NCBI GenBank assembly: GCA_918262735.1
Contig: CAKJYJ010000002.1
Coordinates: 57,226 to 121,225 of the forward strand
From: Clostridiales bacterium
GTDB taxonomy: Bacteria; Bacillota; Clostridia; Christensenellales; UBA1242
DNA: 64,000 nucleotides
Direction of reading: 5' to 3'
Shown here: positions 1-64,000 of the stretch, piece by piece
How positions within the stretch are numbered: the first letter of the stretch is position 1
Layout of the letters: each line of letters opens with the position of its first letter
Made by a program: the position numbers and the translations under genes
The notes under the pieces: generated by a model
What the model was told of the DNA's origin: nothing
The model's input: only the letters and a program-made list of their open reading frames with translations
The model's database searches: none

Positions 1-161
1 TAAGTTTGCTTGCCTGGCCTTGCATTTCTTGTTAAAACATAAAAATTACAAAAAGTAAAAATAAATGCTCATTCAATAATTGGGCAAAAAATAGGGTTTT
101 GATTATTTTCCTTTTAATGGCAATAAAAAATGGTCAAAAATTATATAAGGAGAAAAAATTA

Positions 162-2234
162 ATGGCAACCGATCTACATTTAACTAGAAATATTGGTATT
201 ATGGCTCACATTGATGCTGGTAAAACAACAACAACCGAGCGTATACTTTTCTACACCGGAATTAACCATAAGATTGGTGAAGTTCACGATGGTGCTGCCA
301 CAATGGACTGGATGGTTCAAGAACAAGAAAGAGGTATAACCATTACTTCTGCTTGTACAACATGTCAATGGAAAGGTAAGAAAATTAACATTATCGACAC
401 CCCAGGACACGTTGACTTCACAATTGAAGTTCTTCGTTCACTAAAAGTTCTTGATGGTGCCGTTTTGGTTTTAAGTGCCAGAGACAAAGTTCAACCTCAA
501 ACAGAAACAGTTTGGCGTCAAGCAAATCAGTGTAAAGTTCCAGTTATTATTTACGTTAATAAAATGGATAGAGATGACGCTTACTTCGACAAATGTGTTG
601 ACTCTGTTAGAGAAAGACTTCACACAACACCACTCCCACTTCAAATGCCAATTGGTATGGCTGACACCTTCCAAGGTGTTATTGATCTTCTAACAATGAA
701 AGCCTTTGTTCCAGAAGACGATATGGGAAAAATTATTGACGAAATTGAAATTCCTGCTGAATATAAAGACGAAGCTCAAAAACGTCATGATGCACTTATT
801 GAATCAATTGTTGAACTTGATGATGCATTGCTTGAAAGATATTTCGAAGGAGATGAAATTTCTCTTGACGAATTAAAAACAGTAATAAGAAAAGCAACAA
901 TTGATAAGAGAATCACCCCAATGCTTTGTGGTTCTTCATACAAAAATAAAGGCGTTCAAAACCTTTTAGATGCGATGGTAGACTACCTTCCATCACCTCT
1001 TGATATTCCACCAATTAAAGGAATTAATCCAGAAACTGGATTGGAAGAAGAAAGAGAAGCAAGCGAAACCGCTCCATTTGCTGGTCTTGCATTCAAAATT
1101 GCAACCGACCCATTTGTTGGTGGTTTAACATACTTCCGTGTTTACAGCGGTGTTCTAAAAGCTGGTTCATATGTTTATAACTCAATCACAGGTAAAAACG
1201 AGCGTGTTGGACGTTTAATTAGAATGCACTCTAACCACAGAACAGAAATCGACGAGGTTGGTGCTGGTGACATTGCTGCAATCGTTGGTCTTAAAGACAC
1301 AATCACAGGTCACACACTTTGTGATGAAAAACACCCAATTCAACTTGAAAGCATGGTTTTCCCAGAACCAGTTATTCAACTTGCAATTGAACCAAAAACA
1401 AAAGACCAACAAGAAAAAATGGCTCTTGCACTTGCAAAACTTTCTCGTGAAGACCCTTCATTTAGAGTTTCAACCAACCAAGAAACAGGTCAAACAATTA
1501 TTGCCGGTATGGGTGAGCTTCACCTAGACATTATTGTTGACAGACTTCTTCGTGAATTTAAGGTTGAGGCAAATGTTGGTGCTCCACAAGTATCATACAG
1601 AGAAAGACTTAAAAAGACTGTTGAAGCAGAAGGTAAATTTATTCGTCAGTCTGGTGGTAAAGGTCAATATGGTCACTGCTGGGTTAAGTTCGAACCAATC
1701 GAAGGCGATGGTTATGAATTTGAAGATAAAACAGTTGGTGGATCAATTCCTAAAGAATTTATTCAACCAGTTAACAATGGTATTAACGAGTCAAGAAAAA
1801 ATGGTATTTTAGCTGGTTACGAAACTGTTGGTTTCAAAGCAACCGTATTTGATGGTTCATACCATGATGTCGATTCATCAGAAATGGCATTTAAGATTGC
1901 CGGAAGTATGGCATTTAAGGAAGCTGCAAGTAAGGCAGATACCGTTTTAATGGAACCTATTATGAAGGTTTCTGTTGAAGTTCCAGATGATTATCTTGGA
2001 ACGGTTATGGGTAACATAACATCTCGTCGTGGTATCCTTCTTGGAACAGAAAGTGTTGCTGGTTCACAAAGAATCAATGCCGAAGTTCCACTTTCAGAAA
2101 TGTTTGGTTATGCAACCGACCTTCGTTCACAAACTCAAGGTCGTGGTGTGTTCGTTATGGAACCACTTAAATATGCAGAAGTTCCAAAATCTATTGCTGA
2201 AAAAATTGTATCAAGCCGTAAAAAGGCTGAATAA
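162..2234 (+). CDS. fusA: Elongation factor G
   Basis: [19 protein letters not shown] and NKMD GTPase motifs; AAGGAG SD upstream of ATG at 162. Confidence 0.98.
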
Positions 2235-2463
2235 GATTTTTAAGTTGGTGTAATTCCCAGTTTGCATCAATTAAAAATATATGCCAGAATTTTTTGGCAA
2301 AAAATCATCTAAAAAATGTTAAAATCCCAGAAAAATACAACTATATAGGGAGGTTTCACAATTAGATGAACAAAGCAATGAAAAAATTTTAAAATTGCTT
2401 GGAAAAAAAATATTTATATGGTATATTTATAAATGTAATTCAAAAATAAAGGAGATTATAACA

Positions 2464-3666
2464 ATGGCTAAGGAAAAATTTGATAGAAGTAAAGTTCACG
2501 TTAACGTTGGTACAATCGGACACGTTGACCATGGTAAAACAACTTTAACTTCAGCAATTTGCCAATATTGCGCTGCTAAAGGTTTGGCAGAAGCAATGAA
2601 ATACGAAGATATCGATAAAGCCCCAGAAGAAAAGGCTAGAGGTATCACAATTAACACAGCTCACGTTGAATATCAAACAGCTAAACGTCACTATGCTCAC
2701 GTTGACTGCCCAGGACACGCTGACTATGTTAAAAACATGATCACAGGTGCCGCACAAATGGATGGTGCTATCCTTGTTGTTTCAGCAGCTGATGGTCCAA
2801 TGCCACAAACTCGTGAACACATTCTTCTTGCTCGTCAAGTTGGTGTTCCATACATCGTGGTATTCATGAACAAGATGGATCAAGTTGACGATCCAGAACT
2901 TGCAGAACTTGTTGAAATGGAAATTAGAGATCTTTTAACATCATACGATTTCCCAGGAGACACAACTCCAATTATCAAAGGTTCAGCATTCAAAGCTGGT
3001 GAAGCTTGTGCTAATGGCGACATGAACAGCGAATGGTTAAAACCAATCCAAGAACTTCTTGACACATTAGACTCATACATTCCAGACCCAGCAAGAGCAA
3101 CAGATCAACCATTCTTAATGCCAGTTGAAGACGTTTTCACAATCACAGGTCGTGGAACAGTTGCAACAGGTAGAGTTGAGCGTGGTGTTGTTAAAATGAA
3201 CGACACAGTTGAAATTGTTGGTCTTGGCGAAAGCAGACAAACAGTTGTTACTGGTATTGAAATGTTCCACAAACTTCTTGACGAAGCAGTTGCTGGTGAT
3301 AACGCTGGTATTTTACTTCGTGGTATCCAAAGAACAGATATCGAAAGAGGTCAAGTTCTTTGCAAACCTGGTTCAATTCACCCACACACAAAATTCACTG
3401 CTCAAGTTTACGTATTAAAACAAGCAGAAGGTGGACGTCATAAACCATTCTTCAATGGTTACAGGCCACAATTCTACTTCAGAACAACCGACGTTACAGG
3501 AACTATTGAACTTCCAGCAGGAACAGAAATGGTTATGCCTGGTGATAACATCACAATGACAATTGAACTTATTAAGCCAATTGCTATTGAACAAGGTTTA
3601 AGATTTGCTATCCGTGAAGGCGGACACACTGTTGGTTCAGGTGTTGTATCAACAATTATTGAATAA
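2464..3666 (+). CDS. tuf: Elongation factor Tu
   Basis: [10 protein letters not shown] start, [24 protein letters not shown]; SD AAGGAG before ATG 2464. Confidence 0.99.
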
Positions 3667-3716
3667 TTAAAACACCAAAGAAGTTTTAGTTAAAACCCAA
3701 ATTAAAACATAATAAC

Positions 3717-3751
3717 AAAAATACACGACTAACCCATCGTGTATTTTTTTT
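3717..3751. terminator. Bidirectional intrinsic terminator after tuf
   Basis: aaaaatacacga / tcgtgtattttt inverted repeat with A and T tails between convergent genes. Confidence 0.8.
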
Positions 3752-3765
3752 GTAAAACATATTTA

Positions 3766-4230
3766 CTATTCCTTTATTTTTTCTATTTGTCTTAAAATCA
3801 TATTCTTGTGCATTATTTCATCTTCCAAATTTAATGATAATATTAGGTTAATGTTTTTGTCGGTGATTTTACTTATGGCTTCTCTGTAGTCAATTATAAC
3901 TTTTTCTTTTAGTTCTAGGTTAGTGTATAACATTTGTTTATAACTTTTAACATAATCAACACTTTTGCCAGAAATCCAAACATTATTTATTTTTATATAT
4001 TTTGGGTCAGCCCCCATTAAAACCAATATTTCGCTTAACCTTTTTGAGTGTTCAATATCTTCAAAACATAGTTTTTTAAGAAATGCATATTGTTCCTTTT
4101 CAAAAGGATATACAATATTTGCTTGGTACATTTCTTGTAAAAATGTTAAAACCTCACCCTCATTGCCAGAATATAAATTTTTAACTAATCCTTCGTGATA
4201 GCCATTGGGTTTAATAATAAATTTACTCAT
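3766..4230 (-). CDS. Ferritin-like (Mn-catalase/CotJC-like) domain protein
   Basis: Two ExxH-type helices (EDIEH, EDEIMH), helical 154 aa; resembles clostridial spore-associated ferritin-like proteins. Confidence 0.65.
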   Translation of the reverse strand: MSKFIIKPNGYHEGLVKNLYSGNEGEVLTFLQEMYQANIVYPFEKEQYAFLKKLCFEDIEHSKRLSEILVLMGADPKYIKINNVWISGKSVDYVKSYKQMLYTNLELKEKVIIDYREAISKITDKNINLILSLNLEDEIMHKNMILRQIEKIKE

Positions 4231-4397
4231 ACATATTTATATGTTAAGTAGTAAATATGTGTGAGGGAAGTGATATTAACATTATGTGTGGAGAAGATTA
4301 CAAAGTAATGGCATCTAAAAAAAAGACCGTGGTGGCTCACGATCTTTTTTCCTAATAATACACGATATGTAAAATTAGATATATTTTGGTTTTAATA

Positions 4398-5285
4398 TTA
4401 TCTTGGTAATTCAGGCATTGCAAAATCTTGGAAGTTGTTGAAGTTTGGATATTCAATGTTTCCAGCGAATGCTTCAAGTGCAAGTGAAAGACTCATAACT
4501 TCGTCTCCATCTGTCATTTGAGCATCAACTTTAACACCAGCAAGAACGCCGTTTGCAAAAACTAAATATGCAACGATTGTGTCGTTTGTTTCTTCGTCAA
4601 CTGCAGATAATTTAAATCTTGTAACAACTCCTTCTGTGTATGTTGAAACATCAAATTCAATTCCCATTCCGCCAAGCATTTCAGCAACTGCGGCAACATC
4701 AAAATCTGCTAAGATTCCCAAAATGTTATCAATTGGTAATTCTTCTGTTTCAACAGGTAAGAATCCTTCAGCCATGCCAAGAAGACCAAGAAGGCCGCCC
4801 ATTTCTGAAAGGTCAAGTTTATGTTTACCGTTTACAGTTGTTGCCATTTCTGCCATTTCTGCTGGAAGACCGGTAACGTTAGCATCAAGATATAAAACAT
4901 CTTCTTTATAATAAGCATCAGCTTTTACTTTAAGATTTGTTTCATCATCGATTTTTGCATTAACGGTTGCTCTAACAGCAAGTTCCACATCAACGTCACC
5001 TTCAGTCTCAGTTGTTTTGAAAATTACATTAAATTTACCATTTGCCATACTGCCGGCTTGGAAACTAACTGTAACTTTAACACCAGCTGGAACTGCAGTT
5101 GCGTCTTCTGTTTCTGTTAAGCCATCTACATAATTAGTAAGATCTTGCATTGTTGCAGCTTCATATTTTGCTTCTTTACCAGTATCTACTTTTGCATTGC
5201 CATCAAGTTGGCTGCCACAACCAGCAAAAGCAAAAACAACAGGTAAGATCAAAAGAAGTGCCAAATATTTTAATTTGTTTTTCAT
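4398..5285 (-). CDS. Lipoprotein of unknown function
   Basis: Basic N-terminus, hydrophobic core, lipobox FAGC; SD GGAGG. Confidence 0.75.
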   Translation of the reverse strand: MKNKLKYLALLLILPVVFAFAGCGSQLDGNAKVDTGKEAKYEAATMQDLTNYVDGLTETEDATAVPAGVKVTVSFQAGSMANGKFNVIFKTTETEGDVDVELAVRATVNAKIDDETNLKVKADAYYKEDVLYLDANVTGLPAEMAEMATTVNGKHKLDLSEMGGLLGLLGMAEGFLPVETEELPIDNILGILADFDVAAVAEMLGGMGIEFDVSTYTEGVVTRFKLSAVDEETNDTIVAYLVFANGVLAGVKVDAQMTDGDEVMSLSLALEAFAGNIEYPNFNNFQDFAMPELPR

Positions 5286-5350
5286 TTAATACCTCCTTAT
5301 AACAAAATTAAAACCATATATATGTTAACATCAAAAATTTTTTTAGTCAA

Positions 5351-6196
5351 TTAAAATTCATTATTTAATTGTAAATTAAAATTGTTAAGATAGTATAGTG
5401 ATGACCCATTTGAGAAATTAAATTTGATTTTATACGCTTTTAAGTGTTGAGTCTTTGCTTTATATTTTATGTTTATCTCATTTTTACCGTACTTCCCATC
5501 GCCAATTATATACATTTTATTAAATGCTAAATGTGCACGAATTTGGTGAGTTTTACCGTCTTTAATTTTAACAGATAGAAGTGAAGTGTTGCCACTGGAT
5601 TTAACAACTTCGTATTCGGTTTTAATTGGTAGACATTGAGGCGATGTTTTGTTATTGTATATCATTACACTGCTTTCATCTTTGTTTTTTAGCAAATACC
5701 CATTCAGGATATCATGTTTTTTGGGAGCATTACCGTATATTTCCGCATAGTAGTATTTTTCAACATTGCCATTTTTGAAGGCAGAAATTAGTTCATTTTG
5801 AACATCTGTTGTTTTTGCAAAAATAACAAGCCCTAAAGTGTTTCTGTCTAGTCTATGAACGGGGTAAACAATGATGTTTTGTTTTAGTAGTTCATTTTGA
5901 ATATTATATGTTCCATCACATGTTTCAATTCCCTTGCTTTTGTTAACAATCAAAATGTTATTGTCCTCATAAACAATATCTATCATATTTTTCTTTGAGG
6001 CTTCATCTGGAACATAAACAATAATTCTTGCTCCAACAGGAACAACGATATTTTCTTTTACTCTTGTCCCATTAACAATAATGTCTTTTTGTCTTAATGC
6101 TTTATTTAGACTTGAAAAAATAATGTCTGGACATTCTTTTTCCAGCACTTTTAAAACCCTATCTGCCTTTTTTACAATAACTTCAATTTTTCTCAT
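5351..6196 (-). CDS. RluA/RluD-family pseudouridine synthase
   Basis: S4-like N-terminus, catalytic VHRLDRNT motif, GKTHQIR, GDGKYG. Confidence 0.92.
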   Translation of the reverse strand: MRKIEVIVKKADRVLKVLEKECPDIIFSSLNKALRQKDIIVNGTRVKENIVVPVGARIIVYVPDEASKKNMIDIVYEDNNILIVNKSKGIETCDGTYNIQNELLKQNIIVYPVHRLDRNTLGLVIFAKTTDVQNELISAFKNGNVEKYYYAEIYGNAPKKHDILNGYLLKNKDESSVMIYNNKTSPQCLPIKTEYEVVKSSGNTSLLSVKIKDGKTHQIRAHLAFNKMYIIGDGKYGKNEINIKYKAKTQHLKAYKIKFNFSNGSSLYYLNNFNLQLNNEF

Positions 6197-6287
6197 ATGT
6201 ATATTTTAGCAAATTTTTACATAAAATGCATTATTTTTGTAGATTTTTTATATCAATTTGTAGTATTATATAACCGAGGAGGGAATT

Positions 6288-6512
6288 ATGGCAAAGAAAA
6301 CTAATGATTATTTTGGTCTTGATAGACTTGTTAGCTTAATTTTAGCAATCATTCCAATTACTTCTTGGGTTTGTGGAATTTTAACACGTTTCCAAGATGG
6401 ACACATTGTTGCTGCTATTATAAGAATCTTCTTTGGTTTCAACATTATTTGGATCTTAGACCTTGTCTTCATGATTCTTGAAAAACACATTTTCAGATTA
6501 CTTGAAGTTTAA
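6288..6512 (+). CDS. Small membrane protein
   Basis: 74 aa hydrophobic ORF with strong SD GAGGAG. Confidence 0.75.
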   Translation: MAKKTNDYFGLDRLVSLILAIIPITSWVCGILTRFQDGHIVAAIIRIFFGFNIIWILDLVFMILEKHIFRLLEV

Positions 6513-6517
6513 TTTGA

Positions 6518-6554
6518 AAAAAAATCTCGGGTACAATTCGTACCCGATTTTTTT
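6518..6554. terminator. Bidirectional intrinsic terminator
   Basis: tcgggtac / gtacccga stem with A and T tails. Confidence 0.75.
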
Positions 6555-6592
6555 ATTATGATAACATAGTTTTATTTGTGTGTGCCTTATAA

Positions 6593-7126
6593 TTAAAAAT
6601 CTTCATTAAGAATTTTGAAGTATGCCTGTGGGTGAGCACAAACAGGGCATGCAAGAGGTGCTTCTTTTCCAACGTGAATATGTCCACAATTGGTGCAAAT
6701 CCAAACCTTTTCTCCCTCTTTCACAAATACGGTATTTTCTTTTACATTTTTTGCTAGCTTTAAGTATCTTTCTTCGTGACGTTTTTCAATTTCTGCAACG
6801 CCTTCAAATTGACGTGCAATTCCTTCAAAGCCTTCTTCTCTTGCTGTTTTTGCCATTTCTTTATACATATCTGTCCATTCGCTGTTTTCACCAGCAGCGG
6901 CAGCAAGCAGGTTTTCATATGTTGTGCCAATTCCGTTTAGGTGTTTGAACCAAAGTTTTGCATGTTCTTTTTCATTTTCTGCAGTTTCTTCAAAAACATC
7001 GGCTATTTGGTTAAACCCCTCTTTTCTTGCTTTTGATGCAAAATATGTATACTTGTTTCTTGCTTGGCTTTCACCAGCAAATGCTTTTAATAAGTTTTTT
7101 TCGGTTTTACTACCCTTAAGTTCCAT
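6593..7126 (-). CDS. rbr: Rubrerythrin
   Basis: [22 protein letters not shown] diiron motifs; C-terminal CxxC...CPxC rubredoxin domain. Confidence 0.95.
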
Positions 7127-7284
7127 AATTATTCCTCCATTTATGACGGATATATTTTATCAATAAACAAAACGCAATGTCAAATTATTTTATAAAGTCA
7201 CAAAATTTTTTAACTAAATTAGTGTGTGTTTATTTTTTGCTTAATTGTTTTACACGGTTTAAGATATATGGTAAAATATAGGTA

Positions 7285-7827
7285 ATGGAAGAAAATGAAA
7301 TTAATGAAATTAATAATAAGAACAAGGATTATTATAACATTGACGAAATGATAAGGTTTAGTGAGAATAAGCGTCCTAAAGAAATTGATTTTAACAGTGA
7401 AAGAAAATATATGGTTGAATTTTCAAATGCTAGGAACAAAAATGTTAAAATCAAAAAGACGAAGCAAAAACTCATAACAACTTTCGTGCTTGGGCTTGTG
7501 GCGCTTTCGTCCACCATATTAATGCCAGATTACATAAACAAAAACAACTTTATTGATGATTATAGAATTATGACATTTGACCATGGATTGCTATATTATT
7601 TTGATTTTGCCGAAGGAATTGATTACTCCAACCTAGAAATAGTTGTTTATAATGATTTTATTAAAGTAAACAACCTAGTTGATGGCGAATTTGTTGAGAA
7701 TTATATTGATGAATTAAAACCGAATCTACAATATGTGATTTCTGTTACAAGCAAAGGCCGGGCGGTTTTCAAAAAAACAATAGTCACAAAAGAACAAAAA
7801 GGAGAAAAATATGAAACAGGTGATTAA
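7285..7827 (+). CDS. Hypothetical single-TM protein
   Basis: One hydrophobic segment followed by a beta-rich domain; overlaps mscS start. Confidence 0.6.
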   Translation: MEENEINEINNKNKDYYNIDEMIRFSENKRPKEIDFNSERKYMVEFSNARNKNVKIKKTKQKLITTFVLGLVALSSTILMPDYINKNNFIDDYRIMTFDHGLLYYFDFAEGIDYSNLEIVVYNDFIKVNNLVDGEFVENYIDELKPNLQYVISVTSKGRAVFKKTIVTKEQKGEKYETGD

Positions 7828-8995
7828 AAAAACAGCAACACAAAAAGGGAAAAATAAAGAAAAGACAAAAGAACCTAAAAAGGTGGCAGGTGAGAAGAAA
7901 GTTAAAAAGGCAAAAGTCAAAAAAGAAATAAAAGCCACACCAGTCAAAGAAGAAAAAAGTATTAAGGTTCAAAATATTGGAAAAGAAAAAATGAGTGTTA
8001 GGGGTATTATTGCTTTAATCGTGCTGGCACTTGTTACGGTTGGGTCATTTGTATTTTACGACAAAATATTTGGTGTTAATTCAATTTTTTATCAATCAAT
8101 TTCAACGAATGAGGTTGTGAATGCCATATTTGGTAAGATTCCCGCGATTATTAAAACAATTGAAATTATAACCATTTCATACTTTGCATATCTGCTTTTG
8201 AAATTTGTTCTTGGTAAACTCTTAAAAAAGAACAACAGAGAAAAGACGATTGTTAAACTTTTAACAAGTTTTCTGAAGTATACAATAGCAATAGTTGCTG
8301 TATTTATGGTATTAAACGCATGGGGTGTTGACACATATGCACTTTTGGCAAGTGCTGGAATTTTAGGGCTAGTTATTGGTCTTGGTGCACAGAGTTTAAT
8401 TGCGGATATTATTGCGGGAGTGTTTATTGTTTTTGAGGGTGTATATCAAGTTGGCGACATTATTGTTGTTGGTGATTGGCGCGGTATGGTTGACGAAATC
8501 GGAATTAGAACAACCAAAATAATTGATGCTGGCGGAAACATTAAAATAATTAACAATAGTGAAATATCGGCAGTTGTTAATCAAACAAAAGAACTTTCAT
8601 TGGCAAAGTCGATTATTTCAATGGAATATGGGGAGTCAATAGAAAAGGTTGAACTTATTATAAAAAACAACCTTGAAAAAATTAAAGAGAATATTCCAGA
8701 AATAATAGAAGGACCATATTACAAAGGTGTTGAATGTTTGAATAGTTCCAGCGTTGATCTGCTTTTCTTTGCAAGATGTAAAGAAAAAGATGTTTATGGT
8801 GTTCAACGGGCAATGAACAGGGAGTTAAAATTAATGTTTGATAGAAATAACATTACGGTTCCATTTCCACAGGTAACAGTGAGTAAATTGGCAGAAACAA
8901 AACATTCGGTTTCAGAGAAAAATAAACAAGAAGCAAAAGAATTTGTTAAAGAACAGCGCAACATATCAAAAGATGTTGAATATAAAAATGAATAG
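7811..8995 (+). CDS. Small-conductance mechanosensitive channel (MscS family)
   Basis: GLGAQSLIADIIAG, GDII, IGIRTTKI, VPFPQ motifs; Lys-rich N-terminal extension. Confidence 0.9.
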   Translation: MKQVIKKTATQKGKNKEKTKEPKKVAGEKKVKKAKVKKEIKATPVKEEKSIKVQNIGKEKMSVRGIIALIVLALVTVGSFVFYDKIFGVNSIFYQSISTNEVVNAIFGKIPAIIKTIEIITISYFAYLLLKFVLGKLLKKNNREKTIVKLLTSFLKYTIAIVAVFMVLNAWGVDTYALLASAGILGLVIGLGAQSLIADIIAGVFIVFEGVYQVGDIIVVGDWRGMVDEIGIRTTKIIDAGGNIKIINNSEISAVVNQTKELSLAKSIISMEYGESIEKVELIIKNNLEKIKENIPEIIEGPYYKGVECLNSSSVDLLFFARCKEKDVYGVQRAMNRELKLMFDRNNITVPFPQVTVSKLAETKHSVSEKNKQEAKEFVKEQRNISKDVEYKNE

Positions 8996-9264
8996 TATTC
9001 ATTCATATTAAATTATATTGATAAGTCCGTAGGCAACAATTAATTATCGCTGGGAGGGGCTTATCTTTTTTTTTCGGGTATTGTTGTGCCAAAGTGTTTA
9101 TTTGGGGCATAAAATGTTATAAATATTTGATTAATTTGGTCTATTTTGTCTGGATTTTGCGAAATATTACATGAATTAGAAGCTAAATAAAAATTAATTT
9201 ATTTTGCTTTGATATTTTTGCGTTTTGTTGTAAAATATTATACAGAGTAAAATAGGAGATTACA

Positions 9265-11958
9265 ATGGGACTTTTTTCTGGCGATAGAGCAAAATTAAAA
9301 AAACTAAAAAAGATTGCAGACAAGGTTGTGGAGCTTGAACCAAAATATTCAGCAATGACCGATGATGAACTAAAGGCGCAAACACCATTGCTTAAAGAAA
9401 GGTTGGCAAATGGTGAAACTTTGGATGATATTTTAACAGATGCATATGCGCTTGTTCGTGAAACCGCATACAGAGTTTTGAACATGAAGCATTTTTATGT
9501 TCAAATTATGGGGGGTATTGCACTTCATCAAGGTCGTATTGCAGAAATGTCAACCGGTGAGGGTAAAACACTAGTTTCAACTCTTCCTGCATATTTGAAT
9601 GCATTAACAGGTAAGGGTGTGCATATTGTTACGGTTAATGAATACTTGGCGAAACGTGATGCCGAGCAAATGGGTAAGGTTCATAAGTTTTTGGGGCTTA
9701 CCGTTGGCGTTGCGGTTTCTGGTATGGACCCAAATCAAAAACGTGAGGCATATGCTTGCGACATAACATATTCAACCAACAATGAACTTGGCTTTGATTA
9801 TCTTCGTGATAACATGGTTAACAAAAAAGAACAAAGAATGCAAAGGGGATATAACTTTGTTATTGTGGACGAGGTTGATAGTATATTAATTGATGAAGCA
9901 AGAACTCCACTTATTATTTCAGGTAAGGGTATTAAATCGTCAGAGGAGTATTACACAGCACAGAATTTTGCAAAAACACTAACTCCAGATGTTGATTTTG
10001 AAATTGATAAAAAATTAAAGACAATTCACCTAACCGAAGATGGAACCAAAAAGGCAGAGAGATATTACAAAATTGACAATCTTTCAGACGTTAAATATAT
10101 GGAGCTTAACCATTACATAATAAACGCATTGAAAGCGAATTATATTATGGTGGCTGACGAGAACTACATTGTTAAAGATGATGAAATTTTAATCGTTGAC
10201 GAGTTTACAGGAAGACTAATGCAGGGCAGAAGATTTTCTGATGGACTACATCAGGCAATTGAAGCAAAAGAGGGCGTTAAAATTAAAGATGAAAATAAGA
10301 CGCTTGCAACAGTAACATTCCAAAACTTCTTCCGTTTGTATAAAAAGTTAAGCGGTATGACAGGAACGGCAAAAACCGAGGAATCTGAATTCAATGGTAT
10401 TTACAAATTAGACGTTGTTAAAATTCCAACCAATAAACCATGCATCAGGCTTGATGAACCAGACATTGTTTATAGAACAGAAAAAGGCAAGATTAATGCA
10501 ATTGTTGAAGAAATTAAAGAGCGCCACGAGAAAGGTCAACCAATTCTTGTTGGTACGGTTAACATTGATAAATCGGAAGAGTTTTCAAGAGCCCTAACAA
10601 GAGCAGGAATAAAACACGTTGTTTTAAATGCTAAAAACCACGAGCGTGAGGGTGAAATTGTTGCTCAGGCCGGAAGGTTGGGAGCTGTTACAATTGCAAC
10701 CAACATGGCAGGTCGTGGAACCGACATTTTGCTTGGTGGTAACCCAGAATATCTTGCAAGACATAAGATGGAAACGGAAAATTTTGAACCAGAAGAAATT
10801 TCATTTGCAACCAGTTTCTATTCATCTGATGATGAAAAACTGAATCATGCAAGAGAAGTGTTCAAAAAGTATTTAGAAGAATTTAAGAAGATAACCGATG
10901 AAGAAAAACAAAAAGTTATTGAAGTTGGTGGTCTTCATATTATTGGTACCGAACGTCACGAAGCAAGACGTATAGATAACCAGCTTCGTGGTCGTGCTGG
11001 TCGTCAGGGCGATATTGGTAGTTCAATTTTCTTCCTTTCACTTGAAGATGATTTAATTTTGCGCTTTGGCGGAGAAAGATTGCAACACATTGCAGATGTG
11101 CTTAAAATTGACGACAGCACTCCAATTCAAATGCGACTACTTGCAAGGCAAATTGAAGGTGCACAAAAGAAGATTGAAGCACAGAACTATGGTTCAAGAA
11201 GAACCGTTCTTCAATTTGACGATGTTATGAACACACAAAGAGAAATTATATATGGTGAAAGAAATAAGGTTTTAGATGGCGTTGATATCCATGACCAAAT
11301 TTTGCAAATGATACCTGCAGTTATTTCTAGAATTGTTTACAGCCAAGTTGATGCTGATAAACCAAGTTACGAATGGGACTTAAATGCATTAAATCTTGCA
11401 CTTGAAGATAAACTTATTCCAAAGGGAACCAATATGGTAACAAGTGAATATGTTGAAGATTTAGATGCAGAAGAGCTTCAACAAAAACTTGTTGAACAAA
11501 TAACAAACAAATATCAAAAATTGTGTGATAGCACAAAAGAGATTGGATTTGATTTTAGCAATATAGAAAGATTTATGCTTCTTAGGGTTGTTGACTCTCT
11601 TTGGATGGATCACATTGACGAGATGAGCACTCTTAAAAATGAAATAATGCTTCAACAATATGGACAACACGACCCAGTTGTTATGTATAAACAAGAAGGT
11701 TTTGAATTGTTTGACAAGATGGTTGAAAGAATTCAGGAAGACACGGTTGCATTCTTACTTAACAGCAGGATTGAAATAAAAATGCCAAAGGAAGTTGTTG
11801 ACAAGCTTGTGAAAGAAAGACCAGAACTTGCACAAAAATACACCCCAGCACAAGTTGTTAATCACACGCCAACGAGGGTTGAAAAAACACCGGGAAGGAA
11901 TGACCCATGCCCTTGTGGAAGTGGAAAAAAATATAAAGACTGCTGTGGTAAAAAATAA
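9265..11958 (+). CDS. secA: Preprotein translocase SecA
   Basis: MSTGEGKT, DEVDSILIDEARTPLIISG, ATNMAGRGTDI, C-terminal SEC-C GRNDPCPCGSGKKYKDCCG. Confidence 0.98.
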   Translation: MGLFSGDRAKLKKLKKIADKVVELEPKYSAMTDDELKAQTPLLKERLANGETLDDILTDAYALVRETAYRVLNMKHFYVQIMGGIALHQGRIAEMSTGEGKTLVSTLPAYLNALTGKGVHIVTVNEYLAKRDAEQMGKVHKFLGLTVGVAVSGMDPNQKREAYACDITYSTNNELGFDYLRDNMVNKKEQRMQRGYNFVIVDEVDSILIDEARTPLIISGKGIKSSEEYYTAQNFAKTLTPDVDFEIDKKLKTIHLTEDGTKKAERYYKIDNLSDVKYMELNHYIINALKANYIMVADENYIVKDDEILIVDEFTGRLMQGRRFSDGLHQAIEAKEGVKIKDENKTLATVTFQNFFRLYKKLSGMTGTAKTEESEFNGIYKLDVVKIPTNKPCIRLDEPDIVYRTEKGKINAIVEEIKERHEKGQPILVGTVNIDKSEEFSRALTRAGIKHVVLNAKNHEREGEIVAQAGRLGAVTIATNMAGRGTDILLGGNPEYLARHKMETENFEPEEISFATSFYSSDDEKLNHAREVFKKYLEEFKKITDEEKQKVIEVGGLHIIGTERHEARRIDNQLRGRAGRQGDIGSSIFFLSLEDDLILRFGGERLQHIADVLKIDDSTPIQMRLLARQIEGAQKKIEAQNYGSRRTVLQFDDVMNTQREIIYGERNKVLDGVDIHDQILQMIPAVISRIVYSQVDADKPSYEWDLNALNLALEDKLIPKGTNMVTSEYVEDLDAEELQQKLVEQITNKYQKLCDSTKEIGFDFSNIERFMLLRVVDSLWMDHIDEMSTLKNEIMLQQYGQHDPVVMYKQEGFELFDKMVERIQEDTVAFLLNSRIEIKMPKEVVDKLVKERPELAQKYTPAQVVNHTPTRVEKTPGRNDPCPCGSGKKYKDCCGKK

Positions 11959-12091
11959 TTAAATAAAAAAATAATTAAATATTTATTTTAATTTAATAAA
12001 ATTAATTAATATATTCAAAAAAACCGCCAAAACAAAGCGAATGAGCAATGTTTGGTGGTTTTTTAATTATTTAATTTAATTATTTTTTTTA

Positions 12092-13672
12092 TTAATTAAC
12101 AATAATATTTAATAATATTTCAACATTATTATTTATGTCATTAATTGTTAGCGTGCAAGTTCCTGTGTTTATTATTCCAAATGTAATGTTGCCATTGGTA
12201 ACCGGCTCTAAAAGGGTACAGGTACCATTTGAAAATGTTGCAGTGAATTCTTGCGATAATTGTTTAACATTATTCTCATATGCGAAACAAGAAATTTGCA
12301 TTTGTGCTCCGGTTTGAACATTAGTTATAGTTAATGAGTTGCTATTTAATTCCGCATCACAATTATATGTTGTTTGAACATTTATTTCATGAGTGATTGT
12401 TGGCGGGGCAATGTATGTTATGTTTAGTGAATAAACAATTTCATTATTAATTCTTAAGTAAACAACAGTGTTTTCTGGGCCGGTTAATTTTATAGTTTCA
12501 TTTGAATATGAAATAGCGGTATCATCATAGAGTATTTCAACATTATTCAGAGCATATGTTGGGGTAGCGGAGAATGAAAAATCATACTCACCATTTAGTT
12601 CAAGGCTAATGTTTGCGCTTGTTCCAAATTCTATTTGGCTATTATTAATTACCAACGAGTTCAAATAAACACTACTCACTCTAACGGTATACGTTTTTGT
12701 TACATTTGAAATTGATGAGGTGAAACTTATTGTTGTTTCTCCATCAGCCTTTGCAATTAATTTATTATTAACAACATCTGCAATGTTTTGGTTTTCAATG
12801 TTGTATGTTATATCATCTATGGTGTTTGGTTGTTGTTCAATGGTAAATGTTGTTTCGTTGAATATGTTATTATCATTTGCCTCTAACAATTTTTCGTTAT
12901 TAAACATGTAAAGATTAATAGTGTTGCTTGTTGTGCTGACATCTGAAAAATTCACAGAGAATTCGGTTAGAGTATTATAAACATGAGTTTCAAAATGTTT
13001 AGTTAATTCATAGTTGCCGTTATACTCATACGTGAGTTCAAATAATTCTTGGTTAGTGCTAAATTCAAAAATATATTCTGTTAGTGTTGTTTGGATTAGA
13101 CGCAGATTTTCTGTTGAACAAAGAATGTTTGGCATTTGATTTGGTAAAATATTATGACTAACCTTTAATATATATGTTTCATTTGAAAATATGGTTGTTA
13201 TGGGATTGTTGTTTGTGTCATATAAACTAAAATTAATTTCGCTTGTGCAGTCAACAACTCTAACAATAGTTTCTTTTTTAATTATTGGGTCACATAAAAC
13301 AGATACCGTTATTTTTGTTTCCCCAATACTATGAGGAAATATTTTGCTACCAGCATCATCTATGGTGGCGATATCTTCATTTTCAACATCAACTTCAACA
13401 GAAGTGTTTGGGGCGCCTGTTACCGAGAAGTAAAAATTTTTATATTCAGCCAGGTATTCAATTTCAATTAAATCTGGAGATTGAATTGAGGCCTGTTCAA
13501 TGGTTGAATTTGTTGGCACACTAATACCAGTTTTATTATTGTCAACAATAATCAGGGTAAAAGTTGTAAATATTACTGCAAATGTTAACACGGCACAAAC
13601 AGTAAGAATTATTTGTTTTATTTTTGAATCAGGCTTAATTTTCATATTTAGTATTATTACATTTTTCGACAA
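12092..13672 (-). CDS. Membrane-anchored Ig-like repeat surface protein
   Basis: N-terminal TM, repeated Big_2-like motifs (ENEDIATID, ENQNIADVV...AKADGETTI); start may be ATG 13645. Confidence 0.6.
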   Translation of the reverse strand: MSKNVIILNMKIKPDSKIKQIILTVCAVLTFAVIFTTFTLIIVDNNKTGISVPTNSTIEQASIQSPDLIEIEYLAEYKNFYFSVTGAPNTSVEVDVENEDIATIDDAGSKIFPHSIGETKITVSVLCDPIIKKETIVRVVDCTSEINFSLYDTNNNPITTIFSNETYILKVSHNILPNQMPNILCSTENLRLIQTTLTEYIFEFSTNQELFELTYEYNGNYELTKHFETHVYNTLTEFSVNFSDVSTTSNTINLYMFNNEKLLEANDNNIFNETTFTIEQQPNTIDDITYNIENQNIADVVNNKLIAKADGETTISFTSSISNVTKTYTVRVSSVYLNSLVINNSQIEFGTSANISLELNGEYDFSFSATPTYALNNVEILYDDTAISYSNETIKLTGPENTVVYLRINNEIVYSLNITYIAPPTITHEINVQTTYNCDAELNSNSLTITNVQTGAQMQISCFAYENNVKQLSQEFTATFSNGTCTLLEPVTNGNITFGIINTGTCTLTINDINNNVEILLNIIVN

Positions 13673-13830
13673 TTTTTCAAAATAAAAATCCCGACGTTTT
13701 TAGAAATATGTTATTTATTTTGTTTTTTTATCGCCATAAAAACCCTGCAACAAAAATAATAAATAAATCTTTGTAATTTAGTTGCTTTTAATTTGGTAAA
13801 AATTTACAATATTGAGCAAGGGAGAGAAAG

Positions 13831-15402
13831 ATGGATATTAAACAAATTGGAGAGCTCGCAGGAATACCTGCAGGAGATATTGTTTTATATGGCGACAATA
13901 TGGCAAAACTTAAAAATGTTAAAGGTAATAAGAATGGTAAACTCATCTTAGTTACCGCAATGACATCAAACAAAACTGGCATTGGCAAAACAACGGTTTC
14001 AATTGGGCTTGCTGATGCACTGTCTAAACTTGGAAAAAATGTTATGCTTGCACTTAGGGAACCATCAATGGGGCCAGTGTTTGGAATTAAGGGCGGAGCA
14101 ACAGGTGGTGGAAAATCCAGAGTTGAACCAAGTGATGAAATAAACCTTCATTTTACTGGCGATTTTGCCGCAATAGCTCAGGCAAATAATCTGCTTGCAT
14201 CAATCATTGATAATCACATATATTTTGGCAACAAATTAAACATAGACACAAAAAATATCTTCTTCAAAAGATGCTTAGATTTAAACGATAGAAGTTTAAG
14301 AAGAATAACATATAAAATTGGCGATGAGGAAATAGAAACCGGGTTTAATATCACTGCTGCAAGTGAGGTTATGGCAGTTTTGTGCCTAAGCGAAGATATT
14401 AAAACTCTTAAAGAAAATTTGGGCAACATTTTAGTTGCGTTAAATAAAAATGGTGAGCCAGTTTATGCAAAGGATTTAGGTGCAGAAGAGGCAATGACAA
14501 TTCTTCTTAAAGACGCACTAAATCCAAATTTGGTTAAAACAATAGAAAACACCCCAGCCATTGTTCATCTTGGGCCATTTGCAAACATTGCACATGGTTG
14601 CAATAGTGTTTCGGCAACAAATTACGCATTAACACATGCGGATTATACCGTAACCGAGGCGGGTTTTGGAAGCGACCTTGGTGCAGAAAAATTTTTAGAT
14701 ATAAAAACTAGAATTATTAACAAGACGCCAGAATGTGCGGTTTTGGTTATTGTTCTAAACGTTATTAAAGAACATGGAAATGGCGACATTGTTGCTGGAT
14801 TTGAAAATGTTAAAAGACACATACACAACTTAAGAGACCAATTTGGATTAAATTTGGTTGTTGCAATAAACAAACATGGAGATGATGACCCACAAGAAAT
14901 TGCACTTGTTGAAGAATTGCTAAAAAAAGAAAATGCAGAGTATGCAATTAGTGAAGGATTTGCAAAGGGTGGAGAGGGATGTGTTAACCTTGCAAACTTA
15001 GTACTGAATAAAATTAACAACACAAAAGAATTCCATTACACCTACGACATGAAAGATACCATCAAAGATAAAATAAATAAAATTGCAACCAAAATATATG
15101 GAGCAACAAGCGTTGCATATTCTGAGGTTGCGGAAAGAAAAATAAAACTTGCCGAGAAGTTTGGTTATGGTGGGTTCTTTGTTAACGTTGCAAAAACACA
15201 GTTTTCATTCACAGATAATAAAGATATGCTTGGCGCACCAACAGATTTTGTTTTTAATATAACAGATGTTGAAATAAGAAGCGGTGCAAAAATGATTGTT
15301 CCAATTGCCGGGGCAATGCTTTTAATGCCAGGGCTGGGCAAAAGTTCTAATTATCTTAACATGCAAATAACAAATGACGGCGAAATACTAGGTCTGTTTT
15401 AA
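13831..15402 (+). CDS. fhs: Formate-tetrahydrofolate ligase
   Basis: GIGKTT, LREPSMGPVFGIKGGATGGG, GPFANIAHG, TEAGFGSDLGAEKF. Confidence 0.96.
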   Translation: MDIKQIGELAGIPAGDIVLYGDNMAKLKNVKGNKNGKLILVTAMTSNKTGIGKTTVSIGLADALSKLGKNVMLALREPSMGPVFGIKGGATGGGKSRVEPSDEINLHFTGDFAAIAQANNLLASIIDNHIYFGNKLNIDTKNIFFKRCLDLNDRSLRRITYKIGDEEIETGFNITAASEVMAVLCLSEDIKTLKENLGNILVALNKNGEPVYAKDLGAEEAMTILLKDALNPNLVKTIENTPAIVHLGPFANIAHGCNSVSATNYALTHADYTVTEAGFGSDLGAEKFLDIKTRIINKTPECAVLVIVLNVIKEHGNGDIVAGFENVKRHIHNLRDQFGLNLVVAINKHGDDDPQEIALVEELLKKENAEYAISEGFAKGGEGCVNLANLVLNKINNTKEFHYTYDMKDTIKDKINKIATKIYGATSVAYSEVAERKIKLAEKFGYGGFFVNVAKTQFSFTDNKDMLGAPTDFVFNITDVEIRSGAKMIVPIAGAMLLMPGLGKSSNYLNMQITNDGEILGLF

Positions 15403-15406
15403 TAGT

Positions 15407-15445
15407 TAAAAAAAAACACACATGGAGTTTCCATGTGTGTTTTTT
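15407..15445. terminator. Bidirectional intrinsic terminator
   Basis: aaaaacacacatgga / tccatgtgtgttttt perfect stem. Confidence 0.85.
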
Positions 15446-15457
15446 ATTTCGGTGCTA

Positions 15458-16297
15458 TTACTCTTTAATGTATAGTATGCCAAGCGTTTTCTTTCCGCAG
15501 TGTGTGCAAATTGTTGGGCCAGCATTTGTTTGGTATACCTCTTCAAAACCATAGTCTTTAAGCATTTGTTCAATTGTGTCGGCAACTGGCATATATGAAG
15601 AATATGTTATAAATACTCTTTTTTTGTTTGGTGGGCATTCTTTTAACATTTCATTGGTATATTTAATTAAGCATGGTTCAATGTTTCCCATATACTTTTT
15701 TGTTACTTTCATTTCGCCGTTAACAAGGCTGATTCTTGGTTTAATTTTAAGAAGATTGGCACCAAGAAGTGCAATTCCAGAACATCTGCCACCCTTGTGT
15801 AAAAATTTTAATGTGTCAATTAAAAATGATGCTTGTGTTTTTTCAATTTCTTCTTTAACTTCTTGGGTTATTTCCTCAACGGTTTTTCCCTCTTTAATTT
15901 TTTCCGCACAAGAAATTATTTGAAGTCCCATACCGGTTGAAAGTGATTTACTATCAAACACGGTTACCTTATTATTACCAATTTCTTGTGAGGCAACAAC
16001 GGCATTATTTCCGGTGCTGGAAATTTTGTGCGAAAGTGAAAAGTGAAAAACGTGGTCACAATCTGTGAGTAAGTTTTCAAAAAATTCAGTATATTCATAG
16101 GCACTTCTTGCAGATGTTTTTGGAAGGTTTCCAGTTCTTTCGGTGTATTCAAAAAGTGCGTCTTGGTCAATGTCAATTCCGTCTTGATATTCTTTATCGT
16201 CAAGGGTGATGACAATTGGCATTAAAGTTACATTATATTTTTTTAATAATTCTGGCGATAGGTCGCAAGTGCTATCTGAGGTTATTTTATATCTCAT
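15458..16297 (-). CDS. DegV family fatty-acid-binding protein
   Basis: ITSDSTCDL, PKTS, LSHKISST, LHKGGR, THCG motifs; start at MRYKIT after GGAG. Confidence 0.93.
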   Translation of the reverse strand: MRYKITSDSTCDLSPELLKKYNVTLMPIVITLDDKEYQDGIDIDQDALFEYTERTGNLPKTSARSAYEYTEFFENLLTDCDHVFHFSLSHKISSTGNNAVVASQEIGNNKVTVFDSKSLSTGMGLQIISCAEKIKEGKTVEEITQEVKEEIEKTQASFLIDTLKFLHKGGRCSGIALLGANLLKIKPRISLVNGEMKVTKKYMGNIEPCLIKYTNEMLKECPPNKKRVFITYSSYMPVADTIEQMLKDYGFEEVYQTNAGPTICTHCGKKTLGILYIKE

Positions 16298-16452
16298 TTT
16301 TCTTCTCCATTTCTTATGTGTTTGGTTAATTTTATCATATACCGAAATGGTTGTCAAACATTCTAAATAATTACCACGATTATTATCGGTCGGGTATTGA
16401 CTTAACTTATGTTGTGTGTTAAAATGCATTATGTAAATATGGGGGAGTTCTT

Positions 16453-17472
16453 ATGAAAAAGTATAAAACAAAAAAACATTTAAGTTTGAATATAACAGAA
16501 AATGAAAAGTGGTCAGAAAACCATAGAAAACAAGTGAGAACATACAGAAATACAAATAACAACTGGCGAAATGAATTAGACAAATTAAATAATGATAAAA
16601 GAATGCAAAAACTTTTCCAATATTCATTTGAGGGCAATAAAAAAATGGTTAAAGCGCTATTAAATGGGGCTGGAGAAGATTTTGACCTAAACTATAAAGA
16701 TACAGACGGCAACACCGCACTTATGTACGCAATTAAGGGCGGAAACATTGAAACAATTAAATATTTAATAGAGCGTGGTGCCGAAATAAACTACATAAAC
16801 AACCTTGAAATATCACCACTTCATCTTGCAGTAAGAAAAAACAGGTTTGACATTGTTAGTGCGCTTGTTGACTTTGGCGCGTTGCTTAACATTAGGGGCA
16901 AATTTGGAGAAACACCAATTTTTGATGCTGTTGGTGAGGGTAATGCAAAAATGGTTGAGGCATTACACTTAAATGGTGCTTTAATTAATGTTAAAAATAA
17001 CAAAGGAGACACTCCACTTTTAGTTGCTGTTAAATCTCCAAAATCGCAAGATTGTGCATTAACGCTTCTTTCACTTGGTGCGAGCGTTGAGGAAGAAAAC
17101 AATAACGGGCAAACCCCATTAATATATTCAATTCACCATAAGAACAATATGATGATAGACATATTACTAAAACGCGGTGCAGACATGAACCATGCAGACG
17201 CCTTTGGAAACACCCCAATTATGTATTGTGCAAAAACAGGCAATCGTGAGGCTCTTAGGGTGTTAATTGCAAGGGGCGCTGACTTTACAAGAAAGAATAA
17301 AGATGGTAAAGATGCGTTAGAAATTGCAAAAGAAAGCGGATTTAATGGTTGTGCGGAAATTTTGGCAAAAGCAAAACGTATTATTGAAAGCAATATTGCA
17401 CCAAAAGCCAAAGAACAAGCACTTAAGGAGTTTGCAACTCACAACAAAATAACAAACTCTTGCGTTAGATAA
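16453..17472 (+). CDS. Ankyrin repeat protein
   Basis: About 7 G-x-TPL/TAL...L...GA repeats. Confidence 0.92.
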   Translation: MKKYKTKKHLSLNITENEKWSENHRKQVRTYRNTNNNWRNELDKLNNDKRMQKLFQYSFEGNKKMVKALLNGAGEDFDLNYKDTDGNTALMYAIKGGNIETIKYLIERGAEINYINNLEISPLHLAVRKNRFDIVSALVDFGALLNIRGKFGETPIFDAVGEGNAKMVEALHLNGALINVKNNKGDTPLLVAVKSPKSQDCALTLLSLGASVEEENNNGQTPLIYSIHHKNNMMIDILLKRGADMNHADAFGNTPIMYCAKTGNREALRVLIARGADFTRKNKDGKDALEIAKESGFNGCAEILAKAKRIIESNIAPKAKEQALKEFATHNKITNSCVR

Positions 17473-17501
17473 TATATTTAGTATTTATTTAGGAGAATTA
17501 C

Positions 17502-18608
17502 ATGATTAAAAACAATATAGATTTAGTTAAAACATTCATAAGGCCAAAGAGTGTTAGCGAAAATGTTGGAAATGGCTATGAGGGTGACGATTTGCGCCTT
17601 GGCACAAGGGACTATGTTTATTTTAACTCATATTTAGACGAATTAAAAACAAAGAAAAACGGGGTTGATAAAGTTGTTTATTCTTCTGACTATGCAGTCA
17701 TGAACGGGGCAAGATATGTTCCGGACTCTTTGGGTCCTAAAGTTAAAGGGAGAAATATTTCAACCTGTTGGCTTTTAACAAGGTACTTTCATGGTTACGT
17801 TTATGCATATGGTGCCGATGGCTCACTAAGTGCATATAGACCAAACTTTAAATCGCTTGGAATGAGGCCGGCATTTAATTTAGATTTATTGCCGGTGCTT
17901 GCAATAAAAAAATTAGGTTATCATAAATTTGACATTAAAGAAGTTTTAGACAAAGACGGGAAAATTAAATATAGAGTTATTGAATTTGGTAAGTTTCCAC
18001 AAACAAAGGCCAAAAATTGCGAAGAGTTAGAAAAGATGTTCAAAGAAGGTAATCTTATACCAACAGGAAAAAGATATCTTGGCAGAATGAATAAAGACGG
18101 CTCTTATGTGTGGAATAATGAATATGAATATGACGATAAAAAGTATGTTAGGGTTGAGGTTAAAACATTTGGAGAACATTCAAAATATAAGGATGGTACC
18201 CGAGCCCCAGCTAACAACACACCCCTTTGGGTTGAAGTAAAACCAATAAAATGGAAAATTAATAACTGGAGTGAACTGCCAAAAGAACTTAATCCAAGAG
18301 GTAATGGGACGGCAAAAGAAATACAAGTGGAGTCTTGTGATGCAATAATGTCTGGTATCCCATATTATCCAGAATGTGGGGATAACACGCAGGCAATGTG
18401 GCAAAACAGTCTTCCTAGAGCATTTTTTAACGATTGTAACATTCATAAAACAATTGCTAACGGCAATGGTGTTGAGGACTATAAGGCCGACCTAAATTTT
18501 GATTTTGAAACAAATGGTTTTATTAACGAGGCTTTGATGCAAGATATAAAAAATACATATAAACTCTTAAACCAAAAGAGAGAAACCGGAGAAGCAAAAG
18601 AAAAATAA
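17502..18608 (+). CDS. DUF6273-like protein
   Basis: GMRPA, IEFGKFPQ, VKPIKW and WQNSLPRAFFN motifs typical of this family. Confidence 0.6.
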   Translation: MIKNNIDLVKTFIRPKSVSENVGNGYEGDDLRLGTRDYVYFNSYLDELKTKKNGVDKVVYSSDYAVMNGARYVPDSLGPKVKGRNISTCWLLTRYFHGYVYAYGADGSLSAYRPNFKSLGMRPAFNLDLLPVLAIKKLGYHKFDIKEVLDKDGKIKYRVIEFGKFPQTKAKNCEELEKMFKEGNLIPTGKRYLGRMNKDGSYVWNNEYEYDDKKYVRVEVKTFGEHSKYKDGTRAPANNTPLWVEVKPIKWKINNWSELPKELNPRGNGTAKEIQVESCDAIMSGIPYYPECGDNTQAMWQNSLPRAFFNDCNIHKTIANGNGVEDYKADLNFDFETNGFINEALMQDIKNTYKLLNQKRETGEAKEK

Positions 18609-18663
18609 AAATAACACTAAACAAACCCACGCGGAAATTCATGTATTATTTAATAGAACAATT

Positions 18664-18694
18664 AAAAACGGTCTAGCAATCGCTAGGCCGTTTT
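18664..18694. terminator. Bidirectional intrinsic terminator
   Basis: aaaacggtctagc / gctaggccgtttt stem. Confidence 0.8.
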
Positions 18695-18707
18695 GTTTAT
18701 TAACACT

Positions 18708-19430
18708 TTAATAATTCTCTAAAATTTTGTTTAATTCCATATAGTCGGTTGACGTTATAATTGCAAGTGGTGGTTCGTGCATTGTGCCAGTTTTGGTTAA
18801 AATTATAACCAAAAGTTTTCTGTTTGCCAAGAACTCGCCAAGAACTTGGTCAACAGTAACCTCACAGTTCATAACCTTATAGTATGATGTTTCGGTTGGA
18901 AGCTTAACAATTTCATCAATTGTATGTTCGTTTAGGAAACTATCAATATTCCAACCATTTAATAGGTGTTCGCCAAGCGCATCTAGTATTTTTTGACCAT
19001 TTGCAACGCCAATCAATTCTCCGTTTTTATAAACGGGGATATTACTATATTTAGTTGAACTGATTTTTTTAATAACCTCACCAACAGAAACGTCATAATT
19101 AACGGTAAAAACGTCTCTTTCTTTAAGAACTTCCATAACAAGTGGAGGTGTTGTTATAAGTTTTGCTAGTTGTTCAATTTTAATAACAATATCCTCATGT
19201 GGTTCTGCAATAACCACATCTCCAGAGGTTCCGTGAATGATTGCATTTCTAAGCCGGCTATAATCTATTAAATCTTCTTCATATTTTTTAACAATATGAT
19301 TGACCGTGCTTGCACGTCTAATCATATCTGAAAAACCCATACTTCGCTTAAAATCGTGTTGCACTCTAAGTGCGTAATCTATTTGATTGTATGCGTCAAT
19401 GAATCTTCGTGAATTTGTTTCCTTTGCCAA
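18708..19430 (-). CDS. CBS domain-containing protein
   Basis: N-terminal RLRNAIIH motif followed by a CBS pair (YSNIPVYKNGELIG); TTG start with SD GAGGAG. Confidence 0.85.
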   Translation of the reverse strand: MAKETNSRRFIDAYNQIDYALRVQHDFKRSMGFSDMIRRASTVNHIVKKYEEDLIDYSRLRNAIIHGTSGDVVIAEPHEDIVIKIEQLAKLITTPPLVMEVLKERDVFTVNYDVSVGEVIKKISSTKYSNIPVYKNGELIGVANGQKILDALGEHLLNGWNIDSFLNEHTIDEIVKLPTETSYYKVMNCEVTVDQVLGEFLANRKLLVIILTKTGTMHEPPLAIITSTDYMELNKILENY

Positions 19431-19529
19431 AATTATTTGCTCCTCTTATTCATATTGTATTAATTTTTTGAAAAAAATGCAAATATTTTGACGGATATGT
19501 ATTTAATATTTTATAAATGTTGTAAAACA

Positions 19530-19558
19530 TTGACAAATATTTTTATTATGTGTATACT
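19530..19558 (+). promoter_or_regulatory. Sigma-A promoter of the rpmH operon
   Basis: TTGACA-17 nt-TATACT with extended -10 TG. Confidence 0.8.
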
Positions 19559-19636
19559 TGGTTAGTTTAATTTTTGGCTTGTTGTTTTAGTTGTTTGTGC
19601 CAGTGTTAAGCAAATTTATATAGGAGGAATGAATTT

Positions 19637-19771
19637 ATGAAAAGAACTTATCAACCTAAGAAAAGACAAAGAAGTAAAGTTCATGGTTTCCGTCAAAGAA
19701 TGAGCACAAAATCTGGAAGAAACGTGCTTAAAAGACGTAGAAACAGAGGCAGAGCAAAATTATCTGCATAA
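19637..19771 (+). CDS. rpmH: 50S ribosomal protein L34 (missing from ORF track)
   Basis: Translates to [44 protein letters not shown]; SD AGGAGG. Confidence 0.98.
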
Positions 19772-19789
19772 CAAAAAAGGGGCAATAAT

Positions 19790-20140
19790 ATGATTAAAAG
19801 AGAAAATCGCCTCAAAAAAAATAAGCATTTTAATTATATTTATAAGCATGGGTCAGTATGCCGAGAAGACTTTATTAGTTTGGTTTATATTAAAGCAAAA
19901 ATCAAACCATTTAAGGTTGGCTTTTCGGTGAATAACAAAATTGGTAAAAGCGTTGTTAGGAATAAAATTAAAAGAAGAATGAGAGAGGCTTTTGCACAAA
20001 TGGTTAATATGGTTGACAAAAGATACAACTATATTTTTGTTGCAAAAGAGGGTATTTCTGAAAAAGATTTTTTTGAAATAAAAAATAAAATGATTGATGT
20101 GGTAAAAAGGGCAGGATTAATAAATGCGGAAAATAATTAA
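19790..20140 (+). CDS. rnpA: Ribonuclease P protein component
   Basis: RLKK, KVGFSV..KIGKSVVRNKIKRRMRE (RNR motif); synteny. Confidence 0.95.
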   Translation: MIKRENRLKKNKHFNYIYKHGSVCREDFISLVYIKAKIKPFKVGFSVNNKIGKSVVRNKIKRRMREAFAQMVNMVDKRYNYIFVAKEGISEKDFFEIKNKMIDVVKRAGLINAENN

Positions 20141-20399
20141 AATTCTGTCAATGCCATTTGTGGTAATTGAATTGGGGGTAATATACCTTTATAAAATTCT
20201 AATTTCACCGCTTTTTAGCAAACAATGCCGATATATTCCAACTTGTTCAACATATGCCATTTTGGCAATAAAAGAATTTGGTGTTATTAAGGGGTCAATG
20301 CTGGCAATGAAAAGAGTGCTAAGATGTAATCCACGATGTAAATGTGGGTTTGACCCAGTACCATCAAACATTAAAGGAGATATAAAATGGCTAATTTAG
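20124..20399 (+). CDS. yidD: Membrane protein insertion efficiency factor
   Basis: ISP...CRYIPTCS.YA...RCNP...GFDPVP. Confidence 0.93.
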   Translation: MRKIIKILSMPFVVIELGVIYLYKILISPLFSKQCRYIPTCSTYAILAIKEFGVIKGSMLAMKRVLRCNPRCKCGFDPVPSNIKGDIKWLI

Positions 20400-21490
20400 T
20401 TGGTGCGCTTGCAAGTGTTCCAAACGGATTGTGGGAAAAGATTATTTTTGCTTTCAATGGGGCATTCAAAAATTATGCTCTAGCAATAATTCTCTTAACA
20501 ATTTGTATTAAAATTATTACCCTGCCAATTGATTTTATAAACAGAAGGTCAACACAAAAAATGACCGATGTCCAGGGTAAACTTCAAAAACAAATTGCAG
20601 ACATAAAAAAAAGATACCCAGACCAGATGGTTCAAAATCAAAAACTGTCAGAATTATATAAAAAAGAAGGCTTTAACCCAATGGGTTCTTGTTTTAATAT
20701 GATTTTGGTATTACTGGTAAGTTGGGGTGTGTTCTTCACATTGTTCTCAAGCTTAAACAATATGGCTGCTTTCAAAATTGTTAGTCAGTATGAGGATTTA
20801 AGAGGGGCATACATTCAAGAATATGTTAAAGAAGAAAGAGGAATAAATCAAGAAGAGTTTGAAGCTCTTGAGTTAACTGAAGATGAAATTGGAAACTATA
20901 TTATTACAATTTCAACAAATGGAACAGAAGAAGAAATAGCAACAAGGACTGAAGTTGCAAATCAATCGGTTATTGAAAAATATAAGGAAGTTAAAGAGTC
21001 ATTTTTATGGATTAAAAATGTTTGGATGGCAGACTCTCCAACACAAAGGGCAATTCCAGACTTTGGTTCATATTATAAAATTGCGAAGTTAAAACTCACA
21101 CCAGAAGAATATGAAGTTCAAAAAGTTCAATATGATACCATTATGGCAAAGCTTGAGGAATCGCAGGGGGTAAATGGTTATTATTTACTTGCGGTTTTAG
21201 CTGCAGTTTCTGCATTTTTATATCAATACTTATTAATGAGTAACAAAAAGAAGAAAGATGAACGCAAAAGGGGTTCGGAACAAGATTCTCCAGCCCAAAG
21301 CAGTGGTAAGGCAATGATGATTATTTTACCAGTGATTATGCTTGTGTTCACATTAAGCTATAACTCGGTTTTTGCGTTATATATCATAACCAGTCAATTG
21401 TTTGGTATGGCAACAGCACCGCTTATAAAATATTTAATTAAAGTGACCGATAAGGAAAAGAAAAACAACTACTCAGTTGTAAAAAAATAA
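20387..21490 (+). CDS. yidC: Membrane protein insertase YidC/Oxa1
   Basis: LAIILLTICIK, LYKKEGFNPMGSC, FLWIKN; synteny. Confidence 0.9.
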   Translation: MANLVGALASVPNGLWEKIIFAFNGAFKNYALAIILLTICIKIITLPIDFINRRSTQKMTDVQGKLQKQIADIKKRYPDQMVQNQKLSELYKKEGFNPMGSCFNMILVLLVSWGVFFTLFSSLNNMAAFKIVSQYEDLRGAYIQEYVKEERGINQEEFEALELTEDEIGNYIITISTNGTEEEIATRTEVANQSVIEKYKEVKESFLWIKNVWMADSPTQRAIPDFGSYYKIAKLKLTPEEYEVQKVQYDTIMAKLEESQGVNGYYLLAVLAAVSAFLYQYLLMSNKKKKDERKRGSEQDSPAQSSGKAMMIILPVIMLVFTLSYNSVFALYIITSQLFGMATAPLIKYLIKVTDKEKKNNYSVVKK

Positions 21491-21515
21491 TAAACGAATA
21501 GTTTTGGAGGTAAGT

Positions 21516-22346
21516 ATGTTATCTTGCGAAGGAACGGGAAAAACAATAGAGCAAGCAATTAACAATGCTCTGTTTGAATTAAAAGCGTCAAGAGATGACG
21601 TTGATATAAAAATCTTAGATGAAGGTGGCTTTTTTAGAAAAGCTAAAGTTTTGGTTTCTATTTCCGAAGATGCAATCGAAAAATACGAAAAGAAAGAAGC
21701 ATTAAAAGAGGAAGTTAAAAAAGAAGAAAAGAAAGAAGAAACACAAGAACCGGTTTACACAAAAGACGAGGATGTTGAAGAACCTGTTGACCACATTGTT
21801 TCATCTAAAAAGGATGCAAACAAAGTCCCAGATGTTGAAAAGGCAAAAAACTTTGTTGGAGGTCTTTTAAGTGTTGCTGGGGTTAATGCCGATATTGTTA
21901 GTGAAGAAAGTAAGGAAGATGTTAACCTTAATCTTATTGGAGCATCAGAGATTATTGGTTTTAGAGGTGAAGGCTTAAATGCAATACAATACTTAGCAAA
22001 TGTTTATGTTGCAAAAAATAATCGCCATTGCAAAAAAATAAGAATTGATTGCGATAACTATAGGGCAAAAAGAGAAGATACCCTTATTGCTCTTGCAAAT
22101 AGAATGGCAAGAAAAGTTGCGAAAACAAATCACCCAGTTAAGTTGGAACCAATGACAGCAAATGAAAGGCGTATTATTCACACAGCACTTGCAGACGATA
22201 AATTTGTTGAAACGATATCTAAGGGTGAGGAGCCATACAGATATTTAACAATATATCCAAAAAAAGAAACAAAAGAAACAAAGCCAGCAGATGCTGTGGT
22301 TGAAACTGCAGAAGTTGCACAAGAAGAATCTGGCGAAAACGAATAA
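21516..22346 (+). CDS. jag: Jag/EloR (KhpB) RNA-binding protein
   Basis: Jag_N (GKTIEQAI), KH (IIGFRGEGLNAIQYL) and R3H (ERRIIH) domains. Confidence 0.93.
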   Translation: MLSCEGTGKTIEQAINNALFELKASRDDVDIKILDEGGFFRKAKVLVSISEDAIEKYEKKEALKEEVKKEEKKEETQEPVYTKDEDVEEPVDHIVSSKKDANKVPDVEKAKNFVGGLLSVAGVNADIVSEESKEDVNLNLIGASEIIGFRGEGLNAIQYLANVYVAKNNRHCKKIRIDCDNYRAKREDTLIALANRMARKVAKTNHPVKLEPMTANERRIIHTALADDKFVETISKGEEPYRYLTIYPKKETKETKPADAVVETAEVAQEESGENE

Positions 22347-22595
22347 TAATATAAAATGGCAACCAGCAAAGATTGGTCGCCATTTTTTATGGCATATAAA
22401 AAGGATAAGAATGGAGCAACTGTTTTTTATAATAATTGTGAAAAAATATAAAAAACATGTGGATTTTATTAAAATTTTGTAATTTTTTGCGTATTTTTTG
22501 ATATTTTTCTTAAACATTTATCTTTTGTTGATGCTTAATTATTTTACATTAAATATTTAATATGATAAAATAATATTTAATATAAGGGAGGTTTA

Positions 22596-23438
22596 ATGTT
22601 TCAAATAGTAAATAAAAAAATGTTAAACAACACGGTGTGTGAAATGGATGTACTTGCCCCAATGGTTGCAAAAAAAGCACGTGCGGGACAATTTATTATT
22701 TTAAGAGTTGATGAGGGCGGTGAAAGAATACCACTCACCGTTGCTGGCTGTGATGAGAATGAAGGGCTTGTTAAAATTATATTTCAAATTGTTGGTTCCA
22801 CAACTGAAAAGTTAAATCAAAAAAATGTTGGTGATTCTATTTCTGATTTTGTTGGGCCACTTGGTAATCCAACAGAAATTGAAAATGTTAAAAATGCTTG
22901 TGTTGTTGGTGGCGGTGTGGGGTGTGCAATTGCAATGCCAGTTGCAAGAGCTCTAAAAAATTCTGGTGCCAATGTTACATCAGTTATTGGCTTTAGGTCA
23001 AAAGATATTGTTATTTTAGAAGATGAATTCAAAGAAATATCCAATAATTTTTACTTGACCACAGACGACGGAACCTATGGAGAACAAGGTAATGTTTGTG
23101 TTCCTCTTGAGAGGTTGCTTGCCAGTGGAACTAAATTTGACAAAATATATGCTATTGGTCCACTTATAATGATGAAATTTGTTGTTGCAACGGCAAAAAA
23201 ATATAATATTCCGTGTATTGTTTCAATGAATCCAATTATGATTGACGGGACCGGAATGTGTGGTTGCTGTCGGCTCTCGGTTAATGGAAAAATGAAATTT
23301 GCCTGTGTTGATGGTCCCGATTTTGATGGATACGGCGTTGATTTTGATGAGGCTATGTGGAGAAATAACATGTATAAAGAATTTGAAGCTAAAAAAAGAG
23401 AAGAAACATGTAATCTCTTCAAAAAGGAGGTAAGGTAG
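22596..23438 (+). CDS. nfnA: Electron-bifurcating transhydrogenase small subunit NfnA (SudB-like)
   Basis: GQFIIL, ERIPLT, GGGVG, DGTGMCGCCR...CVDGPDF. Confidence 0.9.
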   Translation: MFQIVNKKMLNNTVCEMDVLAPMVAKKARAGQFIILRVDEGGERIPLTVAGCDENEGLVKIIFQIVGSTTEKLNQKNVGDSISDFVGPLGNPTEIENVKNACVVGGGVGCAIAMPVARALKNSGANVTSVIGFRSKDIVILEDEFKEISNNFYLTTDDGTYGEQGNVCVPLERLLASGTKFDKIYAIGPLIMMKFVVATAKKYNIPCIVSMNPIMIDGTGMCGCCRLSVNGKMKFACVDGPDFDGYGVDFDEAMWRNNMYKEFEAKKREETCNLFKKEVR

Positions 23439-23439
23439 T

Positions 23440-24867
23440 ATGCCTGAATTACCAAATTTACAAAATACAAAAACTCCAATGCCGGTTCAAGACCCGTCTG
23501 TTAGGGCTCATAATTTTAATGAAGTTGCAACTGGCTACACTGAAGAAATGGCAATTAATGAGGCAAAGAGGTGTCTTAATTGTAAACATATGCCATGCGT
23601 TGGCGGTTGCCCTGTTAAAGTATATATTCCCGAATTTATTGCAAAAGTAAGAGCTGGCGATTTTGATGGCGCCTACGAAGTTATACAAAAGTCATCGCGC
23701 TTACCCGCCATTTGTGGAAGGGTCTGTCCACAAGAAACTCAATGCGAGTCTAAATGCGTTAGAGGTATTAAGGGCGAGCCTGTCGCAATTGGAAGGCTTG
23801 AGCGTTTTGTTGCAGATTATCATAATAAAAAGACTAATCAAGTGGTTAATGATATTCAGAAAAATGGGATTAAGGTTGCCATTGTCGGCTCTGGACCATC
23901 TGGGCTTGCTTGTGCTGGTGAACTGGCACAAAAGGGTTATGAAGTAACTGTGTTTGAAGCCTTGCATAAATTGGGAGGTGTTTTGGCTTATGGAATTCCA
24001 GAGTTTAGGCTTCCTAAAAAAATATTAGATTTAGAAATTAGTAACCTTAAAAATATGGGGGTTAAGTTTGAAACCAATGTTGTTATTGGAAGAACAATAA
24101 CTGTTGACGAATTACTTGGTGGTGGTTATGGTGCTGTGTTTATTGGAACGGGTGCTGGGCTCCCACGGTTTATGGGAATTGATGGTGAAGGTCTAAATGG
24201 TGTTTATTCCGCAAATGAATTTTTAACTAGAAGTAATTTAATGCAAGCGTACGAAAACAATTCTGAAACACCAATAATGAAGGGTGGAAATGTTGCCGTT
24301 GTTGGTGGTGGAAATGTTGCTATGGACGCTGCAAGAACTGCCCTTAGGCTTGGTGCAAATAAGGTGTATATTATATATAGACGTTCAATGGATGAAATGC
24401 CGGCAAGAAAAGAAGAAATTGAGCATGCAATTGAAGAGGGTATTGAGTTCAAAATACTAACTAACCCAATTGAAGTTTTGGGTCACAAAAACGAAAACGA
24501 TAAAAAAGACCCAAAAAATGGGTTTGTTAGGGCTATTCGTTGCATAAAAATGGAACTTGGTGAGCCAGACGAAAACGGAAGAAGGCGACCTGTGGAAATT
24601 CCAAATAGTGAATTTGATATTGATGTTGATGTTGTTATAATGGCGATAGGAACATCTCCAAATCCGCTTATTAAAAACACAACGGGCGGGCTTGATGTTA
24701 ACAAATATGGGTGTATTGTTGTTGACGAACAAACATTCAAAACATCAAAAGATTATGTTTATGCGGGCGGTGATGCTGTTACAGGTGCGGCAACGGTTAT
24801 TTCAGCAATGGGTGCCGGAAAAACTGCTGGTAACGCAATTGATGAATTATTAAAAAATAACAAATAG
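23440..24867 (+). CDS. nfnB: NfnB / GltA-like NADPH-dependent oxidoreductase large subunit
   Basis: RCLNC..PCVGGCP, CGRVCPQETQCE, GSGPSG, GGGNVAMD, AGGDAVTG; coupled to nfnA. Confidence 0.9.
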   Translation: MPELPNLQNTKTPMPVQDPSVRAHNFNEVATGYTEEMAINEAKRCLNCKHMPCVGGCPVKVYIPEFIAKVRAGDFDGAYEVIQKSSRLPAICGRVCPQETQCESKCVRGIKGEPVAIGRLERFVADYHNKKTNQVVNDIQKNGIKVAIVGSGPSGLACAGELAQKGYEVTVFEALHKLGGVLAYGIPEFRLPKKILDLEISNLKNMGVKFETNVVIGRTITVDELLGGGYGAVFIGTGAGLPRFMGIDGEGLNGVYSANEFLTRSNLMQAYENNSETPIMKGGNVAVVGGGNVAMDAARTALRLGANKVYIIYRRSMDEMPARKEEIEHAIEEGIEFKILTNPIEVLGHKNENDKKDPKNGFVRAIRCIKMELGEPDENGRRRPVEIPNSEFDIDVDVVIMAIGTSPNPLIKNTTGGLDVNKYGCIVVDEQTFKTSKDYVYAGGDAVTGAATVISAMGAGKTAGNAIDELLKNNK

Positions 24868-24891
24868 TATAATTACCTAATCAAACACATA

Positions 24892-24927
24892 CAAAAAAGG
24901 TGCAATGTTAAAATTGCACCCTTTTTA
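24892..24927. terminator. Bidirectional intrinsic terminator
   Basis: ggtgcaat / attgcacc stem with A and T tails. Confidence 0.75.
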
Positions 24928-24973
24928 TATAAAAATTGTAAAAATTTGAGTTTTTTATTAAAAAATAAACTAA

Positions 24974-25417
24974 TTATTTATAATAATGATAATTCACTAA
25001 CAATTCCTCAAATACTGCAAGTTCTAATTTTGCTGCAGCTTCACTGTCTGATGAGTGGATAACATTTTCGGTTACACGTCTTTCAATTCCAAGACGTTTT
25101 GGAATATCGTACCTAATTGTTCCTTCGGCAGGGTTTTTGGTTGCTCCAGCTAATTTTCTAATTGTTTCAATTGCGTTTTCGCCAACAACCTTCATTCCAT
25201 ATGCTTTGTCGCTTGTTATGTATCTTTCTAGATTTGGGTAGTAATCTCTTCCAACGTGTTCGTGGTAGTGCTTTTTTGCTGTGAGTGGAGTATATTTAAT
25301 ATAACCCTCCAAAACGACTGAAATGTGGTGTTCTTGCAACCTTTGTTTAACCATCTGAATAACCTCGGGTTTATTTGCAAACTCGGGCTTTATCATTACA
25401 TATGATGTTTCTAACAT
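24974..25417 (-). CDS. ndk: Nucleoside diphosphate kinase
   Basis: MIKP, HY.EH, GATKNPAEGTIR, NVIHSSDS catalytic His. Confidence 0.92.
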   Translation of the reverse strand: MLETSYVMIKPEFANKPEVIQMVKQRLQEHHISVVLEGYIKYTPLTAKKHYHEHVGRDYYPNLERYITSDKAYGMKVVGENAIETIRKLAGATKNPAEGTIRYDIPKRLGIERRVTENVIHSSDSEAAAKLELAVFEELLVNYHYYK

Positions 25418-25542
25418 ATTTTTCTCCTCACAGATTTATTCTATCAATAAACTATAAATGTGTCAATAAAAATTATTTAAGTTAAAACTATATTGCAAAG
25501 ATGTTTTACGAAATAAAAAACACGGGCAATGCCGTGTTTGAT

Positions 25543-26013
25543 TTATGCTTTTATTTTAAGAATTTTTAAACTACATTCGCCAACTGGTGTTTTAACAGAA
25601 ACAACATCGCCTTTTTTCTTTCCAAGAAGGGCGCTGCCAACTGGGCTTTCATTTGATATTAAGCCATTAGCTGGGTCGCTTTCTGTGCTTCCAATAATTG
25701 TGTAATCAACCTCTTCATCAAAATCTTGATCATAAACGGTTACAGTGCAACCAATTGAAACTTTTGAAGTGTCGATATTATCTTTATCAATAACAACGCA
25801 GGTTTTAAGCTTGGCTTCCATTTCGGCAATTTCTGCCTCAATTTTTCCTTGCTCTTCTTTTGCAGAATCGTATTCTGCATTTTCGGAAAGGTCGCCAAAT
25901 TCTCTTGCAATGCCAATTTTTTTGGTGACTTCTGGGCGTTTAACGGTTCTGTAGTAGTTTAGTTTTTCTTCTAATTGTTTTTTTCCTTCCTCTGTTAAAT
26001 ATATTGTTTGCAT
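25543..26013 (-). CDS. greA: Transcription elongation factor GreA
   Basis: [22 protein letters not shown]. Confidence 0.97.
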
Positions 26014-26253
26014 ATTGCCTCCTTAAATAAGTTAAAATAAAAAAAATATGCGATATGTCGCAGAAATCTTGTCTTTTATTATTTAACCCGCACATATTAA
26101 CATTTTAATTAAAATTTGTCAACACTTTTTAATAAAAAACAAGAATTATAATAGTTATATTTGATATGTTAGTAATTTATGCATCATTGTTTAATAATGT
26201 TACAAAGCATAAATTTAGTAAAATGAAACACAATAAACAAAAAGGGAATAACG

Positions 26254-26526
26254 ATGTTAAATTTAATTGCAATTTTAATATTAATAATTGGAGGGCTTAA
26301 TTGGGCGAGCGTTGGCTTTTTGCAGTATGATTATATCGCTGGCTTTTTTGGCACGCAAGCCAGCATATTCTCTAGGCTATTGTATATTATCATTGGTGTT
26401 GCAACGCTATATTTTATTTTTATGATATTTAAATATAGAGGTAACGTTAAAATTATTGATAGAAAGAAAAAAGACGCGCCACGATATATTTATACCGAAG
26501 ATAACAATCATGACATGCTTGGCTAA
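26254..26526 (+). CDS. DUF378 (YuzA-like) membrane protein
   Basis: IIGGLNW...FFG...SRLLYIIIG. Confidence 0.85.
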   Translation: MLNLIAILILIIGGLNWASVGFLQYDYIAGFFGTQASIFSRLLYIIIGVATLYFIFMIFKYRGNVKIIDRKKKDAPRYIYTEDNNHDMLG

Positions 26527-26606
26527 AATTTATAATAATGAATTAATTACAATATTATTATAAATTAAATTCATAATAATAAATTAATCGTTATGTAAAT
26601 GGGTTG

Positions 26607-27410
26607 TTAAAAATCTATGTATTCTTGATTTTTCTCTATGGGTTGTGTGTCCTGCAAATTTTCACACGTTTCTTCTGGTGTTTTAAGTGTGTGGTTTTTA
26701 ACATAGTCTATATCTATCTCAGAATACTTCCTTAAAATATTGAACTTATACGAATAAAAATCGTTTTCACCTAGAATTAAATTATCAACAAGCACACAAG
26801 AGAATGAATTCAAGATGGTTGTTAATTTTTCAAATATTTGGTAATCAGATGCCGAAGGCTTTGCATTATGTTCTGGGTGGGTGTGTGCAAACATAATAAA
26901 ACCAGTTTGATGAGAAACAATAAAGTCGGTTATTTCTTTTGTGTCTATATCAATATATGAATGGCTTGTACCTTTAAACAGTTTGTAATTTTTAACAGAA
27001 TAGTTTTTGCCAAGATGAATAACAATAAATTGCTCATTTCTAGATGGTGGCATAACACTTGTTATAAAATTAATTATTGTTCCTAAATTTATCAGACGTA
27101 CATTTTTTGATATCTTAGATTTTTTGCGCAAAAATTCAGATGCTCCAACGGTGGTTAAGAAGTCGGCAGTTTTATCGCCAATGCCGGCAACTTGTTTTAA
27201 TTCTGTTGCGGTGGCGCTCAAAACTCCATCTAAAGTCATAAACTCATCAAGTAATGCGTGGGCCAAAGGATTGGTGTCGGCTCGAGGAATAACAAAGGTA
27301 AGCAAGTATTCTAAATAGTTAATTTCGCTTTGATTATATATTCCATCTCTTAATATTTTTTCTCTTAATCTTTGTCTGTGACCAGCATGAATATTATCTT
27401 TTATTTTCAT
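26607..27410 (-). CDS. radC: RadC/JAB domain protein
   Basis: HAGHRQRLR, IPRADTN..A..LL, HhH GIG, HTHP...PSASD; ATG 27410. Confidence 0.88.
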   Translation of the reverse strand: MKIKDNIHAGHRQRLREKILRDGIYNQSEINYLEYLLTFVIPRADTNPLAHALLDEFMTLDGVLSATATELKQVAGIGDKTADFLTTVGASEFLRKKSKISKNVRLINLGTIINFITSVMPPSRNEQFIVIHLGKNYSVKNYKLFKGTSHSYIDIDTKEITDFIVSHQTGFIMFAHTHPEHNAKPSASDYQIFEKLTTILNSFSCVLVDNLILGENDFYSYKFNILRKYSEIDIDYVKNHTLKTPEETCENLQDTQPIEKNQEYIDF

Positions 27411-27493
27411 ATCCAAATTATATCACAAATTATTTATGACTTACTAATAAATTAAAACATTTTTGCGTAAAATGTTATATAAAAGGATTAACT

Positions 27494-28900
27494 TTGAAAA
27501 AGATACAACCAAAAACAAAGATTAGTTATGGCATTGGAAATTTAGGCTATGGAACAATATCGCAAACCATGTCTAATTTTATTATGTTTTTTGGAACAAG
27601 CGTGCTTGGTGTGCCAGGAACGCTTGTTGGCATTGCAATAGCTGTTTCTGCATTTTGGGATGGTCTTAGTGATCCAATAATTGGTTACATTTCAGACAGA
27701 CACCAAAGCCGGCTGTTTGGTAGAAGGCTTGGATTTATGCTTGTTGCGACCTTTGGAATGGCGGTTTTTAACATTCTTTTATGGAGCATACCGGGTTCGC
27801 TTTCAACCGGATTTAAGTTTGTTTGGCTTTTAGTTTGTTTAATTGCAATAGAAACCTTTAACACATTCTTTGCGACGCCATATGTTGCACTTGGAATTGA
27901 TATTGCCCCAGACTATAATGACCAGAGCAGTATTCAAGGTTACAAAACGGTGTTTTTTATTATTGGAATGGTGTTACCAACAATTTTAATGATGATTATT
28001 ATGCCGCATCAAACACAAACGGCACAACTTGCTCAAATTGGTTATATAAATATATCGTATATCACCAGTGCCCTTTGCATTGCGTGTGGAACTATATGTA
28101 TTGTTGGAACAATTAAACGTGTTGAAGAAATGAATGATAATACAATAAGAAAAAAAGAAGACAATGCATTTTTCAAAATCTTTTATAATTTTTTTAAAAC
28201 ACTAAAACATAAGGATTTTAGTCCCATTATATGTGGATATTCAATAGCACTTATTGCTGCTGCTTTTTTGATGAGTGTGGGAATGCATCTGTTTACATAT
28301 TCTTTTCACTTTTCTTCTTTTCAAATATCGCTTCTTATGAGTTTTTTATTTGTTGGTGCAATTATAGGTCAACCATTTTGGATTTATTTAAGCAAGAGAA
28401 TAGATAAAAAGCCGGCACTAAACGTTGCTTTGTTTATGATTCTTATTGGGATTTTTTTTGTTGGAGTAATTTTTAGTTTTAGGTTGTTTATACCTATTAG
28501 TCTTAATTTCTATTTAATTCTCCCAAGCATTTTATTTTGCGGGTTTGGCACAGGTGCTTTGTATAGCCTGCCAATTTCAATGTACGCAGACGTTGTGACA
28601 TTAGAGGGGCTAAAGAGTAAACAAAACAAAACGGCAACATATAGCGGATATATGACATTCGCATATAACATTGCAAATTCAATTGCCCTTTTAATTATTG
28701 GTGTTCTTCTTGATTTAATTAAGTTTAATCCTAAAGAACCCGTGCAGGCACTTAAGGTTCAAAATGCACTTGGTGTTATTGTGATACTGGGATGTGCAGT
28801 ATCCATTGGACTATCGGTGATTATTTTTAGCAAATACAAACTCACTCGTTCTGAAATATTAAAACAACAAATGTTGGCAAAAAAACAAAAAAATAGTTAG
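27494..28900 (+). CDS. MFS transporter, glycoside-pentoside-hexuronide (MelB-like) family
   Basis: SYGIG, WDGLSDPIIGYISDR...FGRR, SMYADV; about 12 TMs. Confidence 0.9.
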   Translation: MKKIQPKTKISYGIGNLGYGTISQTMSNFIMFFGTSVLGVPGTLVGIAIAVSAFWDGLSDPIIGYISDRHQSRLFGRRLGFMLVATFGMAVFNILLWSIPGSLSTGFKFVWLLVCLIAIETFNTFFATPYVALGIDIAPDYNDQSSIQGYKTVFFIIGMVLPTILMMIIMPHQTQTAQLAQIGYINISYITSALCIACGTICIVGTIKRVEEMNDNTIRKKEDNAFFKIFYNFFKTLKHKDFSPIICGYSIALIAAAFLMSVGMHLFTYSFHFSSFQISLLMSFLFVGAIIGQPFWIYLSKRIDKKPALNVALFMILIGIFFVGVIFSFRLFIPISLNFYLILPSILFCGFGTGALYSLPISMYADVVTLEGLKSKQNKTATYSGYMTFAYNIANSIALLIIGVLLDLIKFNPKEPVQALKVQNALGVIVILGCAVSIGLSVIIFSKYKLTRSEILKQQMLAKKQKNS

Positions 28901-29091
28901 CCATCTTACAAGCTTCAAAAAATAATACAAAAGCGATAGACAAATGAATAAATTTACCATGTTTGAAACTCTCGATATTTGTTGTTAATAATCTGTTTTT
29001 ATGTTATAATAATGACTGTATTTAATATTCATAAAGGATAATAATGTTTGATAAATTCAAACACACCATTTAGGTTTGAATCAAAGGAGAA

Positions 29092-32000
29092 ATGATGAAA
29101 AGAAAATTACTTTTTTTGTTGATATTATTCTTTTTAATTATGCCACTTAATATAATTTTTGTGGCTTGTGACGCTGGTGGAGGCACGCCAGAGCCGGTTG
29201 ACCCTAGAATTCAACTTACGAGAAATAGAATTCAATATTCAGGAGGAACTTGTTATTACACAGGGCAAGAGCAAACCCTTGACTTAGATAGGTTAACAAT
29301 TCAATGTAATGGGAACAAAGTTGCAAATGTTTTTTTTACATTTGAATACAGGAATAATATTAATGTTGGTACTGCTGTGTTAATTATAACATGTAAAGAC
29401 AGCAACCCCACATTTAAGGGTACCTGCGAATTTTCATTTAATATTGCGGCATCTACAACAACAGTATCCACATTACAAGACTTAAAAGATAAAATAAACA
29501 ACACCAATTATCGTGGAGTCACTCTTAATACATCATTAACCATTGAAAGAGATGACAGTTTAACCATTTCTGAAAGCCCAATTCTAATTATTTCAGATGG
29601 TGCCAAATTAATTAATAATGGTACAATCACCATCAACGGTTCCACATTCGTTCGAAGTGGATGCCAGATTATCAATAATGGCACAATTATCAACAATGCA
29701 AACTTAGAGATAGCACGGAATGGCGTGTTTTATGCAGGCACATATAATGGCTCTGGCACGGTGTCTAATGAGGGCACGGTATATTCAGATGGTGTTAGAA
29801 TTAGTAATTTAACAAATAATGAAAGTGGACGAGATTATGTTCGTGAAGACCTTGCCAATGCCACAATAACATTAGAAAATATGACAGATGGTAAGGTGGA
29901 GTATATATACAACACTAGTAAATTTACAACAACCATTTACGTAAATGGTGTTGTTTTTGAGGATGGGCAATATGATTTTGGTAATTACACAATGCCAACA
30001 TCAAACGCAGTTCTAACACTGCAAGCAGACTACGACAATTATAAAAGCCAAAAGTTTTGTGGCACAAGGGAATTTACATATGAGATAGTTAAGGGGATTG
30101 CACAAATATCGTCATATTCGGAGTTAATCAGCGCGCAGGCATCTGGGCGATATGACAGGTTTAATGGTGCAACTAATTCTCAAATTACCATTACCGCCGG
30201 CAATACGTTTACACTTGCTGATGATGAACAATTAAATGTTGGAACTATATATGTGAATGGCACACTTATTAACAATGGGGCAATAACCCTTACAACAAGA
30301 TTAGAAAATAGAAATGTTATTACCAACAATGGAGATATTCAAACGCCATTGCTTGATTGTGCATTGGGCACAACATTCACAAATGGTCAAGACGCAACAC
30401 TCATTATGTCTAATTCGTTTATATTAAAAGGTAATTTTACGAACAATGGCACGACCACAACGGCAGGGCTCACTTACAATTCATATAATGATAACGGCAG
30501 TATGAGTATTGTTAACGCAGGCACTTTAGCAATTAATGGAAATTTTACTGCACACAAATTAAATATTAATAATTCTGGCACAATTACACACTCTGGCACA
30601 TCATATTTGTATACAGAGTATTCAACTTTTACCAACACGGGAACATTCACCAACAACGGCACTATATATGGTTATTCTGACAATATTTTAACAGGTGTTA
30701 ATGGTGTTGTGTATCGTAAGTATTTAACAACAGACCACAATGAATACTCTGACAACACAGATAAATATGCTTATGTAGCATTGGACGAAAATGAATTTTT
30801 CTATTCTGGTGACAATAACATACCAAACATTATTGTCACAAGTGTAACATCTGGCACAGAGAGTTCATTTACATTGTATCCAAAAATAAATGGAAATACG
30901 ACAGAAATTATGTATTTATATAACAATGACTCATTCACAGGCTCTCGCAGAACAGATTACTCACTCGCCATTACCTACACTAACGCAGATTTACCATATG
31001 CGGGCGACGGGTTACTAGCAAGCGCGGGCAGTTTGCAAGTAAAATTCAAATCTGCTGATAATAATATTGAGTTTGTAACAAAGCCAGAAGACAGAGTAAC
31101 AAGATTGGTTTTAGAGTATACCGTTGAACGTGTACAAAAAACTATAAATAGCAGTAGTGTTCTTATTAGTATGCTTACCGATGGCACGGGAACATTGTAC
31201 CAAGGCAATTATTATGCCATGACACTCTCACAAAACATCACATTAACAATGTACAGTAACACTAAGCTTATTATTCAACCACATTGCACATTATATCTTG
31301 GTAGCCACATATTAACTTATCAAAATAGAAGCTCTGGTGCCAATGCCTATATTGAAAATAACGGCAAAATAGAGGGAACTGGTTCATCAATATTGTGCCT
31401 ATCACCTTATGGGTCATCAGATACAAAAACATTAATTTCCAATAGTGGTGAAATAGTGGATGTAGGCAAAATAATGCTGGAGCCTGTTTATACACGTCTA
31501 ATAAACTATACAGATAATGGCATAAAAAAAGTAAACAATACTCAAAATACAAAAATATACAACTTTAATAGTGTGGAATATACATCAGCAACTCTCTTTT
31601 GGGGTTTCCATGATACTACCGATACTATTGGCACCAATACGGGCGTTGATATATATACACGAACCAGTTTAAACAAACTACGCGATGATGGGGTGCTTAC
31701 TTTACAGTACTCATCAACACCATACGATGGAAACATGAAAACGCCGGCAGTTTACTTAAATGGTGCGCTTATTGACATAACGGTATTTAGCACACCACAA
31801 TATACCAACAACTTAAATGCAAGTCATGCAGATTTGGCGAGTGTTAGTTTAGGTGTGATTGATGAATACAACACATTATATGTTGGTTCAACCACGCTTA
31901 CATTTGCTATAGAGCAGATTGAACAAACAATTATTGGATTAAATCAGTCTATGATAAATAGCGGAAATTATTCTAAACTAATACTTACACAAAACATCAC

Positions 32001-32766
32001 ACTTTCAGAAAATGTTTCTCTTGGTAATTATCCGATAGTAATAGATATGGGCACATACGATTTTGTAAATTCGGGTTCAAACAATTACAGGGTTACATGC
32101 ACCAGTACTAGTGAAATTTGGGTGTCTGTAAATAGTGCGGATAGGTACGGAAAATATGGCGCGGTTGCCGACAAAATAACATTTGTAAATAATATCACCG
32201 ACACATCACTTCAATATATTAGAATGAGATATGATTATGCTAGTTTTGGCAATGCAAATGACCCAAATAAAATATTTAATTACGCTCACTATAACACTCT
32301 AACGATTGATTACAATGGATACAATTTTGCAGGACAGACAAATGTAAGTTTTCAAGCAGAAGACTCCGAACAAGTGTTTACATTAATTTTAACAAGCAGT
32401 GGTTCTCGCTCCGCACTGGGCACGGCTGGTGCAAACAATTATTCTTTAATTATTAGCAATCCGATGAGCGCAGGTGTGTATAATATAACGATGTCTAATT
32501 TAACGGTGTATGGTTGTAGTGCACCATACAACCCATCATATAGCGGAATTACCATAAGTGCGAACGACACAGTATTCGATGCATCTGGCAACACAGATAA
32601 TAATTATGGTTATGGATTTAGATTATGGGGAAGCCCAACCATTTATGGCTTCCAAAACGCCACGACGATTACAAATGGGACAAAATTAACCGTGAGAATC
32701 AATAGTGCAAGTAGTGTAAAAAATAAAGCCGGGTGGTCTGATGGAATATATATACAACACAGCTAG
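29092..32766 (+). CDS. Large surface lipoprotein with repeated Ig-like/beta-helix modules
   Basis: Lipobox FVAC; repeated Y-x-NN-x-N modules and N-N-G-T-I repeats; 1224 aa, Asn/Thr-rich. Confidence 0.7.
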   Translation: MMKRKLLFLLILFFLIMPLNIIFVACDAGGGTPEPVDPRIQLTRNRIQYSGGTCYYTGQEQTLDLDRLTIQCNGNKVANVFFTFEYRNNINVGTAVLIITCKDSNPTFKGTCEFSFNIAASTTTVSTLQDLKDKINNTNYRGVTLNTSLTIERDDSLTISESPILIISDGAKLINNGTITINGSTFVRSGCQIINNGTIINNANLEIARNGVFYAGTYNGSGTVSNEGTVYSDGVRISNLTNNESGRDYVREDLANATITLENMTDGKVEYIYNTSKFTTTIYVNGVVFEDGQYDFGNYTMPTSNAVLTLQADYDNYKSQKFCGTREFTYEIVKGIAQISSYSELISAQASGRYDRFNGATNSQITITAGNTFTLADDEQLNVGTIYVNGTLINNGAITLTTRLENRNVITNNGDIQTPLLDCALGTTFTNGQDATLIMSNSFILKGNFTNNGTTTTAGLTYNSYNDNGSMSIVNAGTLAINGNFTAHKLNINNSGTITHSGTSYLYTEYSTFTNTGTFTNNGTIYGYSDNILTGVNGVVYRKYLTTDHNEYSDNTDKYAYVALDENEFFYSGDNNIPNIIVTSVTSGTESSFTLYPKINGNTTEIMYLYNNDSFTGSRRTDYSLAITYTNADLPYAGDGLLASAGSLQVKFKSADNNIEFVTKPEDRVTRLVLEYTVERVQKTINSSSVLISMLTDGTGTLYQGNYYAMTLSQNITLTMYSNTKLIIQPHCTLYLGSHILTYQNRSSGANAYIENNGKIEGTGSSILCLSPYGSSDTKTLISNSGEIVDVGKIMLEPVYTRLINYTDNGIKKVNNTQNTKIYNFNSVEYTSATLFWGFHDTTDTIGTNTGVDIYTRTSLNKLRDDGVLTLQYSSTPYDGNMKTPAVYLNGALIDITVFSTPQYTNNLNASHADLASVSLGVIDEYNTLYVGSTTLTFAIEQIEQTIIGLNQSMINSGNYSKLILTQNITLSENVSLGNYPIVIDMGTYDFVNSGSNNYRVTCTSTSEIWVSVNSADRYGKYGAVADKITFVNNITDTSLQYIRMRYDYASFGNANDPNKIFNYAHYNTLTIDYNGYNFAGQTNVSFQAEDSEQVFTLILTSSGSRSALGTAGANNYSLIISNPMSAGVYNITMSNLTVYGCSAPYNPSYSGITISANDTVFDASGNTDNNYGYGFRLWGSPTIYGFQNATTITNGTKLTVRINSASSVKNKAGWSDGIYIQHS

Positions 32767-32831
32767 TAATTAAGTGTTTAAAGCCTCATGAAAACATGGG
32801 GCTTTTTAATGTTGTGGGAGAAAATTGTATA

Positions 32832-32861
32832 TTGACATAAAAATTATATTGATGATATAAT
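32832..32861 (+). promoter_or_regulatory. Sigma-A promoter
   Basis: TTGACA-18 nt-TATAAT with extended -10 TG. Confidence 0.7.
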
Positions 32862-32885
32862 AGTGTGGACAAATAGGAGAAAATA

Positions 32886-34019
32886 ATGAATAAAAATATT
32901 TATGTTGAATATGCACAAAGAGCCAGGGCGATTAAGATTAATAAAATAGATTATAACCTTGAGCAAACAAGAAACATAAAAGTATTGTTTGATGATTATA
33001 AAAAATATCTGGTTAAATATTTGAAAGAGTTAAAAACAAAAGCTTATGACATTGAGGGTGTTCGTCAAAACTTAAAGTTGGATGCACAAATGATATATAG
33101 AGATTTAGTTAACGCAGGCAACAATTTTGATTTTTATGAAACGTACGATGCAGCTAGCAGTCTTCACAATGCCGAGGCAATTTGCAAAAGAAATAAAAAC
33201 GACTTTTGGGCAAGCAAGTATGATGACGTTGACCGAAAATACAAATGCTATGTAAGAATTGACGCTGGATTTGGCCCAGGGTATGGATTTGAAAACATTA
33301 ACACAACCTTGGCACACCTGGCAGAGGTTGACAAACAAAATGAAGAAATAAGAAAAAAAATTGAAGAAAGTGAAACCCAGATTGAAAAAATAAAAGAAGA
33401 ACAGGCTAAACTTAAAAAACAAAGAACATTAGGTGTATTCGTAAAAAAATCTGCCAAGGAAAGAATACGAGAATTGGATCAATGCATTCGCGACGCCCAA
33501 CCGTTTATTAGGTGGAATAAAGCTCAACTTACAGATGATGAGAATTGTAATTATTTGGCAGATCTGAAAGCTGCTATAGATTTTTATAATAGTTTAAGCG
33601 AACAGGGCAAACAAAAACTAAATGAAATGATGTTAAAATGCAATAAGGCAGACGGGGAATTACAGGTAAAACAACTAAAAATGAATCAAGAAATAAATAA
33701 TATTATAATTGGAAATTCTCCAGAAACATTTATTAATTTTATTAAAAATAGTCCAAAGAGCGCTGAATATAAGCAATATATAAAAGATTTTTCAAAATAC
33801 TTATCAGAAAACAAAATATCATTAAGACTTGCAAATGGAAATTATTTTGATGTTTTCTCATTTGTTGACTTTGGAAGATATAAAAAAGAAGCAAAGTATT
33901 TGTTAGAACTTATTGATTTAAAAAAACAGAAAAGACAAGAAAAACAGGAAGAGAGTGATGGAGGCCGTCTTTTAGGAGCATGGGTTCATGCACCACACAA
34001 GATTGAATATATAGGGTAG
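32886..34019 (+). CDS. Hypothetical coiled-coil protein
   Basis: 377 aa ORF with own promoter, SD AGGAG and downstream terminator at about 34061-34089. Confidence 0.7.
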   Translation: MNKNIYVEYAQRARAIKINKIDYNLEQTRNIKVLFDDYKKYLVKYLKELKTKAYDIEGVRQNLKLDAQMIYRDLVNAGNNFDFYETYDAASSLHNAEAICKRNKNDFWASKYDDVDRKYKCYVRIDAGFGPGYGFENINTTLAHLAEVDKQNEEIRKKIEESETQIEKIKEEQAKLKKQRTLGVFVKKSAKERIRELDQCIRDAQPFIRWNKAQLTDDENCNYLADLKAAIDFYNSLSEQGKQKLNEMMLKCNKADGELQVKQLKMNQEINNIIIGNSPETFINFIKNSPKSAEYKQYIKDFSKYLSENKISLRLANGNYFDVFSFVDFGRYKKEAKYLLELIDLKKQKRQEKQEESDGGRLLGAWVHAPHKIEYIG

Positions 34020-34230
34020 GCATCCGTATAATCCAATATTTTATGTTATTAGAATAGTATAAAAACGACTTTAATTAGTCGTTTTTTTTGCATACAAGAA
34101 CATTAAGAGCAAATATTTTTATATATTTCAAAAATATATAAAATTCAAAAAACAGTTGTTATTATTAAAAAATACAGTTATAATAACAATATAATTAGTG
34201 GTTTCTGCAAATTATAAAAGGGGGTGCGTT

Positions 34231-35922
34231 ATGTATAGTCTAAACAAAAAAAACAGCATACATATATTGACGCTTGTCAGCATCTTCATTTTTATTTTAT
34301 TAAGCACCTGTCAGTTTTTTGTTGGTGTTGGAACAAGGGCTGTTAGCACATTTACGCCAGCTGGAGGCTCAGGGACAAGTGCTAGCCCATATTTAATTGC
34401 AAACCAAACACAATTAAACAGCCTTGCGGGGTATGTTAATTCCGGTGGTAGCACAAGCGGAAAATATTATAAACTAACAGAGAATATAACCTTGTCGGGT
34501 AATCACACACCGATAGGGAATAGTTCATATAAATTCCAGGGTAATTTTGATGGTGATGGGCATAGTATAGATTCTCTTAACATTACTGGAACAGCGAGCA
34601 CAACCTTAGGTTTTTTTGGCTATATTAACGGAGCAACAATAAAAAACGTGTACCTAAAAAGCGGAACAATTAGTAACACATATGATTCTGGTGCACTTGT
34701 TGGTAGTGCAACGGGAAGCATCACCATAGAGAACTGTAGAAACTATGGAGTAACTGTAAGATATCCATCTAGTGGCACGGGCACTGGACAGATGGGGCTT
34801 GGCGGACTTATTGGTTGGGCAAATACCGCCACTGGCACAATATCCTCTTGTTGCAACTTGGCTACCGTACAGAACTATGCAATAAACCCATATGCTGGCG
34901 GTATTGTTGGGAAATATGGTGGAAGTATAACAAAATGCTATAATAAGGGAAAGGTTTATTCTGGAAGCTCGTCAACATCAGCAACTTCATATGGAGGGGG
35001 AATTTGTGGATATACTTCTGGAGCAATAACCGATTGTTTTAACGCTGCCAGTGTTGATGCTTATGCATTATCAGTAGAGTCTGATGGGGCATCAGGAACG
35101 AATTACACATTAAAAAAGACAACAATACCAGCATACGCTGGTGGAATATGTGGCGGTGGAGCTAGTTCTATTTCTAGATGCTATAACACCGGATCCATTT
35201 ATGGTGGTGGTTTACAATATAAATATACACTTGACTATTACCTTAGCGAAAAAACTTATACGACGGTCGGCGGAGGTAATGCCACCGCATCTGCCACACT
35301 GAATCATAAGGACTATATAAAAGGAACGATTTCTGTCCCAAATGAAATATATTATGATGATATACAATATATTACATCCGGAACAAATTGTTTTGGAACA
35401 AAAAAATATGACGGTTCCGCAAGGTATTGTTCAGTTAACCTCACGTCTTCATACTATGGTCCAGGAGTTAGTGGGTATTCATCCATTGGAGATCCGTTTG
35501 GCTATGGGACTAAAGACGGAACATTTGGTTTTACTAAAAGCACCACTTCGGAATTTGAAGATGTAAAGGACGGGAATACTAACGGGATTGTTGCAAGGGT
35601 AACAGGAACATATTCCGTAAGAGGATATGGATTCACATGGAATTATTATAGTAATTATAAAGTCCATATAAAATATTCGTATACTGGTGTTAAAATTTGG
35701 ACCACATATGACTATAAGAGTAGTTACACGGGTTCTGCAGTGTCCAAAACGGTTGATATTTTTAATTGTTCATTATCAAAAAAGGGTTATTCAACAATTG
35801 TGACTGATTCAGATTTAAAAAAGAAAGACTTGGGTTCTGCCTGGGCAGTGTCATCAAAAATAAATGACGGATTCCCACATCTTAAAAGTATGTACTGGGA
35901 AGATAATGCGGTTAAACCATAG
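34231..35922 (+). CDS. Secreted GLUG-motif adhesin-like protein
   Basis: Signal peptide; GSGTSASPYLI, YYKLTENI, TPIG...FQGNFDGDGH, repeated AGGIxG...C.N.G. Confidence 0.75.
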   Translation: MYSLNKKNSIHILTLVSIFIFILLSTCQFFVGVGTRAVSTFTPAGGSGTSASPYLIANQTQLNSLAGYVNSGGSTSGKYYKLTENITLSGNHTPIGNSSYKFQGNFDGDGHSIDSLNITGTASTTLGFFGYINGATIKNVYLKSGTISNTYDSGALVGSATGSITIENCRNYGVTVRYPSSGTGTGQMGLGGLIGWANTATGTISSCCNLATVQNYAINPYAGGIVGKYGGSITKCYNKGKVYSGSSSTSATSYGGGICGYTSGAITDCFNAASVDAYALSVESDGASGTNYTLKKTTIPAYAGGICGGGASSISRCYNTGSIYGGGLQYKYTLDYYLSEKTYTTVGGGNATASATLNHKDYIKGTISVPNEIYYDDIQYITSGTNCFGTKKYDGSARYCSVNLTSSYYGPGVSGYSSIGDPFGYGTKDGTFGFTKSTTSEFEDVKDGNTNGIVARVTGTYSVRGYGFTWNYYSNYKVHIKYSYTGVKIWTTYDYKSSYTGSAVSKTVDIFNCSLSKKGYSTIVTDSDLKKKDLGSAWAVSSKINDGFPHLKSMYWEDNAVKP

Positions 35923-35983
35923 CTTAAGTATTTATTGGATACATTTTTTATAAAATAAGTAGGTAATTGGGGAGTGTGATATA

Positions 35984-36865
35984 ATGGATTTTATAGTAAA
36001 TAAGTCGATGGATCTAAACGAATTTGATCAAGAAAAACTAAACGCGCTTATTGGTGATATTATTAAACTTGATGATAAGTTTTCTTCTGAAGGGTTCAAT
36101 ATAAGTTCATGGTACGGGAATTTCAAGAAGAACAGGTTTTACGATAAATTAGAAAAGCTAAATCGGGGGTATCATTATAAACCTATTCTTCCCAAAAAAT
36201 ATGATAGAAAGTTCCCATCGTTTTTGGTTTGGGAAATATACACCGTTATTAACACTCTTAATTTCAAAAAAGGAGATGTTGTTTTAGATATTGGCGGTGC
36301 TTGTTCGTTGTTTTCATTTTTTCTTGAATCAAAAGGGGTAAAGGTAATTGCAATAGATATAAATAAAGAAATTGTTGATGAAGCTAATAGGATTGCTCGG
36401 GCACTTAACTTAAATTATTTGGCAATACATAGTGATGCAGAGGAATTTGTTAACAATAGTGATATAAAATTTGATTATATTACGTCTATATGTGTTTTTG
36501 AGCATATTGAGTCAGAAAAAAGGAAAAGAATAGTAAAAAATTTACATAAATTATTAAAACCAGATGGAAAAATAGCTCTTACTTTTGATTATCGTAACCC
36601 TTCGAAATTCGTTAAAATCAACAATCCTGACGATGTTTTGAGTGAACTGGCTTGTTCTGAGTACTTAAAACCATATGGGAATCAAACCTTTATTGATAAT
36701 AACAAGAATTATCTAGTGCATGGCTTTTTCCATTATAAATTTTTTATTAGATATAAGATTAGGTCAATAAAAAAAGGAAATTTCAGGAGGTGTGATTTTT
36801 TTAAAGTTAAATTTAAGAATGATTATACTTTCGGCTCCTTATTTTTAGAATTAAAAAGGAATTAA
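35984..36865 (+). CDS. Class I SAM-dependent methyltransferase
   Basis: VLDIGG, AIDIN, FDYITSICVFEHI, LLKPDG. Confidence 0.88.
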   Translation: MDFIVNKSMDLNEFDQEKLNALIGDIIKLDDKFSSEGFNISSWYGNFKKNRFYDKLEKLNRGYHYKPILPKKYDRKFPSFLVWEIYTVINTLNFKKGDVVLDIGGACSLFSFFLESKGVKVIAIDINKEIVDEANRIARALNLNYLAIHSDAEEFVNNSDIKFDYITSICVFEHIESEKRKRIVKNLHKLLKPDGKIALTFDYRNPSKFVKINNPDDVLSELACSEYLKPYGNQTFIDNNKNYLVHGFFHYKFFIRYKIRSIKKGNFRRCDFFKVKFKNDYTFGSLFLELKRN

Positions 36866-36868
36866 AAT

Positions 36869-38374
36869 ATGCAATATTTTATAATTGATGGTAACGATTC
36901 TTTACAGGACGTTATTAATTATTTAATAGAAACGTCTGGATTACCAAGTATTCATCAAAGAATGAACATGTATCCTGCAGATAATTCAAATAATAGTTTT
37001 CAAATTCAATTTGTGGATAATTGTATTTTTTTTCAAGAATCAGAGCAAACAAAATTTATTAGTATAAAAAATAAAAATCTAAAGTCGTTTTTAAGATTTA
37101 TTTCTCGTATCTGTGAGTCGTTTTTTATTAATAAAATTGAATTACTGCAATTTTGTAGTTGTAGTATTTTGTTTGACACATATCACGGGAATCTTATAGC
37201 AACAGAGGATATGGATGTTGTAAATAGGATTAAAGAAAGATTTAACTTTCAATATTATGAAAATATTAACGAACATAAAGCGAAAATATACGATAGTGCA
37301 GAAAAAATATTTGATACGTTGGGGAATCTGAATGGCAAGATTAAGGATTATGCAATAAAAACAGGATTAGATATTCGTTCGGCGAGCCCGTCTGTTAGGA
37401 TAAGATTATCTAACTTATCAAATGATTATTCCTTTTTAGAAAAATATTTTAAATTGGTGACCCAAAACGATCTTTTAAGTTTAGAATCCAAAAGGAATGT
37501 AAACACATTATTTAAGCCAATGAGTATTATTATTCCAATTTTTAACCAAGATGTTACATCGACATTGCTTTCAATACAAGGGCAACATTTGTCAATGGAA
37601 GAAAAAACTAAAATACAAGTGATATTGGTTAATGATGGATCAAAACTAGATGTTGAGTCGCAAATTATGAAGATTAAGGATAGTTTGGATTTTCATATTG
37701 ATTATGTTTCATTCTCCGCCAATCAAGGATTATCAAATGCCAGAAATGTCGGATTTTCATTAGCTAAATATGATATTATTCTATTTTTGGATTCGGATAT
37801 AGTACTGAGCAAAGATTACCTAATTGACATTAATACTAGATTGCAAGTTATTCCTAACGGGTTATTTGTTGCTATGAGGAAAAACATAGATAAAGACGAT
37901 CCTATTCTTAATACTAAAAATCTATTAAATGGTATAGAAAGATGCAATAATTTTGATGACAGTAGAATAATTACGAAGAGAAAAGATTATCACATAGGGT
38001 GGGATAGTGCATATGGAGATGAAAATGTAATGATCCTTGATGATACAAATTATTTTAAACAGCTGGGTTTTGGTTCAAAAATTGGGATATATGATTTACC
38101 CGCCGTTGTTGCCGGGCACAATATGGCCGTGTCAAGGCAATTTATAAAAAAACAACCCGTTTTTTCAACCAGGTTTAAAGGTTGGGGAATGGAAGATACA
38201 TATTTTGCATCTTCAATAATAGCTAATGGGTGCTTCGTAATTCCATTATTATCATCGTGTGTATATCATATAAATCATCCGCCAAGAAGTGGTAATATGG
38301 AACAAAAAATAATTGAGGCAAAAAAGAACTATTATTTATATAACGAAATGTTAGATGAAAAGTGGGAAGAGTAA
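36869..38374 (+). CDS. GT2 glycosyltransferase with an extra N-terminal domain
   Basis: SIIIPIFN, VNDGS, NARNVG, FLDSD, FKGWGMED; about 215 aa unassigned N-terminus. Confidence 0.88.
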   Translation: MQYFIIDGNDSLQDVINYLIETSGLPSIHQRMNMYPADNSNNSFQIQFVDNCIFFQESEQTKFISIKNKNLKSFLRFISRICESFFINKIELLQFCSCSILFDTYHGNLIATEDMDVVNRIKERFNFQYYENINEHKAKIYDSAEKIFDTLGNLNGKIKDYAIKTGLDIRSASPSVRIRLSNLSNDYSFLEKYFKLVTQNDLLSLESKRNVNTLFKPMSIIIPIFNQDVTSTLLSIQGQHLSMEEKTKIQVILVNDGSKLDVESQIMKIKDSLDFHIDYVSFSANQGLSNARNVGFSLAKYDIILFLDSDIVLSKDYLIDINTRLQVIPNGLFVAMRKNIDKDDPILNTKNLLNGIERCNNFDDSRIITKRKDYHIGWDSAYGDENVMILDDTNYFKQLGFGSKIGIYDLPAVVAGHNMAVSRQFIKKQPVFSTRFKGWGMEDTYFASSIIANGCFVIPLLSSCVYHINHPPRSGNMEQKIIEAKKNYYLYNEMLDEKWEE

Positions 38375-39150
38375 TGGGAAGATGGGTTTTATTTGATATT
38401 GATGAGACTATTATTTATGAGGATAAATATCCAATTAATTTTAACGAAATACATAATAAGATTAAAGTATTAAAAAATATGGGGGTTAAATTTGGGATTT
38501 GCACAAATAGGAGTTTTAATAGAGCCACAATTAGGATTGCAAAAAGATACAATGCAGATGAAATAATTATAACAGAAGGGGGTTGTTGTGTTTATAAGCG
38601 CCGGTTTTGGGGTCATAAGCTTATATGTAAAAGCAACACGTTTACTTCTGAAATAAAAAAGCATATTAAATTGAAAATTTTTGATTTTTTGTTTGATACA
38701 AACAATAACTATGCTACAATAATAAAGAAGCGATCAGTGGAGAAAAACACTTTTTATTTTAGTAGACACCGAATCGCAACACAAACCGTTACTCTTAACA
38801 ATAATTATATAAACAAAATTAATGATTTGTGCCTAAGTTTAAGGGATGATGAAATATTAAATTATTATAATATTGAAAGGGATTTGAAACATAAAAACAG
38901 AATTAATATTTTTCCAAACACAATGAACAAGTTTTTACGAATGCAATCTTTATTTGATGATGGGGAGATTATTTTTGTAACGGATTTTGAGAATTGGGTA
39001 CCTCCATGCAAAAAGAATTTGCGAATTGTTAGTGTTGGTAAAAATAAAAATTTTAATGATCTCTGTGATAATGTTTTTATGTCTAAAAGTAACGGCTTAA
39101 ATGATGTTTTAGATTATATATTAAAAGGAGAAAAAAATGAAAGAATATGA
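38374..39150 (+). CDS. HAD-superfamily hydrolase (Cof-like)
   Basis: FDIDET motif I, CTNR motif II, FVTD motif IV; TAATG coupling to GT2. Confidence 0.75.
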   Translation: MGRWVLFDIDETIIYEDKYPINFNEIHNKIKVLKNMGVKFGICTNRSFNRATIRIAKRYNADEIIITEGGCCVYKRRFWGHKLICKSNTFTSEIKKHIKLKIFDFLFDTNNNYATIIKKRSVEKNTFYFSRHRIATQTVTLNNNYINKINDLCLSLRDDEILNYYNIERDLKHKNRINIFPNTMNKFLRMQSLFDDGEIIFVTDFENWVPPCKKNLRIVSVGKNKNFNDLCDNVFMSKSNGLNDVLDYILKGEKNERI

Positions 39151-39601
39151 AGAATTATCAGAAAATTGTAAAATTAGATGGGATGAAAACTTTGTTTTAG
39201 AAAAACAAAGATACACCCAAGTAAGTGGATATGTTTATAACGATAACAATCAGTTGTTAGTTGTTAAAAACGGAAAATCTTGGACAATACCTGGGGGGCA
39301 TCCGGAAGCTGGAGAAACTCCACTGTTCACTCTTGAACGAGAAATAATGGAAGAGGCATGTGTTACTATAAAAGATGTTAAATTTATTGGGGCGGTCGAG
39401 GTTGTTGAGAATGGTGAAACATACTATCAATTAAGGTATACCGCAAAGGCAGACAAGGTTTTAGAGTTTAAAAAAGAATGGGAAACTGACGAGAGGGCGT
39501 TTGTTGATTTGGAGCATTTAGCAGAATATATAAAGTGGGCTAATGGTAAAACATTTAGCGAACAAATATGTACTTCAAAAAAAGTATGGAACATTAAATA
39601 G
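39137..39601 (+). CDS. NUDIX hydrolase
   Basis: PGGHPEAGET...LEREIMEEA Nudix box. Confidence 0.92.
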   Translation: MKEYEELSENCKIRWDENFVLEKQRYTQVSGYVYNDNNQLLVVKNGKSWTIPGGHPEAGETPLFTLEREIMEEACVTIKDVKFIGAVEVVENGETYYQLRYTAKADKVLEFKKEWETDERAFVDLEHLAEYIKWANGKTFSEQICTSKKVWNIK

Positions 39602-39602
39602 T

Positions 39603-40727
39603 ATGAAAATATTAATTTATCAGCCACGGGTTTCTTATTATACTGGTGGTGGAGAAGTGTATCCATTACAAACTGCAAAGTTTTTTGCGGAATTGGGCCA
39701 TGATGTCACAGTATTAACAACAAAAGCAAAATATATTAAATTTTCCGATTATTTTTTAAAATTTATTGAGAATAATCCAACAGTAAAAATTGAATATATT
39801 GTTCTGGACAATAATTATAAATTCATTTACGATACTCCTGCTGGTGTTGATTGGGAAAGATGGGATTTAGAGTCTCTTTACATTGCTCGCGAAGCATATT
39901 CTTTTTTGTTGAAACATCAATATGATATTGTAACATGTCATTGTGTTATTGACACATTGGCAGTTCCTTTTTGCCAAAAGCATATTTTACACTTACACGG
40001 TAGCCCGTCGGAGTTGAATTATATATGCAAGTTGGTGTTAAAAAAAGAAAAAAATATTTTAGCGGTTTCAAAGAATGTGGCAAACAAATGGCGATTATTA
40101 GGTATAGATACAAATATGAGGGTTAGCACAAACGCTATAGATGATAAGTTTTTCTTTCCTGCTGAAAATGTTAAAGGGAATGACCTTTTATTCGTTGGTA
40201 GATTAATACCAATTAAGGGAGTGGATTATATTATAGAGGCTTTGAATATATTAAAACAAAAATATAGTTTAGCCCTTAATTTAAAAGTAATAGGTACTGG
40301 ACCAATAATCGACGAACTTAAAAGTTTGGCCAAAAAATTAAATTTGGAAAGCCAGGTTATTTTTTATGGATTGGTTTCTAATGAGTTTTTAATTAGTTCA
40401 TATCAGAGTGCAAAAATTGCCGTGTTGCCTTCTTATGAAAAAGAGGGGATAATGTCTACGCTTCTTGAAGCTGCGGCTTGTAAGACTCCAGCAATCACTA
40501 CAAGGGGGACAAGCATGGAGGAATTTGCACAGGATAATAAAAATGCCATACTTGTTGAGCCTAAAGATTCTGCCGACTTGGCTGAAAAAATATATCGATT
40601 ATATACAGACAAACGACTATACAATCAGATTCAAAGAAATGCATATAATGAAGTAAAATTACATTACACCTGGAAGAAAAAAGCGCAGGAGTTAATTAAG
40701 TATTATTCAGAGGATGTTAATGAATAG
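39603..40727 (+). CDS. GT4 glycosyltransferase
   Basis: GGGE, FVGRL..KG, PSYEKEGIMSTLLEAAAC (EX7E). Confidence 0.92.
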   Translation: MKILIYQPRVSYYTGGGEVYPLQTAKFFAELGHDVTVLTTKAKYIKFSDYFLKFIENNPTVKIEYIVLDNNYKFIYDTPAGVDWERWDLESLYIAREAYSFLLKHQYDIVTCHCVIDTLAVPFCQKHILHLHGSPSELNYICKLVLKKEKNILAVSKNVANKWRLLGIDTNMRVSTNAIDDKFFFPAENVKGNDLLFVGRLIPIKGVDYIIEALNILKQKYSLALNLKVIGTGPIIDELKSLAKKLNLESQVIFYGLVSNEFLISSYQSAKIAVLPSYEKEGIMSTLLEAAACKTPAITTRGTSMEEFAQDNKNAILVEPKDSADLAEKIYRLYTDKRLYNQIQRNAYNEVKLHYTWKKKAQELIKYYSEDVNE

Positions 40728-41577
40728 TTTTTATATAAAATCTTCACGAGCAATAGTTAAAATTACAGCAGATAATAATGAGATAAAAAAAATATTTAAA
40801 GATGATTTTTTATATGCATATATACCTTCTGTCGAGATTATTTTTGACCACCATTATCGGAAAATAAATGCGATTATTAATATATCAAAAACAAACAAGA
40901 ACAAAATAGATTTTAGGTTCCCTGTTATTGATTTTTATTATAAAACATTCAATTCAAAAGATATAATATCTTTAATTGAATATGTTCTTGAAAGAGCAAG
41001 GCAGGAAATGGGCATAATATGCATACATGGTTCCGGAGCTATTGTTAATAACAAGGCTGTAATTTGTTGGGGACCAGCCACAGGAATGGGTAAAACTTCA
41101 TTAGCAATCGGTTTCTCTCAAAATGGGAATGAGTTTTATTCAGATGAAAAAATTCTAATAGATTTGAAGAAAAGTATGGTTGTAGGAAGAATAAAATATC
41201 AATATCTTTCTAATGATTTTTGGAAAAGAGAGCATGGCTATGAAAAGTATTATCAACCAAAAAACTTGTCTAAAGATGATAATTTTTTAATTAGATTATT
41301 TATTTATGGGATTGTATCTGAAAGTGAGTATATTTTAGATGTTTGGGATTCGACAAAGTTTTTTTGGCACATTTATGAAGAGTCTTGTAGAAAAATACGG
41401 GGAACATCTAGATTGTTTTTTAATTCTAGGTATTCGCCACCATCTCTTGATACTGAAGAATTGGCAAAAAAAAGGATCATATGGTTGGTTAAGTTTACCA
41501 AGACGATCCCTTCTGTATATTATAGAGGAAATATTGAATCTGCGAAAATGGCATTGAGGACTTTTTTTGATGGTTGA
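40720..41577 (+). CDS. HPr-kinase-like P-loop kinase
   Basis: IHGSG...GPATGMGKTS...SDE, the motif order of HprK-related kinases. Confidence 0.7.
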   Translation: MNSFYIKSSRAIVKITADNNEIKKIFKDDFLYAYIPSVEIIFDHHYRKINAIINISKTNKNKIDFRFPVIDFYYKTFNSKDIISLIEYVLERARQEMGIICIHGSGAIVNNKAVICWGPATGMGKTSLAIGFSQNGNEFYSDEKILIDLKKSMVVGRIKYQYLSNDFWKREHGYEKYYQPKNLSKDDNFLIRLFIYGIVSESEYILDVWDSTKFFWHIYEESCRKIRGTSRLFFNSRYSPPSLDTEELAKKRIIWLVKFTKTIPSVYYRGNIESAKMALRTFFDG

Positions 41578-41592
41578 TATATATAAAGAAGA

Positions 41593-42225
41593 TCACAACG
41601 TTTTTCCATCTATATCGCTATAAATTATTTGTTTATTTTTTAATATATATTTATCAAAGATACTTACAGCATCGGCGAACACTTCAGCTTTTGTTTTGTT
41701 GCTAGTGTCAATTTTATAATAGTTTAGGTTTCTGCTTTTGGCATATTCTTCAAGATTATTCTTATGCCACTCAATTGGATGTTTTAGATCTGGATCTTCG
41801 GGATTTCTTTCATATATTCTATTATATCTTTCAATATCCGTTGCAGTTAAGTAAATACTGGCATCAAAAAATGCGCCATTCTTTACATATTCATCATATA
41901 TTGCTTCGGTATCCGCTGAACCGGTAACGGCATACGATGTAAGTAGACCCCTGTCTAGAATAATGTTTTTATTTTTTTGATATTTTTTTAGCCAAAGAAT
42001 AGCATCATTATAAAACCTAGTAATTTTTTCAATTGATTTTGAAGCATATATTTCCTGTTCAGCCTTAAAAACATATTTCATTGCATCTTCATAAGAACAG
42101 TTATACTTATGTTTAAACATTAATATTATGGGCTTTTCAACGAATATGAAACCGTATTTTTCGCATAAACTTTTAGCAAGAGATGTTTTACCTGTTCCGT
42201 CATATCCATCAATTGAAATTATCAT
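41593..42225 (-). CDS. Nucleoside monophosphate (thymidylate/dNK-like) kinase
   Basis: ISIDGYDGTGKTS P-loop, ILDR motif, IYLTA...RI..R; SD GGAGG. Confidence 0.8.
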   Translation of the reverse strand: MIISIDGYDGTGKTSLAKSLCEKYGFIFVEKPIILMFKHKYNCSYEDAMKYVFKAEQEIYASKSIEKITRFYNDAILWLKKYQKNKNIILDRGLLTSYAVTGSADTEAIYDEYVKNGAFFDASIYLTATDIERYNRIYERNPEDPDLKHPIEWHKNNLEEYAKSRNLNYYKIDTSNKTKAEVFADAVSIFDKYILKNKQIIYSDIDGKTL

Positions 42226-42360
42226 GATTCCTCCAATTGTTGTTATTATAATATAGTAATTGTGGGAAGTCAATATATAAATAGGGATTTGTTTTTTATA
42301 CTCATAGTTAAATTATATTAAGTTTTTCCAATTAGATAATATAAGAAAGGGAGTTTTATT

Positions 42361-42786
42361 ATGATTAGGGTTTTGGCAAGTGGATATTTTGATCCAATTC
42401 ATGTTGGACATATTGAGTATCTTAAAATGGCGAGAGAATTAGGGGATTATTTAATTGTTGCTGTTAATACAAATGAAAGCACAATAAGAAAGAAAGGATA
42501 TTTTTTTATGGATCAAAAAGATCGGATAGAAATATTAAAATCCTTAAGATTTGTTGATGAAGTAATATCTGTTATTGACCATGATGATACCGTTGCAGAA
42601 ACAATAAATGCTGTACAACCAGACATTTTTGCCAAAGGTGGGGATCGACATGTTGGTAATCTACCCCAAAAAGAAATAGATGTATGCACAAAGAATAATA
42701 TAAAAATAATAACTGGGTTAGGGAAAAAAATTGAATCTAGTTCTGGTCTGATAAATAGACTCAACGAATTAAACAAAAAAAAATGA
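42361..42786 (+). CDS. Cytidylyltransferase (TagD/RfaE-II-like)
   Basis: GYFDPIHVGH, VAVN, FAKGGD, SSS. Confidence 0.9.
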   Translation: MIRVLASGYFDPIHVGHIEYLKMARELGDYLIVAVNTNESTIRKKGYFFMDQKDRIEILKSLRFVDEVISVIDHDDTVAETINAVQPDIFAKGGDRHVGNLPQKEIDVCTKNNIKIITGLGKKIESSSGLINRLNELNKKK

Positions 42787-42809
42787 AGTCGGGTGACTTC
42801 ATTTTTTAC

Positions 42810-42886
42810 TGGTTGCGGGGGCTGGATTTGAACCTGCGACCTTCGGGTTATGAGCCCGACGAGCTTCCGAGCTGCTCTACCCCGCG
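42810..42886 (-). tRNA. tRNA-Met(CAT), initiator type
   Basis: CGCGGGGTAGAGCAGCTCGGAAGCTCGTCGGGCTCATAACCCGAAGGTCGCAGGTTCAAATCCAGCCCCCGCAACCA; C1:A72 mismatch and three G-C pairs in anticodon stem. Confidence 0.96.
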
Positions 42887-42904
42887 ATATTTATTGACGG
42901 GTAT

Positions 42905-42933
42905 ATTATAGAGCATTATTTTATTTATGTCAA
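42905..42933 (-). promoter_or_regulatory. Sigma-A promoter of tRNA-fMet
   Basis: TTGACA-17 nt-TATAAT on minus strand. Confidence 0.85.
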
Positions 42934-43011
42934 TACTATTTCGTATAATTTATTGGCTTAAATGGTATTTTTATGTTCTTTTTATAATTTAAATGGCGGT
43001 GATTAGAGAAG

Positions 43012-43824
43012 TTATTTCTGGCGATTTAAGTATTCCTCAAAATCATCGATTATTTTTTTCAGTCTTTCATCCAAATAATTTTTTGCGGTTGTTTGAATGT
43101 TTGTTGGCACACCATAAAATGCTCCTGCCATTGCCCCAGTAATTGCTCCCATGGTGTCGGTGTCGCCACCCCAACCGATAACTTTTTTTATTGCATCTTC
43201 ATATGAGTTTGATATTAAAAAAGCAAATATGCATTGAGGAACGGTTTCCTGACAAGAGCCCTCATATTTATAATTTTCAAATAGGTCGTCTTCGGTGTAG
43301 TTCATTGGGTAGTAGTTTTCTTCAACATACTTTTTTATTTCGTCTTTTGTTGTGCCGTTTAATGCAAGCCATTCAACAACAGCCGTTGCCTCTGCACCCT
43401 TTAAGCCTTCTGGGTGGTTGTGGGTGATTTCGGTAACAACCCTAGAAAGAGCCTTAACCTCATTTAAGTTTTTTGCGAAATATGGAACTGCAGAAATTCT
43501 CATGGCGCTACCATTACCAAAAGAGTTATAGGGTTCTCTACTATCTGTTATTAACCATCTATAAAACATACTGCCATATCCAGCAGTTCGAAGATACTCC
43601 TTGCCAATGTTTTTTATGTTATCAATTAATTGGTCTTTTAAATTAGAATAATTTCCATCACAATCTAAAAGCGTTTTTGTAATTATTAAAGTTAAAATTG
43701 AATCATCTGTGAACCTGTCATACCTGTTAAAAAGAGGAAAGTCCTTCATTTTTTGGCCAATAAATTCATAGTATGAGCCAGCAATATCCCCAGAAACAGC
43801 ACCAATTACACCATTATTAATCAT
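43012..43824 (-). CDS. ADP-ribosylglycohydrolase (DraG/ARH family)
   Basis: GDIAGS.YE, FTDDS, SFGNGSAMR, THNHPEG, GGDTDT. Confidence 0.93.
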   Translation of the reverse strand: MINNGVIGAVSGDIAGSYYEFIGQKMKDFPLFNRYDRFTDDSILTLIITKTLLDCDGNYSNLKDQLIDNIKNIGKEYLRTAGYGSMFYRWLITDSREPYNSFGNGSAMRISAVPYFAKNLNEVKALSRVVTEITHNHPEGLKGAEATAVVEWLALNGTTKDEIKKYVEENYYPMNYTEDDLFENYKYEGSCQETVPQCIFAFLISNSYEDAIKKVIGWGGDTDTMGAITGAMAGAFYGVPTNIQTTAKNYLDERLKKIIDDFEEYLNRQK

Positions 43825-43839
43825 ATACATAAACTCCTT

Positions 43840-44037
43840 TTACCAATCTTGTTTTTTTAATGTGTGAGATTTGACATCGTCGTAGAATGCAAAATAGTTA
43901 TCTTTGAATTGTTGTTTAGATGTTTTGAAGCAATTGATAAGTTCGTCAAGTTCTTCTAGTGTGTAGTCGCTCAACTTAAAATCCTCATCATATTGTTCAA
44001 TTATTTTTATCCAACTTTCTCTTTCCGTTTTTTTCAT
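43840..44037 (-). CDS. Small hypothetical protein
   Basis: 65 aa ORF abutting the ARH gene; TATAAT 6 nt upstream of ATG. Confidence 0.55.
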   Translation of the reverse strand: MKKTERESWIKIIEQYDEDFKLSDYTLEELDELINCFKTSKQQFKDNYFAFYDDVKSHTLKKQDW

Positions 44038-44113
44038 ATTAACATTATATAATAAACAGATTATTTAAGCAACCTATGGCACATATTTTTATTGTTTAGC
44101 ATTATATTAATAT

Positions 44114-45013
44114 ATGAAAAAATTTATATATAGTGGTGTTGGAACTGCACTTATAACTCCATTTAGTAATTGCAGAATTGATTGTCATGCGTTTGAATTA
44201 CTCTTAAAAAAACAGTTAGATGCAGGGGTAGATGCGGTTATAGTTTTAGGAACAACGGGCGAAGCATCAACCATATCTGCACACGAGAGGATGATAATAA
44301 CCAAGCTTACGCTGGGAATGTGTAAGGGTAAGGCAAAGGTTATTGTTGGGTGCGGTGCAAACAACACACAAGAGGCAATTGTTAAATATAACGATGCGGA
44401 AGATCTTGGTGCGGATGGTGCATTGATTGTTACACCGTATTATAACAAATGCACACAAAACGGGTTAATTGAGCACTATAGGGCAATTTCAGGTTCTGGC
44501 ACTCTCCCAATAATTATATATAATGTTCCCTCAAGAACAGGAGTTAATATTTTGCCGGAAACCGTTGAGGTTTTATCTCACGAGAAAAATATATATGGAA
44601 TAAAAGAAGCAAGCGGGAATATTCCACAAATAATGGAAATATTCAGGCTAACAAGTAACAATTTTTCAGTTTTTTCTGGTGACGATGTTTTGAACAATGT
44701 GATTATACAAATGGGCGGGGCGGGAACGATTTCTGTGCTTTCGAACATTGTTCCTAAACTGTGCAAAAAGATGTATGAGTTAAATATCAAAAAACAGTAT
44801 GAAAAGTCAAACAGTATTCAATTAAGACTATTGCCACTTATTCACTCGCTTTTTGCTGAGGTCAATCCAATTCCAATTAAGGCAGGGCTTAGTTATCTAG
44901 GGCTTTGTAAAAACGAATTAAGGTTACCGCTCACAACTATTCAAAACGATAACTTTGAAAAACTAAAAAAAGAGATTGACTTAATTTGGGGCAAAGAGAA
45001 TGATTGTGTGTAA
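44114..45013 (+). CDS. dapA: 4-hydroxy-tetrahydrodipicolinate synthase
   Basis: ALITPF, GTTGE, TPYYNK, IYNVPSRTG, GIKEASG, NPIPIK. Confidence 0.95.
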   Translation: MKKFIYSGVGTALITPFSNCRIDCHAFELLLKKQLDAGVDAVIVLGTTGEASTISAHERMIITKLTLGMCKGKAKVIVGCGANNTQEAIVKYNDAEDLGADGALIVTPYYNKCTQNGLIEHYRAISGSGTLPIIIYNVPSRTGVNILPETVEVLSHEKNIYGIKEASGNIPQIMEIFRLTSNNFSVFSGDDVLNNVIIQMGGAGTISVLSNIVPKLCKKMYELNIKKQYEKSNSIQLRLLPLIHSLFAEVNPIPIKAGLSYLGLCKNELRLPLTTIQNDNFEKLKKEIDLIWGKENDCV

Positions 45014-46238
45014 GTTTGGCGGAACCAGTGTTGCAGGGCCGGAAAGTGCATTATTAATTAAAAAGATTATAAATTCTAATCCCAACCGAAAAATAATTGT
45101 TGTTTCGGCATTAGGCAAAAGCGATGATTACCGTTATAAAGTAACAGACAAATTATTTGAGTTATATGGTAATTATTCAAATGGAGAAGATTACTCGGAC
45201 TGCATTAATGACGTTTTTACAAGATATGAAAAAATGTCAGAATATTTGGGAGTAAAGATTAATTGGAATGTGCAAAAGCAACAATTAATTCGGGATTTGC
45301 TGGAAAAAAGAGTTACAAGGGCATATGTTGTATCTAGAGGGGAATATTATTCCGCACTTTTATATTCAAAATATCTTGGTGGGCAATTTTTAGATGCAAC
45401 CGATTATATTTATTTTAATAAAAACGGTAAATTAAATATTAATAGAACAATAAAAATGCTAAAAACATTGGACAAGGAAAAGTTGTATGTTATTGGTGGA
45501 TTCTATGGGGCATTTGCGAACAAAGAGGTTTGTGTGTTTGATAGGGGTGGTTCTGATATAACTGGGGCGGTAATGGCAAAGGGTCTGAACGCAGAAATTT
45601 ATGAAAACTATACAGATGTTTGTGGGGTTTATGATAAAAACCCAAATGTGTTTGTTGGCGCAAAAAACTTACCAATACTTAGTTACAAAACCACAATCCA
45701 AATGGCAGAGGCGGGGAATGAGGTTATACATAAAGATGCACTACTAATTTTGAAAAACACGCAAACAATTCTTTTAATAAAAGACACCAGTAATTATATG
45801 AAATTAGGAACGGTGGTTTTGGATAATGGTGTTGTTTCAGATGATTTGTATATTTGTACAATGAAGACTGTTTGTTTAATAACAAAGAATGTAACCAATG
45901 AACTACTTACACGCATTGGTCATTGGGGTGACATTAAAAATATATATACTACCAAAAATTGTTACTATGTTATTGTAAATAATTGCGTTAAATCGCCAAA
46001 CTGTTTGCGTGAGTGTTGTGGGAATAAAGTGGACTACGTTTATGTAATAAAACTGTTTTCTAATATAAAAATTAGTAAAAATAATCTAAAATTAGCAAAA
46101 AAAATAGCAAAAATGGTGAAAAATTATGCATTTTTTTGTAAATTTTGCGCAATTGATAACAATGTAACAATTATTTGTGATGGAAAATATTATGGCGTTG
46201 TGTTAAAAATAATTAACCGTTGTTTACAAAAAAAATAA
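45000..46238 (+). CDS. Aspartate kinase with divergent C-terminal region
   Basis: KFGGTS, VVSALG, SRGE, RGGSDITG, TDVCG. Confidence 0.88.
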   Translation: MIVCKFGGTSVAGPESALLIKKIINSNPNRKIIVVSALGKSDDYRYKVTDKLFELYGNYSNGEDYSDCINDVFTRYEKMSEYLGVKINWNVQKQQLIRDLLEKRVTRAYVVSRGEYYSALLYSKYLGGQFLDATDYIYFNKNGKLNINRTIKMLKTLDKEKLYVIGGFYGAFANKEVCVFDRGGSDITGAVMAKGLNAEIYENYTDVCGVYDKNPNVFVGAKNLPILSYKTTIQMAEAGNEVIHKDALLILKNTQTILLIKDTSNYMKLGTVVLDNGVVSDDLYICTMKTVCLITKNVTNELLTRIGHWGDIKNIYTTKNCYYVIVNNCVKSPNCLRECCGNKVDYVYVIKLFSNIKISKNNLKLAKKIAKMVKNYAFFCKFCAIDNNVTIICDGKYYGVVLKIINRCLQKK

Positions 46239-46272
46239 AATATGATAAACTTATGGCAATTGGGGGATTAAT

Positions 46273-47154
46273 ATGAAAAATCTACTTGTTGTTTATAATG
46301 AATCAATTCCTAGTGATGAATTCAAATCAAAAAACACACACTTGCTTGACCTTGCAAGGCATTATAATTATGATGTGACACTAAAGAGTAATACGGAGCT
46401 TTACACATACCTAAACACAAATGCAGTTAAAACCTTTTATGGAAATCTTAATTATGACTGTTGCTTGTTCTTTGACCAAGATGCATACCTTGCAAAAAAT
46501 TTGGAAATGCTTGGCATGAGAGTCATTAATAGTCCACGTGCCCTTTTAATGTGTGAGAATAAGGCAAATATGTATCAAGAACTTGTTGCAAATCATATTT
46601 CTGTTCCAAGAACATTTATTCTTCCAGAACAAAAAATATATAATCAAGCCGGTATAAAAAACTTTATTGATGAGGCAGTTAACCAGCTTGGGCTTCCACT
46701 TATTATTAAAGAGTGGTATGGTGGTTCCGGAACTGGTGTTTATTTAGTAAAGACGAAACCTGATGTTTATGCGGTTATTGATAAGTTTAAGGGCAAAAGA
46801 ATTCTGCTTCAAGAATTTATTTCGGAAGCATCTGGAAACGACCTGAGACTTTTTGTTGTTAAAGGGAAGGTTGTTGCATCACTTCGCCGTCAGTCAGCCG
46901 ATGGAAACTTTAGATCAAATGTTGGTCTTGGTGGTAAGTTAACACCATATATTCCAACAATTGTTGAAAACAAACTTGCAATAGATGCAACAAAGGCGAT
47001 GGGCTGTGATTTTGCCGTTGTTGATATGTTAAAGGGCGTAACGGGTTCGCTTGTCTGCGAGGTTAACAGCACCGCAAACATTAATAATTTTATTGAATGT
47101 ACTGGCGTTGACATAGCTGATATTTTAATTAAAGAGTGCATTAAGAAAAAGTAA
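46273..47154 (+). CDS. RimK/LysX family ATP-grasp ligase
   Basis: PLIIK..GGSGTGV, QEFI, DLR, FRSNV..GG, EVNS. Confidence 0.9.
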   Translation: MKNLLVVYNESIPSDEFKSKNTHLLDLARHYNYDVTLKSNTELYTYLNTNAVKTFYGNLNYDCCLFFDQDAYLAKNLEMLGMRVINSPRALLMCENKANMYQELVANHISVPRTFILPEQKIYNQAGIKNFIDEAVNQLGLPLIIKEWYGGSGTGVYLVKTKPDVYAVIDKFKGKRILLQEFISEASGNDLRLFVVKGKVVASLRRQSADGNFRSNVGLGGKLTPYIPTIVENKLAIDATKAMGCDFAVVDMLKGVTGSLVCEVNSTANINNFIECTGVDIADILIKECIKKK

Positions 47155-47221
47155 ATCTATTTACAAAAAAACACCTCAACCAATTGTGGCTTTGGTGTTT
47201 TTTTAATTAACAATAGTTTGA

Positions 47222-47542
47222 TTATTTTGATTTAGTTAATTTAATAAAAGAAACATCAACAACATTTTCAAAATCTTTCATTATTTCGGTTTTTGTTGGA
47301 AAAAAAGGAAACGGCCTTTTATTTTTAACATATTCGGCAACAAGAGTCTTTGCAAGGGTTGTTAGTTCAGCCTTGCAGGCTTCTTTTGTTTTTGAAATGC
47401 AATTTCTATTTGTTATTCCGGGAACAAAACCATGAAATTCTGTTAGCCCATCTTCTTTTTTGTATATTATTACCAATGGCATTTTTAGTTCATTTGTTTC
47501 GCTAAAAGCATCGGCCTTTCCTTCACACGTTATTCTTGGCAT
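47222..47542 (-). CDS. Hypothetical protein (HicB-like fold possible)
   Basis: VIIY...GFVPGI...CIS..KE pattern reminiscent of HicB N-terminus; SD GGGTG. Confidence 0.5.
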   Translation of the reverse strand: MPRITCEGKADAFSETNELKMPLVIIYKKEDGLTEFHGFVPGITNRNCISKTKEACKAELTTLAKTLVAEYVKNKRPFPFFPTKTEIMKDFENVVDVSFIKLTKSK

Positions 47543-47600
47543 AATTCACCCCTTTTTTATATTGTAAAACAAAAATAAAAATAATCAAAGCATTTTTACA

Positions 47601-48101
47601 CTATTCTTCAATTCTGTAACCTAGAATATGTAACAATCTTAGTTTGACATAATTATATTGTGAAAGTTGTCGATTTTTCACATCATTCGTGTTTGCGCAA
47701 ACATATATACCTGTAGGGGTTCGAGATTCTATTTTTGTTATAATTAAACTATGGCCAAATGCGAAAGCATCACCAAATCTTAGTTGAATAACGTCCCCAA
47801 CATCACATACTTCAAGTGGGCTGATGGTGGCATATGGGCCAACGCTTTTGTTATTTATCAGGAAGTTATATAGTGGTTCAACATTTGCCCAAGAAGTTGA
47901 AGTGTTTGCAGGGGAGATATAATACCAGCCATTATCTGTAAAATTCATTTTTGGGGCTCCGGCGTATATGCATTGAGAAATATAGTTTGTGCAGTTCCCG
48001 CCACTTGTTGTGTAGTTAAAATATTCTGGGTTTCTTACAAGGGCATATTTAAGGGCATAATCAACCGCGGCATTTCGATTATATGTTCTATTTTTTAACA
48101 T
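47601..48101 (-). CDS. Amidase_6 (YhbB-like) domain protein
   Basis: YNRNAAVDYA, GGNCTNYISQC, GDVIQ, HS.IIT. Confidence 0.85.
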   Translation of the reverse strand: MLKNRTYNRNAAVDYALKYALVRNPEYFNYTTSGGNCTNYISQCIYAGAPKMNFTDNGWYYISPANTSTSWANVEPLYNFLINNKSVGPYATISPLEVCDVGDVIQLRFGDAFAFGHSLIITKIESRTPTGIYVCANTNDVKNRQLSQYNYVKLRLLHILGYRIEE

Positions 48102-48176
48102 ATATTTTTATATGATAAAACGCTAATAATTTGTCAAAAAGGAAATAATATGGTAAAATAAAATAAGAAGGTGGTT

Positions 48177-48890
48177 ATGAAAGAAAAACATAGATATCAC
48201 GTATGGGATTATGTAAACATTGTTGTTTTTTATTCTATTTTTATTCTGTTTTTAGTTGCAAGTGTAATGGGAATTATACAGGTATCAAAAGGACAAATTG
48301 AAGCAAAAGACCTGATATATAGAATATTATTAACACTTCTTATGTGTGTGCCATTCTTAGTTAAAAAAATATTTAGAATAACATTTTCAAGAGTTGTTTC
48401 AATCGTCTATTATTTATATATGTTTCTTGCCGGATTTTTGGGAGTTGTGCTAAGTTTTTATGTTAAGGTTGAGTGGTGGGACATATTAATTCATTTTTTA
48501 ATGGGTTTAGCTGTGTCGGTACTATCAATATATGTTTTGAACTTAACCGTATACAAAAAGGACACATCAAAGCATAATCTCTTTTTCACATTCTTATTTA
48601 TGCTTAGTTTCACAATGCTTGTGGGTGTTTTGTGGGAAATATTAGAGTTTACTGGTGATGCTATCTTTAACATGGGCTATCAAAGATATGTAACGTATGA
48701 TGGAGAAGTGCTTATTGGTAGGGCTGTTCTAATAGACACAATGACGGATTTACTAATGGAACTTGGCGGAGCGGTAATGGGTATTATATTCACAGTTGTT
48801 ACCAAAGGAATTGATAAAAACTTTCTAAAAACTTTTAAGATTAAGAAGCTAAAACATTTAGAACCAGAAGTTGAAGACATTGAAGAATAA
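48177..48890 (+). CDS. Integral membrane protein (DUF2238-like)
   Basis: WWDILIH, WEILEF..D, DTMTDL motifs; multiple TMs. Confidence 0.7.
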   Translation: MKEKHRYHVWDYVNIVVFYSIFILFLVASVMGIIQVSKGQIEAKDLIYRILLTLLMCVPFLVKKIFRITFSRVVSIVYYLYMFLAGFLGVVLSFYVKVEWWDILIHFLMGLAVSVLSIYVLNLTVYKKDTSKHNLFFTFLFMLSFTMLVGVLWEILEFTGDAIFNMGYQRYVTYDGEVLIGRAVLIDTMTDLLMELGGAVMGIIFTVVTKGIDKNFLKTFKIKKLKHLEPEVEDIEE

Positions 48891-48959
48891 TAAATATAAT
48901 CAAATAATTATAAACCAAAAATGCAAGGCACCGCCTTGCATTTTTATAACAATCCATTA

Positions 48960-49646
48960 TTATTCTTTTAGACCAGTTGAGTTTCTTGCACCACAAATAG
49001 GGCAGTTGTTAAGTTTTTTATCATAGCAAGAATCACAGTATTCGCAGACCACATTGTTTTCGTAGAATGTTTTATTCTTTGCTTCTTTTGTTGCCTGTTT
49101 TGCAATATCATCTAATTTTGAATAAACCATTTCGCAGTCATGAATATCAAAAAACACGGTTGCTGCTTTGTTTCCGGTTATGTATATGTCGCCAACCCTA
49201 AATAGTTTGTCCCAAAAGCTTCGTTTAATATTAATAGAGTTTAATTCTTCTAATTTAATTTCATCAATAATCCTGCCTGATTTGCCACTTTGGTTAATTA
49301 TTCGTTCGTTTGTTATGTAGTATTTGTTGTATTTTAGTTCTGCAAGCCCCTTAAATAGTTGCCATAGAAAAATCCAAACAGGCATTAAGTGAAGGGCAAA
49401 AAAAGGAATAATAAAGAAAAAGGTTAATGGAGTTATGGCGCCCTGAGAGAATAACAGCACAATTATTCCAATATCAATTGCGCCCCATAAAAGAGCAACA
49501 GGGAAGAATGATGCACATTTTTGAAGGGCATATGAAATTCTTTTTGGTTTACTTTTCCAGAGTATCATTTCATTCTTACCCAAAGTTTTGTTAATATCTA
49601 AACACTCATCAGTTTTTGTTTTGAAATAGTTTTGATCAATTTTCAT
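48960..49646 (-). CDS. Membrane protein with bacterial PH domain and zinc ribbon
   Basis: ILWKSKP, two TMs, YYITNERII, C-terminal CEYC...CPICG. Confidence 0.75.
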   Translation of the reverse strand: MKIDQNYFKTKTDECLDINKTLGKNEMILWKSKPKRISYALQKCASFFPVALLWGAIDIGIIVLLFSQGAITPLTFFFIIPFFALHLMPVWIFLWQLFKGLAELKYNKYYITNERIINQSGKSGRIIDEIKLEELNSINIKRSFWDKLFRVGDIYITGNKAATVFFDIHDCEMVYSKLDDIAKQATKEAKNKTFYENNVVCEYCDSCYDKKLNNCPICGARNSTGLKE

Positions 49647-49787
49647 ATATAGCTCCATATATTCCTTGGTTATAAATAACCAGACAAACAACTATTTTAA
49701 GTATACACAATTTTGCCAACTTTTCAAAATGATTTACATGACTGCCCATACATTTTTACACCATACATAACATATTTATTAGAACAG

Positions 49788-49816
49788 TTGAATTTTTAAT
49801 AACAGTATGGTATACT
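49788..49816 (+). promoter_or_regulatory. Sigma-A promoter of the tRNA-Arg locus
   Basis: TTGAAT-17 nt-TATACT with extended -10 TG. Confidence 0.65.
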
Positions 49817-49853
49817 AATCCACGATTTTGGGTAATTCAACACCCATAATTTT

Positions 49854-49893
<40 letters not shown>

Positions 49894-49915
49894 TATCGAC
49901 TTGGACAAAATTAAA

Positions 49916-49995
49916 ATCCCTAAACATCCCTAAAATACTGACAATTTGCAAGTAATCCAAACTCACACAAAACCAAAGTTCACCAAAAGTTCACC
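49916..49995. repeat. Two pairs of short direct repeats (candidate integrase arm sites)
   Basis: ATCCCTAAA at 49916 and 49926; AAAGTTCACC at 49975 and 49986. Confidence 0.5.
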
Positions 49996-50019
49996 CAACC
50001 CAAACAAAAACCCTAATAT

Positions 50020-50096
<77 letters not shown>

Positions 50097-50121
50097 ATTT
50101 CTAAAGAAAAAAGACGCTATT

Positions 50122-50712
50122 TTACGGCGTCTTTTTCTGTGATATTCTTACTATATCTGAACGATTAGATTTTAATTTTATTATTTTGTTAATATTCATA
50201 TCAACATTTTTTGCAAAAATGTGGAGCGTTTTTTCTTGATTACCTTTCAATGACATACATTTACATTCGTAAATTCTATATTTTAAAATATTTAATGTGG
50301 GATTAATATAATACAAGTTTTCTCTTATATAAATAAATCCAAGTAGTAAATGTATCATACATATAAAAATACAATCAAATAGCAAATCTGTGTAAGGGAC
50401 AGCAAAGGCTGTTAAAACCAACAAAGAAAAATGAGTAAAATATTGTTCCCCTGTATGATTTTTACATTCAACTATTTTGTACTCTATTCCTAGTGAGTTT
50501 TCTTTAAATTTTAATGTTTTAATAGTTATTAAAACGGAAGCCAATATGCCTATGAAAGTTAATAGTGCAACAATTCCAAAGCAAATCCAAGATTTTAAAC
50601 TCATTGTATAATCACTATTTACTAAATAATTTGGAATCATTCTTACCAAGAATATTATATTCATAAAACATACAGCCATTAAATAATAAAAGATTTTTTC
50701 AATTATTTTCAT
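50122..50712 (-). CDS. kwaA: Kiwa KwaA-like membrane protein
   Basis: 196 aa, about 4 TMs, YYINPTLNILKYRIY motif; overlaps partner gene by 4 nt. Confidence 0.7.
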   Translation of the reverse strand: MKIIEKIFYYLMAVCFMNIIFLVRMIPNYLVNSDYTMSLKSWICFGIVALLTFIGILASVLITIKTLKFKENSLGIEYKIVECKNHTGEQYFTHFSLLVLTAFAVPYTDLLFDCIFICMIHLLLGFIYIRENLYYINPTLNILKYRIYECKCMSLKGNQEKTLHIFAKNVDMNINKIIKLKSNRSDIVRISQKKTP

Positions 50713-51653
50713 TCTTCTACCTTATCTTCAAATATATTATATTTTAATTCTTTCGAGATTAAGTTGATAATTTTTTTACCATTCTTTTTAGTTACATTTA
50801 ACAAATCTTCTTTAAAATCTTCTTCACTAAACACATTTCTACATTTATCTAAAATACGATTTTTTAAATCTTTAGGATCAAATGTTTCTATTGCATTTAA
50901 ATAACTAGTATCTTTACTAATTTTTGCAATGCCTCTATATGCATATTTATTTTTTAATAAATCCATAAATTTATCTGCGTTATAAAATATTTTCCATTTT
51001 GAAACATGTTCAGATGCTGTTTTCATTGCCGTTTCTTTCAAATTTTCATCATAATCAAATATAGAGTTGAATCTTGTTTCGCTTAATATATATACATTAC
51101 CATTTAAGACGACAACATCTATATTATAATTTAATGTTAATGCTTTTGTATTTTCTTTTTCTTTAAAGCGTCCATATTCTTCTAAGAATAATCGCTTAAA
51201 TTTCAATACTTTTTGAGTGTTCTGATATTTTGAAACAAAATAGCAATAAGAGTCATCTGTTGTGTCTTTTATTTCAGTTACATAAAGGTTTAAATCTTCA
51301 TTATTATATGATAACGTTTCACTAGCATTTAAAGTGTCGATATCTCTTTGCGATAAATTTCCACAACTATTTATTGCTTCATATATAGCATTCCATCTTT
51401 TTTCAATTGAAGATAAATTAAGAACGGGTAATGCATTATTCTCGTTACCGTTTGGATTATAGTTTTTTATTTCTCTATTGATAAATCCATATAAATAGTC
51501 GTTGTAGTCTTTTAACAATGAAGAATTAATATCGTCTGGCAATAAAACTGCATTGTTAAGTTTCTCGCTTCTTGCATCGAACTTTACTAAATATATATTA
51601 ATTTCACAATGCTTTAATCTTTCAATTAATTCAGTAATAACTATATTTTCCAT
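50709..51653 (-). CDS. kwaB: Kiwa KwaB-like (DUF4868) protein
   Basis: 314 aa soluble protein, LTLNYNIDVV...VYIL...FNSIFDY motif; own TGnTATAAT (51675-51683) and SD. Confidence 0.7.
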   Translation of the reverse strand: MENIVITELIERLKHCEINIYLVKFDARSEKLNNAVLLPDDINSSLLKDYNDYLYGFINREIKNYNPNGNENNALPVLNLSSIEKRWNAIYEAINSCGNLSQRDIDTLNASETLSYNNEDLNLYVTEIKDTTDDSYCYFVSKYQNTQKVLKFKRLFLEEYGRFKEKENTKALTLNYNIDVVVLNGNVYILSETRFNSIFDYDENLKETAMKTASEHVSKWKIFYNADKFMDLLKNKYAYRGIAKISKDTSYLNAIETFDPKDLKNRILDKCRNVFSEEDFKEDLLNVTKKNGKKIINLISKELKYNIFEDKVEE

Positions 51654-51717
51654 AATATCTCCTTAAGTTAAGATATTATAACATAAATTATGACAAATTA
51701 CCATACATATTGACAAT

Positions 51718-53109
51718 TTATTCAAATATTTTATTTATAACTTCGCTAGCATGGATATCAGAGTTTTTCAAGAAGTGGCTATAGAAGTCGCTGGTGGTTG
51801 ATGCTTTGCTATGGCCAGCTCTGGCTGATACTGTTTTCATATCCACACCTGCCATCAGTTGAAGAGTAATGTTAGTATGTCTAAGTGAGTGTAGTGTGAC
51901 GATTGGTAGTCCAGCCCTTGCGAGAGATTTTTGTAGCCATACTCGTAAGAGTCCTGGGCAGATATCTTTGCCATCTTCTGTGCAGAAGAGCCTATCTGTG
52001 TCACCAAGTCTATCTCCAAGATATCTCTTTTGGTTTTGCCACCAAGTTTCGTATTCATGCAAGTATTCAATGAGTTTATCTGGCATTGAGATTGTGCGTT
52101 TTGAATTCTCTGTTTTTGGCTCTTTTGTTATAATTCCAAATCCAACTATGTCTTGCACAGACCTTGCTATGGTCATTGTTTTGTTTTCAAAGTCTATATC
52201 TTTCCATTCAAGGCCAGCAAGTTCGCCACGCCTTATCCCCATAAAGAGTGCTATAAGTAAGGCAATCTTCCATCGTGGATTATCAAGGTTATCCAAATAC
52301 CCAGCTAGTTGCTTTGCCTCTTTGTCATTAAGTATCTTAACTTCTTTTTTATGCCCTTGAATTGGTGCAATGTAATCACGGGAAGCGAAGTTATGCTCAA
52401 CCAGTCTTTGCCTTTTTGCATCGGCTAAAATTGTTGCTAGTGTTCTTTTTAGTTTTAGTATCGTTTCTTTTGCGTATGGACGGCTAATTACTTTAACATC
52501 AAACCATTCATCAAAGTTTAGGTTTAGTGCGCTACAAATTGTTTTGGCACTGTCAATTCTTATACCATTGCCAACTGTAGCAGAGTAATATATTGATCTG
52601 GAGATGCCACTATTTCTAGTAGCATCAACCAGTTTTATGCAGTGAGATTTTAGATATTGAGTTAAATCCCTTTTCAGGATTGCGTATCTCTGCTCATATT
52701 TTTTTGCCATCATTTCATCTAGGAAACCTTGCACCATGATTGGTGTTATTTGATTGAGTTTAATGTTACCAAAGTATGCATCAAACTTTCTGATATTATC
52801 TTTACCTTTTATGTAATAGTTTAGTGACCTGGTATTCTTAATCTTTTCAAGCCACTTGTTGGCATAATCAATAAAGGTTATGTCATTATCTACTGCAAGC
52901 ATACCATTTAGTTGTTTTTTGAATTTATCTTCAAAATCTAAGCAAACCCTTTGCAATTCTTTCTTTGCTTGAATTTCAGTTAAGTCGTTTGGCTTTCTCC
53001 AGCACATTGACTTTGCCACAAATTGTCCAGTTCTTAGGTCTTTTGCCTTTACTTGTATTCTATAGGATATTGATCCATCATTTAATTTTTTCTTTCTTAC
53101 ACACGCCAT
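51718..53109 (-). CDS. int: Tyrosine integrase with inserted HTH domain
   Basis: GIRRGELAGLEW (R), PKT (K), HSLRH, AGH, FYSH (Y) catalytic residues; N-terminal arm-binding-like domain. Confidence 0.95.
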   Translation of the reverse strand: MACVRKKKLNDGSISYRIQVKAKDLRTGQFVAKSMCWRKPNDLTEIQAKKELQRVCLDFEDKFKKQLNGMLAVDNDITFIDYANKWLEKIKNTRSLNYYIKGKDNIRKFDAYFGNIKLNQITPIMVQGFLDEMMAKKYEQRYAILKRDLTQYLKSHCIKLVDATRNSGISRSIYYSATVGNGIRIDSAKTICSALNLNFDEWFDVKVISRPYAKETILKLKRTLATILADAKRQRLVEHNFASRDYIAPIQGHKKEVKILNDKEAKQLAGYLDNLDNPRWKIALLIALFMGIRRGELAGLEWKDIDFENKTMTIARSVQDIVGFGIITKEPKTENSKRTISMPDKLIEYLHEYETWWQNQKRYLGDRLGDTDRLFCTEDGKDICPGLLRVWLQKSLARAGLPIVTLHSLRHTNITLQLMAGVDMKTVSARAGHSKASTTSDFYSHFLKNSDIHASEVINKIFE

Positions 53110-53121
53110 ATTTTTCTCCTT

Positions 53122-53340
53122 TTACCCAATTATCACTTGTTCCATAGGTAGTTCGTATTCTTTGCTCTGTAAGAAGGCGAGCAGTGAATCGTAGTCAATC
53201 ATTATCTTCTTACCAGTTTTTATGGAACGGATTTTATAGTTGTTTGCTAGTTTTCTTACTAAGAATTCACTAAGACTAGTGTTAGGATCTTCTTGTTTAA
53301 TCATTTGTAAAGTTTCAGTTATTGTTCTAATTCTTTGCAT
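53122..53340 (-). CDS. Excisionase (HTH_17-like)
   Basis: 72 aa, RTI.E...IK.EDP.T.LSE..VRKL...I.SIK.GKK.MID; directly upstream of int; SD GGAGG. Confidence 0.85.
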   Translation of the reverse strand: MQRIRTITETLQMIKQEDPNTSLSEFLVRKLANNYKIRSIKTGKKIMIDYDSLLAFLQSKEYELPMEQVIIG

Positions 53341-53754
53341 GTTTTCCTCCAGGTGCTGATCTCAACTGGACTTGAACTCCTATGCGAAACAAAAAGTACC
53401 GCAAAAGAATATACAAGTCCAGTGAAACAGCGAAATATATTCAAAAGTAAACTTTGTATCTTTGAATTCTTTTTTGCTTTGTTTCTGTTTGTCTTTGTAT
53501 CTCTGTTATTTCGGTCAAAATCGTGCCTTCTTTGATTTTTTAGCAGTCCACTTGATAATTTATCCAACTCAAAATTTATCACTCTTAAAACTTAAATAAC
53601 GGCTTGCGTTTTCATAAAATTGCCGACTGAAATTTCACATATTTTGAATTTTTTGATTTAGATTTGATTATTTTTGATTTTTATTTTGAAATCAAAAAGT
53701 GCAAAACACCTTTATTTTTCTAGCTTTTTAATAAAAATTTTGAAAAAATTTTTG

Positions 53755-53840
53755 ATTTTTGATTTCGCGACTTTTTGTGTGCGACTGCCGTCCCGCTCTT
53801 TATAGGGCTTCGGCTAGAGATTTGACCGCCCCTGGGGGTG
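53755..53840 (-). other. cos-like packaging-signal region
   Basis: GC-rich CCCCCAGGGGCGGTCAAATCTCTA...GTCGCGAAAT in an AT-rich background; resembles, from memory, the HNH-terS intergenic region of firmicute cos phages. Confidence 0.5.
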
Positions 53841-54503
53841 TTATGCATCCACCAGTTCTTTTATTATTTCATCAAAAGCTTCCTTAAACTTATTTCCATA
53901 TTGCGATCCAAGAACTTTAACATTTGAGACATCAAAAAGGATATATGTATCTGTTATTTCATCAATGTACAATAATTCATCAATATAAGCCTTAAATAGA
54001 GTTTCTCCAAAACGCAATTTGAGTTTAGCAAGAAGGTGAGTGAGAAGATTATTTTTATCTAGATCTTTCACGCGCGCGTTATCATGTATTATTTTAATTT
54101 TTTTAATATCATAATAATCTATTGTCAGCAGTCCGTTACCTTCATCGTGGAAGCCAATTTCCGATAAGTTGAAACGAGTCGGCAATGTAAATCCGTAAAC
54201 AGCATTAAAATCTATTTCTAGATACATTTCGCGTTTAAGTTCAGACAGTCTGTTCATGATGCCAATTTTTTCAAGTCTTGTTATCATGTTTCTTATTTGC
54301 CTTTCCTTAATGTTTAATATTGGCAGATCCTCCATAATCTTCTTGTAGGTTATTTTGTAATACCACTTTTCATCAATTCGTTTGCTTCTCATGTGGCCAC
54401 TTCCAGCAAATTGCTCAAGGTAGTCAAGAAATAGGATTTCTTTTAGATTTAATCCCAGTCTAAGTAATGTTACTTGTGGGAAATTAAAGATTTTTGGTCG
54501 CAT
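53841..54503 (-). CDS. Winged-helix replication-initiator-like protein with DnaA-N-like C-terminus
   Basis: N-terminal FPQ..L..LGL....LFLDY...M.....D.K.YY.I.Y..I.EDLPIL like clostridial phage replication proteins; C-terminus resembles DnaA domain I; SD AAGGAG. Confidence 0.6.
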   Translation of the reverse strand: MRPKIFNFPQVTLLRLGLNLKEILFLDYLEQFAGSGHMRSKRIDEKWYYKITYKKIMEDLPILNIKERQIRNMITRLEKIGIMNRLSELKREMYLEIDFNAVYGFTLPTRFNLSEIGFHDEGNGLLTIDYYDIKKIKIIHDNARVKDLDKNNLLTHLLAKLKLRFGETLFKAYIDELLYIDEITDTYILFDVSNVKVLGSQYGNKFKEAFDEIIKELVDA

Positions 54504-54664
54504 AGATCACATGCTCCTTTTGTAGGTTTTTAATTCTCATTTTTTATCTCCTTTATTTAGATTTTTTGCTTCCACAAAGATTGATCAGTTCTTTGTTTTG
54601 GCATATATTTTAACGAAGTCTGCAGTCCTTCGGTAAAACCAAGTTTGGTTATTTACATTTTCAT

Positions 54665-55320
54665 TCTAGCAATCCCGTTAGTTCACCATTTGACCTCACG
54701 GGAATTATTTTTAAGAAAATTTTAATAGTCCCGTGTTAGCACCATTTGACTACACGGCAAAAATTTTTTAATTTTTTCCATTTCAATCTCCTTATATTTG
54801 ACTCCATTTTACAATTCCCGTTATTTCACCATTTGGAATAGCGGTTATTTTTATCTGAGCTTTTTTATATTAACAACCTCAATGTAAATCCATTTTTGAC
54901 ATTGAATTGTTTTATGCCAATATTTTAGCAAGTCCGATGTATCACCATTTGATATATCGGGATTTATTTTTCAAAAATATTTTAACTTTTTCGATATGAC
55001 AACATTTGTCGCATCGGGATAACTTTCTAAACATTTTTTCACTCCTTTTATTTGATTTTAACAGTGTCAAAGGATCACCATTTGAATCCTTGAGATAAAT
55101 TCTGCCTACATTTTAGCAATCCCGTATTGACACCATCTGTCAACACGGAAAATATTTTTTCTTGTTTTATTTTAAAATCTCCGTTGTAAACACATCTTTG
55201 ACAGCGGGAAATATTTTTCTTAATTTTAGCAATTAAGGTGTGCCACCATTTGGCACAGCTAAAAATATTTTCACATGTAATTTATCATCTCCGTATCACT
55301 ACCGTTTGGTGACACGGGAA
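54665..55320. repeat. Array of 11 palindromic 27-bp units with conserved CCATT core
   Basis: Units start at 54675, 54731, 54818, 54879, 54934, 54991, 55067, 55122, 55181, 55235, 55291; 11-bp arms plus 5-bp core. Confidence 0.9.
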
Positions 55321-55376
55321 TAAAAAAAGAGATATTTGTTGTAAATATCTCTAAAAATTTATTGATTTTATATACA

Positions 55377-55589
55377 AGGTGGCAAACGTGGCAAAGGTAG
55401 CACCAATCACTACCATTGACAAATAACACTATATAAGCTTTTACCTTTTGGTATTTTTGCGACTTTTTGAGGGTGCCACCTGGTGCCACTTTGAATTACT
55501 AAGGTGGCACCATAGTTAATATTAATAAATTCCTTTATTTATAAGGATTCCTGTCATTGCGGTGCCACTTGTGCCACCTTTGCTACCTT
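55377..55589. repeat. Iteron-like GTRGCA repeats in inverted arrangement (putative replication origin)
   Basis: GTRGCA at 55379, 55388, 55397, 55504; TGCYAC at 55474, 55484, 55563, 55572, 55581. Confidence 0.7.
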
Positions 55590-55752
55590 ATATCTATATT
55601 TCAATATTTATTATTTATTTTTTGGAGTATTGGAGCTTTTGGAGTATACGTTTATACTCTCGTGTGAGCAAAAAAATAATTTCTTTTTTATTTTTTTCTA
55701 TAAAGGTGGGTATGTTTTTCTGAAATTTGCTCCAAAACTCCAGAACGGCAAT

Positions 55753-55781
55753 AAAAAGAACGGCAGATTAGTCCGTTCTTT
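55753..55781 (-). terminator. Intrinsic terminator after hsdR
   Basis: aaagaacgg / ccgttcttt stem with T-run on minus strand. Confidence 0.7.
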
Positions 55782-55785
55782 GATA

Positions 55786-58700
55786 TTATATTTCACCTTC
55801 AATAATATATTTTCTTAATAACTTATCAGATAAAATTTTTACTTGTCTTAAAGTGTAGGTAGTATTATGATTACTTTCAAAATATTCTTTTGCTTTGTTT
55901 ATATCTAATGATTCAAGTAAATCATTATATCTTCCATAGGCATCTATATTGGTTTCATTTAAATTTAAATTCAACAATTCTCTTAGTTTTGATTCGTCTA
56001 TACCTAATCCTACAGAAATTTGTTTAATTTGGTCATTATGTGCATTACATAAATATTCTGTAATAAATTCTCTAAATGTTTTTCCTTTTTTTATTTCTAT
56101 AGCTCCAGACTCTAAATCATGCAAAAACAATTTTGCATATTTTTGTTCATCTTGAGACAATCCTGCAAATGATCTATGTAATTCTTCCAATGCTTTCTCT
56201 TTTGATTCTTTGTCTCCTATTGTTAGATTTTTCAAATAAAGAGTAAACATCGAATTCATGTAATCATCATCAATCGAATCTGTCTGAATTTCTGTTATAT
56301 GAGCATCTATATCAAAAGGGACTTCAGCTGGGCTAGAGCCTCGTCCAAACAATTCTTTGTATCTTTGAACAAGTATTAAGTATGTTTTCTCATCAATGTT
56401 GACATCAATAATTTTAGGTTTTCCTTTTTCTTGAGGGAATTCATATTTTAAAACTTTCCAATAAAAACCTTGTATTTTTGCAGAATCTAGATAATTATTA
56501 AATTCACAGAAGAGTTTGGCAAATTTTTGTTTCCAGGCCATATCATCAGCATTTTTCTCAAAGTTTAATATTCCAACAGATACAAATAAATGTTTTATTT
56601 CTTCAAATTTAACATTCATTTGTTCTAAGTTTTTGTCTAGCTTATCTACAAATATCCCAAAAGGTCTATTACCAGAATAATCATTTACCGCTTGTTTTAG
56701 ATTGTTATCCATTAAGTGTGGATATCTATACCAAATAACAGTACCATGAGGCTTTTCTGGTCCGTATAATCTATTTGTTCTTGATATTGCTTGAATAAAG
56801 TTTTTGCCTTGTAAACGCTTATCCAAATATAAAGTATTAATCCATTTGGAATCAAAACCTGTAAGCAACTGATCAACTACTATAACCAAGTCGATTTTAT
56901 CTTTTTCTTGAATATTTAAATATGGTTTTTTATGTGCTAATCTAGCGCAAACATCTTTTTTGAAGTAAGCATATCGACCTATATCATATGCAGTCCCAAA
57001 CATGTTTTTATAGTCTGTTAGAATGTTCGTTATACCGTGCATTTTGGATAAAGATTGTTGAGTATTTGTGTCACTAGGATCAAAAATTGCTGTAAATTTT
57101 AAGCTAAGATGATTTTTTTGAATTTCATCTTTAAATATATTGTAATAGTCGATTGCTTCAGGTATAGAACTTGTTGCAAATATAGCATGAAATGTAGAAT
57201 TGACACTTCTTACAGGCCAATTTTTAAGGATATCAGAAACTACAGCATTTTTGTGGGCTTCAGTTTCATATTGAACTTTTGGTATAAGTGATTCTATTTC
57301 TGTCATAGGGCATTTTTGTGAGCCTTTATTCATGTAATATAAAAAGATTTCTCTTTTTGCAGGATCGCTCATTGCCTCAACTGGAGTTGATGATTTTGAT
57401 TTTTCTAATGCAACTTTTTCACGAAGGTCATTATCTGCAAAAGTACAAACCATATATGGGTCAAAACCTAACACATTTTTATCTCTTATGCCATGTACAA
57501 TTGTATATCTGTGAAGCTCATCTCCAAAGATATCCACGGTTTCATCATGATCTGGCGTGCCAGTAAAACCGAAATAAATAGCATTTGGGAATGTTCTTTT
57601 TATATCTTGATGCATTAAACCACTTTGATCACGATGACATTCATCAATAATAAAAACAAGTTTTTTAGATTGTATTTTTTCTAAATCTTTTGTTTTTACA
57701 TTGCCTTCATCTTTGATTCTACTCATTTTTTGAATAGATGTAACGATCAAAGAATCATCAGCAGAGTCACTCTTTAATTTAGATATCAAAACTTGAGTAT
57801 CTTCAGTCGCTTGCACTGATTCAGATGGGTCAGCGAAGTTTCTGTAATTAATCAAAGATTGATCTCCAAGTTCAATTCTATCAATTAAGAAGATAACTTT
57901 ATCAGCATCTTTTGAATTAGATATAAGCTGTGCCGCTTTGAACGATGTCATAGTTTTACCCGATCCAGTTGTATGCCAAATATATCCACCATGTTGTTCT
58001 TTTTTAGTCCAATTTGTTCGTGCAACTTTATCAGATATTGCTGATGCCGCAAAATACTGGTAGCTCCTCATAACCTTTAGTATACCATCAGAGTCATCTG
58101 GGATAGTGTAGAAACCAACCATTTCATGCGCCATTGGAATTGACAAGAGTTTTGTTGTAAATGTTTTCCAATCATATATTATTTCATTGTTATAATCTTC
58201 CCAATGGAAGTAATAACTAGGATTGAATTTGCCATCTGGTCCAGGGTTAGCGAAATATACAGCATCCTCTGGATTCATAGCAACAAAAATTTGAACTAAT
58301 GAGAATATGCCAGTAAACACCCCATTTTGCATATACTTTTCAATTTGTGTCTCCGCATGAGTGATAGGTACGCTTGATTTCTTTAATTCAATATGAAACA
58401 AAGGCATACCGTTTATAAGCAACATTACATCTCCACGTCTTGCAGGATATACTGAATTATTGGTTTTAAATTTAGGTTGTCTTACTATTTGATATCTGCT
58501 TTTTCCACCAGCGATTTCCATCCTATCATAAATCTTTAAACTAACATTTTTATTAAAATGCAATTTATCAGCAGGGTTGTCTCTAATGATAGATACAGTT
58601 TTGCCATTAATAAAATTATTCAAAGCCAATGGCGTTTTAAGAGTATTAACTTGTGTTAAAATTTGATGCATTTCACCATTTGTAAGGGGACAACCATTTA

Positions 58701-58860
58701 GTTTGTCCTTCTCTTTATTATTTTCATATAAAATGTTTGCCCAGTTTTTTATCAATTCTTCTTCTGTAGGGTAATTGATTACTTCTGGTTCCCATCCACA
58801 ACTACTATATAATAAATTTACTAATGCATTTTCAAATTTTAATTCATCATCAAATGGCAT
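55786..58860 (-). CDS. hsdR: Type I restriction endonuclease subunit R
   Basis: D..LLING.PL..IELK nuclease motif, HTTGSGKT, DECH, FTGTP, LLTGFD, QAISRTNR. Confidence 0.96.
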   Translation of the reverse strand: MPFDDELKFENALVNLLYSSCGWEPEVINYPTEEELIKNWANILYENNKEKDKLNGCPLTNGEMHQILTQVNTLKTPLALNNFINGKTVSIIRDNPADKLHFNKNVSLKIYDRMEIAGGKSRYQIVRQPKFKTNNSVYPARRGDVMLLINGMPLFHIELKKSSVPITHAETQIEKYMQNGVFTGIFSLVQIFVAMNPEDAVYFANPGPDGKFNPSYYFHWEDYNNEIIYDWKTFTTKLLSIPMAHEMVGFYTIPDDSDGILKVMRSYQYFAASAISDKVARTNWTKKEQHGGYIWHTTGSGKTMTSFKAAQLISNSKDADKVIFLIDRIELGDQSLINYRNFADPSESVQATEDTQVLISKLKSDSADDSLIVTSIQKMSRIKDEGNVKTKDLEKIQSKKLVFIIDECHRDQSGLMHQDIKRTFPNAIYFGFTGTPDHDETVDIFGDELHRYTIVHGIRDKNVLGFDPYMVCTFADNDLREKVALEKSKSSTPVEAMSDPAKREIFLYYMNKGSQKCPMTEIESLIPKVQYETEAHKNAVVSDILKNWPVRSVNSTFHAIFATSSIPEAIDYYNIFKDEIQKNHLSLKFTAIFDPSDTNTQQSLSKMHGITNILTDYKNMFGTAYDIGRYAYFKKDVCARLAHKKPYLNIQEKDKIDLVIVVDQLLTGFDSKWINTLYLDKRLQGKNFIQAISRTNRLYGPEKPHGTVIWYRYPHLMDNNLKQAVNDYSGNRPFGIFVDKLDKNLEQMNVKFEEIKHLFVSVGILNFEKNADDMAWKQKFAKLFCEFNNYLDSAKIQGFYWKVLKYEFPQEKGKPKIIDVNIDEKTYLILVQRYKELFGRGSSPAEVPFDIDAHITEIQTDSIDDDYMNSMFTLYLKNLTIGDKESKEKALEELHRSFAGLSQDEQKYAKLFLHDLESGAIEIKKGKTFREFITEYLCNAHNDQIKQISVGLGIDESKLRELLNLNLNETNIDAYGRYNDLLESLDINKAKEYFESNHNTTYTLRQVKILSDKLLRKYIIEGEI

Positions 58861-58868
58861 ATTTCCTC

Positions 58869-60128
58869 CTATGCGAACATTTTGTTTAATAAAGTAGATT
58901 TCAAATGTTCTAAATTCACAATTTCGTTTTCCAAATTATTAATATTTTTATTCAGTGTTTCAAAAAATTCTACTATCTTTTTTTGTTCCTTGTTATTAGG
59001 ATATCTTACTAAAGTCTTACATAGAGAATCATAATTAAAACCAGTGACTTTTGTGCCTTGCATAAATGGGATAAGTTGATCATGGAATTGTGATGTATTA
59101 AAACAAATTCCTAAAAAGCCAATTTCAAAATATTTTAGTGGTCTACTTGCAAACGTATGTAACCCTGCGAAAGTTGGGGTGTTATTATTGTTTATAATTT
59201 CTATCGCTTTGCCAGCCGTAGTATCTTCTGCAGTGTCCGCAAAAACAACATCTCCTGACTTTAAAATGTTAACTTTATCACTAGTTGATATTTTTACTTC
59301 TTGATTAATAAATGGAACCTGTTTATGATTAACATCTACAGTAAAACCAAATTTTATCAATATATCTCCATAGTGAATGCTTTTTGATGTGCCACTTTTG
59401 TAGTTCAATAAATCTCTGGAATATGAATTGTTGTTTATTTTTTCAAAAATATTACCATAGATTTCTTCGTTCCAATTATCATTAAATCCATTAAATCTAA
59501 TTTCTGGCACCTTAGAGTTTCCAAGTGGGAACATTTTTGAAAGCATTGTTTGTTTAAATTGTTTTGTTTTTTCTAGTTCTTTTTTCTTTTCTTCCAATAA
59601 TGAATCTACATTACTTAAAAATTCAGCAATTTGTTTTTGTTCGGTTTCTTCATGAAAAAGAAATGTTAAATTTTCACAAGATTCCTTATTTAAACCAGCT
59701 TGAGCTCCTCCCGCTTGGAATTTTAGTATTTTATTTTTGTTTTTTTGGAATAAATAATAAATATATTTTGCGCTATATGTGTATGGTTCAAACGCCATTA
59801 CAGATTGATTTGCACAAGCTGAGAACGGTAAATAACCAGACTTTCCACAAGTAGCTCCTGTTATTGCTAATAAAGCAGAATCAGGTTTAATCATTTTTGC
59901 AGAGCTGTTGAGTAAACCTTTATTAGTTATTTTTGTTTTTACATTTTTCTCATCAATAACACAATCTTGCACAAGCCCAGATGGAATCCAGTTAATGTGA
60001 CCATTCCAATATGATTTATTTTCGGTTGAAGGGGTGCCTCCAGCAAAAATATTACAGACATCTTTCATTATTTTTTTAGATAAAACATTATTATAAGATT
60101 TAAGCTTTAAAGAAATTTCATTACTCAT
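58869..60128 (-). CDS. hsdS: Type I R-M specificity subunit S
   Basis: Two TRDs with conserved EQKQIAEF/EQKKIVEF...KMF regions and central PEIRF. Confidence 0.93.
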   Translation of the reverse strand: MSNEISLKLKSYNNVLSKKIMKDVCNIFAGGTPSTENKSYWNGHINWIPSGLVQDCVIDEKNVKTKITNKGLLNSSAKMIKPDSALLAITGATCGKSGYLPFSACANQSVMAFEPYTYSAKYIYYLFQKNKNKILKFQAGGAQAGLNKESCENLTFLFHEETEQKQIAEFLSNVDSLLEEKKKELEKTKQFKQTMLSKMFPLGNSKVPEIRFNGFNDNWNEEIYGNIFEKINNNSYSRDLLNYKSGTSKSIHYGDILIKFGFTVDVNHKQVPFINQEVKISTSDKVNILKSGDVVFADTAEDTTAGKAIEIINNNNTPTFAGLHTFASRPLKYFEIGFLGICFNTSQFHDQLIPFMQGTKVTGFNYDSLCKTLVRYPNNKEQKKIVEFFETLNKNINNLENEIVNLEHLKSTLLNKMFA

Positions 60129-62715
60129 CTTCGTTTCCTCCGATGATATTTTTGAATTCTGCAAGACCTCTCATATCAAATTCATTTCCAGTTAGTTCAT
60201 TAATCATTGATCTCAAAGATTTTTTAGAGTTTTCAATGTTGTCTGAAATCTCTTTGTAGGTTGTTTCATATTTTTCTTTGAGATGTTGTATTTTTGCTTC
60301 CAACAAATCAATAACTTCAGTTGTTAAATTTTTAAGCTGTTTATCAAAAGGTTTAATCCATTTTTCTTCAAGCAACATTAAAGCTTCATCATCAGAAAGA
60401 TTTTCAATTTTATCTTTAGTTAAAGTTTCTAATCTTGTTTTCAATTCTTTAACATCTTTCTTTATTATTTTTATTCTTTCAGCTGATTCATTAACTTTAA
60501 TAATTATATCTTCATAAGATTCTTCTTCAAATTCTGCACCTAGTTTTAATTGTTTTTTTATTTTTGAAATCTCTGCATTTAATTTTTTAGAAACAATATC
60601 TCCATCATCATCAACAAGTTGAGATTTGTCGTTAGGATCAATTGAATCAAGTAATTCATTCTTAGTAGCTTCCAAACTTGATAGTTCATTAGTTAAACTA
60701 TCAAGATTATCTTTTTCTTCTTTATAATAAACTGTTTGAACCAAATCAAAAGGAAGAATATGTCCAATCCATCCTTGTTGAACTTCATAAACTTCTTTTG
60801 TTTTACTATTTTTCTTGGTTACCATATTAGGATCAACTTTTTTTATTGCAGAATCTCCTTCGTTTTGTATAAGTTCGAGATCCAAGTATATTTTAGTCCA
60901 GTTATTATCTAATATTTGATATGCATCAAAATAATCAACGAGCTCTATATCTTGTAGGTTTTCTTTAATTTTTGAAGCAATTGTGCTTTCTTGCTTTTGA
61001 ATAATAACACTGTTTCTATTTTTTATTATTTCATTTTTTAAATAATTAGGAAATTGTGCAAAAGAATTATTAAATTTGTCAACAAATCTTTTTACATCTA
61101 CGTTATTACTAATAGTGTCATTGATATCAATATCTTTTACATCTGAATAAGGAATATCTTTTTCTTTGAATATTTCATTTCTTAATGTTGGGAATGCATT
61201 CCAGTACTTTTTTAATTCATCAATTTCTGAATTTGGAATTCCTCCAAACATAGTAGCATAGATATCCCACAATTCTTGTTTATCGCTTGAATCTACATAA
61301 CGTGGTATATTTAAGTTGTATTCATTTTTAACAATTTCATCTTTGCTAACTAGTCTTGAATATTTTGCTACAGAGTCTTTTCTTTCTATTACTGTATCAA
61401 CTATTTTTCGTATATCTTTGGCTTGTAGTTTATTCTTATTTCCATCTTTTATGTAACCTTTAGAAGCATCAACAAACAAAACATCACTTGATTGTCTGTT
61501 TTTCTTTAAAACTAGTATTATTGTTGGTATGCCCGTGCCAAAGAAAATATTTGCCGGAAGACCAATGATTGTTTCAATGTTATTATTTTCAATGAGTTTT
61601 TCTCTTATTTTAGCCTCATCTCCACCTCTGAATAATACACCATGTGGCATGACTATTGTCATTATTCCATCAGGTTTTAAATGGTAAAGGTTGTGTAATA
61701 AGAAAGCTAAATCCGCTTTTGATTTTGGTGCCACACCATAATCTTTGAATCTAACATCATTATCTGCATCAGAATTTTCCCAACTTTGAGAATAAGGTGG
61801 GTTAGAACAACAACCATCTACAAAAACAGGATCGTATGTTCTTTCTTTATCGTTATCATCAAAGAAAGGCCAATCATCACCTAATGTATCTCCATTCCTA
61901 ACAATTATATTTGCAGGAATAATATCTCTCATTACTAAGTTCATTCTTGTTAGGTTATAAGTATTTTCAATAAGTTCTTGAGCATAGTATTTAACTTTAT
62001 TTGCTCTACTCATATATTTTGATAGTGATTTACCAATATTTATAAGCAAAGAACCTGATCCTGAAGTTGGATCATATATACTAATTTCATTTCTTCCTTT
62101 TAAATGATTAGCTATAATCTCACTCATTACCATAGATGCTTCATGAGGAGTATAGAATTCACCAGCTTTTCCAGCATTCGCCGCAAAGTTTTTTAATAGG
62201 AATTCATAAACAAACCCTAACACATCATAATTTTGGCTACCATCCATTGGAATTTGGTTTATAAGTTCTATCAACTTTCTAACATTTTTAGTCCTATCCG
62301 AATCCATTGTTCCTAAAGAAGGAATTCCTGCATCTAAAGTGTCAAAAATACCAGAATAAACTTTTTTGTAACTTTGCCCTATAAGTCTTTTAAATGCACT
62401 TAGGGCAGTTGTAACATCTGCTATTTCAAAGTCTTTGCCTTTGTTTATCCAATATGAAAAAAGATGTTTATATTCAATAAAGTATCCAATATTTTTTTGA
62501 CAATTTTCCACTGTATCTGTATCATCTTCTGTTAAATTAACTAAGTCAGCATTTTCAAAATACAACTTTTCTTTTAAATACTTTTCTTCCTTTTCAGATA
62601 TGTATTTATAGAATATCAAACCTAGCATATAGTCTTTATAATTACTTGCTGAAACCTTACCACGAAGTTCATTTGCCGCCGCCCAAATTTTAGAAGCTAA
62701 TTGTTGCTTATTCAT
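60121..62715 (-). CDS. hsdM: Type I R-M methyltransferase subunit M (long form)
   Basis: IW..ANELRG, GEFYTP, YDPTSGSG, NPPY, PHGVLFRG, YNLNIPRY; long helical C-terminal extension. Confidence 0.96.
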   Translation of the reverse strand: MNKQQLASKIWAAANELRGKVSASNYKDYMLGLIFYKYISEKEEKYLKEKLYFENADLVNLTEDDTDTVENCQKNIGYFIEYKHLFSYWINKGKDFEIADVTTALSAFKRLIGQSYKKVYSGIFDTLDAGIPSLGTMDSDRTKNVRKLIELINQIPMDGSQNYDVLGFVYEFLLKNFAANAGKAGEFYTPHEASMVMSEIIANHLKGRNEISIYDPTSGSGSLLINIGKSLSKYMSRANKVKYYAQELIENTYNLTRMNLVMRDIIPANIIVRNGDTLGDDWPFFDDNDKERTYDPVFVDGCCSNPPYSQSWENSDADNDVRFKDYGVAPKSKADLAFLLHNLYHLKPDGIMTIVMPHGVLFRGGDEAKIREKLIENNNIETIIGLPANIFFGTGIPTIILVLKKNRQSSDVLFVDASKGYIKDGNKNKLQAKDIRKIVDTVIERKDSVAKYSRLVSKDEIVKNEYNLNIPRYVDSSDKQELWDIYATMFGGIPNSEIDELKKYWNAFPTLRNEIFKEKDIPYSDVKDIDINDTISNNVDVKRFVDKFNNSFAQFPNYLKNEIIKNRNSVIIQKQESTIASKIKENLQDIELVDYFDAYQILDNNWTKIYLDLELIQNEGDSAIKKVDPNMVTKKNSKTKEVYEVQQGWIGHILPFDLVQTVYYKEEKDNLDSLTNELSSLEATKNELLDSIDPNDKSQLVDDDGDIVSKKLNAEISKIKKQLKLGAEFEEESYEDIIIKVNESAERIKIIKKDVKELKTRLETLTKDKIENLSDDEALMLLEEKWIKPFDKQLKNLTTEVIDLLEAKIQHLKEKYETTYKEISDNIENSKKSLRSMINELTGNEFDMRGLAEFKNIIGGNEDE

Positions 62716-62727
62716 TATTTTTCTCCT

Positions 62728-63534
62728 TTACATCTCTACACTAATCATTAATTCATGATTATATTCAATAAGTTTTTTATCTGTAAGATTTTTAATATCA
62801 AATATCGCACACTTAGGTAGTGGGAATATTTCAAGTTTATTATTTTTAACATGTCTTAACAATTTCCAAGGTGCATACCAAATCACATAGTCAACTTTAG
62901 ACTCTTTTATAATTTTTACAAATTTTTTATCAAGGCAAAATAAGTGAGGTTTGCAATTAGGTGTTATACTGCCTTCATTCCTTTCTCTATTTTTGTCATC
63001 AATATTAGAGACCTCAGTATATGCACAAGATTCATCACATATAAAGAATATTGTTTTAAATCCTGGGTGATTGGCTTGATATAAATCTAATTTATTTTCA
63101 TGCTCTTTGAAAACTCGTTCAAAGTTTTTATAATATCGCTCGAAATTATGATCTTCATTTGTAGGTAAACCAGATGATGCTACTACAAAACAATGAATAT
63201 CATCTCTTTCATTTCTATAATTGTCGCCCAAATAAGATTTAAGCAATTTCTCTTCTTTTTGACGAGTTAAATCAACTAATTTTCCTTTTTTATTTTTAAA
63301 TGTTGTATCATCAATTCGCATGACATCCATCATTAGTTTATGTTTATTATCATAAAAATCTGGCGGAGGATCGTTTTTCCCTGACGAATTGATCCATTCT
63401 TTTCTATTAAAAGCTCCAGTTAATGCACAATGAATCCATTTGCATTTCAAAAAATTTCCAAGTGGTAAAATTTCCTTGGATTTAACATTTCTAAACATTT
63501 CTAAAATCATAGATTCATTGTTAAAAGTTTGCAT
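62728..63534 (-). CDS. Hypothetical protein, possible PD-(D/E)xK-like nuclease
   Basis: PPPDF...MMDVMRIDD motif; immediately upstream of hsdM. Confidence 0.5.
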   Translation of the reverse strand: MQTFNNESMILEMFRNVKSKEILPLGNFLKCKWIHCALTGAFNRKEWINSSGKNDPPPDFYDNKHKLMMDVMRIDDTTFKNKKGKLVDLTRQKEEKLLKSYLGDNYRNERDDIHCFVVASSGLPTNEDHNFERYYKNFERVFKEHENKLDLYQANHPGFKTIFFICDESCAYTEVSNIDDKNRERNEGSITPNCKPHLFCLDKKFVKIIKESKVDYVIWYAPWKLLRHVKNNKLEIFPLPKCAIFDIKNLTDKKLIEYNHELMISVEM

Positions 63535-63548
63535 TATCACATCCTAAG

Positions 63549-63932
63549 TTAAATAAGTTTTAAAATAATTGTTGTTATTAATGTTGCTATTGCCACTCCT
63601 GCAGATATTAGCGCAATTATTAACATCTTTTTGTTGTATTTTTTACTTTGTTTTAATTCTTCTTTATTCTCTTCGAGTTCTTTGCTTTTTAACTCATATA
63701 AGTCATTAAGTTTTTTATAATTTGCTTCTGATTGTTTTAAGTTGCTTTGTAATATTTCAATTTGTTTGTTTTGAGTATTCAGATATTGTCTTTTTTCTTG
63801 TTCTTGTTCGTAAGCGATCGCTTGAGCCAACTTTTTATTTTTTTCATCTTGAATATATCCCGCCTGGGCAGAATTAACAAAATTATAATTTGTTTGACTA
63901 TCAATTATTTCTTTTATAGTTTCGTAGTTCAT
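63549..63932 (-). CDS. Coiled-coil protein with C-terminal TM anchor
   Basis: Gln/Glu/Lys heptads and a hydrophobic C-terminus. Confidence 0.65.
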   Translation of the reverse strand: MNYETIKEIIDSQTNYNFVNSAQAGYIQDEKNKKLAQAIAYEQEQEKRQYLNTQNKQIEILQSNLKQSEANYKKLNDLYELKSKELEENKEELKQSKKYNKKMLIIALISAGVAIATLITTIILKLI

Positions 63933-63943
63933 GATATCTCTCT

Positions 63944-64000
63944 TTATTTATTTTCTAATCTATCTCTTAATTCTGTTAAAACTTCACCATTGTACGAAAA
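63944..64000 (-). CDS. 3' end of an upstream ORF truncated by window edge
   Basis: Open frame FSYNGEVLTELRDRLENK* ending 11 nt before the next ATG. Confidence 0.4.
   Translation of the reverse strand, partial: FSYNGEVLTELRDRLENK

Follow-up and report, generated by a model that had tools for sequence, protein, structure and literature searches.

Eleven tandem palindromic units, probable promoter-plus-operator modules, precede the mobility operon of a tRNA-Arg island in a Clostridiales bacterium

Based on the observed anatomy and conservation of the repeat units, their link to regulator genes and a correspondence between regulator helices and operator arms, we propose that the array at 54665-55320 of the 64,000-nucleotide stretch analysed here (the window) consists of eleven tandem promoter-plus-operator units, a reading to which we assign a probability of about 0.6. 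The units would act as a multi-specificity battery of helper-type promoters on the mobility operon of the surrounding island. Each combines an A/T-rich upstream tract, a 27-bp dyad with its fixed centre at the -35 position and an extended -10 of the host type, the dyad being the predicted operator of small HTH_11-type winged-helix regulators, which, with a sigma-70-region-4 protein after them, stand first in the transfer operons of MobL/T4SS conjugative elements of the same bacterial family. Such an element carries a single unit with arms of its own, whereas the island lacks the regulator and lines up operators of eleven different types. On entry or induction of a conjugative element, the regulator pair it encodes would act on the cognate unit or units; these would then switch on replication and excision of the island, allowing it to hitchhike. 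Activation by the helper is our inference, since a dyad centred near -32 is placed no less suitably for a repressor than for an activator.

The array sits in a ~16-kb tRNA-Arg island together with Kiwa and a type I R-M system, and all eleven units are oriented toward the genes for a 220-aa winged-helix protein, an excisionase-like protein and a tyrosine integrase (Table 1). The iteron-like repeat clusters on the other side of the array belong to the conserved core module that ends with the integrase. An 87-aa ORF at 53319-53582 looks spurious, with its GTG start and low complexity. No repressor gene was recognised in the rest of the island, from the window end to the far att half, and neither a relaxase nor an oriT was identified in the window's island.

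Table 1 Features of the array and its surroundings, in the direction of the operon (operator differences are counted over 22 positions)
Feature	Position	Strand	Remarks
Iteron-like 9-bp repeats, three clusters	55376-55588	.	GGTGGCAC type; direct and inverted order
Sigma-70-like promoter match	55365-55394	-	10/12 positions; directly upstream of the terminator-like hairpin
Intrinsic-terminator-like hairpin	55327-55353	-	T7 run; directly precedes the array, read in gene sense; kept in relatives
Unit 11 (first in gene sense)	55291-55317	-	palindrome; -10-like hexamer 55279-55284
Unit 10	55235-55261	-	palindrome; TGn + hexamer 55223-55231; nearest regulator operator 3/22
Unit 9	55181-55207	-	palindrome; hexamer 55169-55174; nearest regulator operator 3/22
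Unit 8	55122-55148	-	palindrome; TGn + hexamer 55110-55118; nearest regulator operator 4/22
Unit 7	55067-55093	-	palindrome; TGn + hexamer 55055-55063
Shine-Dalgarno site after unit 7	~55042-55047	-	followed by 30-codon mini-ORF
30-codon mini-ORF	54942-55034	-
Unit 6	54991-55017	-	palindrome; hexamer 54979-54984
Unit 5	54934-54960	-	palindrome; TGn + hexamer 54922-54930; nearest regulator operator 3/22
Unit 4	54879-54905	-	palindrome; hexamer 54867-54872
Unit 3	54818-54844	-	palindrome; hexamer 54806-54811
Shine-Dalgarno site after unit 3	~54788-54793	-	followed by 19-codon mini-ORF
19-codon mini-ORF	54722-54781	-
Unit 2	54731-54757	-	palindrome; hexamer 54719-54724; nearest regulator operator 4/22
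Unit 1 (nearest the gene)	54675-54701	-	palindrome; TGn + hexamer 54663-54671; nearest regulator operator 4/22
Conserved leader	54504-54662	-	hairpins with compensatory changes between loci
Antisense promoter match in leader	54581-54609	+
18-codon leader ORF	54484-54540		overlaps start of the 220-aa gene
220-aa protein	53841-54503	-	N-terminal winged helix
72-aa excisionase-like protein	53122-53340	-	weak matches only
463-aa tyrosine integrase	51718-53109	-	end of conserved core module

A scan allowing up to 3 mismatches recovers eleven 11-5-11 inverted repeats with 1-3 mismatches each, at the coordinates where a first-pass annotation of this DNA had placed eleven 27-bp palindromes. The start-to-start spacings from unit 1 to unit 11 (56, 87, 61, 55, 57, 76, 55, 59, 54 and 56 bp) reproduce its values, including the two longer gaps of 87 and 76. 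The palindromes lie far above the chance level: the array interval contains 13 inverted-repeat matches, compared to a mean of 1.55 and a maximum of 9 in 500 mononucleotide shuffles, and the window outside the array has 3.6 such matches per kb. Seven of the nine CCATT/AATGG-centred matches in the whole window fall inside the array. The semi-conserved flanks and outer CCG/CGG described previously are real, as is the presence of both G.T and A.C mismatches on the + strand. The dyads have a G+C clamp at the stem base and the flanks are AT-rich. Covariation between the arms is strong: in an alignment of 95 distinct units from 17 loci, which had been fitted to the structure, 83.9% of cells pair, a share that falls to 58.4% when partners are shuffled and to 28-37% when they are slid by 1-3 columns, and 11 of 11 pairs change on both sides.

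On the minus strand each unit runs from an A-tract through the palindrome to a TAnnnT hexamer, which follows at a distance of exactly 6 nt and in many cases has TGn before it. Among 94 distinct units, T occupies the first hexamer position in 93, A the second in 91 and T the sixth in 92; the hexamer is TAAAAT in 64 and TAGAAT in 11, and TG is found at -15/-14 in 49. The second set comprises 96 units of other genomes, with TAAAAT in 44, TAAATT in 10, TATAAT in 8 and TG in 56. Only 1 of the 94 units shows an indel between dyad and hexamer, i.e. this spacing is fixed, while the linker after the hexamer varies from 15 to 48 nt. The units thereby display the TAnnnT hexamer of a sigma-70-type extended -10, with TG one base upstream in about half of them. 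TGnTAnAAT is over-represented in the window (60 observed, 32.3 expected) and also precedes ordinary genes, e.g. a rubrerythrin-like ORF; judged by sequence, the unit hexamer with its TGn is the ordinary extended -10 of this genome. No TTGACA-like -35 hexamer was found 16-18 bp upstream, the -35 position instead being held by the fixed centre (A)AATGG, and a simple promoter scan of the minus strand reports 0 of the 11 units. The 27-bp dyad extends from about -45 to about -19, with the asymmetric centre, which is fixed, 17 bp away from the -10. Phage T4 middle promoters, with a MotA box at -30 and an extended -10 but no -35, are similar in that a good extended -10 and the lack of a -35 are combined with a factor-specific box at -35/-30; however, the T4 box is single, monomeric and without dyad arms, and belongs to a phage system. 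Unit 1 is likely the proximal promoter of the operon. In RNA run X20, coverage is limited to the coding part of a relative.

Across the family, the covariance model picks up the unit in 32 of 151 genomes, making it a practical marker for mobility modules, and homologous arrays linked to related elements were found. The genome studied here has 14 unit matches in total, at 2 loci only; genes for a MobL relaxase, xis and int lie downstream of the second array. Arrays reach up to 14 units in tandem and precede unrelated first genes of mobility operons. The units within an array are all different (over the 12 variable positions, only 8 of 613 pairs have no more than 2 differences), 46 unit types are distinguished, and their order is collinear between arrays. 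A distant-mode search of the array DNA against phages and plasmids returned no match, and no relatives were found in viral contigs; the inner arms of the window dyads have only chance-like matches elsewhere in their own genome. No description of such arrays was found in the literature, in searches narrow enough that prior publication is possible.

Outside the arrays, single units are located 45-55 nt upstream of the ATG of a small HTH_11-like regulator gene, behind the terminators of the upstream gene. By a dedicated scan, 27 of 28 regulator loci have such a unit in front of the ATG, and the covariance model gives exactly one match in 22 of 29, never two. The HTH_11 regulator opens MobL/T4SS conjugative operons. 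In both annotated loci (2/2) genes for a Sigma70_r4 protein, a MobL relaxase and a T4 coupling protein come after it, to which one locus adds a T4SS pilin and a VirB4-like ATPase, and the other an integrase. In its layout this is reminiscent of Tn916, a conjugative element of Firmicutes in which the orf7/orf8 pair upstream of xis-int encodes a small HTH and a sigma-like protein, and in both cases proteins of these two kinds stand first among the mobility genes; Tn916 is not known to have a tandem operator array. In the regulator loci the dyad lies over the regulator's own promoter, as for an autoregulated HTH_11-type operator. Autoregulated winged-helix regulators of the MarR/ArsR type also have a dyad operator over their own promoter, the half-sites of which change together because a homodimer reads both. 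The units share with this class the overlap with the promoter of the regulator's own gene, but differ in the fixed asymmetric 5-mer centre at -35, the lack of a recognisable -35 hexamer and the reuse of the module as a multi-copy array elsewhere. A profile search identified no HTH_11 regulator homologue in the genome of the array, which is rated 100% complete, and the T4 coupling protein of this genome, on contig C1, has no unit within 1.5 kb.

The third residue of the recognition helix corresponds to the inner arm of the operator, K occurring with GGACA, I/L/A with TATCA, N with CACA and S/M with G[GT]TCA. Such combinations recur at scattered places in the protein tree, and near-identical sister regulators differ in helix and arm alike. 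Independent contrasts are concordant in 4/4, ~3/3, 2/2 and ~5/5 cases with 0 discordant (p=0.125, 0.25, 0.5 and 0.06, none significant alone), for classes defined after looking at the data and in tests that share rows. In two genomes regulator and array occur together, and each of these arrays has a unit with the inner arm of the resident operator. In a sample of 23 regulator loci, 6 of the 11 window units are within 4 of 22 positions of a regulator operator (6.5% with permuted variable columns), and 5 have no operator within 4 differences. This similarity between array units and operators could stem from common descent of promoter regions rather than from current recognition.

In keeping with what a helper-sensing arrangement would entail, one promoter type occurs both in the conjugative transfer operon and upstream of island xis/rep/mob genes. 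The first-pass annotation had considered a library of dif/att-like or operator-like sites serving helper phages; of its suggestions we favour the operator-like version, in which a common core is combined with arms of differing specificity, while the dif/att-like sites are given up, and the partners of the array units appear to be regulators of conjugative elements and not helper phages. Since the arms are diverse, the island would be compatible with many helpers, and as the units appear to match control sites of different conjugative-element regulators, it may listen for many of them. A further-reaching version, which we put forward tentatively and at somewhat less than even odds, is that the array serves as a combinatorial 'helper sensor', in the defence island as well as in the small mobilisable element of the same genome. 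It would then be an ordered library of up to 14 modules, each keyed to a different specificity variant of one regulator family used by conjugative elements, such that any of many helpers triggers excision/replication, or that no repressor silences all promoters. The regulator family would in addition present an easily read recognition code in which a single helix residue stands for a single operator triplet.

A comparable logic is outlined for SGI1 and its relatives, which use AcaCD of IncC plasmids and helper-activated island promoters (PMC7826253, PMC8373056). Common to these accounts and our proposal is that the excision/replication genes of a non-autonomous island are placed behind the promoter type of the helper's master regulator, timing activation to the helper. 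Compared to SGI1 as outlined there, the arrays have up to 14 tandem units, each of a different operator specificity, and the regulators would be small HTH_11 proteins with a sigma-region-4 protein in Clostridia, not the FlhDC-like AcaCD. The conjugative elements and the second island also resemble the pLS20 type, in which a MobL relaxase is accompanied by ribbon-helix-helix auxiliary proteins (PMC5313138, PMC5675868), as a small protein of ~150 aa is encoded ahead of their MobL relaxases; the promoter/operator architecture of the units is absent from the titles and abstracts of these two papers. If the proposal is right, non-autonomous islands of uncultured gut Clostridia couple their mobility to conjugative elements via a multi-specificity promoter battery and not a single helper-responsive promoter, which would represent a new principle in the design of hitchhiking elements and would help to explain the spread of defence cargo. 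The ~46 operator types and the apparent one-residue code would in addition offer ready-made orthogonal transcription switches, and the regulator/operator pairs a natural experiment in protein-DNA co-evolution.

Alternatively, the array may be an operator sponge, i.e. a decoy by which the defence island counters plasmids, titrating away the regulators that incoming conjugative elements bring with them, with the promoter features as leftovers. The presence of Kiwa and the type I R-M system is compatible with this, as are the many different operator types in a genome without the regulator. Nevertheless, we consider it unlikely: every unit keeps its -10 hexamer, the fixed spacing and the single orientation toward the operon, strong ribosome sites follow some units as well as the last unit of other arrays, and arrays are also found at the head of plain mobilisation operons that lack defence genes, all of which counts against a sponge because a decoy needs none of these.

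It is also quite unlikely, in our assessment, that the dyads function as cruciform or hairpin DNA, extruding under supercoiling to gate the promoters, and thereby possibly sensing the excised circle or being read by a structure-specific protein or polymerase, for which the early promoters of phage N4, hairpins read by a polymerase, provide a model. Such a function would agree with selection on self-complementarity, predicts strand-symmetric mismatches and suits the AT-rich flanks and G+C clamp. However, the stems are short, with ~2 mismatches in 11, and recognition by a homodimer accounts equally well for the arm covariation and also for the helix/arm correspondence, whereas a model based on structure alone leaves the latter unexplained. 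The earlier suggestion that the adjacent winged-helix protein reads hairpins is not supported in that form, as units precede unrelated first genes and the 220-aa protein is 98% identical between two loci whose arrays differ.

A multi-hairpin RNA was likewise among the first suggestions, and could take the form of a structured leader, an AAUGG-loop protein sponge, processed small RNAs or antisense terminators. The covariation of all 11 pairs, the position of the array inside a long leader with conserved hairpins and mini-ORFs, and the terminator-like score of two units on the + strand are in line with this idea, but it has become improbable in the light of the mismatches. G.U and A.C are equally frequent in two independent sets, namely 71 and 78 over 95 units (90 other) and 67 and 63 in the second set (55 other), and number 24 and 26 after collapsing by cluster (29 other). 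Stem and loop length are invariant over ~190 units, and the dyad is tied to the hexamer and not to what lies beyond the variable linker. As the mismatches are strand-symmetric and the geometry is constant, the units do not behave as a structured RNA; moreover, the single units have the upstream terminator on one side and their own -10 hexamer on the other, a stretch not expected to be transcribed. Rfam returned 5 matches for 53500-56500 at E up to 10, the best with 21.9 bits compared to a gathering threshold of 40, i.e. no match to a known family. Together with the linked homologous arrays and the strong covariation, this speaks for a real element on every point that the first-pass annotation had named as able to refute it. 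CsrB/RsmZ sponge RNAs, ToxI repeats and CRISPR arrays act as RNA, with repeats that are near-identical (ToxI, CRISPR) or tolerate G.U. The array is similar to these in its tandem ~35-70 nt units with hairpin potential, but different in its strand-symmetric mismatches and a geometry linked to the -10 element. A CRISPR array was rejected, the variable part being the dyad arms and no cas family being present among the 10 neighbouring ORFs scanned, and so was a type III toxin-antitoxin system (ToxIN-like), the 220-aa protein having no Pfam or PADLOC match, the units all being different and unrelated genes following the arrays.

That the dyads are replication or partition DNA, with the adjacent Rep-like 220-aa protein binding them as iterons, as a control locus or as centromere-like sites, is in our view very improbable. 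Known control loci and centromeres are arrays of ~10 sites (P1 incA, F sopC), a size that the array resembles, and the adjoining gene is weakly similar to replication initiators, with a weak match to phage replication-initiator PHROG 428 and a weak fold likeness to RepA_N N-terminal domains. Foldseek yields only weak winged-helix matches (E ~0.01-0.1), and no family was obtained for this protein from Pfam, PADLOC or NCBIfam, nor from a PDB sequence search. Its homologues are not found in plasmids, and phages provide one weak N-terminal match, in a Clostridium phage listed under two accessions. Against such a role, the arms differ in all units, units head operons without the 220-aa protein, its homologues occur without an array in 6 of 21 loci, and separate, true iteron-like repeats lie upstream. 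Rep_3/RepA_N iterons were rejected for the same variation among units and their occurrence without the protein.

Recombination sites (dif/att/attC-like) for the island's tyrosine integrase can be practically dismissed: the 11-5-11 layout resembles the 11-6-11 of dif and the operon includes an integrase, but the true island crossover is in the tRNA-Arg anticodon loop with a sequence unrelated to the units, the arms are not conserved, and the 54-61 bp spacing is too small for cassettes. A dif/Xer-type site was excluded by the centre of 5 bp instead of 6 bp and the variable arms, an integron attC array by spacings of 54-87 bp, which leave no room for cassettes, and by the collinear unit order, and REP/BIME elements by the 14 matches genome-wide at only 2 loci, i.e. 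not dispersed. There is no sign of unit shuffling, because the order is collinear between genomes. In DNA runs X4 and X6 there are contigs in which blocks of units are skipped or repeated; we take these to be relatives with other unit sets.

Comparison of the window array with related loci reveals a family of promoter-like modules with putative dyad operators, single copies of which precede the regulator genes of conjugative elements, while ordered arrays of many types precede the mobility operons of regulator-less elements. We infer that such arrays would make islands responsive to a wide range of helpers through the regulators these carry.

A mechanical scan for inverted repeats of 11-5-11 layout, with up to three mismatches allowed, recovered all eleven palindromic units at the coordinates and with the spacings reported in the first-pass annotation. 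It returned 13 matches in the 656-bp array region, where 500 shuffled sequences averaged 1.55. The CCATT/AATGG centre occurs in nine scan matches window-wide, seven of them within the array, and no Rfam family reaches threshold. When the 11 window units were used to build a covariance model, it gave 110 matches in 17 of 23 sources, linking homologous arrays to related elements from uncultured gut Clostridia MAGs; all but one, a stray weak match, are located 5' of the 220-aa winged-helix gene and oriented like it. The source genome itself (1.26 Mb, 32% G+C; the window comes from contig C2) holds 14 matches, namely the window units and three on contig C5, where a second, shorter array heads a small mobilisable element (downstream: a 147-aa protein, MobL relaxase, integrase fragment, HTH_17 protein and integrase).

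In gene sense, conservation within the unit peaks at a hexamer 6 nt past the dyad, with T1, A2 and T6 kept in 93, 91 and 92 of 94 units, mostly as TAAAAT (64) or TAGAAT (11); a second unit set has TAAATT, TATAAT, TAAGAT, TACAAT and others. TG stands one base 5' of the hexamer in 49/94 and 56/96 units, and 5' of the dyad an A-tract is followed by T's. The motif TGnTAnAAT, seen 60 times in the window against 32.3 expected, also precedes ordinary genes, one of which has a good -35. At 17 bp from the hexamer, the place of a -35 element, stands the dyad's fixed centre, whose sequence is unlike TTGACA. Dyad geometry is constant at 27 bp and the dyad-to-hexamer distance fixed (one indel in 94 units); the linker 3' of the hexamer runs from 15 to 48 nt across window units. 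Each unit looks like a promoter directed at the mobility operon. Two internal units are followed by strong ribosome sites and short ORFs, which accounts for the two long spacing gaps, and in other arrays a ribosome site and ATG-stop follow the last unit. At the loci L044, L046 and L047, the stretch separating the last unit from the first gene holds strong Shine-Dalgarno sequences followed by ATG-TAA start-stop pairs, sometimes two consecutively. The features of the 220-aa gene's leader are presumably akin to plasmid rep control.

At loci with one model match, the module sits 45-55 nt 5' of the ATG of a ~120-aa HTH_11-matching protein (over the Pfam cut-off in one locus, slightly under it in another). 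In at least two such loci, L056 and L070, the terminator-like hairpin of the preceding gene lies immediately 5' of the module, and the dyad therefore acts where no transcript is expected. The regulator gene is present in 33 of 401 family genomes; our scan found a unit at 27 of 28 regulator loci, and the model gave exactly one match in 22 of 29 and two in none. Both annotated regulator loci are predicted conjugative elements with the same order, LexA/S24-type protein, unit, regulator, Sigma70_r4 protein, ~150-aa protein, MobL relaxase and T4 coupling protein, followed farther downstream by a T4SS pilin and VirB4-like ATPase in one and an integrase in the other.

The residue preceding the conserved recognition-helix threonine tracks the inner operator arm (K with GGACA; I/L/A with TATCA; N with CACA; S/M with G[GT]TCA), in classes picked after viewing the table and from a small regulator sample. 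These pairings recur in separate clades of the protein tree, and near-identical sister regulators differ in helix and arm alike. Independent contrasts were concordant in 4/4, ~3/3, 2/2 and ~5/5 cases and discordant in none, the tests sharing rows and none being significant singly. Six of the 11 window units differ at no more than 4 of 22 positions from an operator among only 23 regulator loci, compared with 6.5% when variable columns are permuted. In two genomes holding both regulator and array, the array includes a unit whose inner arm is that of the resident operator. Single-sequence and profile searches of the source genome returned no regulator homologue, and no unit lies within 1.5 kb of its one T4 coupling protein gene.

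Units occur in 32 of 151 genomes sampled from the family and in 25 of 58 genera. On average, pairs within an array differ at 7.95 of 12 variable positions (random between-array pairs, 7.74), and only 8 of 613 within-array pairs differ at two or fewer. Greedy clustering yields 46 types, which follow one another in collinear order from array to array, apart from gains and losses. Such a pattern is not expected from unequal crossing-over between equivalent repeats and suggests that every unit has an identity of its own. Contigs from metagenomes of the cattle and pig gut (runs X4 and X6) skip or repeat unit blocks over 54660-55340, for example from 54768 to 55165 and from 54985 to 55297, and relatives' arrays therefore hold other unit sets. 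With single modules at conjugative-element regulators and multi-type arrays elsewhere, the earlier suggestion of a library of dif/att-like or operator-like sites for helper phages is thus partly right: what stands is the multi-type, operator-like array, resembling operators of conjugative elements.

The arms do covary, in line with a multi-hairpin RNA: 83.9% of pairing cells match against 58.4% with shuffled and 28-37% with slid partners in an alignment model-fitted to structure, and all 11 pairs show double changes in this structure-fitted alignment of related, not independent, genomes. A homodimer contacting both arms explains this covariation, folding being unnecessary. An excess of G.U (G.T) is expected of folded RNA or a single DNA strand; equal G.U and A.C are expected of a cruciform or of duplex DNA recognised by a symmetric dimer. 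The counts are 71 G.U and 78 A.C in 95 units, 24 and 26 when collapsed by cluster, and 67 and 63 in a second set of 96 distinct units, drawn from other genomes. This equality, the invariant geometry and the dyads where no transcript is expected argue against the RNA proposal. Hairpins read by the adjacent winged-helix protein are unsupported. The unit extends beyond the 220-aa gene, which was found in only 4 of 61 relatives, and the first gene after the array varies from locus to locus.

For promoter-like modules with dyad operators, two modes of action can be envisaged. The regulator could, as an activator, replace the absent -35, so that the array would work as an OR gate. Alternatively, the sigma-like protein would read the common centre and the winged-helix protein would repress, in which case operator diversity would keep any single helper's repressor from silencing the island. 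The nearest established counterpart is SGI1, which uses the IncC activator AcaCD (PMC7826253, PMC8373056).

All genes around the array are encoded on the minus strand. In gene sense, hsdM, hsdS and hsdR are followed by iteron-like repeats, a terminator-like hairpin, the array, a conserved leader, the 220-aa protein, a 72-aa excisionase-like protein, a 463-aa tyrosine integrase, KwaB and KwaA, and then a complete tRNA-Arg(CCT). Because the halves of a second, split tRNA-Arg bracket the region, we read it as a ~16.4-kb island integrated in the tRNA-Arg anticodon loop and carrying its own tRNA copy; its insertion apparently split the resident tRNA-Arg(CCT), and the complete replacement copy has a different acceptor stem. 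Across 21 loci with a 220-aa homologue, nucleotide similarity spans from just past hsdR to the integrase end and ceases at both edges; the array is thus part of a conserved core module, with variable cargo on the flanks.

Coordinates of features in the window and elsewhere in the source genome (G000, with contigs C1, C2 and C5; L041 is a compared locus)
Feature	Position	Remarks
Split tRNA-Arg, 5' half	49857-49893	
Split tRNA-Arg, 3' half	~2.3 kb past window end	
Split tRNA-Arg junction	49857-50096	8-bp core common to both junctions
Split tRNA-Arg junction	G000:C2:123549-123632	8-bp core common to both junctions
KwaA/KwaB (Kiwa)	50122-51653	Defence cargo, one flank of core module
Non-coding gap	53341-53840	500 bp, between 220-aa and excisionase-like genes
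tRNA-like segment	~53370-53420	
Leader	54484-54662	Two hairpins with compensatory changes across loci; antisense promoter match; 18-codon ORF overlapping 220-aa start codon
Array	54665-55320	
Iteron-like repeats	55376-55588	
hsdM, hsdS, hsdR	55786-62715	Defence cargo, other flank; complete type I R-M
Stray model match	7403-7453	
Second array	G000:C5:258365-258650 (L041 6366-6651)	Centre sequences differ from window array's
T4 coupling protein gene	G000:C1:59351-60877	

The gap before the excisionase-like gene has a G+C-rich start and a segment resembling a tRNA T-arm and acceptor end; ARAGORN called no tRNA in this stretch, and an 87-aa ORF listed there looks spurious. At L020, L021, L025 and L029 (3000-4000), array-less 220-aa homologues follow a further small ORF and a gene that, as read by eye from untranslated DNA, apparently encodes a protein ending in a sigma-region-4-like helix-turn-helix; the 220-aa gene therefore also has a different regulatory context. 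The iteron-like repeats, within a non-coding stretch, comprise three clusters of 9-bp GGTGGCAC-type repeats (three direct; two plus one inverted; three in opposite sense), possibly an origin or oriT-like site for another protein; relatives with a nearly identical 220-aa protein and recognition helix carry GGTGTCAC or GGTGTCAT in their place.
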